The notes under the pieces: generated by a model
Seen by the model: the letters and a program-made list of their open reading frames with translations, nothing else
The model's database searches: none
What the model was told of the DNA's origin: nothing
NCBI GenBank assembly: GCA_002269645.1
Contig: NIVC01000646.1
Location: 248,001 to 312,000, forward strand
Length of the DNA stretch: 64,000 nucleotides
Reading direction: 5' to 3'
DNA from: Macrostomum lignano
Lineage: Eukaryota
Made by a program: the position numbers and the translations under genes
Part shown: positions 1 to 64,000 of the stretch, piece after piece
Numbering within the stretch: position 1 is the first letter of the stretch
Layout of the letters: each line of letters begins with the position of its first letter

Positions 1-3000
1 GTTTAGCGTCTTTAGAATCTAGCTTAGCGTCCATAGAATCTAGTTTAGCGTCTATAGAATCTAGTTTAGCGTCTATAGAATCTAGTTTAGCGTCTATAGA
101 ATCTAGTTTAGCGTCTTTAGAATCTAGCTTAGCGTCCATAGAATCTAGTTTAGCGTCTATAGAATCTAGTTTAGCGTCTATAGAATCTAGTTTAGCGTCT
201 ATAGAATCTAGTTTAGCGTCTTTAGAATCTAGCTTAGCGTCCATAGAATCTAGTTTAGCGTCTATAGAATCTAGTTTAGCGTCTATAGAATCTAGTTTAG
301 CGTCTATAGAATCTAGTTTAGCGTCTTTAGAATCTAGCTTAGCGTCTATAGAATCTAGTTTAGCGTCTATAGAATCTAGTTTAGCGTCTTTAGAATCTAG
401 CTTAGCGTCCATAGAATCTAGTTTAGCGTCTATAGAATCTAGTTTAGCGTCTATAGAATCTAGCTTAGCGTCTATAGAATCTAGTTTAGCGTCTATAGAA
501 TCTAGTTTAGCGTCTTTAGAATCTAGCTTAGCGTCCATAGAATCTAGTTTAGCGTCTATAGAATCTAGTTTAGCGTCTATAGAATCTAGTTTAGCGTCTA
601 TAGAATCTAGTTTAGCGTCTTTAGAATCTAGCTTAGCGTCCATAGAATCTAGTTTAGCGTCTATAGAATCTAGTTTAGCGTCTATAGAATCTAGTTTAGC
701 GTCTATAGAATCTAGTTTAGCGTCTTTAGAATCTAGCTTAGCGTCTTTAGAATCTAGTTTAGCGTCTATAGAATCTAGTTTAGCGTCTATAGAATCTAGT
801 TTAGCGTCTTTAGAATCTAGCTTAGCGTCCATAGAATCTAGTTTAGCGTCTATAGAATCTAGCTTAGCGTCTATAGAATCTAGTTTAGCGTCTATAGAAT
901 CTAGTTTAGCGTCTATAGAATCTAGTTTAGCGTCTATAGAATCTAGTTTAGCGTCCATAGAATCTAGTTTAGCGTCTATAGAATCTAGTTTAGCGTCTAT
1001 AGAATCTAGTTTAGCGTCTATAGAATCTAGTTTAGCGTCTATAGAATCTAGTTTAGCGTCTTTAGAATCTAGCTTAGCGTCCATAGAATCTAGTTTAGCG
1101 TCTATAGAATCTGATCTAGCGTCTATAGAATCTAGTTTAGCGTCTATAGAATCTAGTTTAGCGTCTATAGAATCTAGTTTAGCGTCTATAGAATCTAGTT
1201 TAGCGTCTATAGAATCTAGTTTAGCGTCTTTAGAATCTAGCTTAGCGTCTTTAGAATCTAGTTTAGCGTCTATAGAATCTAGTTTAGCGTCTATAGAATC
1301 TAGTTTAGCGTCTTTAGAATCTAGCTTAGCGTCCATAGAATCTAGTTTAGCGTCTATAGAATCTAGCTTAGCGTCTATAGAATCTAGTTTAGCGTCTATA
1401 GAATCTAGTTTAGCGTCTATAGAATCTAGTTTAGCGTCTATAGAATCTAGTTTAGCGTCCATAGAATCTAGTTTAGCGTCTATAGAATCTAGTTTAGCGT
1501 CTATAGAATCTAGTTTAGCGTCTATAGAATCTAGTTTAGCGTCTATAGAATCTAGTTTAGCGTCTTTAGAATCTAGCTTAGCGTCCATAGAATCTAGTTT
1601 AGCGTCTATAGAATCTGATCTAGCGTCTATAGAATCTAGTTTAGCGTCTATAGAATCTAGTTTAGCGTCCATAGAATCTAGTTTAGCGTCTATAGAATCT
1701 AGTTTAGCGTCTATAGAATCTAGTTTAGCGTCTATAGAATCTAGTTTAGCGTCTATAGAATCTAGTTTAGCGTCTATAGAATCTAGTTTAGCGTCTTTAG
1801 AATCTAGCTTAGCGTCTTTAGAATCTAGTTTAGCGTCTATAGAATCTAGTTTAGCGTCTATAGAATCTAGTTTAGCGTCTTTAGAATCTAGCTTAGCGTC
1901 CATAGAATCTAGTTTAGCGTCTATAGAATCTAGCTTAGCGTCTATAGAATCTAGTTTAGCGTCTATAGAATCTAGTTTAGCGTCTATAGAATCTAGTTTA
2001 GCGTCTATAGAATCTAGTTTAGCGTCCATAGAATCTAGTTTAGCGTCTATAGAATCTAGTTTAGCGTCTATAGAATCTAGTTTAGCGTCTATAGAATCTA
2101 GTTTAGCGTCTATAGAATCTAGTTTAGCGTCTTTAGAATCTAGCTTAGCGTCCATAGAATCTAGTTTAGCGTCTATAGAATCTGATCTAGCGTCTATAGA
2201 ATCTAGTTTAGCGTCTATAGAATCTAGTTTAGCGTCTATAGAATCTAGTTTAGCGTCTATAGAATCTAGTTTAGCGTCTATAGAATCTAGTTTAGCGTCT
2301 TTAGAATCTAGCTTAGCGTCTTTAGAATCTAGTTTAGCGTCTATAGAATCTAGTTTAGCGTCTATAGAATCTAGTTTAGCGTCTTTAGAATCTAGCTTAG
2401 CGTCCATAGAATCTAGTTTAGCGTCTATAGAATCTAGCTTAGCGTCTATAGAATCTAGTTTAGCGTCTATAGAATCTAGTTTAGCGTCTATAGAATCTAG
2501 TTTAGCGTCTATAGAATCTAGTTTAGCGTCCATAGAATCTAGTTTAGCGTCTATAGAATCTAGTTTAGCGTCTATAGAATCTAGTTTAGCGTCTATAGAA
2601 TCTAGTTTAGCGTCTATAGAATCTAGTTTAGCGTCTTTAGAATCTAGCTTAGCGTCCATAGAATCTAGTTTAGCGTCTATAGAATCTGATCTAGCGTCTA
2701 TAGAATCTAGTTTAGCGTCTATAGAATCTAGTTTAGCGTCTATAGAATCTAGTTTAGCGTCTATAGAATCTAGTTTAGCGTCTATAGAATCTAGTTTAGC
2801 GTCTATAGAATCTAGTTTAGCGTCTATAGAATCTAGTTTAGCGTCTATAGAATCTAGTTTAGCGTCCATAGAATCTAGTTTAGCGTCTATAGAATCTAGT
2901 TTAGCGTCTATAGAATCTAGTTTAGCGTCTATAGAATCTAGTTTAGCGTCCATAGAATCTAGTTTAGCGTCTATAGAATCTAGTTTAGCGTCTATAGAAT

Positions 3001-3632
3001 CTAGTTTAGCGTCTATAGAATCTAGTTTAGCGTCTATAGAATCTAGTTTAGCGTCTATAGAATCTAGTTTAGCGTCTATAGAATCTAGTTTAGCGTCTAT
3101 AGAATCTAGTTTAGCGTCTATAGAATCTAGTTTAGCGTCTATAGAATCTAGTTTAGCGTCTATAGAATCTAGTTTAGCGTCTATAGAATCTAGTTTAGCG
3201 TCTATAGAATCTAGTTTAGCGTCTATAGAATCTAGTTTAGCGTCTATAGAATCTAGTTTAGCGTCTATAGAATCTAGTTTAGCGTCTATAGAATCTAGTT
3301 TAGCGTCTATAGAATCTAGTTTAGCGTCTATAGAATCTAGTTTAGCGTCTATAGAATCTACTTTAGCGTCTATAGAATCTAGTTTAGCGTCTATAGAATC
3401 TAGTTTAGCGTCTTTAGAATCTAGCTTAGCGTCTATAGAATCTAGTTTAGCGTCTATAGAATCTACTTTAGCGTCTATAGAATCTAGTTTAGCGTCTATA
3501 GAATCTAGTTTAGCGTCTTTAGAATCTAGCTTAGCGTCTATAGAATCTAGTTTAGCGTCTATAGAATCTACTTTAGCGTCTATAGAATCTAGTTTAGCGT
3601 CTATAGAATCTAGCTTAGCGTCTATAGAATCT
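1..3632. repeat. 21-bp satellite array with higher-order structure, runs off the window start
   Basis: About 170 copies of GTTTAGCGTCTATAGAATCTA with recurring variants (GCTTAG, CCATAG, TTTAG, GATCTAG). Confidence 0.97.
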
Positions 3633-4214
3633 AATCAGGCACTTCTGAAGTCTGCAGTAGAGGGGCTGCGCCTTTATCCAAGTGCCAAGTGCCTCAAAGT
3701 TTACCAACGCTAACAAATTGAACGATTTAATTGAATACTTACCTAATGCAGATACATGTAGTTCTCTGTTTGAACTCGTTCGACTCACTGCAGGATGCGC
3801 AAAGCTCTTTATTGGCGTCCGGAGGAGACACGCACGGGTCAGAGAGAGAGAGAGAGGAACCCACATTCAACATTTAACGAGTCGCAGAGAAAAGCACAAC
3901 TGCATGCATTAGACTAAATGAGGCTCATCTTACGCTTGGACTGGCCGTATTTGCCCGGAGGCACGAACCTGCAGAGGTGCCCCCCGATCTCTTTGCTCTG
4001 CACACAGACTTCACCGTGCCCCCCCCAGTGCGGCCGGCTGAATCTCGTTTATTGCCGGGCCACTTAGCCGTGCGTTTTTGATCCTCTCTGCTTTCGCTGC
4101 TGCTGGCCTCTGCCTGCCGTGTCTTCTTTTTGCTTCTTTCGCACGCGGTCGCAGACTAGAACTAATTGCACACTCTCTCCTTTCACCCCAGATTTTCTCT
4201 CGCGCCTACCTTTC

Positions 4215-5225
4215 CTGTATTCCTATCTCTATTCTCTCCCTGTCTTTTTCCTATCTCCTCCAATCTCTATTCTCTCCGTCTATTTCTTATCTCTCTCCCC
4301 CAATATCTATTCTCTTCCTGTCTATCTCCTATCTCTCCCCCCAATATCTATTCTCTCCCTGTCTATTTCCTATCTCTCCCCCCCCCAATATCTATTCTCT
4401 CCCTGTCTATTTCCTATCTCTCCCCCCCCAATATCTATTCTCTCCCTGTCTATTTCCTATCTCTCTCCCCCAATATCTATTCTCTCCCTGTCTATCTCCT
4501 ATCTCCCCCCCCCAATATCTATTCTCTCCCTGTCTATCTCCTATCTCTCTCCCCCAATATCTATTCTCTCCCTGTCTATCTTCTATCTCTCTCCCCCAAT
4601 ATCTATTCTCTCTCCGTCTATCTTCTATCTCTCTCCCCCAATATCTATTCTCTCCCTGTCTATCTCCTATCTCTCTCCCACAATATCTATTCTCTCCCTG
4701 TCTATTTCCTATCTTTCTCCTCCAATCTCTATTCTCTCCCTATCTATCTCCTATCTCTCTCCCCAAATATCTATTCTCTCCCTGTCTATTTCCTATCTTT
4801 CTCCTCCAATCTCTATTCTCTCCCTGTCTATTTCCTATCTCTCTCCTCCCATCTCTATTCTCTCCCTAACCATCTTCTATCCATCTCTTAATTCTATTCT
4901 CTCCGTCTATCTCCTATCCCTCGCCTATCTCTATTCTCTCCCTGTCTATTTCCTATCTTTCTCCTCCAATCTCTATTCTCTCCCTATCTATCTCCTATCT
5001 CTCTCCCCAAATATCTATTCTCTCCCTGTCTATTTCCTATCTTTCTCCTCCAATCTCTATTCTCTCCCTGTCTATTTCCTATCTCTCTCCTCCCATCTCT
5101 ATTCTCTCCCTAACCATCTTCTATCCAACTCTTAATTCTATTCTCTCCGTCTATCTCCTATCCCTCGCCTATCTCTATTCTCTCCCTGACCATCTCCTAC
5201 CCATCTCATATTCTCTCCCTGTCCT
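4215..5225. repeat. CT-rich minisatellite (about 40-bp unit)
   Basis: Repeated CCCCAATATCTATTCTCTCCCTGTCTATYTCCTATCTCTCT; accounts for the low-complexity ORFs at 4078-5135. Confidence 0.93.
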
Positions 5226-5838
5226 CCATAGCCTATGTCTACAGCCTATAGCCTACAGAGATCTATAACCCTGCCTTGCATGTACTCGCTACACAGAGAG
5301 CTCGAATGAACAGCAGGAAGTGGGCCATGCGTGCAGTAATAAGCCATCTAATTCTTCCTGCCCATTAAAATGATAGACGAAACAGTATAATCAGACAACG
5401 ATTTTCTAAGCAGGCTCCAATTTAAGCTCAATTAAATATCTCATAAAACAACTTCCGGCTGTCTGGCGAGATGAGAGGGAGTGCAATTCTCCTTTTAAAG
5501 AAAAAACCAATAAGAATACGATGACTCTTATTGCCTACTTATAGTACAATAGCTTTACCACAAGTAACTGAAATAACTTTTTTGATCTAATAATTTGTGA
5601 CTATCAACAATCAAAAATGAAGAAATCTGGTAAATATTTGAACTCAATGAGTATTTGAACTCAAAAGACATCTAATGAATATGCAATGCATTATAATTAA
5701 AGTATATTTTCATCACAATTTATATTTTCTATCAATTGAAACAGGCTCGACACACATTTAGAGGATCGTTTCTGTGAGGCTTTTTGGAAATGCGGAATCA
5801 ACTGCTTGTGCTGAGTCACTGGGCCTCTGCGTGCCTTG

Positions 5839-6270
5839 GCTAGATTAGCAATCCATTCTATTCCCTAGATTAGCAATCCATTCTATTCCCTAGATTAGCA
5901 ATCCATTCTATTCCCTAGATTAGCAATCCATTCTATTCCCTAGATTAGCAATCCATTCTATTCCCTAGATTAGCAATCCATTCTATTCCCTAGATTAGCA
6001 ATCCATTCTATTCCCTAGATTAGCAATCCATTCTATTCCCTAGATTAGCAATCCATTCTATTCCCTAGATTAGCAATCCATTCTATTCCCTAGATTAGCA
6101 ATCCATTCTATTCCCTAGATTAGCAATCCATTCTATTCCCTAGATTAGCAATTCATTCTATTCCCTAGATTAGCAATCCATTCTATTCCCTAGATTAGCA
6201 ATCCATTCTATTCCCTAGATTAACAATCCATTCTATTCCTGCATCCACATATTGGCTAGATTAGCAATCC
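5839..6270. repeat. 25-bp minisatellite
   Basis: TAGATTAGCAATCCATTCTATTCCC, about 16 near-perfect copies. Confidence 0.95.
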
Positions 6271-6439
6271 ATCATGTTGCTCAGTACCAGAAAAGCAGCA
6301 AGTCAAACAAGTGCTAAATGAAATTGCCAGAAAGACAAACCGACAAAGAACAAAAAAATATGATAGAAAAGCACAGACAGCAAAAGTTGGAAAATTTTAA
6401 CACGACAGCTTAACTAAAGAACTCACCGAATATTAATAA

Positions 6440-6870
6440 AACTGATGTCCCATCCTAACAAATAAATGTACTTTACTATCATGACCTAAATGATGTCACA
6501 CCCTAAAAAACAATACTGTCCTGACCTAAATGACGTCCCATCCTAACAAACAAATGTACTTTACTGTCCTGACCTAAATGACGTCACATCCTGACAAACA
6601 AATGTACTTTACTGTCCTGACCTAAATGACGTCACATCCTGACAAACAAATGTACTTTACTGTCCTGACCTAAATGACGTCACATCCTGACAAACAAATG
6701 TACTTTACTGTCCTGACCTAAATGACGTCACATCCTGACAAACAAATGTACTTTCCTGTCCTGACCTAAATGACGTTACATCCTGACAAACAAATGTACT
6801 TTCCTGTCCTGACCTAAATGACGTCATATTCTAATAAATAGATGCAATTTACTGTCCTGATCTAAATGAG
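6440..6870. repeat. 48-bp minisatellite
   Basis: CTGACCTAAATGACGTCACATCCTGACAAACAAATGTACTTTACTGTC, about 8 copies with degenerate ends. Confidence 0.93.
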
Positions 6871-7278
6871 GTTATAAATATCTAAATATCCAGAAGGCGC
6901 TTTCAAAAGCCCCAATGATAAATAACTACAGAAGCATGAAATACGGATAACACAGTAGATCTAGACATTTTTTTCTTCTAACGAGCGGCAATTCCCGAAA
7001 AACGGAAAACGCCTAAAAAAGGAGCAGTGAAAAAATTTTTTGTCGTTAGGCGGGCAGGGCAGGTTTTTGGCATCGAATGCTGCATGATCGAACAATAGTA
7101 AGCATGCGACTCAAAATAGTTTTTGCTCTGCGCTCTGCGTCACGACTTCATATACATACAAATCTATAAATATAATTGTTGTGCGGCAAAATCTCTGTTC
7201 TTTTTGTTTGGAAAATAAGCAGAAAAATATGAGTCTTAAGCACACTAAGCATTTAGTATAGCTCGTAGTTAAATTAGC

Positions 7279-7830
7279 ATGATGAGACATCTATACACGA
7301 TGAGACATCTAGACACGATGAGACATCCAGACATGATGAGACATCTAGACACGATGAGACATCCAGACACGATGAGACATCTAGACATGATGAGACATCT
7401 AGACACGATGAGACATCCAGACATGATGAGACATCTAGACACGATGAGACATCCAGACACGATGAGACATCCAGACATGATGAGACATCTAGACATGATG
7501 AGACATCTAGACACGATGAGACATCCAGACATGATGAGACATCCAGACATGATGAGACATCTAGACACGATGAGACATCCAGACATGATGAGACATCCAG
7601 ACATGATGAGACATCCAGACATGATGAGACATCGAGACATGAGACATTCAGAAATGATAAAGACATCGAGACAGGATAAGACATCTGGACATGATGAAAC
7701 ATTTGGACATGAGTAGACATTTGGACATGAGAATACATAAAAAAATAAGGGAGACATTAAAGACATGATAAGACATATAGACATAACAGCCAAACGACAT
7801 AGGGAGACATCTTGACATGATGAGACAACC
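7279..7830. repeat. 18-bp minisatellite
   Basis: ATGAGACATCYAGACAYG repeated. Confidence 0.93.
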
Positions 7831-7943
7831 GACACGAGGAGAAGTAGCAGAATTATAAATTAAATCAACTGCTAAAAATAATAAGAAAACTAAGCATAAA
7901 ATGCTACTGACAGGCTTCTATACCAGTAGGCGGGAAAGCTTTG

Positions 7944-8740
7944 TCAGGACTGCGGCGGGTTCCAGGCCGACACGCCCATGTCGAATGTGAAAGCGCCTTC
8001 GCTGCCACCGCCGCGACCGCCGCCGACGCTGTACGCGCCGCGGTCGGCGCCACCGCTCCCGGACATGAGGTTGACCACTTGGCCAGTGTCGTCAGTCAGA
8101 GCGATGGCCGGCGAAGATGGAGCCACGGCGAATGCGGCAGCGGCGGCGGTGGAGGTGAAGGCGCTGGCGGAGGCCGCCGTGCTGGACAGCAGCGCCCCGG
8201 CTCGAATCTTGGCGTTCAACGACTCGATGGCGGCCAGGTCCATTTCGTCGTCCGAGTCCTCAGCGACGGCGGCGGCAGTGACTGTTGATGTAGGCGACGC
8301 TGGAGACGGCGACCATTGAATGTGCGGCTGCTGCAGGCCCGGTGGCATCGGCAGAGGACTCTGCGGAGATAGAAGGTCCATGGCTGCGGCTACCGTTGCT
8401 GAAGCCGCTGCCGCAGCCGCTGCAGCTGCGGCGGAAGCGGACGAAGCGCCGCCGGGATCTGAGCGAGCCTGGGAGGCCCGGCGGGAAGATGCGGCGGCGG
8501 CCGACATCAGTTCGTGCAGCAGGGCCGACCTGCTGGTGACTCCGTAGTAGCCGCCGCCTCCACCGCCTGATGTAGACGAGGCCGACGAGCCTTCGCTGCA
8601 GCGGCGACGGGCGGCGGCCGCTAAGAAATGTTGCGCAGACACGGGCGGCTTCTCGACGCCGCCACCTGCTAACCGACCAGCGCCACCGCCTCCGCCGCGC
8701 TCTGAACAGCTGCCGTGTCGGCGTAGAAACAGCTGACCGC
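7944..8740 (-). CDS. SIK: Salt-inducible kinase, exon 5 (last; low-complexity C-terminal tail)
   Basis: Acceptor CCCTCAG at 8741-8742. Its phase 1 matches the exon 4 donor. Reads S-GQLFLRRHGS...RRAS...WNPPQS-stop and carries PKA-type RRxS motifs. No domain homology confirms the junction. Confidence 0.7.
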
Positions 8741-8844
8741 CTGAGGGTGCATCGTAAAAATAAATCTTGACCCGCCTAGTAGGCAATTATTGCTCATTGG
8801 ATAGAGCTGCTTCAGAATGCCACAAAATTTTATTCCCCTACGCC

Positions 8845-9350
8845 CCAATTTTAATCAAGTCTGACCCTTATCTGTGCGTCTCTTCGCTTTTTGGCTGGAG
8901 CCGCTGCCCACCCCCGAATTTCCTTTCTGACGCCCCTCACTCTCAATTTTAATCAAACTGGCTAAAGTCTGACCCTGATCTGTGCGTCTCTTCGCTTATT
9001 GGCTGGAGCCGCTGCCCCACTCCCGAATTTCCTTTCCCAATTTTAATCAAACTGGCTAAAGTCTGACCCTTATCTGTGCGTCTCTTCGCTTATTGGCTGG
9101 AGCCGCTGCCCCACTCCCGAATTTCCTTTCCGACACCCCTCACTCCCAATTGTAATCAAACTGGCTAAACGTATGACCCTTATCTGTGCTGTGCGTCTCT
9201 TCGCTTATTGGCTGGAGCCGCTGCCCCACCCCGAATTTCCTTTCTGACGCCTCTCACTCGTAATTTTAATCAAACTGGCTAAAGTCTGACCTTTATCTGT
9301 GCGTCTCTTCGCTTTTTGGCTGGAGCCGCTGCCCCACCCCCAAAAGTTCC
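8845..9350. repeat. About 110-bp tandem repeat, about 5 copies (SIK intron 4)
   Basis: Repeated AATTTTAATCAAACTGGCTAAAGTCTGACCCTTATCTGTGCGTCTCTTCGCTTATTGGCTGGAGCCGCTGCCCCAC. Confidence 0.9.
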
Positions 9351-10107
9351 TTTTCAATGCCTCCACTTATTGGATATAATATATGGATAACTGCAGATTT
9401 TAAACACAGATAAAGAATGAATGCAAATCACAGGCAACCAAAAGCAAGAATTTAATGCAAGCTTTCCGTAAAGCAAAAATCTGTGTTCCAGACATTTGTG
9501 AACCTGCACGGAACACAAAGCATTCGACTCAGAAACAGGAACAGCTAAATTTGTCCCTGTCCAACAAGATTGCACTTACTCAACACTAACTTCAAATGAG
9601 AAATTGGGGATCTTAACAGGAAACAGCAAAGCCACGCGGACAAATAAAAGCATAGTCCAAAAATAGAGCTACAAAAGCATTGCTTTTGTTCTCGCTTACT
9701 CCAACCTCCTATTTGAGGAAAAAAGCCTTCAAACAGACTGGCTGAAGACTCACTAAATAGATTGGCCACTAAATAATACACGTCTAAGGTTTTACAAATC
9801 AACTGCCGACAGACACATGGGCGCACTTTTATCTAACATTTTTGCCGCATCTTTTACTTCCACTGTCTCGTTTACATTTATCAAGTTTTCTTTTGAGGCC
9901 TCCGCGAAGTTGAAGAGAACACTCGGGGGAAAACTACAAGGCTGCCATGCGTCACGTACTAGTCGTACTAGTACGACGTACTAGTCATCAATCATCATGT
10001 AGAATTGCAGTGCCAACATGCGACTGTGACTTGAAATTTCTTTCAACTAAACTAATACAAAGTGAAAACTTAGTATGAAACAACTTTTTAAAATTCATTC
10101 TACGCTG

Positions 10108-10205
10108 AAAGCACACCTTATAGCTTGGACTTGCTTCATCTACAAGCACACCTTATAGCTTGGACTTGCTTCATCTACAAGCACACCTTATAGCTTGGAC
10201 TTGCT
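10108..10205. repeat. 35-bp repeat, about 3 copies
   Basis: GCACACC starts at 10111, 10146 and 10181. Confidence 0.85.
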
Positions 10206-10871
10206 TTATTTGCATTTGGAAGATCTATTGGCTGAAAGCTAAAGAATTAAAAAGTACAAACAAGGGACACAGCAAAGCAATAAGGTCCTCAAGGCGGCAA
10301 GCATATCAACACAGACACTTTGGAAGCCCGAGAACTGATTAAATAATTTGAGAGCAGATGTGCAGCATCGATATAGGCCTGTAATATTTACCAGCTGGCG
10401 GCCGGTGCCGACAACTCGACAATGTCTGCGACGTTTCGACTAATGTAGAATTATGTAACAGTAAAACCAGAAATTAGCCAGGAAAAGAAATGCAACAGCC
10501 GTTCACAAAGGCGACTAACAGAAATATTACAGGGCACTAAATTGAAGAGAAAGTTTTCTATTTTTAGTAACTGCAGACTGACTGGCTGATTGCTAGGCTA
10601 GAAAACAAAAAAACGGTAAATAAAGAATAGAAATAATAACTGCCGCTGAAATTGATAAGCCGAAAGGGACAAAAATATTTTATAAACCATGTTATGCTAC
10701 ACCCACGCGAAAATAGATTCCTGAATAGGCATCCTTGTTAAAAATACATTTTAAATTAGAGCTTGAGCTCATGGCTTTCATATCGGGAAGAAAAACAAAA
10801 AATATATCAATGGGTATTTGGATTAGAATTCCAACTCAGTTGCGTTTAATTGGATCATGCGCCCGGTTCTC

Positions 10872-11446
10872 TGAATAATCCCAGATCCCCACTCGCTGGA
10901 TAATCCCAAATCCCCACTCACTGGATAATCCCAAATCCCCACTCACTGGATAATCCCAAATCCCCACTCACTGGATAATCCCAAATCCCCACTCACTGGA
11001 TAATCCCAAATCCCCACTCACTGGATAATCCCAAATCCCCACTCACTGGATGATTTCCAAATCCCCCTTGCTGGATAATCCCAAATCCCCAATCACTGGA
11101 TAATCCCAAATCCCCACTCACTGGATAATCCCAAATCCCCACTCGCTGGATAATCCCAAATCCCCGCTCACTGGATAATCCCAAATCCCCGCTCACTGGA
11201 TAATCCCAAATCCCCACTCGCTGGATAATCCCAAATCCCCGCTCACTGGATAATCCCAAATCCCCACTCGCTGGATAATCCCAAATCCCCACTCACTGGA
11301 TAATCCCAAATCCCCACTCGCTGGATAATCCCAAATCCCCACTCACTGGATAATCCAAAATCCCCGCTCACTGGATAATCCCAAATCCCCACTCACTGGA
11401 TAATCCAAAATCCCCACTCACTGGATAATCCCGAATCCCCACTCAC
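10872..11446. repeat. 25-bp minisatellite starting at the SIK exon 4 donor
   Basis: CTGGATAATCCCAAATCCCCACTCA x about 23; on the minus strand most units contain CCA|GTGAGT. Confidence 0.95.
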
Positions 11447-12299
11447 TGGACGCTCCCGAGGTAGCCGCCGAACCGCTGCTGAGCCGACGCCGCGACTGTC
11501 CCGACGTCGATGCACTTCGAGTCCGCGACGGCGGTGACGACTTGCGAGCCGCTGATGGACCGCCCGCGGCCGAGGCTGAGGCGGCGACTTCCGCGGACAG
11601 AGTCGAGCGGCCTGCGGCGGCCTCCTCCGGGCAGCTGCTGCCGGCGTCGCGACTGGCGGGCCCGCCGGGCAGTAGCAGCGGGCCGCCGGCCCTGGCAGCG
11701 CCGTCGGAGGCGCGGCGCGGCAGCAGAGGCAGCGCCGGCGTCAATAAGTTCACCAGAGCCGGCTGGGTTGACCGGCGCGGCCCGGCGCTCGTACAAACCT
11801 CGTCGTCGGCTTCGTCCATCGGCGAGGCCGAAGACTCTTCGTCTTCGTTGCTGTTGGCGCCGCCTTCGCCCCGGTCCAGAAGGTCCTCGGCTAGGCAGTA
11901 GGCGCCGGCCAGCTGGTCGGAGCGGCCGGCGCGAACCGCCTCGGCCACTCGGTCGGCCGGGTAGCCCAGGCCGGCCAGGCGGGTCAGCACCCGAGCTGAC
12001 ACCTCCGCTGAGCCTGCCGCCGAGGCCGACGCCGCCTCCTCCTGCTCGGCGATGAGGGCCAGGAACCGGCGGCTGTGCGCGCTCTCCAGCATCCAAGGCT
12101 CGGCGCAGGCCTGGCGCAGGCTCAGCCGCCGGTCGGCCAGCGGGTGCAGCAAGCCGCGCAGGAGCCGCTCGCAGCCGTGCGACAGGTAGAAGGGATAGCG
12201 GACCAGGCCGCGGAGAACGCTGGCTCGGATGCTGGCCAGGCTGTCGCCGCAGAACGGGAAGGCGCCGCAGACCAGCACGTAGAGAATCACGCCGAGGCT
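11447..12299 (-). CDS. SIK: Salt-inducible kinase, exon 4 (kinase C-lobe, UBA-like region, RRAS)
   Basis: SLGVILYVLVCGAFPF...PFYLSHGCERLLRGLL...PWM matches AMPK-related/SIK subdomains IX-XI. AG acceptor at 12300-12301 and GTGAGT donor at 11441-11446. Confidence 0.9.
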
Positions 12300-12342
12300 C
12301 TGTGGGAGAGATGCGCCGGGTAAGGCTTATCTGGGTCCTAAG

Positions 12343-14240
12343 CGTGTCAGATCTAAATTGTGTCAGATCTAAATTGTGTCAGCTCTAAATTGTGTCAGAT
12401 CTAAATTGTGTCAGATCTAAATTGTGTCAGCTCTAAATTGTGTCAGATCTAAATTGTGTCAGCTCTAAATTGTGTCAGATCTAAATTGTGTCAGATCTAA
12501 ATTGTGTCAGCTCTAAATTGTGTCAGATCTAAATTGTGTCAGCTCTAAATTGTGTCAGATCTAAATTGTGTCAGATCTAAATTGTGTCAGATCTAAATTG
12601 TGTCAGCTCTAAATTGTGTCAGATCTAAATTGTGTCAGATCTAAATTGTGTCAGATCTGTATTGTGTCAGATCTGTATTGTGTCAGATCTGTATTCTGTC
12701 AGATCTGTATTGTGTCAGATCTAAATTGTGTCAGATCTGTATTGTGTCAGATCTGAATTGTGTCAGATCTTAATTGTGTCAGATCTGAATTGTGTCAGGT
12801 ATAAATTGTGTCAGATATAAATTGTGTCAGATCTAAATTGTGTCAGAGCCGAATTGTGTCAGATCTAAATTGTGTCAGATCTAAATTGTGTCAGATCTAA
12901 ATTGTGTCAGAAATAAATTGTGTCAGATCTAAATTGTGTCAGATCTAAATTGTGTCAGGTATAAATTGTGTCAGATATAAATTGTGTCAGATCTAAATTG
13001 TGTCAGATCTAAATTGTGTCAGATCTGAATTGTGTCCGATCCGTATTGTGTCAGATCTGAATTGTGTCAGATCTGAATTGTGTCAGATCTGTATTGTGTC
13101 AGATCTTAATTGTGTCAGATCTGAATTGTGTCAGGTATAAATTGTGTCAGATATAAATTGTGTCAGATCTAAATTGTGTCAGATCTAAATTGTGTCAGAT
13201 CTAAATTGTGTCAGGTATAAATTGTGTCAGATCTAAATTGTGTCAGATCTAAATTGTGTCAGGTATAAATTGTGTCAGATCTAAATTGTGTCAGGTATAA
13301 ATTGTGTCAGATATAAATTGTGTCAGATCTAAATTGTGTCAGATCTAAATTGTGTCAGATCTGAATTGTGTCCGATCCGTATTGTGTCAGATCTGAATTG
13401 TGTCAGATCTGAATTGTGTCAGATCTGTATTGTGTCAGATCTTAATTGTGTCAGATCTGAATTGTGTCAGGTATAAATTGTGTCAGATATAAATTGTGTC
13501 AGATCTAAATTGTGTCAAAGCCGAATTGTGTCAGATCTAAATTGTGTCAGATCTAAATTGTGTCAGGTATAAATTGTGTCAGATATAAATTGTGTCAGAT
13601 CTAAATTGTGTCCGATCCGTATTTGTGTCAGATCTGAATTGTGTCAGATCTGAATTGTGTCAGATCTGTATTGTGTCAGATCTGTATTGTGTCAGATCTG
13701 AATTGTGTCAGATCTGAATTGTGTCAGATCTGAATTGTGTCAGATCTAAATTGTGTCAGATCTAAATTGTGTCAGATCTAAATTGTGTCAGATCTGTATT
13801 TTGTCAGATCTGAATTATGTCAGATCTAAATTGTGTCAGATCTGTATTGTGTCAGATCTAAATTGTGTCAGATCTAAATTGTGTCAGATCTAAATTGTGT
13901 CAGATCTAAATTGTGTCAGATCTGTATTGTGTCAGATCTGTATTGTGTCAGATCTGTATTGTGTCAGATCTGTATTGTGTCAGATCTAAATTGTTTCAGA
14001 TCTAAATTGTGTCAGATCTGTATTTTGGCAGATCTGAATTATGTCAGATCTAAATTGTGTCAGATCTAAATTGTGCCAGATCTGTATTGTGTCAGATCTG
14101 AATTGTGTCAGATCTAAATTGTGTCAGATCTAAATTGTGTAAGATCTAAATTGTGTCAGATCTAAATTGTGTCAGATCTAAATTGTGTCAGATCTAAATT
14201 GTATCAGATCTAAATTGTGTCAGATCTAAATTGTGTCACA
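12343..14240. repeat. 16-bp minisatellite filling SIK intron 3
   Basis: AAATTGTGTCAGATCT x about 118 with variants. Confidence 0.96.
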
Positions 14241-14326
14241 TTAAAATTGATATCAGATGATAATACAGTGCTATCCCACAAGAGCCACAGCTCGCCAATG
14301 CATCCAATATCAGCAGGACTGCTCAC

Positions 14327-14613
14327 CCAAACGTCAACTTTGGTCCCGTCGTACATCTCTCCCCTGAACAGCTCCGGACTGGCGTACTGAGGCGAGCCGC
14401 AGTGGGTGCTGAGCAGGCGGCCCGGCTGCATGAAATTGCAAAACCCGAAGTCCACCAGTTTAACCCGGCCCCGCGAGTCTAGCAGCAGATTTTCGGCCTT
14501 CAAATCGCGATGAGCAATGCGCCGACTATGGCAATAGGACACCGCGCAGACCGCCTGCCAGAACAGGTCGCGGGCGTCCGCCTCTGTCAGCTGCTTCTCT
14601 CTTGAGATGTAGT
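14327..14613 (-). CDS. SIK: Salt-inducible kinase, exon 3 (catalytic loop, DFG, activation loop)
   Basis: DYIS...HRDLKAENLLLD...DFGFCNF...LSTHCGSPQYASPELF...VDVW, with GT-AG boundaries in the correct phases. Confidence 0.95.
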
Positions 14614-14684
14614 CTGCGGGGCGGGGCGGGATTGAATTAGCGTGCGTGACCTTGCGTGACCTTGTATCACCCGATCACATTGCA

Positions 14685-15385
14685 TCACCTACCGGTATTC
14701 TAGCTCATTTATCACCTATTCCAGCTCATCTATCACCTACTCCAGCTCATTTATCACATATTCCAGCTCATCTATCACCTATTCCAGCTCATCTATCACA
14801 TATTCCAGCTCATCTATCACACTCCAGCTCATCTTTCACCTATTCCAGCTCATCTATCACCTATTCCAGCTCATCTATCACCTTTTCCAGCTCATATATC
14901 ACATATTACAGCTCATCTATCAACTATTCCAGCTCATCTATTACATATTCCAGCTCATCTATCACCTATTCCAGCTCATCTATCACCTATTCCAGCTCAT
15001 CTATCACCTATTCCAGCTCATCTATCACCTATTCCAGCTCATCTTTCACCTATTCCAGCTCATCTATCACCTATTCCAGCTCATCTATCACCTATTCCAG
15101 CTCATCTTTCACCTATTCCAGCTCATCTTTCACCTATTCCAGCTCATCTATCACCTATTCCAGCTCATCTATCACCTATTCCAGCTCATCTATCACCTAT
15201 TCCAGCTCATCTATCACCTATTCCAGCTCATCTATCACACTCCAGCTCATCTTTCACCTATTCCAGCTCATATATCACATATTCCAGCTCATCTATCACC
15301 TATTCCAGCTTATCTATCACATATTCCAGCTCATCTATTACCTATTCCAGCTCATCTATCACCTATTCCAGCTCATCTATCACAT
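14685..15385. repeat. 21-bp minisatellite (SIK intron 2)
   Basis: CCAGCTCATCTATCACCTATT repeated. Confidence 0.95.
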
Positions 15386-15869
15386 ATGAATAGGGACTAT
15401 GAATAGGCCTAGCGCCGGGAAACCCCCTATCCACTCACTGAGCTATCTACGAGCGTAGGATCCCGAATAGGCAGAATTGACAGAAAAGCCATCTGGGTGG
15501 AATTCTACACCCAGAAATATGAATTCCTTTTTGATTGATTGAAGCAATGCTAAAAATACCGGTAGATTTCGCCGGTTTTGGAAAGACAATGGAGATCGCG
15601 GATCGTTACGCGAACGCTGCGAGCGATCGATTCCGTCAGTAGTTGCCATTTTTAGAATCTCTTACTGCATTCAAGACCATGAATATGAGCGAAAAGCAGC
15701 CCAACAAATATGCAGCTAGGGATGAACTGCTAATGAATTGGAAGTACAAGCTAAATATAGATTACTGTCTGGAATATTTGGGAATGAAAAGGGCGGGAGA
15801 GAATTGAAGAGCTAGAAGGAAGGAGGGAAGAGAGATTGAGAAGCGAGGGCAGGGAAGACGGTGAAGGAG

Positions 15870-16745
15870 AAGTGGAGAGTCGGGAGAGGGGAGAAGGGGA
15901 GACTGGGGAGAGGGGAGAAGTGGAGAGTCGGGAGAGGGGAGAAGGGGAGAGTCGGGAGAGGGAGAAGTGGAGAGTCGGGAGAGGGGAGAAGGGGAGGGTG
16001 GGGAGATGGGAGAAGTGGAGAGTCGGGAGAGGGGAGAAGTGGAGAGTCGGGAGAGGGGAGAAGGGGAGGGTGGGGAGATGGGAGAAGTGGAGAGTCGGGA
16101 GAGGGGAGAAGTGGAGAGTCGGGAGAGGGGAGAAGGGGAGACTTGGGAGATGGGAGAAGTGGAGAGTCGGGAGAGGGGAGAAGTGGAGAGTCGGGAGAGG
16201 GGAGAAGGGGAGACTGGGGAGATGGGAGAAGTGGAGAGTCGGGAGAGGGGAGAAGTGGAGAGTCGGGAGAGGGGAGAAGGGGAGACTGGGGAGATGGGAG
16301 AAGTGGAGAGTCGGGAGAGGGGAGAAGTGGAGAGTCGGGAGAGGGGAGAAGGGGAGACTGGGGAGATGGGAGAAGTGGAGAGTCGGGAGAGGGGAGAAGT
16401 GGAGAGTCGGGAGAGGGGAGAAGGGGAGACTGGGGAGATGGGAGAAGTGGAGAGTCGGGAGAGGGGAGAAGTGGAGAGTCGGGAGAGGGGAGAAGGGGAG
16501 GGTGGGGAGATGGGAGAAGTGGAGAGTCGGGAGAGGGGAGAAGTGGAGAGTCGGGAGAGGGGAGAAGGGGAGGGTGGGGAGATGGGAGAAGTGGAGAGTC
16601 GGGAGAGGGGAGAAGTGGAGAGTCGGGAGAGGGGAGAAGGGGAGAGTCTGGAGAGGGGAGAAGTGGAGAGTCGGGAGAGGGGAGTAGGGGAGGGTGGGGA
16701 GAGGGGAGAAGTGGAGAGGGGAGAAGGGGAAAGTGGGGGAGAGGG
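15870..16745. repeat. GA-rich 24-bp repeat with 72-bp trimeric higher-order unit (SIK intron 2)
   Basis: GGAGAAGTGGAGAGTCGGGAGAGG x2 plus one variant monomer, repeating. Confidence 0.93.
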
Positions 16746-16831
16746 AGGTGTAACGAGAGACGAGAAGGGAGAGGACGGATTGGAGAGGGAGATAAGCAGT
16801 GGTAGACATACGGGATGCAGGTCTCACTCAC

Positions 16832-17012
16832 CGAACAGCTCGCCCTTGTGGGCGAATTCCATGGCCAAGCAGATGTGCGAGTCAGTCTCAATCACTTCGT
16901 ACAGTCGAATAATGTGCGGATGCTTGAGCAGCTTCATGGCAGAGATTTCCCGATGCACTTTAGCTAGATTTTTCTCGCCAAGCAGCTTTTTGTCCATCAG
17001 CTTGATGGCAAC
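16832..17012 (-). CDS. SIK: Salt-inducible kinase, exon 2
   Basis: VAIKLMDKKLLGEKNLAKVHREISAMKLLKHPHIIRLYEVIETDSHICLAMEFAHKGELF, bounded by a CAG acceptor and a GTGAGT donor. Confidence 0.95.
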
Positions 17013-17289
17013 CTGGGGGGGGGGTGCAGGTAATGCGCAGGGGTGTGGGCAAGTTGCTTGATTTGACCTTAAATGTTGAAACCTGATCTGAAAAGAAGTG
17101 CAGATATGAATTCCCGGCTAAAGGTGTTGAAATAAACAAATCTATATGAGCTTCTTTCAAGCCCTTCGATTGATAATGCATTAGTAAAGAGTTGTCAAGG
17201 GGCGTGTTTGATGAGGAGAGCTTCAGCATTAGCAGAGAAGGCGATTTTTTGTGGGATTTTAATGAGAGTTTGATGGGAGGCTGTCTGAT

Positions 17290-17580
17290 GAAAGATGAGG
17301 GGAGATGTTGATGAGAGGGATTTTGATAAGCCGATAGTTTCATAAGGGGAGATTTGATGAGGGGAGATTTGATGGATGAGGGGGGATTTGATAAGGGGAG
17401 ATTTTGATGAGGGGAGATTTTGATGAGGGGAGATTTGATGAGGGGAGATTTGATAAGGGGAGATTTGATAAGGGGAGATTTGATGAGGGAGGATTTGATG
17501 AGGGGAGATTTGATGAGGGGAGATTTGATTGATGACGGGAGATTTTGATAAGTGGATAGTTTGATAAGGGGAGATTTCGA
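17290..17580. repeat. About 15-bp repeat (SIK intron 1)
   Basis: GGGAGATTTGATRAG repeated. Confidence 0.88.
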
Positions 17581-17637
17581 AAAATGAAGATTTTTGTACG
17601 CAATTTTGATAGACAGATGCCCCATTATTAATCTTAC

Positions 17638-17958
17638 CTTGGCCTTTAGCACCGAATGGCGGGCCCGCTTGACCACGGCAAAAGTGCCCTTGCCAATGGT
17701 GTCCAACAGTATGTAGGACCCCAGCTGCCTCCGCGCAGCTCTGCACACCTGACTGTCGCCACTGCCGCCAGCACCTCCCGAAGTGCCACTGGCAGCGCCG
17801 CCGCAGCAAGTTGGAAGCGGGGCTGCCAGACTGCCAATGTCCACTGTACCAAAGCTGTTCTCTAGCTGCTCAACATCGGTGGCTGAATCTGAGCTGGTGT
17901 CAGTGGCCATGGACTGGGCGGTGGTGCCAGACCCGATGCTAGATTGGCGCGACTCCAT
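17638..17958 (-). CDS. SIK: Salt-inducible kinase, exon 1
   Basis: ATG at 17958; ...QLGSYILLDTIGKGTFAVVKRARHSVLKAK then a GTAAGA donor. Closely resembles the SIK N-lobe (TLGKGNFAVVKLARH). The joined CDS is 2439 nt, 812 aa. Confidence 0.9.
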
Positions 17959-20514
17959 GACAGCAGGCTGAACTTGGCTTGGGCTGAGCCTTTGACTATT
18001 TTTAAATTATCAGGTTGACCATTGGTTCTAGGTGCCTGCTAGTCACATGGTCAATGGCATGATTTATATAGGGTATAAATAAGTGACTTAGTTACTAGAA
18101 TGTATTTGTTATACTCAAGTATCTTAAAAATTAGCAAAGTCTTCATGCATTTAAAATTGATTTAATAGTCTAATCCTACTTTAATATCCTTAGCTTAATA
18201 TTAGATAAGTTAAATATGATTTGATAGCAATTCAACATAAATAGGCTATCTTGATAATTGTAACTCATGAAAATGGCAGTTTAAACAAAAAATGCTTTAA
18301 AGTAATTAGGTCTATGCAAATTATATTATGACCAATAATAAGTCACAATTAAGAGTAAATAGACATTATAAATACATTAGAATTAATTTTTTAATTTTTA
18401 AAACAACTGTATTTTTGCTTATAGGCTTAGATACTTTCAAAAGATTGATTTAGTTTATTTATAGCCATAGTCAAGATCATGGCTATACATATGCAAACAT
18501 GCGCAACCCCCACCCCTTAATTTATACTGGCTATATGACTTACTTTTTGACCAAAAATGTGACTTATGTATGAAAGAAACATAAGCAAAATAAACAATTT
18601 TTGGGTAAATGACATGAGTACTATGTCTATGTTATTAAGGCTAAATGCTTTATCATCTAATTAGTACTACATCTGGATTTTTAGGTAAATAAGTTGCCAG
18701 CTAGCTTGGCTAGGTATTGCACATGTATATGGATATGACAAGATAGTTTCTATTTTAAAAAATATATAGAATGTGTATATATAGGCCCTATACTGTACAT
18801 TTCTAATGATATAAAGTTATTATAATTGCTATTATAACTTCATTTAGAAAAATTATTAAATCCATAGGGTCATGGCCATGGGATGCAAATAAAAAATTAT
18901 TTTTCATTCATATAACTTTTTATAACATTTTATTATAATTTTTGCTTCTTTATCCTCTTAAATAACTTAATAAGGTCATATACTAGAATATATTATTTTA
19001 TAACCATTTAATGCATTTGCTAATTGTATTGAAATGTTATGTTTTATCTAGCACATATGGTATTTAAGTTTTATTAATGTGTATTAATAGAATTTTCTTT
19101 AAAATTTTTTAGCAATAGCTTAATTGATATAATAATACTTAATAGACTTATATTATTCTATAGCTATAGAAAAAGGAAATCAGCCATTTTGAAATATATT
19201 TATTAGAGGCTAAGGCAAATATTTTTATTCAAAGGCATACCTTAATAGTTAATTAATAAATATATAAAATTTGATATAATATAGTAGGCTTAGGTAGGAA
19301 GGAAATATTTTATATTTTTAATAAATGATATATAATACCATTTTTGTCTAGTCGAAGCCTATCTGTTATAAGGATAAAATAAAAATCATTTAAAAAGCAT
19401 TGATTTATATAAAAAATCTTTGTTGTCTAGTTAATACAACTATATATTAGGCAAAATATTTGCCTATACTAAATATTTTAGATAGACATTCATTAAGAAT
19501 TTAAGGCAATAACAATAAAACTTGTCTACTAATAGTCATATTTAATAGTCTCCTGGCTAGAGAAAAAATATATTAGACTAGCAAAATGAGACAAAGCCTA
19601 GAAAAAATAAGCAATAGGCCCTATCCTTCTTTTTCTTGAAGTGCCATCAAAACTTAAAAGTGAATACATTTGCTTCGACATGGGTATTTGTATCAGGGAC
19701 ACTATGATTTTGCACTGGGTCTATCTTAATAATCTGGATTGTTTTCGATGTTAATCCAATGGCAACTTTTAAGCTTATTTGTCAACAGTCGTGACAAGGC
19801 AATTTGACTATTATAAGTGTTACCCTGCGGCCTGCACTTGCAATTGCAAATAATCCGTTTCTAAGAATCGTATCACTTTTAATTCGCGCTAAAAGTCCGT
19901 TAGTTGGAGAACTTCAAACAAAGAAGCTGGTTTTCTTGAAACAAGCTGCATTCGAATTGACTAGTGCTGCGGCAAAAATGCTATTGGTGAATTTCCTTGC
20001 TTCTATTAGATTTCCACTAAGTACATTTCTTCCCTTCAACCACTAGAAGGAGAACCAATGAGAGCCAACTGAGTCGTTGCTTCTCTGCGCATTTAAAATC
20101 GAATATCTGATTGGTTTATTCAATGATAAGAAGGGAAATAGCATTTAAGCCATTCTATTTTTGTCTCCAGGGAGAGCCGCAATCAGCTGCTCTGTCTGTC
20201 TCATTGAAAATTTTAAATACGAGTTAGAGCAACCGATTCAAGCGTTGCCACTGTTTGATTATGCGTGTTTAAGATTATTTTATATCAAGCATACTGCACG
20301 GCTGCCCTGTGTATATTTACAGATGAGTATTGAAAATTGCGATTGCAAAGATTGTTTATTTCTCGAGTATTTAGCTTCCGACTAGCAATCTTCGCCCCCC
20401 GTTGGGGGACATCCGTATAGAATCTCTGTTCTCTACAAGTAATAAGAAGATAGCCAAATAAAGCTTTCACAAAGAAAACAGACAAACTACTCAAATGAAG
20501 TGCAATGCAAAAAG

Positions 20515-21044
20515 AAATCATCCCAAGACAGCAAGCATCCCCCAGATTGCAAGCATCCCCCGGATAGCAAGCATCCCCAGATAGCAAGCATCACCCAAAT
20601 AGCAAGCATCCCCCAGATAGCAAGAATCCCCAGATAGCAAGCATCCCCCAGATAGCAAGCATCCCCCAGATAGCAAGCATCCCCCAGATAGCAAGCATCC
20701 CCCAGATAGCAAGCATCCCCCAGATAGCAAAAGCATCCCCCAGATAGCAAGCATCCCCCAGATAGCAAGCATCCCCAGATAGCAAGCATCCCCCAGATAG
20801 CAAGCATCCCTCAGATAGCAAGCATCCCCAGATTGCAAGCATCCCCCAGATAGCAAGCATCCCCAGATAGCAAGCATCCCTCAGATAGCAAGCATCCCCC
20901 AGATAGCAAGCATCCCCCAGATTGCAAGCATCCCCCAGATAGCAAGCATCCCCCAGATAGCAAGCATCCCCCAGATTGCAAGCATCCCCCGGATAGCAAG
21001 CATCCCCAGATAGCAAGCATCCCCCAAATAGCAAGCATCCCCCG
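20515..21044. repeat. 17/18-bp minisatellite, left half (interrupted by TIR element)
   Basis: GCATCCCCCAGATAGCAA repeated; the same array resumes at 23968. Confidence 0.95.
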
Positions 21045-23967
21045 CCCAGTGAAAAATGATTTATGGATTCCACGTGGGTTCCACGTGGCCATGTGGAATT
21101 TAAATGTTTCCTTAATTTTTGCAAATTAATGACTTAAAGATGACATAATGGTATGCAAAGTATTTTTTATGCATTTTTTTTAATTTTTACTATCCTAATG
21201 TTGATGTGGATTTTACAAGGAATTCATGAGAAATAAGCGTATATTGATTCAACATGGAATCCACTTCGATAAAAAACTGTGATACACCACATTCAGACAT
21301 TTTTATGAAATTACTATAATTAATTATTATATTTATATGCTTTTAAGTAAAAAATTATTATCTTAAACGCTAAACTATAATCAGAAAATAAGACATTGTT
21401 TGTTAAAATAGACAAAATAGAAGTGAACAATAAAAAACGTTTTGTGCTTTTTAAAATTAAATTAATTTTATTTTATATTCGTCAATGTCTTGGTTCAAGG
21501 CCTTGAAAGATAAATTGCCTTGTTTATGGCTATTTAAGCACCTTAAAAATTTTAGTAGACGTAGCCTATAGGCAATAACTTATAAGGCCATGGCCTCCAT
21601 AGGATTAGAAATTAAATAAATCAGTATTTCATCATAGATAGGCCTAATACTTTTGGTAAAATCCATCCATGATAAATTTATTTAGGCTTATCCAATTTCT
21701 AGGAATCCCATGGCCATGTCCATAGATTGGCTACTCATTTTTTAAACTTAAATAGGCCTTTAGAAGTTCATAATTTCCTCCTAGTCCTACCTATTAGTCC
21801 TATCTATTTATATGTATGCTTATTAGGCCTATTTTAAGCTAGGCCTATAACTATCAATTTAGGTCCTTCTATTTTAATTAAGGTTAGGACTAGCTTGACT
21901 TTGTGAATTGTGACTAGTCAATCTAGTTAATCTGTTAAAAATCTATTTATGATTTTCTTCAAAAAAGCCTGTTAGCATCTTTTGGACTTGTTGCATTTTT
22001 AAAAACAATATTATTAATCATTATAAATAATTCTTTGCAATTACACTTGCAACCTGTTTTTGGCACAGGTTGCCTAGCAGATCCCTAACGGCCTAAGGTT
22101 GCTATTATAAATAAATAATGATTATTGTAAATTTGATCTGATTTAGGCCAAGTCCAGAATTTAATAGCCATAAGGCATAGCTATTTAAGCTTAGGCCTAA
22201 TGTTTAATCATACTATTTTTTTATCAGAGGTACGGGATTGTGTGCACCCTGGCACACTTTAAGCGACATAGGCATACAACTGGTGAAAGGCATTGCTGCC
22301 CATTCCACTGACTCCCCTGAGCAGGCACACAAGCGTGTGGATACGTATGCAGGCACACTCACACAGGAGTGTATAGCAGCCCTAACTTTTTTTATTGTTA
22401 GGCATGTACACTTCATTGTGCCTTGGGGGTTGGCTCTCAAGGCCATTAATTGCACAAGCAGAGAGCCAAGCCAAGATTACAAATCAGCCCCAAATTAATG
22501 TGATTGCACTTGGAATTGAGCCTAGGTTGCTGGCACACCAGAGCATCTGTGCTACCGCTTGGCTACAGCCCCCCTTTTAATCATAATAGGCCAGCAAATA
22601 TAAAAAAAACATGCATTGCTTTGCCTAAATACTTTATAGTCTGAAATCAATTTTAAAATAAAAAATTAAATTTATAGAAATAAATATATTAATTTTTTGT
22701 ACTTATTATTTTAATTTTATTAATTTTATTTTATTGATTGACTTAGGTAGGGTTTTCTTTTTTGCTAGAGACAAGGTGCAAAATCATACCCTATGCTCAC
22801 TTTTAGGGTTTTATGATTTTAAGGCTTAGAATGCAGTTTCTCTTTTTTCTTATATAAAGACAGTGCAAATAAGGCTTCAACAGAAAAATAGGTAATGAGA
22901 TCACACCTAAACTGTATCATCAACTTTTTAATTTCAATTTTCAAGGTGCAATTTTAATATTTAGGGTGCATATGCACACTTTGCGCTTAAAAAATAAACC
23001 TAGGACTTAGGCCTATTTAATTTTAAAATAAACTTTATTTTATTTTATAAGTATTCATCATTAAATTAGTTTTATAAATTATATCAATATTATTTATCAA
23101 TCTTAATTGGCAACAATTATTTTTCTATTTCATTTCAGCCTAACATTACATGGCCCATCCTCAAACTTGGATGTCACCTTGGTCTTGCCTTTGAAGAAGC
23201 TTGCAAAGCTACTTGGAATTTGAATTTAATATCTTGAATGCTACCTTTTGTGAAGCAACTTGGTAAGTTTTAGTTATAAACTGATTTTTTTTCTGTCATC
23301 AAAATCTATCAAAATCTAATACAAAATCTGTCATCAATCTGTTATAAAATTCTGTAATTTAACCCTTTTCTTTTCTAAGGTTGCTCACCTGACCTGAAGA
23401 AGCAGCATTCTGGCAATTGGCAGCAGCATGTTTCTGACTGTTCTAATTCTGATGCATTATATTATTGTTAATTAATTAATGCTATTGACAATGTCAATTT
23501 CAAATTATATATTATATCATATGCGCAGTGCAACTCTAAAGATATCAATATTTACATCAGTGTGTTTATTCTTTGTGTGCCAGTGACTCACTACTGTACA
23601 TAAATACACCTTACATCCTTTTTGAATATTGAATTTTGAATTTTTGTGCAGAAATATTTTTGGCTATGGCTAGTGTTTTATCTGTGTTTCAGTTTCTTTT
23701 ATATGGTATTGAGATCTGGGGTTCATATGAAATTTTGAGATCTGGTATTATTTTGAGATTTAGGATGCAACAATTTATTATGGCAACCAGTATAATGGCT
23801 GCTTACTCAATGAAATTGTGGATTCTATGTGAAATACATAATTACTTCCATATGGATCTTCCATGTGGAATCCATATCTTGATTCCACATGGATGGACGG
23901 AGACAAATGCACATATGGATTTCATATGAAAAATCCACATGGAATCCATATCATTTTTTTCACTAGG
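21045..23967. mobile_element. Non-autonomous TIR DNA transposon (possibly CMC/EnSpm-like), 2923 bp
   Basis: Left end CCCAGTGAAAAATGATTTATGGATTCCACGTGG; the right end reverse-complements to CCTAGTGAAAAAAATGATATGGATTCCATGTGG. A 2-bp CG duplication flanks it, and removing the element restores the CATCCCCCGGATAGC variant seen elsewhere in the array. AT-rich, with no transposase ORF. Confidence 0.85.
22222..22575 (-). mobile_element. tRNA-derived SINE (family A), nested in the TIR element
   Basis: Colinear with the copy at 41325-42741; degenerate A/B boxes at the right end. Confidence 0.8.
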
Positions 23968-24235
23968 CGGATAGCAAGCATCCCCCAGAAAGCAAGCATC
24001 CCCCAGATAGCAAACATCCCCCAGATAGCAAGCATCCCCCAGATTGCAAGCATCCCCCAGATAGCAAGCATCCCCAGATAGCAAGCATCCCCCAGATAGC
24101 AAGCATCCCCCAGATAGCAAGCATCCCCCAGATAGCAAGCATCCCCAGATAGCAAGCATCCCCCAGATAGCAAGCATCCCTCAGATAGCAAGCATCCCCC
24201 AGATAGATAGCATCCCCAAATAGCAAGCATCCACC
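23968..24235. repeat. 17/18-bp minisatellite, right half
   Basis: Same unit as 20515-21044. Confidence 0.95.
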
Positions 24236-24329
24236 AGACAATAAGTAGCTAGTGCGACAATTTCCTTAGCATTATAGTGGCTCCTTTAAAATTCGCTCAC
24301 TTTTACGTTTGAAATTGTGTATCTTTTAT

Positions 24330-25520
24330 GTTTGACATGGTGGCTCTTTTATGTTTGAAATGAAGTCACTTATATGTTTGACATGGTGAATCTTTTAAAT
24401 GTTTTACAGGTTGGCTCTTTAATTTTCAACATGGTGGCTCTTTTATGTTCGACATAGTGGCTCCTTTATGTTCGACATGGTGGCTCTTTTATGTTCTACA
24501 TGGTGGTTCTTTTATGTTCGACATGGCGGCTCCTTTATGTTCGACATGGTGGCTCTCTAATGTTTGACATGGTGGCTCCTTAATGTTTGACATAGTGGCT
24601 CTTTAATATTCAACAAAGTGGCTCTTTAATGTTTGACATAATGACTTTTTAATGTTCAAAATGGTGGCTCTTTAATGTTTGACATGGTGGCTCTTTAATG
24701 TTTGACATGGTGGCTCTTTAATGTTCGACACGATGGCACTTTAATGTTTGACATGGTGGCTCTTTAATGTTTGACATGGTAGCTCTTTAATGTTCGAAAT
24801 GTTTTTTTTGTTTTACAGTGGCTCTTTAATGTTCAACATGGTGGCTCTTTTTTGTTTGAAATAAAGTCTCTTATATGTTTGACATGGTGGCTCTTAAATG
24901 TTCGGCATGATGGCTCTTTAATGTTCGACATGAAGTCACGTATATGTTTGATATAGAGTCACATATATGTTTTACATAGTGGCTCTTTTATGTTTGACAT
25001 GGTGGCTCTTTTATGTTTGAAATGGTGGCTCTTTTATGTTTGAAATGGTGGCTCTTTAATGTTTGACATGGTGGCTCTTTAATGTTCGACATGGTGGCTC
25101 TTTACTGTTTGACATAGTGGCTCTTTAATATTCAACATAGTGGCTCTTTAATGTTTGACATGGTGGCTCTTTAATGTTTGACACGATGGCACTTTAATGT
25201 TTGACATGGTGGCTCTTTAATGTTTGACATGGTGGCTCCATTATGTTTACATGGTGGCTCTTTAATTTTTGACATTGTGGCCCTTTAATGTTCGACATGG
25301 TGGTTCTTTAATGTTCGACATGGAGTCACGAATATGCTCGACATGGTGGCTCTTTAATGTTTGACATTGTGGCCTTTTAATGTTCGACATGGTGGCTCTT
25401 TGATGTTTGACATGGTGGCTCTTTAATGTTCGACATGGTGGCTCTCTATTTTTTGACATTGTGGCTCTTTAATGTTCGACATGGAGTCGCGTATATGCTT
25501 GGCATGGTGGCCCTTTTATG
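24330..25520. repeat. Degenerate 23-bp minisatellite
   Basis: ATGGTGGCTCTTTAATGTTTGAC repeated. Confidence 0.93.
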
Positions 25521-25569
25521 TTTAGCATTTTGTGTTTTGAAGGTGTTTTAACAAAAAAATTATTTTGCT

Positions 25570-25633
25570 CTACTAAGATTCGAACCCAGGTCACTACATT
25601 AGCAGTCCAGTCTGCTCGCATCTAGGCTATCTC
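25570..25633 (-). pseudogene. tRNA-derived remnant / SINE head
   Basis: Minus strand has TAGCCTAGATG (A-box-like) and GGGTTCGAATC (B box); no complete cloverleaf. Confidence 0.45.
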
Positions 25634-25679
25634 TTTTTTTAATCTGAGAACATGAACTGTGGCCCTTTGAATTCAATTC

Positions 25680-26101
25680 TTACAGCAAGTCAATTGGAGT
25701 AAAAAGTTATGACATATTCAATTTCTCGGTCAGCCAGTATCAGTCCCAATTTAAGTTAGCAATATGGTTACGCAATTTCTATCAAGTAGTGTGTGCATTT
25801 CTTTGACACTGTTTTCAACTTTTTGTGATGCAATCTTTATCACAATTGAAATTCAGTCAGTCAGTTTTTTCTCTCGCATTTTTACAATGCCTTTCAAGTT
25901 GAAAGAGCTGCTTGACCTTTGCAAAAAAGCATGTTTTTCGAATATTTAATCCCTTTAAAATTGAGCAATTTCTTAGCCAAGATGCATGTACCGTCCCAGG
26001 AAAATTTCTGATCGAATGGTGCAAGTTTGAAGAAAATCGGTTAAGCCGTTTTTTCTGAAATCCATCTCACAGAGACACACATTTCATTTTTAGTATATAG
26101 G
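25680..26101 (+). mobile_element. Helentron/DINE-1-like non-autonomous element, 3' part
   Basis: Ends GTGCAAGTTTGAAGAAAATCGGTTAAGCCGTTT...ACAGAGACACAC...TTTTAGTATATAG, typical of DINE/HINE-like ends. Shares blocks with 29200-29482. Confidence 0.5.
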
Positions 26102-27836
26102 ACTAGCCATTAGCCCCCCGCTGGGGGGCCTTATAAATGACACCAAGTGGTTTTTATTTTGGTCCAATGGTAACCATAATTACCATTTCCATTAATCAAA
26201 AATTACTTTTTCTCATTTTTGCAAAAGCAAAAACTTATCGGCCAAAAGTTTCCATCCGCCCAAAACCCTTTTTTTATTAGCACAAGGTGCTTATCTTTTG
26301 AAGCACAAACTCAGCACCACTCACCTTAACAACACTTTTCCAAGATTAACACCGCTGCTCAGATTAGCAACGCTCCTCAGATTAGCACTATTTACCCCCC
26401 CCCCCCCAGATTAGCACCGCTCCTCAGATTAGCACTACTTCCCCCCCAGATTAGCACCGCTCCTCAGATTAGCAACGCTCCTCAGATTAGCACTATTCCC
26501 CCCAGATTAGCACCGCTCCTCAGATTAGCACTACTTCCCCCCAGCTTAGCACCGCTACTCAGATTAGCAATGCTCCTCAGATTAGCACTACTTCCTCCCA
26601 GATTAGAACCGCTTCTCAGATTAGCAACGCTCCTCAGATTAGCACTACTTCCACCCAGATTAGCACTGCTCCTCAAATTAGCACTACTTCCCCCCAGATT
26701 AGCACCGCTCCTCAGATTAGCACTACTTCCCTCTAGATTAGCACCCCTACCCCTAAATTAGCACTCCAGATTAGCAACGCTCCTCAGATTAGCAACGCTC
26801 CTCAGATTAGCACTACTTCCCCCAGATTAGCACTACTCCACAGATTAGCACTACTTCCCCCCAGATTAGCAACGCTCCTCAGATTAGCAACGCTACTCAG
26901 ATTAGCAACGCTCCTCAGATTAGCAACGCTCCTCAGATTAGCAACGCTCCTCAGATTAGCAACGCTCCTCAGATTAGCAACGCTCCTCAGATTAGCACTA
27001 CTTCCCCCCCAGATTAGCACTACTCCTCAGATTAGCACTACTTCCCCCAGATTAGCAACGCTCCTCAGATTAGCAACGCTCCTCAGATTAGCACTACTTC
27101 CCCTAGATTAGCACCCCTACCCCTAAGTTAGCACTCCAGATTAGCAACGCTCCTCAGATTAGCACTACTTCCCCCTAGATTAGCACCCCTACCCCTAAAT
27201 TAGCACTCCAGATTAGCAACGCTCCTCAGATTAGCACTACTTCCCCCAAGATTAGCACTACTTCCCCCCCCCCAGATTAGCACTTCTCCCCCCAGATTAG
27301 CATCGCTCCTCAGATTAGCACTACTCTCGCCCAGATTAGCACCCCTACCCCTAAATTAGCACTCCACCCAGATTAGCAACACTTTACAAGACTTTGTCAG
27401 TAATGGTCTCTGAAAATTAGCGCATACAATAGACTTGCACTGCATGCTGTAGAAGATTAATGCAGTCTCAGAATAATATAACTAAATGAACATTTCGAAA
27501 AATCTGCGTCAATCTGCATTGGAGGTGACATCAATGTTGTCACAAGTTATGGGGATAAATTTTCTACTTCAATGCAGACTCGAATTGCCCACCATCTGCT
27601 TTGCCTCTACAACGCGGCTATTTTCGAAGAGAAGCCTTTACTGCTCCCTTGAGAATTCTCATTCATCCCCCCAGCATTCTGCAGTTCTCCAAGCAAATAT
27701 TTGAATTTTTAAAGTAAAATCCTTGAAGAATTTTGCAAGTTTAGAAAAAAACGCGATCAAATTTGGTTGAGGCATTCAGTATTAAATGCGTCATTCACAA
27801 ACAGACAAACAAAGGTAGGACTTTTAGTATATTAGA
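26102..27836 (+). mobile_element. Helentron/DINE-like unit carrying an internal tandem array
   Basis: Starts ACTAG followed by the hairpin GCCCCCC-GCT-GGGGGGC (26113-26129), contains the CAGATTAGCA array, and ends ACAGACAAAC...TTTTAGTATATTAGA. The boundaries are inferred. Confidence 0.45.
26340..27385. repeat. 18/21-bp composite minisatellite
   Basis: CAGATTAGCAACGCTCCT and CAGATTAGCACTACTTCCCCC units interspersed. Confidence 0.93.
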
Positions 27837-27849
27837 AAATTATATATTA

Positions 27850-28250
27850 GCACTATTTCCCCAGATTAGCACCACTCCCCGGATTAGCACCATTCCCCCA
27901 AAAGTAGCACCACTTCCTTAGATTAGCACCACTCCCCCAGATTAGCACTACTTCCTCCAGATTAGCACCACTCCCCCAGATTAGCACTATTAGCACCACT
28001 CCCCAAAAATTACCACCACTCCCCCAGATCAGCACCACCCCCAGATTAGCACCACTCCCCAAAAATTAGCAGAACTTCCCAAAAATTAGCACAGTTTTAT
28101 ACAAAATTAGCACCGCTCCCCCAGATTAGCACCGCTCCTCAGATTAGCATTACTGAGCCCCCAGACTTCCCCCCCCCCAGATTAGCACCACTACCCCTAA
28201 TAATTAGCACTCCTCCAGATTAGCACCACTCCTCCAGATTAGTAATGCTC
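27850..28250. repeat. Second CAGATTAGCACC array followed by a duplicate of the 27380-27700 flank
   Basis: Related unit; 28250-28500 is a diverged copy of 27390-27690. Confidence 0.88.
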
Positions 28251-28904
28251 TCTGCAAATTAGCACATACTCACAATAGATTGGCACTGATCTAAAAGATT
28301 AATGCAGTCCCAGAATAATATAATTCAATGAAAATTTCTAAATTTCAAAGTTATAGGGATACTTTTCAGCTTCAATGCAGACTCCAATTGCCGACCATCT
28401 GCTTTGCCTCTACAACGCGGCTATTTTCGAAGAGAAGCCTATACTATTCCCTCAAGAATTCTCATTCATCCCCAAGCATTCTGCAGTTCTCTTAGCTGGC
28501 TCCTCAGTCTCAGCAAACTTGCAATGATCCTTTCAACAATTTAAAACATTTCTCAGCATTTAGTACGACTCATTAATCAGTGTTCGATACATATCGGCGG
28601 ACTTTTGCACAACTCAGGATTTAGCTGTGCCTATGCCTTCAGCAGTTTAGCAGCATTGTCTGCATTTTAGCACTTTCATACTTTAAATGGAGCTAGGCAA
28701 CACCCATTGATGAGATCAGCCAGACTTGAAGCAGTTTTACAAATCAACTTTGCTTAGTGGCTTGTGCCGATTAGCAAAAATAATTCATTGCTTTACTTAA
28801 TAAAAAAATTTCCATCGCTATTAATCAATATCAATTGAAAGATGTTCTGATTAGTCCATGCATAAGTTACAAATAAATATAAATTAATTCAAATTTAATT
28901 GTTC

Positions 28905-28976
28905 GCAGCGAGGTGGATTCGAACCTGGGACCTTACGCCTAGCCTAAACCTAGTGCCTACATGCGGCTACTCCGCC
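28905..28976 (-). pseudogene. tRNA-like remnant
   Basis: GGCGGAGTAGCCGCATG...CCCAGGTTCGAATCCACCTCGCTGC has A/B boxes, but the acceptor stem does not pair cleanly. Confidence 0.45.
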
Positions 28977-29199
28977 TATTGATGGAAAGGCGAGAAAATC
29001 AGCCATATAAGCTTCGACACTGCAGTCAAATACATAGCAGTGATAGGCTGCTCAGTGCGCAGGCAGAGCCAATGCACAGTTGAGTGAAATCTATAAATAG
29101 CAATTGTCTATGCAGTCCGCCATTCAGCTAGGGTCAGAGGAATGTACACACAGCCACTGAGCATTTTTTTTCTCCCTTGCACACTGTAGCCAGTATTGA

Positions 29200-29482
29200 A
29201 ACTTAGAGAAAAAAGTTATGGCGCAATCTCAATTGGAGTTTCAATTCAGTCAGTCGAGATTTTGACCTTTTCTAGCCTCCCATTAAAAGCATAGGGAAAA
29301 CTCGTTTTTCGAATATTTAATCCACTTAGCACGGAAGCAAATATTTGAAAATTTTTAGGTACAATCCTTGAAAAATTTTGCAGGTTTAGAAAAAAACGCG
29401 ATCAAATTTGGTTGAGGCATTCAGTATTAAATGTGTCATTCACAAACAGACAAACAAAGGTAGGACTTTTAGTATATTAGAT
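29200..29482 (+). mobile_element. Helentron/DINE-like 3' end
   Basis: About 115 bp nearly identical to 27720-27836, ending TTTTAGTATATTAGAT. Confidence 0.5.
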
Positions 29483-29579
29483 TCGACAAATATATGCGTA
29501 CACATAAATTTATTTAAATAAAATATATTTTTTACAGTTCCGTTAAACGAGTAAAAAATGACCGACTCTAACAGTCAGG

Positions 29580-30593
29580 TCACCTCGGTTCAGCTCGACG
29601 CCGAGGCTGGCAAGTCAGTAGGCTAACAAGTGACCGTCGGAAGGCGGCATAGAAAGTGAGAAAGATGGTCAGGTTACAAAACACTCCCAGGCAAGACCAA
29701 GCAGAGGTGGCATAGTAGAGGCACAGGCCCAGGTGGAACAGACCGTCAGCGTCGAAGAGGCCCAGCTGCGTGGCGGCCAGCACAGTAGCGTAGGGAGCAT
29801 TGAACATAGTGCTGGCCAGCGCAGCTAGCATTAAAACCCTGGTCAGCTGGCCGCGGCGCCGGCCTCTCAACAGGCGGCAGACGCTGTAGGCGCTTAGCAA
29901 CAAATTGAGCGCTACGGGCAGCACGTAAGTTAGAGCGAGTGTTTCGAATATTGCGTAATAGAGGAACTCCTGGCGCCGCTCGATGGCGCACAGCATGTTG
30001 GCCCTGTCGGTCTCGCCATTTGGCGCACCAACAAAAACAAGGCGAGGCGAGGCGGCGGCGGCCAGAGCGCAGAACTCGGCGCCGCTGAGCAGGAGGCCGC
30101 CGCGCAGGTCACTGAGACCGCCGCGTCGAGGTCGTCGAAATGGCCGACAGAGGGCGGCGCAGAGCTCCGCGGAGAGCGTCACCACTGTCCAGTTGGAGAC
30201 GGACTTGCACAGGAAGTAGCCATAGTAGAGGGCCTTGCAGAGCGCGGCACCGCTGTCTAACGGTAGGCCGCCCGACCCAATCAGCTGGGTGATTGCTGCC
30301 AGACAGGAAGCGTGCAGTGAGTCGCTAATCGCCATGGCAACCAGGTACCAGTGGCACGAGTAGCGCATGCCCCGGTGAAGCACGGCCATAACTACTAACA
30401 GGTTGGCAATGCAGCTGAGAACTCCAGTTGCCAGGTAGAGACGAAACTGATGCGGTCTCCAGGACTTCTGCGTGTGATAACAGAGCGGACAGGCGGCAGG
30501 GTCGGCTGGGCAGCTCTGATTGGCTGCTAAGCTCAGGGAGGCGCCCAGCCAATGGGGGCCAAATCTGAAAGTCGAGGTTTTACACAGACACAT
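29580..30593 (-). CDS. Divergent class A (rhodopsin-like) GPCR, probably peptide-receptor-like
   Basis: 337-aa ORF with about 7 hydrophobic segments, TM1 N (IANLLV), TM2 MAISD, conserved TM3 Cys (LCK), TM5 LP, TM6 NAPY and a basic helix 8 (FRRSL). The start codon is uncertain. Confidence 0.85.
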   Translation of the reverse strand: MCLCKTSTFRFGPHWLGASLSLAANQSCPADPAACPLCYHTQKSWRPHQFRLYLATGVLSCIANLLVVMAVLHRGMRYSCHWYLVAMAISDSLHASCLAAITQLIGSGGLPLDSGAALCKALYYGYFLCKSVSNWTVVTLSAELCAALCRPFRRPRRGGLSDLRGGLLLSGAEFCALAAAASPRLVFVGAPNGETDRANMLCAIERRQEFLYYAIFETLALTYVLPVALNLLLSAYSVCRLLRGRRRGQLTRVLMLAALASTMFNAPYATVLAATQLGLFDADGLFHLGLCLYYATSAWSCLGVFCNLTIFLTFYAAFRRSLVSLLTCQPRRRAEPR

Positions 30594-30719
30594 TCTCGTA
30601 ACTCTGCTCAGAAAGACTGCAGAATCGTGCCTAAAATATAAATATTCCCAGGAGGGTTGCGGGTACCTCGTTCACATATCGTTCAACAAGCTGGCTGACG
30701 GAAACTCTGCCTACTCAGC

Positions 30720-31015
30720 TGACCCCTGAGCACATGACTCATGAGCCAATACTGTACGCAGGCACACAGTCAAGCACACGCTCACACAGGGTGTACAGCA
30801 GCCCCTGACTTTCTAATCATCAGGCATGTACACTCTCTGTGCCCTGGGGGTTGGCCCTCGTGGGTGAGTCGCACGACACCTCCAATTTTCGTGCACGAGC
30901 CCCAAACGAAAGCGTTTGAGCGTGGAATCAAACCAGGGGTTGTGGCGCTAGAGTCAGACGCGTTTACCACTGGACATGAGAGGGAGTCTGCGGGCTGTCA
31001 AGTTCTGTGAGAGGG
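30720..31015 (-). mobile_element. tRNA-derived SINE (family B) sharing its core with family A
   Basis: Head TCTCATGTCCAGTGGTAAACG...GGTTTGATTCC; the core CAGGCATGTACACT...GCCCTGGGGGTTGGCCCTC matches the 22.4-kb and 42.6-kb copies. Confidence 0.65.
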
Positions 31016-31454
31016 GCCACGGGCAATCGTGTCAATTTTATTTCAAACAATACTTACCCAGAGTAAAAATCGATAAAATAGGCATTTAGAATGCCGTCCT
31101 CATCGACCGTGCCCACCATTGAATCTCGGGAGTTTTCTGTTTAATCTTCGAAAAATGGGAGTAGAACTTTATGGAATTTTTTCAGGCTACGTAGCTAGTA
31201 GTCACGTACTGGGTAAGCATTGTACTCAATTAGTCTGTCACCTGCTCAATTTCTCACGCTGTCCAGTTTGCTAGCTGTCCACCCAATGGCAAACACGATT
31301 GTGGACGACTTCTGAACTCAAATTATGAGTGTGGGGTCCAAAGATGAATTCGACTAAAATAATATACGAGCTCCTACGTAAACAAAACGTTGTGGGTACT
31401 GAACTTAAAGATATTTGGTGAAGTTCTGTCGTGAAGTCGGCTGGCGCTCCTGTT

Positions 31455-32150
31455 ACGACCCAATACAACCCCAAAAAACACCAACAAAACACCAACAATA
31501 ACACCCAACACAACACCCAACAAAACACCAACAAACACCCAGCACAACCCCAACAAAACACCAACAAAACACCCAACACAACACCCAACACAACACCCAA
31601 CAAAACACCAATAAAACACTTAACACAACACCCAACACAAAACACCAACAAAACACCCAACACAACACCCAACACAACACCCAACAAAACACCAATAAAA
31701 CACTTAACACAACACCCAACACAAAACACCAACAAAACACCCAACACAACACCCAACACAACACCCAACACAACACGCAACAAAATACACAACACAACAC
31801 ACAACACAACACCCAAACAACCCCAACACAACACCCAGAACAACCCCAACACAACACCCAGAATAACCCCAACACAACACCCAAACAACCCCAACACAAC
31901 ACCCAGAACAACCCCAACACAACACCCAGAATAACCCCAACACAACACCAAGAACAACCCCAACACAACACCCAGAACAACCCCAACACAACACCAAGAA
32001 CAACCCCAACACAACACCAAGAACAACCCCAACACAACACCAAGAACAACCCCAACACAACACCAAGAACAACTCCAACACAACACCCAGAACAACCCCA
32101 ACACAACACCCAGGACAACCGCAACAGAGCCAAAACACAACACCCAGCTC
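31455..32150. repeat. CA-rich 24-bp minisatellite
   Basis: CAGAACAACCCCAACACAACACCC repeated; same family as 37580-38097. Confidence 0.93.
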
Positions 32151-32762
32151 AGTTGTCAAGTTGGTTGGCACACCTGTTGTCCAGTTGGCGCTCGAGTGGT
32201 AAAACTCGGGAAAATTCGAATGTGTATTCTAAAAACGTCTGTTTTCTTATTTTTATAACTTTGTCAGCTGAATAAAAAAAGGCAGAATTTTGAAAAACGT
32301 TAGCTTGTTATAATCACTCATTACGAGCTGTTCATTACAGGTGGATCGGATGACGAAGATGGACTTGCACTTTAGTCACAGGGCTTTCGGTACCGCCCAA
32401 ATTAGGGCGGCAGTCGACCCGCAGCTGCAGAATTCATGCCCATTTCGCTGACGATAACTCGTAAACTCTACACTCGAATTTCCTAGAAATGAGTTGGAGG
32501 CTGGTGAATAACGCATGCTACGAGTATAAGAATGCATAGCGCTGCAAGGGGTTTTACCATAGACAAATCTGGGCTAGAAAAATAAAGCAAATTATTGTAA
32601 TACGCTTTTAAATTTTTATTTGTAATTAGAAGTGGGGTAAATATGTAGTTGTTTGTGGGCTGGTAAATTGGCTGGGATTATTGTATTGCAAGTGAACAGT
32701 TCTAAAATTTTCTAATAATTAGAAGCTTGTTCCAGATACTCAAGCCCTTGCTTGCCGACTCC

Positions 32763-33237
32763 CTACATGAGTTCCGCAATTGACTGGGGATCTTCAATGT
32801 AGGACTTGGCCAGCTCCACAACCTTGTTCTTGGCTGCCTCGATCAGCCTCTCGCGCTCCATCTGCGACACTTTCTCCGCCAGCGGCTCAATCCAGGAGGC
32901 GGCGGACCCGCCATCCAGATTGCCGACCTCCGAGTTGAGCTCCGGCGGATCGTCCAGCGTGAACTCGGTGACTGTCAGCTGGCGTTCGACCAGGTCGCCG
33001 TTGAAGCAGAGTCGGAGCACCAGCGGCGGGCAGGTCAGGGTGAATACCGGGTTGGCGCCGAAACAGCAGCTGACTGAGGCATCGCCGTTCACTGACGCTG
33101 TCACGGGTCCGATGGCTAGTGCGATTTTGACAAAGATCTTGCTGTTGTCCTCCACGCGGATCGACAGGCCGTCTTCGTTGTTGCCGGCGTTGTGTACACG
33201 AACGCTGGCGAGGCCGCGGACGTTGCCGTCGTGAAGC
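32763..33237 (-). CDS. TULIP/Grp7-allergen-like lipid-binding protein, last exon
   Basis: Phase-2 acceptor CCACCAG. The splice gives LPLPGNAR-LHDGNVRGLASVR, resembling the Der p 7/Grp7 G-x-A-x-L-x-x-G-x-x-x-GL pattern; ends in an amphipathic helix. Confidence 0.6.
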
Positions 33238-33334
33238 CTGGTGGGGTTGGAGAGAGCAGCGTGCTGAAGGTAATTGTCCATCTGATTTTTATGAGTATAA
33301 ATTCTCCCCAACTCTAAGACCCTACTGCTACCGC

Positions 33335-34890
33335 CACCCTCCCAGATCCTCAGTTGGTGAACAACCCTCCCAGATCCTCAGTTGGTGACCAACCCTCCCA
33401 GATCCTCAGTTGCTGGGCCAGCCCCCTCCCGGATCCTCAGTTGGTGGCCAACCCTCCCAGATCCTCAGTTGGTGACCAACCCTCCCAGATCCTCAGTTGG
33501 TGACCAACCCTCCCAGATTCTCAGTTGCTGGGCCGGCGCCAGCCTCCCAGATTCTCAGTTGCTGGGCCAGCCCCCTCCCGGATCCTCAGTTGGTGGCCAA
33601 CCCTCCCAGATCCTCAGTTGGTGACCAACCCTCCCAGATCCTCAGTTGGTGACCAACCCTCCCAGATCCTCAGTTGGTGACCAACCCTCCCAGATCCTCA
33701 GTTGGTGACCAACCCTCCCAGATCCTCAGTTGGTGGGCCGGCGCCAGCCTCCCAGATCCTCAGTTGCTGGGCCAGCGCCCTCCCGGATCCTCAGTTGGTG
33801 GCCAACCCTCCCAGATCCTCAGTTGGTGACCAACCCTCCCAGATCCTCAGTTGGTGACCAACCCTCCCAGATTCTCAGTTGGTGGGCCGGCGCCAGCCTC
33901 CCAGATCCTCAGTTGCTGGGCCAGCCCCCTCCCGGATCCTCAGTTGGTGGCCAACCCTCCCAGATCCTCAGTTGGTGACCAACCCTCCCAGATCCTCAGT
34001 TGGTGACCAACCCTCCCAGATCCTCAGTTGGTGACCAACCCTCCCAGATCCTCAGTTGGTGACCAAACCTCCCAGATTCTCAGTTTCTGGGCCGGCGCCA
34101 GCCTCCCAGATCCTCAGTTGCTGGGCCAGCGCCCTCCCGGATTCTCAGTTGGTGGCCAACCCTCCCAGATCCTCAGTTGGTGACCAACCCTCCCAGATCC
34201 TCAGTTGGTGACCAACCCTCCCAGATCCTCAGTTGGTGACCAAACCTCCCAGATTCTCAGTTTCTGGGCCGGCGCCAGCCTCCCAGATCCTTAGTTGCTG
34301 GGCCAGCCCCCTCCCGGATCCTCAGTTGGTGACCAACCCTCCCAGATCCTCAGTTGGTGACCAACCCTCCCAGATCCTCAGTTGGTGACCAACCCTCCCA
34401 GATCCTCAGTTGGTGGGCCGGCGCCAGCCTCCCAGATCCTCAGTTGCTGGGCCAGCGCCCTCCCGGATCCTCAGTTGGTGGCCAACCCTCCCAGATCCTC
34501 AGTTGGTGACCAACCCTCCCAGATCCTCAGTTGGTGACCAACCCTCCCAGATCCTCAGTTGGTGACCAACCCTCCCAGATCCTCAGTTGGTGACCAAACC
34601 TCCCAGATTCTCAGTTTATGGGCCGGCGCCAGCCTCCCAGATCCTCAGTTGCTGGGCCAGCGCCCTCCCGGATTCTCAGTTGGTGGCCAACCCTCCCAGA
34701 TCCTCAGTTGGTGACCAACCCTCCCAGATCCTCAGTTGGTGACCAACCCTCCCAGATCCTCAGTTGGTGACCAACCCTCCCAGATCCTCAGTTGGTGGGC
34801 CGGCGCCAGCCTCCCAGATCCTCAGTTGCTGGGCCAGCGCCCTCCCGGATCCTCAGTTGGTGGCCAACCCTCCCAGATCCTCAGTTGCTG
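33335..34890. repeat. 28-bp minisatellite with longer variant units (intronic)
   Basis: ACCAACCCTCCCAGATCCTCAGTTGGTG plus recurring GGCCGGCGCCAGC and GGGCCAGCGCC variants. Confidence 0.95.
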
Positions 34891-35006
34891 AGCGACTGGC
34901 ACGATAGCTGATGCCTACACGTCAGGTCCTCGCCCTTTACCTCCTAGACTCCTGGCCAGACATATTTGGAGCTCCAAAGAGCCAAAAGGAAAGACTTTTG
35001 TTTCAC

Positions 35007-35260
35007 CTTGCATTTCCAGGCAGCGGCAGACAGGCCACCTGAGCGGTGAATGACACGTTAGCCACAGGCGCCTGGATGGGGTCCAGGCCGGCGTCCACAA
35101 TGGCCGAGTTGAGATGCTCGGCCAGACGTTCGACCAGCTGATTAGCTTTCTCCCTGGCCAAGCGCTCGCCGAACTGGCCGGCCACTCGACCGGCCACGTC
35201 CACCGCGACATCCTTGATGTCGGCCACGTCGCGGATGTTGGCCAGCTTTCGCAGCTCGTT
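35007..35260 (-). CDS. TULIP/Grp7-allergen-like protein, upstream exon (5' exons not identified)
   Basis: NELRKLANIRDVADIK...ANQLVERLAEHLNSAIVDAGLDPIQAP...; CACAG acceptor and AG|GTGAAA donor in phase 2. Confidence 0.55.
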
Positions 35261-35959
35261 CTGTGCATGGGTGAAAAGTTAATCGAGAGACGCGCAAATC
35301 AAAGCGTCACTCGACCCAGACATATACGTACGCAGGCTTTCATTGTCAAGCTGTCTAAAAGGTCTTCAACCGCAAATTTTTGCGGTACGAACGAGCAACT
35401 TCGTCTTTGCCCCAAATGGCAAAAATTATTTGCCTACGAGTATTTGTTGGAACTATGGAGTCACAGTCTTGTTGTGGCTACGGCACAAGGCTTTGGTAAT
35501 AAGTGCGAGAGCGACAGGTGCAGGCGCAGGTGAGGCAACATCCAATGAAGTGCTTCATGCTTCATAAAAATCTCCCTTCGAATTGCTTGGAATTCGGAAC
35601 TATTGGTGTTAAATCCTTATAACAAGGAAGAAATGGAGGCACTTCAGTTACAAAATGCTCTGCGGTGAGATAGTCTTATTATTACATTCGTAACTGTGCA
35701 AGGACAAATTTGCAGTCATGTCATACAGTTTATTTCCGTCAAAACTTATTGCTCAAATTTTCTATTTATACGCTCCTACAAGCTATATAGGAGCCATAGC
35801 TATGGACTCCTTTATTCTTTATTAACTCGCAATGTCCCTTTTATGGGCTAGGTTGGGTTACCAAAGTTCACGTGTGGCTCACGAAGCCTCTGTATCGGCC
35901 CTCGGGTCCTTGAAGCTTAGCAGCCGGCCTCGCTCATAATTCTCATGCTTCTCAGATGC

Positions 35960-36420
35960 CTCCTCTCCTCTCCTCTCCTCTCCTCTCCTCTCCTCTCCTC
36001 TCCTCTCCTCTCCTCTCCTCTCCTCTCCTCTCTTCTCCTCTCCTCTCCTCTCCTCTCCTCTCCTCTCCTCTCCTCTCCTCTCCTCTCCTCTCCTCTCCTC
36101 TCCTCTCCTCTCCTCTCCTCTCCTCTCCTCTCCTCTCCTCTCCTCTCCTCTCCTCTTCTCTCCTCTCCTCTCCTCTCCTCTCCTCTCCTCTCTCTCCTCT
36201 CCTCTCCTCTCCTCTCCTCTCCTCTCCTCTCCTCTCCTCTCTCCTCTCCTCTCCTCTCCTCTCCTCTCCTCTCCTCTCCTCTTCTCTCCTCTCCTCTCCT
36301 CTCCTCTCCTCTCCTCTTCTCTCCTCTCCTCTCCTCTCCTCTCCTCTCCTCCTCTCTCCTCTCCTCTCCTCTCCTCTCCTCTCCTCTCCTCTCTCCTCTC
36401 CTCTCCTCTCCTCTCCTCTC
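35960..36420. repeat. (CTCCT)n microsatellite
   Basis: Direct reading. Confidence 0.97.
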
Positions 36421-37071
36421 TGCTCTCCTATCTCCTCTCTTCTTTCGCCTCTCCTTTCTTCTATCCCTCTTTTCTATTGCGTCTGACTCTCTCCCCTCCT
36501 CTTACCCACAGTCATGCTCTATATTCTCTATTTGGCCCTTGAGATAAACTGTTTTTCCGACCCCTGGCCTAAGTTAAGGTCTGCTCTGACGGTTTGGCAC
36601 TCGGGTTTAAAATCATCCAAAATTTGTCAAGCATCAAGCCGAAGTCTCCCACTCACCATTTTCACAGTCTGGCACTGGCTTATGCTGTTTGTGGCCACAA
36701 ATCGAGTGCAAATTTCACGAAAACTTCAGCGGACAGTCTGCCGATATTAAAAAGTATGTATAAGTCTGTGCTGCGCTTGTCTGGGTGGTCTCCGCCCGAC
36801 CTTATCTAGGAGTAAATGGAGCAGTTTCGACTCTCAGAGAGAAAGAGCGGGTTTTCTACAGGTTCTAAAGAAAGGTTGAAATACCTTTTCATTCATTATC
36901 TGTCTTTTTGTATAAGCCGCACTGCGCAGTGTTCGAGGCAAGTTGTTTATGCGCTTGGCAAATATCGGAGGCAGCAGTTAAATTCCAGCCTGGCGACTAT
37001 CAATGGCTCAGTGCTCTCGATTCTGCGCAAGCAACTGCACTGCGCAGCTTTCATCGAAAGTTCGTGCACTC

Positions 37072-38097
37072 AACTCCAGCACAACTCCAACACAACTCCA
37101 GCACAACTCCAGCACAACTCCAGCACAACTCCAACACAATCCCAGCACAACTCCAGCACAACTCCAACACAATCCCAGCACAACTCCAGCACAACTCCAA
37201 CACAATCCCAGCACAACTCCAGCACAACTCCAGCACAACTCCAGCACAACTCCAGCACAACTCCAGCACAACTCCAGCACAACTCCAGCACAACTCCAGC
37301 ACAACTCCAGCACAACTCCAGCACAACTCCAGCACAACTCCAACACAATCCCAGCACAACTCCAGCACAACTCCAACACAATCCCAGCACAACTCCAACA
37401 CAACCCCAGCACAACTCCAGCACAACTCCAGCACAACTCCAACACAACCCCAGCACAACTCCAGCACAACTCCAGCACAACTCCAACACAACCCCAGCAC
37501 AACTCCAGCACAACTCCAACACAATCCCAGCACAACTCCAACACAACCCCAGCACAACTCCAACACAACTCCAGCACAACCCCAACAAAACACCCAGCAC
37601 AACCCGAGCAAAACACCCAGCACAACCCCAACACAACACCCAGAACAACCCCAACAAAACACCCAGCACAACCCCAACACAACACCCAGCACAACCCCAA
37701 CACAACACCCAGCACAACCCCAACACAACACCCAGCACAACCCCAACACAACACCCAGCACAACCCCAACACAACACCCAGCACAACCCCAACACAACAC
37801 CCAGCACAACCCCAACACAACACCCAGAACAACCCCAACAAAACACCCAGCACAACCCCAACAAAACACCCAGCACAACCCCAACACAACACCCAGCACA
37901 ACCCCAACACAACACCCAGCACAACCCCAACACAACACCCAGCACAACCCCAACACAACACCCAGCACAACCCCAACAAAACACCCAGCACAACCCCAAC
38001 AAAACACCCAGCACAACCCCAACAAAACACCCAGCACAACCCCAACACAACACCCAGCACAACCCCAACAAAACACCCAGCACAACCCAACAAAACA
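37072..38097. repeat. CA-rich array switching from an 11-bp to a 24-bp unit
   Basis: CAGCACAACTC units up to about 37575, then CAGCACAACCCCAACACAACACCC units. Confidence 0.95.
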
Positions 38098-39435
38098 CTT
38101 TAGTGCCCCAAAGCAAAACATGAATACGCGATGTTGGCGAAAGCGAAAGCAGTAACGAGGCCTCCAAAGCCGAAGCAACAACGGGAAAGCGCGCGAAAGA
38201 AAAAAATTAAAGGAAACGGAACATAGAAAAGCTGATGCCAACGTCAAACGAGAGATCCCACACCTCTAGCAAACACGACGGAAGCCGCCAAGCCCTGCTG
38301 CGACTGCGGGAGATACCGCTGCACTGAGTCGCTCTTCCAGTCACCGATCCGCATGATGTCGGACACCGGCACACCCAACACCGAGGCCCAAGTCGCGCCG
38401 CCACGGCGGAGGCTGTGGGCTGAGAAGTGCTCACGCCTGAAGCCCGCAGCCCCTAGCTTGTCCGCTAGGAAGCGATCGAGCTGCCTGCCTGTCAGCAGCC
38501 GCTGGTTGCCTCCGGCGTCGCGATAAGTGAACAGAGGCGCATCAGCCGATTGCAGATTATTGAATCTTGCGTGCTGCTCGATTGCTAACACCGGGCACAG
38601 CGAAGTCCGCCTCACTAGCCTTGGTAGAAGCACCTGGTGCACCCGCTCTTTGAACTGGAGAGTCTTCCCTTGCTCCAGGCGCAAGATCAGACCTCTCGGG
38701 TGTCGAAAGATATCAGCGCAGCGCACCCGTGCCGGACCTTTTCCCGAAGTCGGCAGCACGCTGGATTTTCGAAGCATGCCCCACCAACAGCAGATGGTGA
38801 CTGCCCAGCATGCCAGCTGAAGCCCGTCAGAACGACTGACTCGCTGATGAATCTCCGACAACATGAGCGGCGATGCTGGTCGTTTTCTCGACACCCGAAG
38901 TCCCAGCTCTCGCTTGGCGCCTCGCAGGAGGAGAGCATGCTTTGTCAGATCTGGTGCAGAGTTGACGCGAAACCATACGGACAGCGAGCTGGCGACAGAA
39001 GCAACGCTGCCGTACGCTCGCAAACGCGTCCCGACTAGGCTGGCCAGGTAGTCGAGCAGGCTGTTTAGCGGACAGGATACAGGACTGCAGCGGGTCTGCT
39101 TGCAGTAAGCTAGCCACTCACGGGTGTGCCTTGCCACCGCCTGCCTCGACCGTGGTGCATAGGAGACGCCTAGCAGCGACGCGGCCCGGCGGCTGAGAGA
39201 TTCTGGCGCAGCTGGACGGCCTGAAAATGAAGAAAGTGGGCAGAGGCAGGGCAGAAAGCATGTCGATGCATTGATTGCAAAAAAAAGAACTGCGCGAAAA
39301 CACTGCCAGCTCAGCAGCGCGGCTGGAATAACACCCCCCTCGCCGGCGGAGGGGTGGGCGCCCGACTAAACAACACAGAACGTACACACGCGGCGGGGGG
39401 GGGGCGCACAGACGCAGCGCGCTTGGGCACTAAAG
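38098..39435 (-). mobile_element. Putative compact tyrosine-recombinase-only element
   Basis: CTTTAGTGCCC (38098-38108) and GGGCACTAAAG (39425-39435) form a perfect 11-bp inverted repeat around the YR gene; no gag, RT or RNase H nearby. Confidence 0.45.
38244..39220 (-). CDS. Tyrosine recombinase (phage-integrase fold), DIRS/Ngaro-like
   Basis: Catalytic residues intact: R (GMLRK), K (GKT), HSLR, W (GDW), Y (QRY). The frame stays open upstream of the GTG at 39137 (SRRAASLLGVSYAPRSR) to a strong acceptor at 39221-39222; no in-frame ATG near the 5' end. Confidence 0.9.
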
Positions 39436-39897
39436 CCGGTTTGCTCAACGCAAGCCTAGCGCAAACCGCAGCCCAACATAACACCCAACACAAATCACAA
39501 CTTTAGCACCACACAAATTAGCACAGCAAGCACAGCACCGCCCCAGTACAACACTTTCAATGCAGCATTTTGGCTCTTTTAGAATGTTCAGTTTTAATAT
39601 GTACTTTTAGCCAACGGCAGAAAACGAACGCAAGGCTTACACAGCAGTTGCTTTAACAACAATAATCTGATTGACAAGACCAAAGTTTGCAGCACTTTAC
39701 GAGCCGACGGCCTGTGCCAAGCGGCCATAGACGCTCAATCTGAGCACTGGGTGGTGCCTGAGGCAGTTGTCTATGGCCATAAGTGAATCAGTGCCAGGGG
39801 CTCCTAAAGCCCGAACCCGATGCTTAGGACTGACTCTCGCTCATGCTGTCAGTGCTTGATCGGAACGTTACCCATTTCTAGCTCGCACGCTAAACAG

Positions 39898-40568
39898 ATG
39901 CAAAGGCTATTGAAGTTTTTTAAGAAAGACGCGGTCAACACTGCCGAAGATATTGCCGAAGAACCACAAGCTTTTGTTAAAACTGCTTCAGAAATTCAAG
40001 AAGACGACTGCGACGACAAACCAACTACTGAAGTTGAGGACACCGAAGGCAAGGATATGACAGCGGCTGACCAGCAGGAAAATGACAGAGACTCGGCGAA
40101 GGTGGAAGAAGCTGCTGGCAACGAAGAACAACAAAAGCAGCAAGAACAAAAGAAGCAGGAGGCGGAGAAGCCGCATGCCCAGATAATGGACTTCAAGGAG
40201 ACTACGACGACGAATGAAGTTTGCAGTGCTGCATCATCCGATAAGTTGATAAGTCCACACGGAGACGCTGTCTATGGTAGTGCCGTCAGCGAGGATCTGC
40301 AGACGACAGCAACCGCCAGCACTAACAGCGGCAGCGGCAGCATCATCACCAGTAGTAGCAAAGGTGTAGGCGTTGTAAATGGCGAAGTTGGCGGCAGCAA
40401 CAGCGTCAGCGTCTCGGACAGCTGCAGCTGGGAAACGAAGACCAAGGACGCTGGTAAGGTTGCAGAGAATGGCGACACGGCCAGAATCAACGCCAAGGCT
40501 GAGGAGTCCGGCTGCGACCTGGCGCTAAAGCTCGGCAAGCCGGAAGTGATTCACCCGCTGCAGAATTC
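39898..40568 (+). CDS. eIF4E: eIF4E, exon 1 (long acidic N-terminal extension)
   Basis: Open frame ending ...EVIHPLQN-S|GTAAG. An alternative in-frame ATG lies at 39820; the 39898 ATG is directly preceded by a CAG acceptor-like sequence. Confidence 0.75.
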
Positions 40569-40635
40569 GTAAGCATTTAGTTGGATTTTCTAATTTATAG
40601 ACTCAATTATTGAGCCGTCAGTTTTCCACTTCCAG

Positions 40636-41155
40636 CTGGGGCATCTGGTGCTTCATGCAGAACCGCAGTCAGGACTGGCACGAGAACGTCCGGCACATCA
40701 GCAATTTCTCCTCCGTGGAGGACTTCTGGTCGCTGTTCAATCACATCCAGACGGTGGACAATCTGCCTGTCGGCTGCGACTATTACATCTTCAAGGCGAG
40801 CATTCAACCCATGTGGGAGGACCGCGCCAATATCAACGGCGGCCGCTGGCTGCTGAAGGTGCCGCACTCGCATCCAACATTCGTACAGCTGTGGATTGAG
40901 ACTCTGCTGCTGCTAGTTGGCGAGGCGTTCGAATCCGAGTCCGAATCGGTCTGCGGCGCCGTGGCGCAGGTCCGGCGCGGCTTCAACAAGATCAGCATTT
41001 GGACTAGGGATGCCGCCAATCGTGGCGCCTGCATGCGCATCGGCTACAGGTGGAAGGCCTGCCTAAAGGCCGCCGCCCCCATTCATTACGAGGCTCACCT
41101 GGAGGTCAACAGGAAGAACGGACGGCGCAGCAAGAGCGTCTACTCCATCAACTGA
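40636..41155 (+). CDS. eIF4E: eIF4E class I cap-binding domain, exon 2
   Basis: 67-bp GT-AG intron; HPLQNSWGIW...QDW...VEDFWSLFNHI...PMWED..NINGGRW...KISIW with all class I tryptophans. Confidence 0.95.
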
Positions 41156-41324
41156 CTGACGGGGTTCGGCGGGGCAGCTTACTGATGCTCATTAGCTTGG
41201 ACAACTTTGTTGCTAGTTCATTAGGATATGATCACACAGTTGACTCCGGTTCAATGATTGCCGCATTAATACAGTTGGAAATTTGATTAAAATACGGTCT
41301 GCGAATGTCACGTCAAATCTTTGT

Positions 41325-42741
41325 GTCATTAGAGGCCGGGGGGTCTGTGTGCACCTTGGCGCACTTTAAGCGACATTGACGAGAGGCATTGCTGCCCATT
41401 CCGCCCGACTCCCCTGAGCAGGTGTTGTACTCGCGGGCTGCGATCTCGTCTAGCCCGGTCGTTTTGTTTCCCCGGGGTAGCGGGTTCGGTGCGGGACTGC
41501 CCCGGGCGCGCGGCGGAGGGATGGACAGAGGACGAACGACTGGCGCTCCTCGAGGCGGATGGCCACTCCGAGGGGAAGAGGAAGAGATGCGACCCGGGGC
41601 GCACAGGCACTCCTTGGTCACGGAAGGCTCGGGGTACTTCCGCGGTCAGCGGAGCGGATAGCCACTCAGAGCCGGCCCGGGAGTCACCGAGATGAATGTG
41701 AAACGAGGTGAAGGTGAAGGATTGGCCGGGGCGTACAGACACTCCGGACCAATCAAGAGATACGAGGTGATGGATTAGCTGGGGCGTACAGACACTCCAA
41801 GCCAATCGAAGAGTGCAGGTGAGCAAGGGGGTGAGTAGGTGAAGCGATGAGGCGGCGAGGATGGAGGGAAGACACGTGCAGAGAGCCCCAAAAAACGCGA
41901 ACGCAACCCGAATAAACGTAATTTAAGCTCACCGGGCGGGGTCGAACCGACTCATACGGCGTGGCGCAGTTTATTTAGCCGTTTTAATAACTGTTCTGGT
42001 AGCTCGGAGACGGCGGGTGGCACGGATTCGCTTGCTACGAAGTGTTCCGATAGTTTACTGGGCTCGTGCAGTTTTGTACTTTTATGATAGTTTTCTTACT
42101 CAGTTGCTGGTGTAGCTCTAACCGCAAAAACCAAGCAGCGTGCCACCGGCCGGCTCCAAGCCAGCTAATAAATAGTATGCCAAAAAATGGGGGAGTGGGC
42201 CAAACCGGCCTGAGCGCAAATACTCACACAACAGAACCCCGCGAGCACCCCACCCTAGCCCAGCCAATCAAAACATGCGCTGGGTAAGGCTTTACGAACG
42301 GGGGGTAGAAAAGCGAGGGTCTGCCGGCCCAGCCAGCCAATCAGAGCACACGCCGGCTGCCCAAAACCAAAGCCGGCTGAACCAACTCAAACCAGCTAGG
42401 CCGGCAGACCGGGCGGTTCGCATGCACAAAAAAACATGTTGATGAGAAGGTCATTGTGGCGCAGGCCACAACACAGGCACACAAGCGCGCGGATACGTAC
42501 GCAGTCATACGCACAGGCACACACTCACACAGGAGTGCACAGTGGCCCTAACTTTATTTATCGTTAGGCATGTACACTTCACTGCGCCTTGGGGGTTGGC
42601 CCTCAAGCTGGGCGTTAATTGCACGAGCAGAGCCAAGCCGAGATTCCAATTTAGCCCCAAATTAATGTGACTGCACTGGGAATCGAGCCTGGGCCGCTGG
42701 CACTTCAGAGCGCCGCGCTGGACCACTGGGCTACGGCCCCC
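41325..42741 (-). mobile_element. tRNA-derived SINE (family A) split by a solo LTR
   Basis: Head GGGGCCGTAGCCCAGTGGTCC...GGCTCGATTCCC at the right end; the two halves rejoin to match the 22222-22575 copy. Confidence 0.85.
41423..42473. mobile_element. Solo LTR (Ty3/Gypsy-like), 1051 bp
   Basis: TGTTGT...ACAACA termini, 4-bp TSD CAGG (41419-41422 and 42474-42477), internal AATAAA (41911) and CCAAT boxes. Confidence 0.85.
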
Positions 42742-43538
42742 AGACTAATGAAGCTGAAATCCACTCAGAGATTTTTGAACGCAGAAAATTTCCCGATATT
42801 TTTTACAGATACTACTGTGATTAGCATATACGAGCTTTGCAGATTTACTCAAAACAAGTTATCAAGTTAGCTATATATCGAAACGGTATTTAGTTTAGCA
42901 TGCGTGTAAAGTGCGTATTAATAGACTAATCGCTCGGCCCGGTTAATGTAGTGAATTTCATCGGTTTCCTTAAATTGTTCATTCATTAGCCGCAGCTGTC
43001 ATTGCGGCAACCTTTTCAGTGTGGCTCAATGACTATTAGAGCGAGAGAGAGCAGCAGTCCATGGCAACACGAAGGCCACTCATTGGCCTTCACTGAGTGA
43101 GAAGAGAGCAAAGTATCGCGGCTTTTCTCATTGAGTCTTCGCGTACGCCTGAGCTGCATCGCCCAGGCCCCCCGCCGCCACCAGTGCCACGCTCCCATTA
43201 TTCCCATTATGAAGAGAGGCAGCCTCTTCAGCGCTCATTAGTCCAACAGAGGGTGAGCGAGCAGTGCTAGACAGGGCAGAGAGGCTCTGCAGAGTAATAG
43301 GATTGGGTTGGGGGGCAGAAGCAACGGTGAGAGAAGGAGAGAGAGGGGGGAGGCAAGCCCACAGCGCTGTCGGCAAGGCAATGCGAATGTACGGCTAAAG
43401 GGCCAGCATAAGACGGGGCGATAAGCCTGACGAAGCGGCAAGCTGAAGGCGATAAAACTGCAGGAGCTCGTTGCAGAGTCTTCGAAAGAAAGTAATTTGT
43501 GCTAACAGAAAGTTTATTTCAAATTCAAATCAACAGCT

Positions 43539-44702
43539 ATGAGCAAGAAACCGGTGCAGATCCCGCCTGGCTTCAAGGAGCTGCTGCAGGAGTTCACCGT
43601 CGCCGTGCTGCGCGAGGCGCCCGACAATGTCGTTGACTTCGCCATCGACTACTTCACCCGGATGCGGCTCAAACGGATGCACCACTCTGAGGCTGGCGGG
43701 GACGACGAGGCCGGCAGCGAGGCCGCCGGCTCCGAGGCCGAGTCCGACTTCGACGAGCCGATGCCACCGCCAATGCAGAGTCGGGGACCTCGCCGAGTAG
43801 CCGTGGCTGGCGAGAGCTTCGACCCGGAGAAAGAAGACGACGACGACACCCCGATCCCCATCCACCCGAAGACGGAGGACCAGCGGTGCCGGCTGAACGA
43901 GGCCGTCAAGCACATCCTGCTGTTCCGCTGCCTGGACGAGGACCAGATGCATGACGTCATCAACGCCATGTTCGAGCGGCGCTGCCAACCAGGCGACCGG
44001 ATCATCACGCAGGGCGAGGACGGCGACAATTTCTACGTGATCGAGTCGGGAGTCTACGACATCTACGTCCTGATCAACGGCCAGGACACCAAGGTCGGGA
44101 AGTACGACAACCAGGGCTCCTTCGGCGAGCTCGCGCTGATGTACAACGCTCCGCGGGCTGCCACCATCCAGTGCGCCTCCCCCGGCAGCATCTGGGCGAT
44201 GGACCGCGACACTTTCCGCCGTCTGGTGCTGAAGAAGGCCTTCCAGAAGCGAGTGATGTACGAGAACCTCATCGACTCCGTGCCGCTGCTCAAGGAGCTG
44301 GCGCCCTACGAACGGATGAACGTCGCCGATGCGCTGAAGTCGAAGGCCTACGCTGACGGCGACCGGATCATCGCGCAGGGCGAGCCCGGCAACGAGATGT
44401 ACTTTGTAGAGGAGGGCGAGGTCCGCATAACGCGGCGCTCGGCTGACGGCGACGAAGTGGAGATCTCGCGCCTGCAGAAGGGCGGCTACTTCGGCGAGCT
44501 GGCCCTGCTGACCAAGCAGCCGCGGGCCGCCAATGTCTACGCCTGCGGCGGCCGCTGCAAAGTTGCCGTGCTGGACGTCGGCTCCTTCGAGCGGCTGCTC
44601 GGCCCCTGCCTGGACATCATGCGCCGCTCCATCGACAACTACCAGCAGCAGCTCACCAGCCTGTTCGGCAGTCTGGAGGCCGTGCCCGACCTGCGCGGCT
44701 GA
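43539..44702 (+). CDS. PRKAR2: cAMP-dependent protein kinase type II regulatory subunit (intronless)
   Basis: RII-type D/D domain (IPPGFKELLQEFTVAVLR) and two cyclic-nucleotide-binding domains with intact phosphate-binding cassettes (FGELALMYNAPRAAT, FGELALLTKQPRAAN). Confidence 0.96.
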   Translation: MSKKPVQIPPGFKELLQEFTVAVLREAPDNVVDFAIDYFTRMRLKRMHHSEAGGDDEAGSEAAGSEAESDFDEPMPPPMQSRGPRRVAVAGESFDPEKEDDDDTPIPIHPKTEDQRCRLNEAVKHILLFRCLDEDQMHDVINAMFERRCQPGDRIITQGEDGDNFYVIESGVYDIYVLINGQDTKVGKYDNQGSFGELALMYNAPRAATIQCASPGSIWAMDRDTFRRLVLKKAFQKRVMYENLIDSVPLLKELAPYERMNVADALKSKAYADGDRIIAQGEPGNEMYFVEEGEVRITRRSADGDEVEISRLQKGGYFGELALLTKQPRAANVYACGGRCKVAVLDVGSFERLLGPCLDIMRRSIDNYQQQLTSLFGSLEAVPDLRG

Positions 44703-45414
44703 AGCTGGAGCAGTTCTCACACACACTCAGACTCTCTCTCTTTCTCCAGCAGTCCCGAGGCGCCCCTGGTCGCCTCTTTGACTTTTTGTTCAACTTTTGT
44801 TACTTTTTCCACTTCCAATGATTGCTCGACGATAAATTGGATTAAAGAATTAACTAGGAGAAGGCAAAGAGGATTATTGCGATTTCTTGTAGCAATTGTA
44901 ATATTTCGCTCAGCAAAGCTGTTCCGCAGATGAGAAAGCGTACGAAGATATTAGCTCCCCGTGTATATTGCTTTTCAACTCGTTTTCATCGATTTTGACT
45001 TCTATTAGTAGCTTCAGTGCTATGCTTGGAAAATATATTATATACGAGTCCGCTGGGACCTAGGCGTAGCAATGCTCCCTCGCCTTCCTCTGTTTCTGCT
45101 TTGTCTCTGCATAAAAAGCTTTTCCCGCATTAAGTTTCTAGTGCTGAATTAACTGCAGGAAAAAGCTAATTAATGGTGGGGTTAACAGAAATATATCAAA
45201 CTGTGAATTTAGCATTGCAGATCTCAGTGAGTGCTCGATCGGGTCGGCTTTTATTCCGCGAAGTAAATCACCGCCTTTTCATTTGGGCTGCGCGTTTGCA
45301 CGCATTAATTAGAGAGTTCGGCATGCGATAAGCCTTATTAATGGGCTCTGAGAGAAGCACTGCAGCCTCGCCTTTACTTTTAACCCGCTCTTCGCTCTCG
45401 CTGCTGCTCTCATC

Positions 45415-46745
45415 TGCTCCTCTCATGCCTCCTCTCCTCTCCTCTCCTCTCCTCTCCTCTCCTCTCCTCTCCTCTCCTCTCCTCTCCTCTCCTCTCCTCT
45501 CCTCTCCTCTCCTCTCCTCTCCTCTCCTCTCCTCTCTCTCCTCTCCTCTCCTCTCTTCTCCTCTCCTCTCCTCCCTCTCCTCTCCTCTCCTCTTCTCTCC
45601 TCCCTCTCCTCTCCTCTCCTCTCCTCCCCTCTCCTCTCCTCTCCTCTCCTCTCCTCTCTCTCCTCTCCTCTCCTCTCCTCTCCTCTCCTCCCCTCCTCTC
45701 CTCTCCTCTCCTCTCCTCTCCTCTCCTCTTCTCCTCTCCTCTCCTCTCCCCCCTCTCCTCTCCTCTCATGCCTCCTCTCCTCTCCTCTCCTCCCTCTCTC
45801 TCCTCTCATGCCTCCTCTCCTCTCCTCTCCTCCCTCTCCTCTCCTCTCCTCTCTCTCCTCTCCTCTCCTCTCCTCTCCTCTCCTCTCCTCTCCTCTCCTC
45901 TCCTCTCCTCTCCTCTCCTCTCCTCTCCTCTCCTCTCCTCTTCTCCTCTCCTCTCCTCTCCTCCCTCTCCTCTCCTCTCCTCTCCTCTCCTCTCCTCTCC
46001 TCTCCTCTTCTCCTCTCCTCTCCTCTCCTCCTCTCCTCCTCTCCTCTCATGCCTCCTCTCCTCTCCTCTCCTCTCCTCTCTCCTCTCCTCTCCTCTCCTC
46101 TCCTCTCCTCTCCTCTCCTCTCCTCTCCTCTCCTCTCCTCTCCTCTCATCTCCTCTCCTCTCATCTCATCTCCTCCCTCTCCTCTCCTCTCATGCCTCCT
46201 CTCCTCTCCTCTCCTCCTCCTCTCCTCTCCTCTCCCTCTCTCCTCTCCTCTCCTCTCCTCTCCTCTCCTCTCCTCTCCTCTCCTCTCCTCTCCTCTCCTC
46301 TCCTCTCCTCTCCTCTCCTCTCCTCTCCTCTCTCCTCTCCTCTCCTCTCCTCTCTCCTCTCCTCTCCTCTCCTCCCTCTCCTCTCCTCTCCTCTCCTCTC
46401 CTCTCCTCTCCTCTCCTCTTCTCCTCTCCTCTCCTCTCCTCCCTCTCCTTTTCTCTCCTCTCCTCTCCTCTCCTCTCCTCTCCTCTCCTCTCTCCTCTCC
46501 TCTCCTCTCCTCTCCTCTCCTCTCCTCTCCTCTCATGCCTCCTCTCCTCTCCTCTCCTCTCTCCTCTCCTCTCCTCTCCTCTCCTCTCCTCTCCTCTCCT
46601 CTCCTCTCCTCTCATCTCCTCTCCTCTCCTCTCATCTCCTCTCCTCTCCTCTCCTCTCCTCTCCTCCCTCTCCTCTCCTCTCCTCTCATCTCCTCTCCTC
46701 TCCTCTCCTCTTCTCTCTCCTCTCATCTCCTCTCCTCTCCTCTCC
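45415..46745. repeat. (CTCCT)n microsatellite, about 1.3 kb
   Basis: Direct reading. Confidence 0.97.
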
Positions 46746-47394
46746 AAATAGCTCATATTGAATATTGTCTGGTTCATGTGCAGTGGCAGACCACAATTTG
46801 CATAAGACTCATCCGTGTGAGATTATTCTGCAATGCAAAATTCGCAATCAAGTATTCCGAATTTGTTGCAATGCAAACTTCTCCAAAGTCTCTATCTTTT
46901 TACTGGATCTGCAGCTCACAAATTTAAACCGCTGCTCATATGCTCCCAAGCAGAAAGCCAGAAGAAGAAGACCAGCAAGCATTCTATACTAGATAAGGCG
47001 CATTGCTGCCTGTCAGATAGATAAACATGCCCAGCTCTGCATTGCATTTGCACGCTCCGCCGCCAATTTAAAGTGACAAAACTGTCTTCTTGGCTACCTT
47101 CTTCTTGCTATGCTGTTCCTTGCAGCACAGAGCAGTGGTTTTAATAGGCACAATATAATTTTTCATTGCTGCCTTTCATAGTCCAGTTGCCTCTGAGACA
47201 TTGTACAGGCTTGCTGTCACAGCTTACAGATTGAGCAATAGAATGGGGGCGTGGCGGCTGGGGGAGGGGGGTTGCTATTCAGCTAGTGAGCAGTCACCGT
47301 ATGCTTTGACGTCAGCAGTTGCTTGCTGCTTTGAATGCGTATAGAGGCGGAGTTTTGGATAAAACATGAGAGAGGAGAGGCGGATATGGAAAGA

Positions 47395-47630
47395 GAGGAA
47401 AGGAGAGGAGAGGAGAGGAGAGGAGAGGAGAGAGAAGAGGAGAGGAGAGGAGAGGAGAGGAGAGGAGAGGAGAGGAGAGGAGAGGAGAGGAGAGGAGAGG
47501 AGAGGGAGGAGAGGAGAGGAGAGGAGAGGAGAGGAGAGGAGAGGAGAGGAGAGGAGAGGAGAGGAGAGGAGAGGAAACAAGAAGAGAAGAGATGAGAAAA
47601 AAAGAGATGAGAGGAGATAAGAGGAGAGGA
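47395..47630. repeat. (GAGGA)n microsatellite
   Basis: Direct reading. Confidence 0.95.
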
Positions 47631-48312
47631 TCCAAACCCTAATCTAAACTCTAAACTAAACCACAACTTAAACCCTAACCTACTTCCTAAACTTATTTCC
47701 TAACCAAAACCCTAACCTAAGCACTAAGCTAAGCTCTAACCTAAACCCTAACCTAAGCCCTAACCTAAGCCCTAACCTAAGCCCTAACCTAAGCCCTAAC
47801 CTAAGCCCTAACCTAAGCCCTAACCTAAGCCCTAACCTAAGCCCTAACCTAAGCCCTAACCTAAGCCCTAACCTAAGCCCTAACCTAAGCCCTAACCTAA
47901 GCCCTAACCAAAACCCTAACCTAAGCCCTAACCTAAGCCCTAACCAAAACCCTAACCTAAGCCCTAACCTAAGCCCTAACCAAAACCCTAACCTAAGCCC
48001 TAACCTAAGCCCTAACCTAAGCCCTAACCTAAGCCCTAACCTAAGCCCTAACCTAAGCCCTAACCTAAGCCCTAACCTAAGCCCTAACCTAAGCCCTAAC
48101 CTAAGCCCTAACCTAAGCCCTAACCTAAGCCCTAACCTAAGCCCTAACCAAAACCCTAACCTAAGCCCTAACCTAAGCCCTAACCAAAACCCTAACCTAA
48201 GCCCTAACCTAAGCCCTAACCAAAACCCTAACCTAAGCCCTAACCTAAGCCCTAACCTAAGCCCTAACCTAAGCCCTAACCTAAGCCCTAACCTTAGCTC
48301 TAACCTAAACTC
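47630..48312. repeat. Telomere-like 12-bp repeat (CCCTAACCTAAG)n
   Basis: About 45 pure units at 47745-48295, with a degenerate CCTAA-rich lead-in. Confidence 0.95.
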
Positions 48313-48791
48313 TAAAAATGGTTATTAACAATAAGAGCAAACCGAAAGGACTCAGCAACAACTCAGCTCAGCGATTCTCTGTTGAGGCTTTTTTGTAAGT
48401 CAAACAACTGCAAAATTAATAAAGTAAAACGTAAGTAAGAAAAGAATTTTTAAACTGAAATCGCAGCACCAATAGGGAAGAGATTGCTGGTTGGCCTTCT
48501 ATCAAATTCTATTTCTGTCTATTTCTGTATACCCCGAGTGCGCACGGATGAAGAAAACTCGGAGGCTTCTTTCTTCTCTTTCTTCTCGATTAATCCTAGT
48601 TTAACCCCAGGCCTTCCATCCTTTCTCCTACGCTTGTCTTGATGGTCTCGGTTCGAGTCTAGCAATCCCTTGAGCTCTCAATGAGTTCAGTCTGCCTTCT
48701 CCTTTAAGCTGTGACTATTGCTCTGAGCCCATGCAGAGATTTACGTTCAGAGTACCTACGGGCTACGTAAAGTTAAAGCTAATAAATCTAA

Positions 48792-49492
48792 TCATTCACA
48801 AACCCGATCATTCACAAACCCGATCATTCACAAACCCGATCATTCACTAACCCGATCATTCACAAACCCGATCATTCACAAACCCGATCATTCACAAACC
48901 CGATCATTCACAAACCCGATCATTCACAAACCCGATCATTCACAAACCCGATCATTCACAAACCCGATCATTCACAAACCCGATCATTCGCAAACCCGAT
49001 CATTCACAAACCCGATCATTCACAAACCCGATCATTCACAAACCCGATCATTCACAAACCCGATCATTCACAAACCCGATCATTCACAAACCCGATCATT
49101 CACAAACCCGATCATTCACAAACCCGATCATTCACAAACCCGATCATTCACAAACCCGATCATTCACAAACCCGATCATTCGCAAACCCGATCATTCACA
49201 AACCCGATCATTCACAAACCCGATCATTCACAAACCCGATCATTCACAAACCCGATCATTCACAAACCCGATCATTCACAAACCCGATCATTCACAAACC
49301 CGATCATTCACAAACCCGATCATTCACAAACCCGATCATTCACAAACCCGATCATTCCCAAAAGCGATCATTCACAAACCCGATCATTCACAAACCCGAT
49401 CATTCACAAACCCGATCATTCACAAACCCGATCATTCACAAACCCGATCATTCACAAACCCGATCATTCCCAAAAGCGATCATTCACAAACT
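48792..49492. repeat. 16-bp minisatellite
   Basis: ATCATTCACAAACCCG repeated. Confidence 0.96.
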
Positions 49493-49821
49493 ATCCGCTA
49501 AATTAACGGAGAGTTTTACGTGCTGCTAAATTAAAGTGCCAATGAGAAAGCTCAAGAATTGGATGCAGCCATTAAACTCATTTTATCTTAATTTCTTTTT
49601 AACGCTACTTTCAGTAGTTTGGAACAGACTATATTAAAAAAGATTTAAGATCAATAAGACGCATTAGAGTATTTTTTGCATTAGAATTCACAGTCACTTT
49701 TTTATTAGATGGGCCAGCAAGTAGGGTATTAAAATCTGGTAAAATTTAGGCATAATTAATGCATTTGTTTTACTGCTCTTTCAAAAATTCACGTCAGCAT
49801 ACAGCCTTTTCTGCTCCAATT

Positions 49822-50395
49822 CTGCTTCTCTGCTTCTCTGCTTCTCTGCTTCTCTGCTTCTCTGCTTCTCTGCTTCTCTGCTTCTCTGCTTCTCTGCTTC
49901 TCTGCTTCTCTGCTTCTCTGCTTCTCTGCTTCTCTGCTTCTCTGCTTCTCTGCTTCTCTGCTTCTCTGCTTCTCTGCTTCTCTGCCTCTCTGCTTCTCTG
50001 CTTCTCTGCTTCTCTGCTTCTCTGCTTCTCTGCTTCTCTGCTTCTCTGCTTCTCTGCTTCTCTGCTTCTCTGCCTCTCTGCTTCTCTGCTTCTCTGCTTC
50101 TCTGCTTCTCTGCTTCTCTGCTTCTCTGCTTCTCTGCTTCTCTGCTTCTCTGCTTCTCTGCTTCTCTGCTTCTCTGCTTCTCTGCTTCTCTGCTTCTCTG
50201 CTTCTCTGCTTCTCTGCTTCTCTGCTTCTCTGCTTTTCTGCTTCTCTGCTTCTCTGCTTCTCTGCCTCTCTGCTTCTCTGCTTCTCTGCTTCTCTGCTTC
50301 TCTGCTTCTCTGCTTCTCTGTCTCTCTGCTTCTCTGCTTCTCTGTCTCTCTGCTTCTCTGCTTCTCTCTGCTCCTCTCTGCTTCTCTTTGCTTCT
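49822..50395. repeat. 8-bp repeat (TCTGCTTC)n
   Basis: Direct reading. Confidence 0.96.
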
Positions 50396-50714
50396 ATACT
50401 TTTTTGAGGCCTTTGTCCTAATAGTTATTGACTCTATAGTTATGGACTGATAAATATCGAAGTTTTACATTTTTTGTACACTGCGATATTTAGACTAGCG
50501 AAAGTATTCACGCCTTTTTACGCTACTATCAGTAGCAAAGCGAAATTACTATTCATTAAAAGAACTTAGTCTCGAAGTCTCGAAAAAATCAGTAGGTTTT
50601 GTTATTACGCAACACTGTTTCTTCGAAACAGAAGGGTCCTCACACGTTTGGGAAGGCGTTTTCTTCCTAACACGGATGGGAACGAGCGGTAGCGGCTCGC
50701 GTGAGGCGCCGCTC

Positions 50715-50795
50715 GGTAGAGGATTAAATTAAAGCCACTGGCCAGGCCGGTGTCGGGTGGCCGCCACCTCTAATCCGCTAATCGCTAATCCGAGG
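50715..50795. promoter_or_regulatory. Cluster of K50-homeodomain (TAATCC) sites, candidate enhancer
   Basis: GGATTA at 50721, TAATCC at 50771 and 50786, TAATCG at 50779, in a GC-rich unique island. Confidence 0.35.
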
Positions 50796-51014
50796 TGACA
50801 ACTTCCGCTCCTTCCCGGCTGCGGGGGTCAATTGGCTTCGGTCACGTGCCACAGCTGACGGATGCTAACATCGCGCTGGTCTAAAACTCGTGCTGCTCTA
50901 TGAGATAACTCACTTAACAACTCACTGCAGTGTCGACTGGATGGACTGGAGACCGGGCTTAATTTATACGGCTGGAGACTGACTGCTCATCTCTAGACTT
51001 CTCGCAGTGTTTCC

Positions 51015-51700
51015 TCTACCTGCTCTATCTGATCTACTCTGTGCCTGCTCTATCTGATCTACTCTCTACCTGCTCTATCTGATCTACTCTGTGCCTGCTC
51101 TATCTGATCTACTCTCTACCTGCTCTATCTGACCTACTCTCTACCTGCTCTATCTGACCTACTCTGTGCCTGCTCTATCTGATCTACTCTCTACCTGCTC
51201 TATCTGATCTACTCTCTACCTGCTCTATCTGATCTACTCTGTGCCTGCTCTATCTGATCTACTCTGTGCCTGCTCTATCTGATCTACTCTCTACCTGCTC
51301 TATCTGACCTACTCTCTACCTGCTCTATCTGACCTACTCTGTGCCTGCTCTATCTGATCTACTCTCTACCTGCTCTATCTGATCTACTCTCTACCTGCTC
51401 TATCTGATCTACTCTGTGCCTGCTCTATCTGACCTACTCTGTGCCTGCTCTATCTGATCTACTCTGTGCCTGCTCTATCTGATCTACTCTCTACCTGCTC
51501 TATCTGATCTACTCTCTACCTGCTCTATCTGATCTACTCTCTACCTGCTCTATCTGATCTACTCTCTACCTGCTCTATCTGATCTACTCTCTACCTGCTC
51601 TATCTGATCTACCCTGTGCCTGCTCTATCTGATCTACTCTCTACCTGTTTTATCTGATCTAGTTTCTACCCGCTCTATCTAATCTACTCTCCACCTGTTC
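51015..51700. repeat. 25-bp minisatellite
   Basis: CTGCTCTATCTGATCTACTCT(CTAC/GTGC) repeated. Confidence 0.95.
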
Positions 51701-52047
51701 TACCTGATACGCATTACACTACAGACTGTCTTATTTTTAAAATACGAACCCCATATCAAAGCACAGCTGCTCGGCTATTTGAGCAGGTGACACAGGACAC
51801 GGGATTTCAGTAAATTCTAATCCCAACCTCCCCGAGTTTAAGTCCTTCCTTCCTCGGGCCTACACCTCTCTCCACCTCCTGCTCAGCAAAAAGCGCTTTA
51901 TTCCTCTGAGGCCAACTTTTCCTGCAACTTCCTGGGCCTGAGACGCGCTGCTGTCTCTCCGGTGGGCGGCTGCGGCGGGCCACGGCAGAGCGGATTATAC
52001 TCGGCAGCTTATGCTCTGCCCGACCTGCGCTGAGCCAGCGGATAATG

Positions 52048-52148
<101 letters not shown>

Positions 52149-52897
52149 CTCTGCGAATACTCTGCAGCAGACATATTCTGGTCCTGTCCTGAGAATCTGA
52201 GGCTCAGCCATCCGTCAAAAGCATTTTACTATCCAGATTGCAGCGCTAAGTGGCGGCAGTCGCACAGGTGCTGCCAGCTGCCACATCGAGCCGCGCCAAT
52301 TAACGGAGAAGCTCCGTTTGAGCGAGCCGCAGCAAGCCGAGTCAGAAAATCACTTAAAAATTTGCTGCAGCTCGTTGAGCAGTGAATTGCTGAAAGCTGT
52401 TGCTGGGAATCGCTTCGTGCGAACTCAGGGTCGTTAAGTGGCTGCCAGCTCGATCCGATGCGATTCAGTGCTCAAAATCACCCAGCCGGCGCGCTGTTTT
52501 CTCTTTACTCTCAGTTCCGACCCGAATTTCGGAGCTGAAATTGATCAGCTTTGCTTTGTTTTTGACCCGATTGTTTGATCAGAGTCGCATCGGTATACGT
52601 ATGGGATTGGTTCATGCAGATGCTGCAGGTTCCATGCCTAAACATCTTCCTTATTTAGTTGGGCCCTCCAAAAATTTAAACTAACTGGCCCAAAAGCTTT
52701 CTTGAAATGCGACGCGGCGATGAAGGCAGTGGGGACAGGAGGGAGAAGCAGACTCAGATTCCATTACTTCGGGCCTCCACTGCCCCCATCACGCAATCGA
52801 CTCCTACAAGCCAAGCCGTGCCCCCCACTTTCCCTAATGGATTTCCAGTTTCTGTTTCACTCGATTCTTCTTCACCCGCGGAGTCTGATTCATCTAC

Positions 52898-53237
<340 letters not shown>

Positions 53238-53721
53238 TTGATGCAGCGCACTACATGGTTGAGGCACAGCAAAAGGGGCGGAAGTGAATCTCGTGGGCCC
53301 TAAGGCCACCACTGCAGAGCGCTGAGGCCCAGTTTAATCAGCGCTGAGTGCCCGCCCGAGGGCCGCCCTGCCTGCCTTTTCACCAAAACTTCCTCCCGCG
53401 CTTTTTGTCGCCGCCCGAAGCGCCACCTCGGCATCCGGCGCTTCCTCAGCCCGTTTCCGGGGCGGCCGCGCCTCGAGACGCCGCGGGCTTGGCGGAAGGC
53501 ACTTCGATCTGATTGGATTTTCCTGATGTTTTGTCTCCAAAGCAGAAGCAGCAGGCTCATCTTGAGTCACGGTGGGGAATAGCAAAATTATGCAATGCAC
53601 CGAACATCGCTGAATCGCACAAATTCACTCCCAGTCACACAGAATCACACAAAATCAATAAAATCACACAGAATCACACCGAAATACAGAATTTCACTGA
53701 AACTCAACGGAATTCACAGAA

Positions 53722-55960
53722 TCATTAAGAGTCAATAAGAGTCACTCAGAATCAATAAGAGTCACACAGAATCAATAAGAGACCCACAGAATCAATAAGA
53801 GTCTCACAGAATCAATAAAAGTCACACATAATCAATAAGAGTCTCACAGAATCAATAAGAGCCACACAGAATCAATAAGAGTCTCACAGAATCAATAAAA
53901 GTCACACATAATCAATAAGAGTCACTCAGAATCAATCAGAGTCACACAGAATCAATAAGAGACCCACGGAATCAATAAGAGTCACTCAGAATCAATAAGA
54001 GCCACACAGAATCAATAAGAGTCTCACAGAATCAATAAAAGTCACACATAATCAATAAGAGTCACTCAGAATCAATAAGAGTCTCACAGAATCAATAAAA
54101 GTCACACATAATCAATAAGAGTCACTCAGAATCAATAAGAGTCACTCAGAATCAATAAGAGTCTCACAGAATCAATAAGAGTCACACAGAATCAATAAGA
54201 GTCCCACAGAATCAATAAGAGTCACACAGAATCAATAAGAGTCTCACAGAATCAATAAGAGTCACACAGAATCAATAAGAGTCCCACAGAATCAATAAGA
54301 GTCCCACAGAATCAATAAGAGTCACACAAAATCAATAAGAGTCACACAGAATCAATAAGAGTCACACAGAATCAATAAGAGTCTCACGGAATCAATAAGA
54401 GACCCACAGAATCAATAAAAGTCACTCAGAATCAATAAGAGTCACTCAGAATCAATAAGAGTCACACAGAATAAATAAGAGTCACTCAGAATCAATAAGA
54501 GTCTCACAGAATCAATAAGAGTCACACAGAATCAATAAGAGACCCACAGAATCAATAAGAGACACACAGAATCAATAAGAGTCACACAGAATCAATAAGA
54601 GTCTCACAGAATCAATAAGAGTCCCACAGAATCAATAAGAGTCACACAGAATCAATAAGAGTCACTCAGAATCAATAAGAGTCCCACAGAATCAATAAGA
54701 GTCACACAGAATCAATAAGAGTCTCACAGAATCAATAAGAGTCACACAGAATCAATAAGAGTCCCACAGAATCAATAAGAGTCACACAAAATCAATAAGA
54801 GTCACACAGAATCAATAAGAGTCACACAGAATCAATAAGAGTCTCACGGAATCAATAAGAGACCCACAGAATCAATAAAAGTCACTCAGAATCAATAAGA
54901 GTCACTCAGAATCAATAAGAGTCTCACAGAATAAATAAGAGTCACTCAGAATCAATAAGAGTCTCACAGAATCAATAAGAGTCACACAGAATCAATAAGA
55001 GACCCACAGAATCAATAAGAGACACACAGAATCAATAAGAGTCACACAGAATCAATAAGAGTCTCACAGAATCAATAAGAGTCCCACAGAATCAATAAGA
55101 GTCACACAGAATCAATAAGAGTCACTCAGAATCAATAAGAGTCACACAGAATCAATAAGAGTCACACAGAATCAATAAGAGTCACACAAAATCAATAAGA
55201 GTCACACAGAATCAATAAGAGTCACACAGAATCAATAAGAGTCTCACGGAATCAATAAGAGACCCACAGAATCAATAAAAGTCACTCAGAATCAATAAGA
55301 GTCACTCAGAATCAATAAGAGTCACACAGAATCAATAAGAGTCACACAGAATCAATAAGAGTCACACAGAATCAATAAGAGTCACACAGAATCAATAAGA
55401 GTCACACAGAATCAATAAGAGTCTCACAGAATCAATAAGAGTCACTCAGAATCAATAAGAGTCCCACAGAATCAATAAGAGTCACACAGAATCAATAAGA
55501 GTCTCACAGAATCAATAAGAGTGCCACAGAATCAATAAGAGTCTCACAGAATCAATAAGAGTCCCACAGAATCAATAAGAGTCTCACAGAATCAATAAGA
55601 GTCACTCAGAATCAATAAGAGACACACAGAATAAATAAGAGTCACTCAGAATCAATAAGAGTCACTCAGAATCAATAAGAGTCACTCAGAATCAATAAGA
55701 GTCACTCAGAATCGATAAGAGTCACACAGAATCAATAAGAGTCACACAGAATCGATAAGAGTCACACAGAATCAATAAGAGTCACACAGAATCAATAAGA
55801 GTCACACAGAATCAATAAGAGTCACACAGAATCGATAAGAGTCACACAGAATCAATAAGAGTCACACAGAATAAATAAGAGTCACACAGAATCAATAAGA
55901 GTCACTCAGAATCAATAAGAGTCACACAGAATCAATAAGAGTCACACAGAATCAATAATA
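53722..55960. repeat. 20-bp minisatellite upstream of islet
   Basis: GTCACACAGAATCAATAAGA x about 110, with no indels. Confidence 0.97.
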
Positions 55961-56349
55961 ATCACTAAGTGTCACACAACGCATCGCAAAAAATTTCAAC
56001 GTAAGCAACTGAGATCATCGCTTGGGAGTCTCTTTAAGACTTGGAGCCTCTCAATTATTACTCGGCACCGCTGATTGGCTGTTCCCGCCGGCCGGGCCAA
56101 TGGGAGGGTCCGGGACGGGAATGGGGATCACAACGGGACCCCCATGGAGCGAGCATTTTGCCCACCGACAAATGAGGGAGGGGCCGGGCGTTGAAGGGGA
56201 AAGGTGAGAATTAGAAAGACGAGAAACGGAAATAAAATCGCTATAAGCAGCTTTGATGTTGAAGAGAAGCTGACAGGGCCGCTATTGAGTCTGAGCAGCT
56301 CCAGTTGACTTGCTATGCCAGCTGCGTGCTGACGAAACTCTTGGAGACA

Positions 56350-56404
56350 ATGTCGGCCGTTGCCACCCTGGAAACTCCTGTTGGATTCGCGTCTGCAATG
56401 CAAG
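56350..56404 (+). CDS. isl1: Islet LIM-homeobox, exon 1 (predicted)
   Basis: ATG TCG GCC...ATG CAA G|GTAGGC; the phase-1 donor fits the exon 2 acceptor. Confidence 0.6.
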
Positions 56405-56456
56405 GTAGGCGGCTTGGCTTTGCTTTGAGCTCTGATGCTCAGAATTCATGGAATCT

Positions 56457-57562
56457 AGCTTCCAATGGTGCCTCACTGAAGCTTCCAATGGTGCCTCACT
56501 GAAGCTTCCAATGGTGCCTCACTGAAGCTTCCAATGGTGCCTCACTAAGGCTTCCAATGGTGCCTCACTAAAGCTTCCAATGGTGCCTCACTGAAGCTTC
56601 CAATGGTGCCTCACTGAAGCTTCCAATGGTGCCTCACTGAAGCTTCCAATGGTGCCTCACTGAAGCTTCCAATGGTGCCTCACTGAAGCTTCCAATGGTG
56701 CCTCACTGAAGCTTCCAATGGTGCCTCACTGAAGCTTCCAATGGTGCCTCACTGAAGCTTCCAATGGTGCCTCACTGAAGCTTCCAATGGTGCCTCACTG
56801 AAGCTTCCAATGGTGCCTCACTGAAGCTTCCAATGGTGCCTCACTGAAGCTTCCAATGGTGCCTCACTGAAGCTTCCAATGGTGCCTCACTGAAGCTTCC
56901 AATGGTGCCTCACTGAAGCTTCCAATGGTGCCTCACTGAAGCTTCCAATGGTGCCTCACTGAAGCTTCCAATGGTGCCTCACTGAAGCTTTTAATGGTGC
57001 CTCACTGAAGCTTCCAATGGTGCCTCACTGAAGTCTCCAATGGTGCCTCACTGAAGCTTCCAATGGTGCCTCACTGAAGCTTCCAATGGTGCCTCACTGA
57101 AGCTTCCAATGGTGCCTCACTGAAGCTTCCAATGGTGCCTCACTGAAGCTTCCAATGGTGCCTCACTGAAGTCTCCAATGGTGCCTCACTGAAGCTTCCA
57201 ATGGTGCCTCACTGAAGCTTCCAATGGTGCCTCACTGAAGCTTCCAATGGTGCCTCACTGAAGCTTCCAATGGTGCCTCACTGAAGCTTCCAATGGTGCC
57301 TCACTGAAGCTTCCAATGGTGCCTCACTGAAGCTTCCAATGGTGCCTCACTGAAGTCTCCAATGGTGCCTCACTGAAGCTTCCAATGGTGCCTCACTGAA
57401 GCTTCCAATGGTGCCTCACTGAAGCTTCCAATGGTGCCTCACTGAAGCTTCCAATGGTGCCTCACTGAAGTCTCCAATGGTGCCTCACTGAAGCTTCCAA
57501 TGGTGCCTCACTGAAGCTTCCAATGGTGCCTCACTGAAGCTTCCAATGGTCTGGTGCCTCAC
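56457..57562. repeat. 23-bp minisatellite filling islet intron 1
   Basis: TGCCTCACTGAAGCTTCCAATGG x about 48. Confidence 0.96.
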
Positions 57563-57591
57563 AGTAACGCCATAAAAACGCCGACTTTCAG

Positions 57592-57623
57592 ACGAACCGC
57601 AGCCATCGGTTTCTCCGCTGCCT

Positions 57624-57655
<32 letters not shown>

Positions 57656-57850
57656 GCCGTCCTTGAGCGGATTGTCGCTCTGCGTCGGATGCGGCGGTGC
57701 CATCACGGATCCCTACATACTGCGGGTGCAGCCAGACCTGGAGTGGCACGCCAGCTGCTTGAAGTGCGTCGAGTGCTCAGCTGAACTCAATCAGGCTCGC
57801 ACCTGCTATGTGCGCAATGGGCGGCCCTATTGTAAAGCTGATTACTGCAG
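57592..57850 (+). CDS. isl1: Islet, exon 2 (LIM1)
   Basis: Poly-Pro then [32 protein letters not shown]...[14 protein letters not shown]; TTTCAG acceptor and GTAAGG donor. Confidence 0.93.
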
Positions 57851-57882
57851 GTAAGGCCGCTGAGAGATGGAAAGGACCTAGT

Positions 57883-58290
57883 GGTGTGGATAGTGGGTCA
57901 CGTGACTTCCCGGTGTGGATAGTGGGTCACGTGACTTCCCGGTGTGGATAGTGGGTCACGTGACTTCCCGGTGTGAATAGTGGGTCACGTGACTTCCCGG
58001 TGTGAATAGTGGGTCACGTGACTTCCCGGTGTGGATAGTGGGTCACGTGACTTCCCGGTGTGGATAGTGGGTCACGTGACTTCCCGGTGTGGGTAGTGGA
58101 TCACTTGACCTCCAGATGTTAATTTTGGTTGTGGGTCGCTTGACCTCCAGATGTTAATTTGGGTTGTGGGTCGCTTGACCTCCCGGTTTCGATTTGAGGG
58201 TGGGTCACTTGACCTCCAGATGTCAATTGGGGTTGTGGGTCACATGACCTGCCGGTTTCGATTTGAGGGTGGGTCACTTGACCTCCTCGT
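57883..58290. repeat. 29-bp repeat containing palindromic GTCACGTGAC, degenerating rightwards
   Basis: GTGTGGATAGTGGGTCACGTGACTTCCCG x about 7, then diverged copies. Confidence 0.9.
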
Positions 58291-58790
58291 ATAAGTGGCG
58301 GATCGACGGGCTTCCTGAACTTGTATTTCGAAGTCCCTACCCTGAAACAGGCAAACTAAATGGTTTTTCACTGCCCATGCAGTTTAAGGCCGAAGCCTTT
58401 AATTGAATGATTTTTTAAACCAGAAACTCCCCCCCCCCCTACTCGGCGCGCTTGCGTGACCGCGCGGTGAAGCAGCGTTGGCGAGAGCAATTATCGGGAT
58501 TGAGTGAGTGAGTGAGCGAGTTGACTCACTGCCAAAACAGCTATGACAGGCAGGTAGTCAGCGCCAAAGCTTGAGGCTGTGGGAGATTCCAAGTTCCAAC
58601 GGGAAGTGCCTTCCGCGCCTCTCTCACCTCACAGCTTTCCCGGTAGATTTTTTTTGAAAGCCCAAAAGCGCATGCGATTGCCGGCAAACGCATGGACCTC
58701 TACATGCGGCCTTGCAGGATGCGCGTCCATTGTTCACGGGTGACAGGCCGCTGCCTCACAAACCCAGCTGAGTACCGTGGGAGTGAAGAG

Positions 58791-58892
<102 letters not shown>

Positions 58893-59924
58893 AGAGTTGC
58901 TCGTTTGCGTGAACCCGGAGGTGCCAGTGCTAACACATTTTTGTCGCAACGAATCGATCAGCCGGTGTCGAAAAGTTGAACCAGGGACTCCTAGTAGTAG
59001 ACTTCCGGACTGGAAACCAGTAGTTGTCTGCAGGCTTAGAAAACTCGTTCTATGAGGCTGTCAATTTTGTCTGTGGACTTTCGATAGTTAGCCACAAATT
59101 CTGTCTGAAGCAACGCGTTGAGCTGATTCAGTAACTGGCTGCAAGCCTCCCTAACTTCTCTAGTAAGAATGGAGGTATGAATGGGGGGCAGAAGATGAGG
59201 CGCGAGAGGCTGCTGCGGAATGATTTGCTGAGACAAAGCTGTCAAGCGAGCCAGGTATATAGCTTAGGGGAGCTAGTGGGAAGGTAGGGATAGGTGAGGC
59301 TGAGCGATGAAGCTGCCAAAATCCGCTCTTAACAGCCTGGGCTGCAGGTGCGGGGGGGGGGCTTGGGGGCTTCGAGATACCCGCATCAGCAGCGGCCTCC
59401 ATCCACCGACAGTCCTTGACGGCTTCTCCCGGGGGCTGCTCGGAGGCTGGGCGTGCGGGGGGTTGAAGGTGGGGATCCGCCATGATGAAGGCTGAAGAGA
59501 CACTGGGCGGGTTACAAATAGGAGCCCATCGATAGAAATGAGAGAGGTGAATTTTTTGTCACCACTGTTTTGCTGCCAGCCCTCTCTTCTTCATTTTTAT
59601 TTTAGTTGGGGTGATGAAGAGCCGACCGGACTGGCTGCAGCCTCCCCGCCCCCCGGGATGGCATGCGGGCGAACCCTTGAGTCTGTGGCTTCTGTGATCA
59701 TTTTCGATTCTGAATTATTATTATAATACTAATTCAAGCCCAGCTTTATGCGGCCCCATCAATGGCTGTCTACTTCGTGAATAGAGCAGCTGCTTAGAAT
59801 TGCATAGAAATCTCACTTCGGCAAAGCTTCAATGCGCTGTTGTTTGAGTTGCAAGTAGATTGCAAAGTCCCACTGTCCCATCTTGCCTTTTAGCGAAAAT
59901 CCCTTTCAATATTTCAATAAAATC

Positions 59925-60296
59925 CCAATCGATATCCCAATCGAAATCCCAATCGAAGTCCCAATCGATATCCCAATCGATATCCCAATCGATATCCCAA
60001 TCGATATCCCAATCGATATCCCAATCGATATCCCAATCGATATCCCAATCGATATCCCAATCGATATCCCAATCGATATCCCAATCGATATCCCAATCGA
60101 TATCCCAATCGATATCCCAATCGATATCCCAATCGAAATCCTAATCAAAATCCCAATCAAAATCCCAATCAAAATCCCAATCGAAATCCCAATCGAAATC
60201 CCAATCGAAGTCCCAATCGATATCCCAATCGATATCCCAATCGATATCCCAATCGATATCCCAATCGATATCCCAATCGAAATCCCAATCGACATC
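59925..60296. repeat. 12-bp repeat (ATCCCAATCGAT)n ending just before the islet exon 3 acceptor
   Basis: Direct reading. Confidence 0.95.
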
Positions 60297-60314
60297 CCCA
60301 ACCCCCACCCGCAG

Positions 60315-60682
60315 GCTGTTCGCCAGCCGCTGCGCCCAGTGCGAAGTGGCCTTCGGCCGCAGCGAGCTGGTGATGCGAGCCGGCGCCAAGGCCTACCACG
60401 TGGACTGCTTCCGGTGCTGCGCCTGCGCCAGGCAGCTGCTTCCGGGCGAGCAGTTCGCCATGCGCCGAGGCCGCCTGTTCTGCCGGGCCGACCTCGCCGC
60501 GGCCGCCGCCGACGTCAGTAACGGCGAGTTCTCAAATTCAGAAATGGACGACGATTCCGGCGGCAGGAAATTCGGTGGAAATAACAATAACAATAATAAT
60601 AGCAATGGCTTCAGCAATAACAATAATAATAGCAACGATAACAACAAAAACATCCACGAGTTCGATTTGGACAGCACAGACG
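60315..60682 (+). CDS. isl1: Islet, exon 3 (LIM2 plus Asn-rich linker)
   Basis: RLFASRCAQCEVAFGRSELVMRAGAKAYHVDCFRCCACARQLLPGEQFAMRRGRLFCRAD; GTGAGT donor at 60683. Confidence 0.92.
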
Positions 60683-60872
60683 GTGAGTGGCACTGCGGCT
60701 TCGAACTGAGTTTGAGGGATTTCATTCCGACCCCTTGTAGTTGCTTCAGGTTTAATGTCGAACCCGGATGCCTGGACCAAAGGTGACATCACTTGAGTTT
60801 AGTTAGGAGTTTTTTAGAAGCAGAGATTACACTTTCAGACTGTCAGACTGTCAGACTCTTAGAAAATTAGCG

Positions 60873-60884
<12 letters not shown>

Positions 60885-60909
<25 letters not shown>

Positions 60910-61415
60910 AAGCGAGAGACAGTCTGAGAGTCAGCCAGCGAGTCATTCAGAGAGTCAGTCAGAGAGTCCGAGAGTCAGAAAGCGAGAGACAGTCTGAGAG
61001 TCAGCCAGAGAGTCATTCATAGAGTCAGTCAGAGAGTCAGAGAGTCAGAGAGTCAGAGAGACAGAGAGTCAGACAGTCAGAAGTCAGAAGTCAGAAAGTC
61101 AGAGAGCCAGAAACAGACAGTCAGACAGTCAGACACAGGCAGCCAGAGAGTCAGACAGCCAGAGAGTCAGACAGCCAGAGAGTCAGACAGCCAGAGAGTC
61201 AGACAGTCAGACAGTCAGACAGTCAGAAGTCAGAAGTCAGAAAGTCAGAGAGCCAGAAACAGACAGTCAGACAGTCAGACAGTCAGAGAGTCAGAAAGTC
61301 AGAGAGCCAGAAACAGAGAGTCAGAGAGTCAGACAGTCAGACAGTCAGAGAGTCAGAAAAAGACAGTCAGAGAGTCAGACAGTCAGAGAGTCAGACAGTC
61401 AGACAGTCAGAGACT
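60885..61415. repeat. GAGTCA/GTCAGA-rich low-complexity repeat (islet intron 3)
   Basis: Direct reading. Confidence 0.88.
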
Positions 61416-61939
61416 TAAAGCTGTCAGGAAATACTACAAGAGCGGACAGCAGAGGGCCGGTCAAGTGAGAATCAGAGAACAGAGGGCCAGCTGGCGGCGC
61501 CATCAATCAATGCGAGCTTCAATGGGAACAGCCGGCCAAATATTTGACCGCACGCTTGTGTAGAATACGAGCGTAGGCCAGCCGAGTGAGAAAGTCGGGC
61601 AAAGCGAGAATTGCTGAGAGGAGGCTTGGGAAGTTGAAGGAATTTGGCGGGCCGGCTGTTTGCCCGGTCCAAACAGGACATCGAGCTGAGGGTCAACTCT
61701 AACTGACATTCTCTTGATTTGCCTGCCTAATTAATAATTAATTAGCTACCCACCCCGCTCTGTACATGTATATTTATTTCGCGGGGCTGGAGGTCACAAT
61801 TAGACGGCTGAATGCTTCATTAGTCTGGGCAAAATCGAACCACAAACCGCAGTCTTAGAGACTTCTGATGTCTGCGGTTATCGGAGTTCGATTCCTGAGT
61901 ATCAGCCTCCAGAAAATTGTCCAGAAAGTTAAAAAGGGC

Positions 61940-62705
61940 ATGTCACAATGTCAGGCTCCTGTGTCAGTCACAATGTCAGGCCCTTGTGTCAGTCACAATG
62001 TCAGGCCCTTGTGTCAGTCACAATGTCAGGCCCTTGTGTCAGTCACAATATCAGGCCCTTGTGTCAGTCACAATGTCAGACTGTGTCAGTCACAATGCCA
62101 GACTTGTGTCAGTCACAATGCCAGACTTGTGTCAGTCACAATGTCAGACGCGTGTCAGTCACAATGTCAGACTAGATTCAGTCACAATGTCAGACTTGTG
62201 TCAGTCACAATGTCAGACGAGTGTCAGTCACAATGTCAGACGAGTGTCAGTCACAATGTCAGACGAGTGTCAGTCACAATGTCAGACTAGATTCAGTCAC
62301 AATGTCAGACGAGTGTCAGTCACAATGTCAGACGAGTGTCAGTCACAATGTCAGACTAGATTCAGCCACAATGTCAGACTAGTGTCAGTCACAATCCCAG
62401 ACTTGTGTCAGTCACAATCCCAGACTTGTGTCAGTCACAATGTCAGACGAGTGTCAGTCACAATGTCAGACGAGTGTCAGTCACAATGTCAGACTAGATT
62501 CAGCCACAATGTCAGACTAGTGTCAGTCACAATGTCAGACTTGTGTCAGTCACAATCCCAGACTTGTGTCAGTCACAATGTCAGACTGTGTCAGTCACAA
62601 TGTCAGACTGTGTCAGTCACAATGCCAGACTTGTGTCAGTCACAATGCCAGGCTATTGTCAGTCACAATGTCAGACGAGTGTCAGTCACAATGTCAGACT
62701 ATTGT
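61940..62705. repeat. About 20-bp minisatellite (islet intron 3)
   Basis: TGTGTCAGTCACAATGTCAGAC-type units. Confidence 0.93.
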
Positions 62706-63604
62706 GGCGCTTACAGAGACATTCTCTAATAATTGTTCTCCCCTGTAAGTGCCATAAAAATCGAGTTCCAGGATATGGACAGCAGCCAGAAAGCACAGTC
62801 AGCCTTATCTAGTACTAAAAGCATCTTAGGAATTGTCTCCGACGACAAGACGCGACAAGCCATTGAGGCCAGACTGGCAGGCACCGCCCCAGCCCCCCCC
62901 CCCCCCTGATTGCTGAATTTTTATCTTTTATTATTTTCCAGCAAGCCGGATCCTGAAGCAGGCCGGCCCAAATCGTTGCCTTCCCTTTTTAGGGGACGGG
63001 GCGAGGCTGACTAGTTGGAAAGAGTTTCCCTGCCTCTGTGTTGGGGCTGTGTGAGGGCTTGATGGCCAAAATGGTCTATAGGAAGGCTTGTTCATAGTAC
63101 GGGCATTAACTTCCATAGGGGAAGGGGGAGACCAGGCTTTGATCATTAGTCCCTAGTCACCAGTAGCCATATTCATTCAGGGGGTCAAGCGCTCCTAGTT
63201 AGGCACTGTTTTCTGGCTTCTATTCATCAGAGATATAAAAGCATGCTTTATAGGATGATGTAATGCTTATAAATTTCATCCAAACACCAAACGGTAGCCA
63301 AATATATAAGCTCAGCGTTGGGCAAGATAAAACAACACTGTAACAAAATGCGGTACGACACTACACAATAGAACACAACACGACACTACCACAAAACACA
63401 ACTCAACATGGTAAAACAACTCAGCACAACAGCACAACCCTTAACAACAACCTAGCTCTTCGCTGCAACAGAACTCGGCGCAGTTAATCCCACTTATACC
63501 CCGGTAGAAAGCAAGGACTACTAGACTAGACTACAACGAAGTGTTCCTAGTGGTCCTTGATAGAAAGATCTGTAGCAAAACCCACCCGACACCCAACCGA
63601 ACAG

Positions 63605-64000
63605 GCCAGGAAAATGACGACTCGCGAAGCCCGTCGGTCACCAGCGAGACGCCGTCAAACAGCGAGAGCTCCGTGTACAACTCGGCCGGGCATGGCGGCG
63701 GTCACGTCGGCAGCGGCGGCGGCGGCGGCGGCAAAAGGAAAGGCGGCGGAGGCGGCGGAGGCGGCGTGAGCAAGGACAGCAGCAAGGCGACCCGAGTCCG
63801 GACGGTGCTGAACGAGAAGCAGCTGCACACGCTGCGCACCTGCTACGCGGCCAACCCTCGGCCGGACGCGCTGATGAAGGAGCAGCTGGTGGAGATGACC
63901 GGCCTGAGCCCGAGGGTCATCCGGGTCTGGTTTCAGAACAAGCGGTGCAAGGACAAGAAGAAACAGCTGCTCATGAAGCAGATGGAGCACCAGCAGCAGA
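63605..64000 (+). CDS. isl1: Islet, exon 4 (homeodomain), truncated by the window end
   Basis: Phase-1 ACAG acceptor; [57 protein letters not shown] is the Islet-class homeodomain. Confidence 0.97.

Follow-up and report, generated by a model that had tools for sequence, protein, structure and literature searches.

The tyrosine recombinase (YR) unit at 38098-39435, on the minus strand of the 64-kb stretch of Macrostomum lignano DNA analysed here (the window), is probably an internally deleted copy of a Ngaro-like retrotransposon that has kept both of its true ends. We favour this reading because the relatives of the recombinase carry reverse transcriptase (RT), because a stub of the RT/RNase H (RH) frame is still attached to it and because its two ends, once joined, match the circle junction of a relative. 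An earlier note on this DNA had offered exactly such a deleted DIRS/Ngaro copy as its null hypothesis; its favoured inference was that the YR is either domesticated or part of a compact DNA element devoid of RT. It is the null hypothesis that the comparisons below support. As the sign of a simple deletion product the note had looked to near-identical full-length relatives with RT; the RT-bearing relatives are 56% and 47% identical, which gives this sign in a weaker form only. The deletion is thus deduced from relatives at 47-56% identity, and a near-identical full-length parent was not found. The features of the unit and its flanks are collected in Table 1.

Table 1. Features of the YR unit and its flanks, in window positions. 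L002 is a related element and L004 a second M. lignano contig.
Feature	Position	Strand	Remarks
Whole unit, 1338 bp: 5' leader, RT/RH frame tail, YR, 3' UTR	38098..39435	minus	ends set by the inverted repeat
Putative 5' terminal half-site, CTTTAGTGCCC in element orientation	39425..39435	minus	aligns to L002 TTTGTGCGCC, beside the other half-site
5' leader	39300..39424	minus	resembles the junction region of L002 over its first ~36 nt only
C-terminal tail remnant of the RT/RNase H frame, overlapping the leader of the YR frame	39118..39299	minus	tblastn and nucleotide alignment
YR open frame	38244..39365	minus	373 sense codons and stop; open from 39365 to 38247, stop at 38246-38244; conserved YR begins at ~39230
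3' UTR, YR stop to 3' half-site	38109..38243	minus	~135-146 nt, against ~180 nt in L002
Putative 3' terminal half-site, GGGCACTAAAG in element orientation	38098..38108	minus	aligns to L002 GCGCACTAATG
Flank: CA-rich tandem array with an 11/23-bp period, directly adjoining the 3' end of the element	37071..38097	.	not part of the element; also in L004
Flank: 33-nt hairpin segment (39436-39468), then degenerate CA-rich stretch	39436..39550	.	related to the array at 31458-32146

The YR frame contains the motifs GMLRKS, KTLQFKER, HSLRRGGAT and GDWKSD, and in Pfam it gave a weak match to Phage_integrase and to nothing else. A family profile, made from the window protein together with 26 homologues, aligned with Cre across both domains (E 3.6e-21). 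In this alignment the R, K, H-x-x-R, W and Y of the window YR fall in register with the catalytic residues of Cre, positions that we take to be R173, K201, H289, R292, W315 and Y324. The window protein retains 13 of the 13 invariant and 16 of the 16 near-invariant positions of the family. An AlphaFold model, built from the same alignment as the profile, was predicted with a mean pLDDT of 90.8 and a pTM of 0.86 and has a two-domain fold, a helical core-binding domain followed by the catalytic domain. The top Foldseek matches of this model in the PDB were all Cre or Tre (TM 0.64-0.73 over ~310-340 columns). Together the profile and the predicted fold place the window YR firmly within the Cre-like tyrosine recombinase superfamily, with a full predicted catalytic set.

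The earlier note had described an intact, catalytically complete YR of DIRS/Ngaro type. The catalytic set and the open frame agree with that description; the word intact holds less well for the start of the protein, as the first in-frame ATG lies at codon ~167, past the N-terminal core-binding domain. The spliced leader of M. lignano has an ATG at its end (PMC8629364). We considered a spliced leader or an upstream exon as the source of a start codon and rejected both, the three upstream YTNCAG acceptors (39322, 39220 and 39084) all being out of frame; the one in-frame AG, at 39365, is not conserved in the second contig and was rejected as a spliced-leader acceptor as well. No in-frame consensus spliced-leader acceptor was found for the YR. 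Searches for exact matches to the YR ORF, taken either from a GTG start (297 aa) or from an ATG start (206 aa), found none, and a scan of the window against Rfam found no known RNA family.

A search of 5.8 billion protein clusters with the YR protein returned 96 matches, the closest at 56% identity. This protein (P0001, on L001) is encoded directly downstream of a frameshifted RT and RNase H. The YR of L002 (P0002, 47%) overlaps an ORF with RVT_1 and RT_RNaseH domains, which is preceded by an ORF1 with a SAP domain; the ends of the L002 contig are identical over 30 nt, indicating a 4147-bp circular or tandem assembly. The same gene order is found in L007 (P0003, 32%), which has a repeated palindrome at 41 and 4482. 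The best protein match from M. lignano itself is only 32% identical to the window YR. In this species P0006 (32%) is the last ORF of a full element, L005, in which a SAP ORF1 (5042-5797), RT/RH (6513-8104) and YR (7977-9041) are accompanied by direct repeats, 4877-5109 recurring at 9173-9407 downstream of the YR, and by a partial third copy. In L002 the YR frame opens ~60 aa beyond RNase H; in L005 and L007 it overlaps the RT ORF.

The linkage to RT also extends to metagenomes. A contig scan recovered 80 further YR loci. In 37 of them the YR was preceded by 1.5 kb or more of sequence, and RT/RH homology lay upstream on the same strand in 35 of these 37; the other two, L070 and L080, had no RT. 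RT was found downstream of the YR instead in two further loci, where the upstream flank was shorter than 1 kb. A ~1.3-kb Logan contig containing only a YR (L006) was considered as a circular RT-less element and rejected, as its ends do not overlap and it is no more than a short contig.

Within the window, tblastn with L002, L001 and L005 queries detected no gag or RT/RH beyond the frame tail listed in Table 1, in line with the earlier observation that neither lies beside the YR. The tail itself was matched by the RH-tail frame of L001 (tblastn E 1e-10), and its nucleotide alignment with L001 and L002 includes the conserved CTTTCTNCATTTTCAGG. Homology to these two relatives thus runs past the YR into the RT/RH-YR overlap and stops abruptly at ~39299, and therefore the unit retains a stub of the RT/RH ORF, as a deletion leaves. 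The predicted gag-RT-RH internal deletion lies at the inner end of the leader, at ~39300. We also considered the unit as a retrocopy of a spliced sub-genomic YR mRNA and rejected this, because the homology to L001 extends upstream of a conserved CAG acceptor-like motif and the break is therefore not a splice junction.

Ngaro elements belong to the DIRS order and are arranged as A1-[gag, RT/RH, YR]-B1A2B2, as in zebrafish DrNgaro1 (PMC4157794). Deletion variants are documented, types 1-4 of the Cafeteria Ngaros including a 5'-deleted type 2b (PMC8547959). The window YR resembles this group in clustering with YRs encoded downstream of RT/RNase H and overlapping it, in the gag-like ORF1 of its relatives and in the repeats downstream of the YR in M. 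lignano L005. It differs in that the ORF1 of the relatives has a SAP domain, and the window copy is without gag, RT, RH and A2/B2 repeats; no direct (split) repeats were found between the 5' and 3' regions of the unit. DIRS1 is characterized by long inverted terminal repeats together with an internal complementary region and a methyltransferase-like domain, and the same domain is found in PAT (PMC4157794, PMC9210276). Like these elements, the window family consists of YR retroelements that are presumed to integrate by way of a circle, the junction of which is mirrored within the element. In contrast, none of the DIRS1 or PAT features was seen in the relatives, and in the unit the inverted repeat is only 11 bp and no internal complementary region was found. 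Pfam, used without a dedicated model of the DIRS methyltransferase-like domain, gave only RVT_1 and RT_RNaseH in the relatives and no methyltransferase-like domain between RNase H and YR, and their architecture leaves no room for one. Because of this lack of room and the repeats 3' of the YR, the family is classed by its predicted architecture as Ngaro-like, not DIRS1- or PAT-like, by the criteria of PMC4157794 and PMC9210276.

Taken alone, the locus looks like a Crypton, a stand-alone YR ORF without RT; unlike in a Crypton, the relatives of its YR are RT-linked. Animal CryptonA YRs match DUF3504, whereas DIRS/Ngaro YRs do not (PMC3212892), and the window YR gave no DUF3504 match in Pfam even at E up to 1. 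The domesticated Crypton genes with DUF3504 (KCTD1, ZMYM2-4, QRICH1 and WOC) have lost their catalytic residues (PMC3212892), in contrast to the window ORF, which keeps all of them. A further comparison is with Cre/loxP of phage P1. Cre is the best match in sequence and fold over both domains and has an identical catalytic set, including the Trp, and its target is a short palindromic site, as is the candidate site of the window family. The two differ in that identity is only ~18%, that the window recombinase belongs to an element of a eukaryotic host and that it is known from sequence and a model.

The candidate site came from the ends of the unit. The earlier note had seen that a perfect inverted repeat encloses the YR, which is correct (Table 1). 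By itself the 11-bp repeat is not significant, because 26% of Markov shuffles contain a perfect 11-bp inverted repeat somewhere in the 1.47 kb, and the YR ORF itself holds another. An arrangement with one arm at the edge of the array and its partner in the 170 bp upstream of the point where homology breaks off was seen in 21 of 20000 shuffles, in a test whose windows were picked post hoc, with the data already in view. We also joined the last 50-60 nt of the unit to its first 50-60 nt, as they would meet in a circle. The joined sequence aligned contiguously to L002 4116-4187, a non-coding stretch between YR and gag, with a score of 40 against 22.5 +/- 2.6 for shuffles (none of 300 reached 40; z ~6.7). 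This alignment, to one relative, has ~70% identity over 73 columns with six gaps. Each end on its own, and the ends joined in the wrong order, gave no significant match to L002. Nor did the 3' UTR and the 5' leader show significant similarity at the nucleotide level to L001, to L005 or to its A repeat.

The matching stretch of L002 contains two tandem sites of the form GCACTAA-N6/7-TTTGTGC. A further relative, L036, carries GCACTAAAG just 3' of its YR, a sequence shared with the 3' half-site of the unit, and other relatives have short-spacer palindromes of their own in their terminal-repeat regions. Because the joined ends match the L002 junction, we read the inverted repeat as the two halves of a palindromic site, and the claim that it marks the ends of the unit is supported in this way. 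The sequence formed by GGGCACTAAAG followed directly by CTTTAGTGCCC would then be the candidate palindromic recombination site of the YR family at the circle junction, a reading that we hold with moderate confidence because the match is to one relative at ~70% identity.

It is also conceivable that the unit is a random 5'-truncated fragment, with a right boundary that is not an element end, a coincidental repeat and unrelated DNA at 39300-39435. The frequency of such repeats in shuffles, together with the one inside the ORF, would fit a coincidence, as would the failure of either end alone to match L002 and a leader without detectable homology past ~36 nt. However, a coincidence would have to account for the position of the arms, for an alignment of the joined ends to the L002 junction that is lost when the join is reversed, and for the related palindromes, present twice in L002 and beside the YR in L036. 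A truncated fragment of this kind is therefore unlikely.

Just outside the right-hand repeat lies the hairpin that the earlier note had described (39437-39468), with a perfect 8-bp stem that is mismatched in the second contig. CA-rich sequence is present on both sides of the unit, as had been reported. The left array was delimited by Tandem Repeats Finder at 37071-38088, and the stretch to the right matches, at ~87%, a sister CA array (31458-32146). The presence of CA-like sequence on both flanks suggests that the element landed within or at the edge of a CA-rich array. It had been proposed that the recombinase targets or remodels such repeats. Tandem Repeats Finder detected 37 separate arrays, with mostly unrelated units, which make up 44% of the window at a median gap of 605 bp, so that a YR unit adjacent to an array is to be expected. 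No YR was found near the sister CA array. We therefore rejected an association of the YR with arrays, and a role of the recombinase in building or targeting CA arrays has no support. On the other side, the neighbouring gene is eIF4E, as first noted, at 39820-41155 with a 67-bp intron (BOX15_Mlig016507g2). It is followed by an intronless ORF for a protein kinase A regulatory subunit (PKA-R) at 43539-44699, which is an exact match to an NCBI protein; the 90% cluster representative is PAA86047.1 of Macrostomum lignano.

A second M. lignano contig, NIVC01000296.1 (L004; GCA_002269645.1), has the same gene order and the same YR unit at the same site. Window positions 38090-39171 align to 5753-6834 of this contig with 8 mismatches in 1082 bp and no gaps, both 11-bp arms are identical, the 5' half-site CTTTAGTGCCC included, and the 3' UTR has a single mismatch. 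The second contig lacks 39172-39312 of the window, a 141-bp deletion that lies between AGCAGCG repeats, keeps the frame and takes away non-conserved leader only, sparing the conserved domain; in turn a ~1047-bp segment at ~41423-42469 is present in the window and not in L004. As the same unit occupies the same site in both contigs, the insertion and the loss of RT would be older than the split of the two loci, and as both carry the unit there is no empty site. M. lignano has been described as a hidden polyploid that underwent whole-genome duplication recently (PMC10468722). Rather than old duplicates, the two contigs may be haplotigs. An orthologue and synteny search based on eIF4E returned M. 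lignano entries and one 42% match only, with no locus from another Macrostomum.

Between the two contigs the YR codons differ by 4 synonymous and 3 non-synonymous changes, giving pS 0.016, pN 0.0044 and pN/pS 0.27, with a one-sided binomial P of 0.08 on only 7 substitutions. The pS is close to that of PKA-R (0.018) and to the rate in the non-coding flanks (88/4835, 1.8%). Over the whole aligned unit the divergence is 8/1082, or 0.74%, against 1.8% in the flanking non-coding DNA; the Poisson P of this difference is 0.0025 if the neutral rate is 1.8% and 0.10 if it is 1.2%. The pN/pS ratio gives a weak hint of constraint on the YR. The 3' UTR is as conserved as the YR ORF, and this could reflect a young age or gene conversion just as readily as selection.

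These numbers bear on a further explanation, that the host has retained a Ngaro-derived YR, either as a domesticated Cre-like enzyme or as a recombinase acting in trans on related elements. A retained enzyme would explain why 373 codons are open with all 29 of the 29 conserved positions and the catalytic set in place, why pN is four times lower than a pS that equals the local neutral rate, why the unit has diverged less than its non-coding flanks and why the 141-bp deletion in L004 is in frame and leaves the conserved domain untouched. Against it, the ratio depends on the 7 substitutions, and the difference in divergence fades at the lower neutral rate; the conservation extends to the 3' UTR, and the contigs compared may be haplotigs. 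Neither copy has an ATG before the conserved domain or an in-frame consensus spliced-leader acceptor. The exact look-ups were empty, and because no protein above 56% identity was present among the 5.8 billion clusters, neither an orthologue nor an annotated transcript product of the YR was found there. The domesticated recombinase that the earlier note had entertained is thus not supported, and we regard host retention as quite unlikely.

The other proposal, a compact RT-less YR DNA transposon derived from Ngaro and functionally similar to a Crypton, would have its own recombinase and palindromic ends. The unit does contain a complete YR frame and both half-sites, and two of the 37 metagenome loci whose upstream flank reaches 1.5 kb or more, both without RT, would be comparable. 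However, the unit is present as a single copy in the 64-kb window, it has no start codon, and with both contigs carrying it no empty site was seen. The attached RT/RH stub is what a deletion leaves over rather than part of a streamlined element. Integrated half-sites would moreover be hybrid sites, from which excision is not guaranteed. This proposal is not supported and is very unlikely. Taking the more far-reaching readings together, it is improbable, judged from the sequences compared, that the locus holds a catalytically complete Ngaro-derived YR under purifying selection in both eIF4E-PKA-R copies, or the core of an RT-less element.

We therefore return to the internally deleted Ngaro-like copy. 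In this model a full-length element of the family would have given rise to a circular DNA copy, in which the two ends met as the short palindrome described above. The Cre-like YR would have recombined this junction palindrome with chromosomal DNA, leaving one half-site at each end of the copy, and the 11-bp inverted repeat would represent these two half-sites. The insertion would have hit a CA-rich minisatellite, either inside it or at its edge. Some ~2.7 kb between the 5' leader and the RNase H end would have been lost, whether prior to integration or afterwards in situ; the leader, the RT/RH frame tail, the complete YR frame and the 3' UTR would be what is left. The relic, fixed beside eIF4E in M. 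lignano, would be older than the divergence of the two copies of this locus and presumably no longer capable of autonomous retrotransposition. How it integrated, when the deletion occurred and its present inactivity are all inferred. Against a relic stand the absence of the A1...B1A2B2 split direct repeats that a canonical Ngaro would have, the fully open frame and the retention of all conserved positions. The pN/pS of 0.27 and the lower divergence of the unit are likewise unexpected for a purely neutral relic, although the numbers are small.

As a Ngaro-type relic, the unit is an ordinary genomic leftover and not a new kind of element, and a deletion derivative of a Ngaro-like family in a repeat-rich flatworm genome is routine transposon annotation. 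To our knowledge, little has been established about the sites at which Ngaro elements integrate. The 22-bp palindrome GGGCACTAAAGCTTTAGTGCCC is a concrete candidate recombination site, paired with a compact Cre-like enzyme predicted at high confidence. We know of no reported example of an animal that has kept an active recombinase of this origin. If the hint of constraint were to hold in other Macrostomum species, it would point to an animal retaining an active, retrotransposon-derived tyrosine recombinase, a domesticated enzyme that would differ from the catalytically dead DUF3504 genes derived from Cryptons.

The YR unit is also carried, at the same site, by a second M. lignano contig, NIVC01000296.1 (L004). 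Window positions 39172-39312 are missing at 6834/6835 of L004, a 141-bp in-frame deletion in that copy bordered by a 7-bp AGCAGCG direct repeat. What L004 lost is the YR frame's leader together with the RT/RH stub, and the conserved YR is untouched. A segment of ~1047 bp (41423-42469) is present in the window and missing from L004. This segment starts with TGTTGT, ends with ACAACA and is flanked on both sides by a 4-bp CAGG duplication. It has the appearance of an inserted solo LTR, polymorphic between these loci.

The YR region lies between two intronless reading frames, encoding a GPCR and a PKA regulatory subunit. The adjoining eIF4E gene has a single intron of 67 bp (40569-40635) and encodes a long, acidic, Q-rich N-terminal extension.

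Among the full-length relatives, the L005 (M. lignano) and L007 contigs contain palindromes with arms of 9-10 bp and a spacer of 6-7 bp, which recur in the 5' and 3' repeat regions and are candidate YR core sites. The ends of L002, the Logan contig with the second-closest YR, match exactly over 30 nt (1-30 and 4148-4177). As assembled, L002 is a 4147-bp circle or tandem unit holding gag(SAP), RT/RH and YR. In two metagenome loci, L070 and L080, RT/RH homology was absent from the 1.8-3 kb of flank upstream of the YR, and these could be further RT-less derivatives.

Coordinates of neighbouring genes and of palindromic sites in YR relatives
Feature	Sequence	Positions
Rhodopsin-family GPCR ORF, intronless	window	29580-30593
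PKA type II regulatory-subunit gene, intronless	window	43539-44702
Tandem GCACTAA-N6/7-TTTGTGC sites (n=2)	L002	4136-4156 and 15-34 (= 4162-4181)
Short-spacer palindrome	L005	4923-4949 and 9219-9245
Short-spacer palindrome	L007	41-64 and 4482-4505

A total of 37 distinct tandem arrays make up 44% of the window (1-64000). Their periods range from 4 to 177 bp with mostly unrelated units, and the spacers between them have a median of ~600 bp, giving a quasi-regular layout. A short-period array of TTCACTTGACA units was also observed at 2708-2840 of L001, the contig with the closest YR relative, ~100 bp past the YR stop codon. The presence of an array 3' of the YR in both L001 and the window could have arisen by chance, with arrays so abundant in the host genome, or could reflect a common insertion preference.
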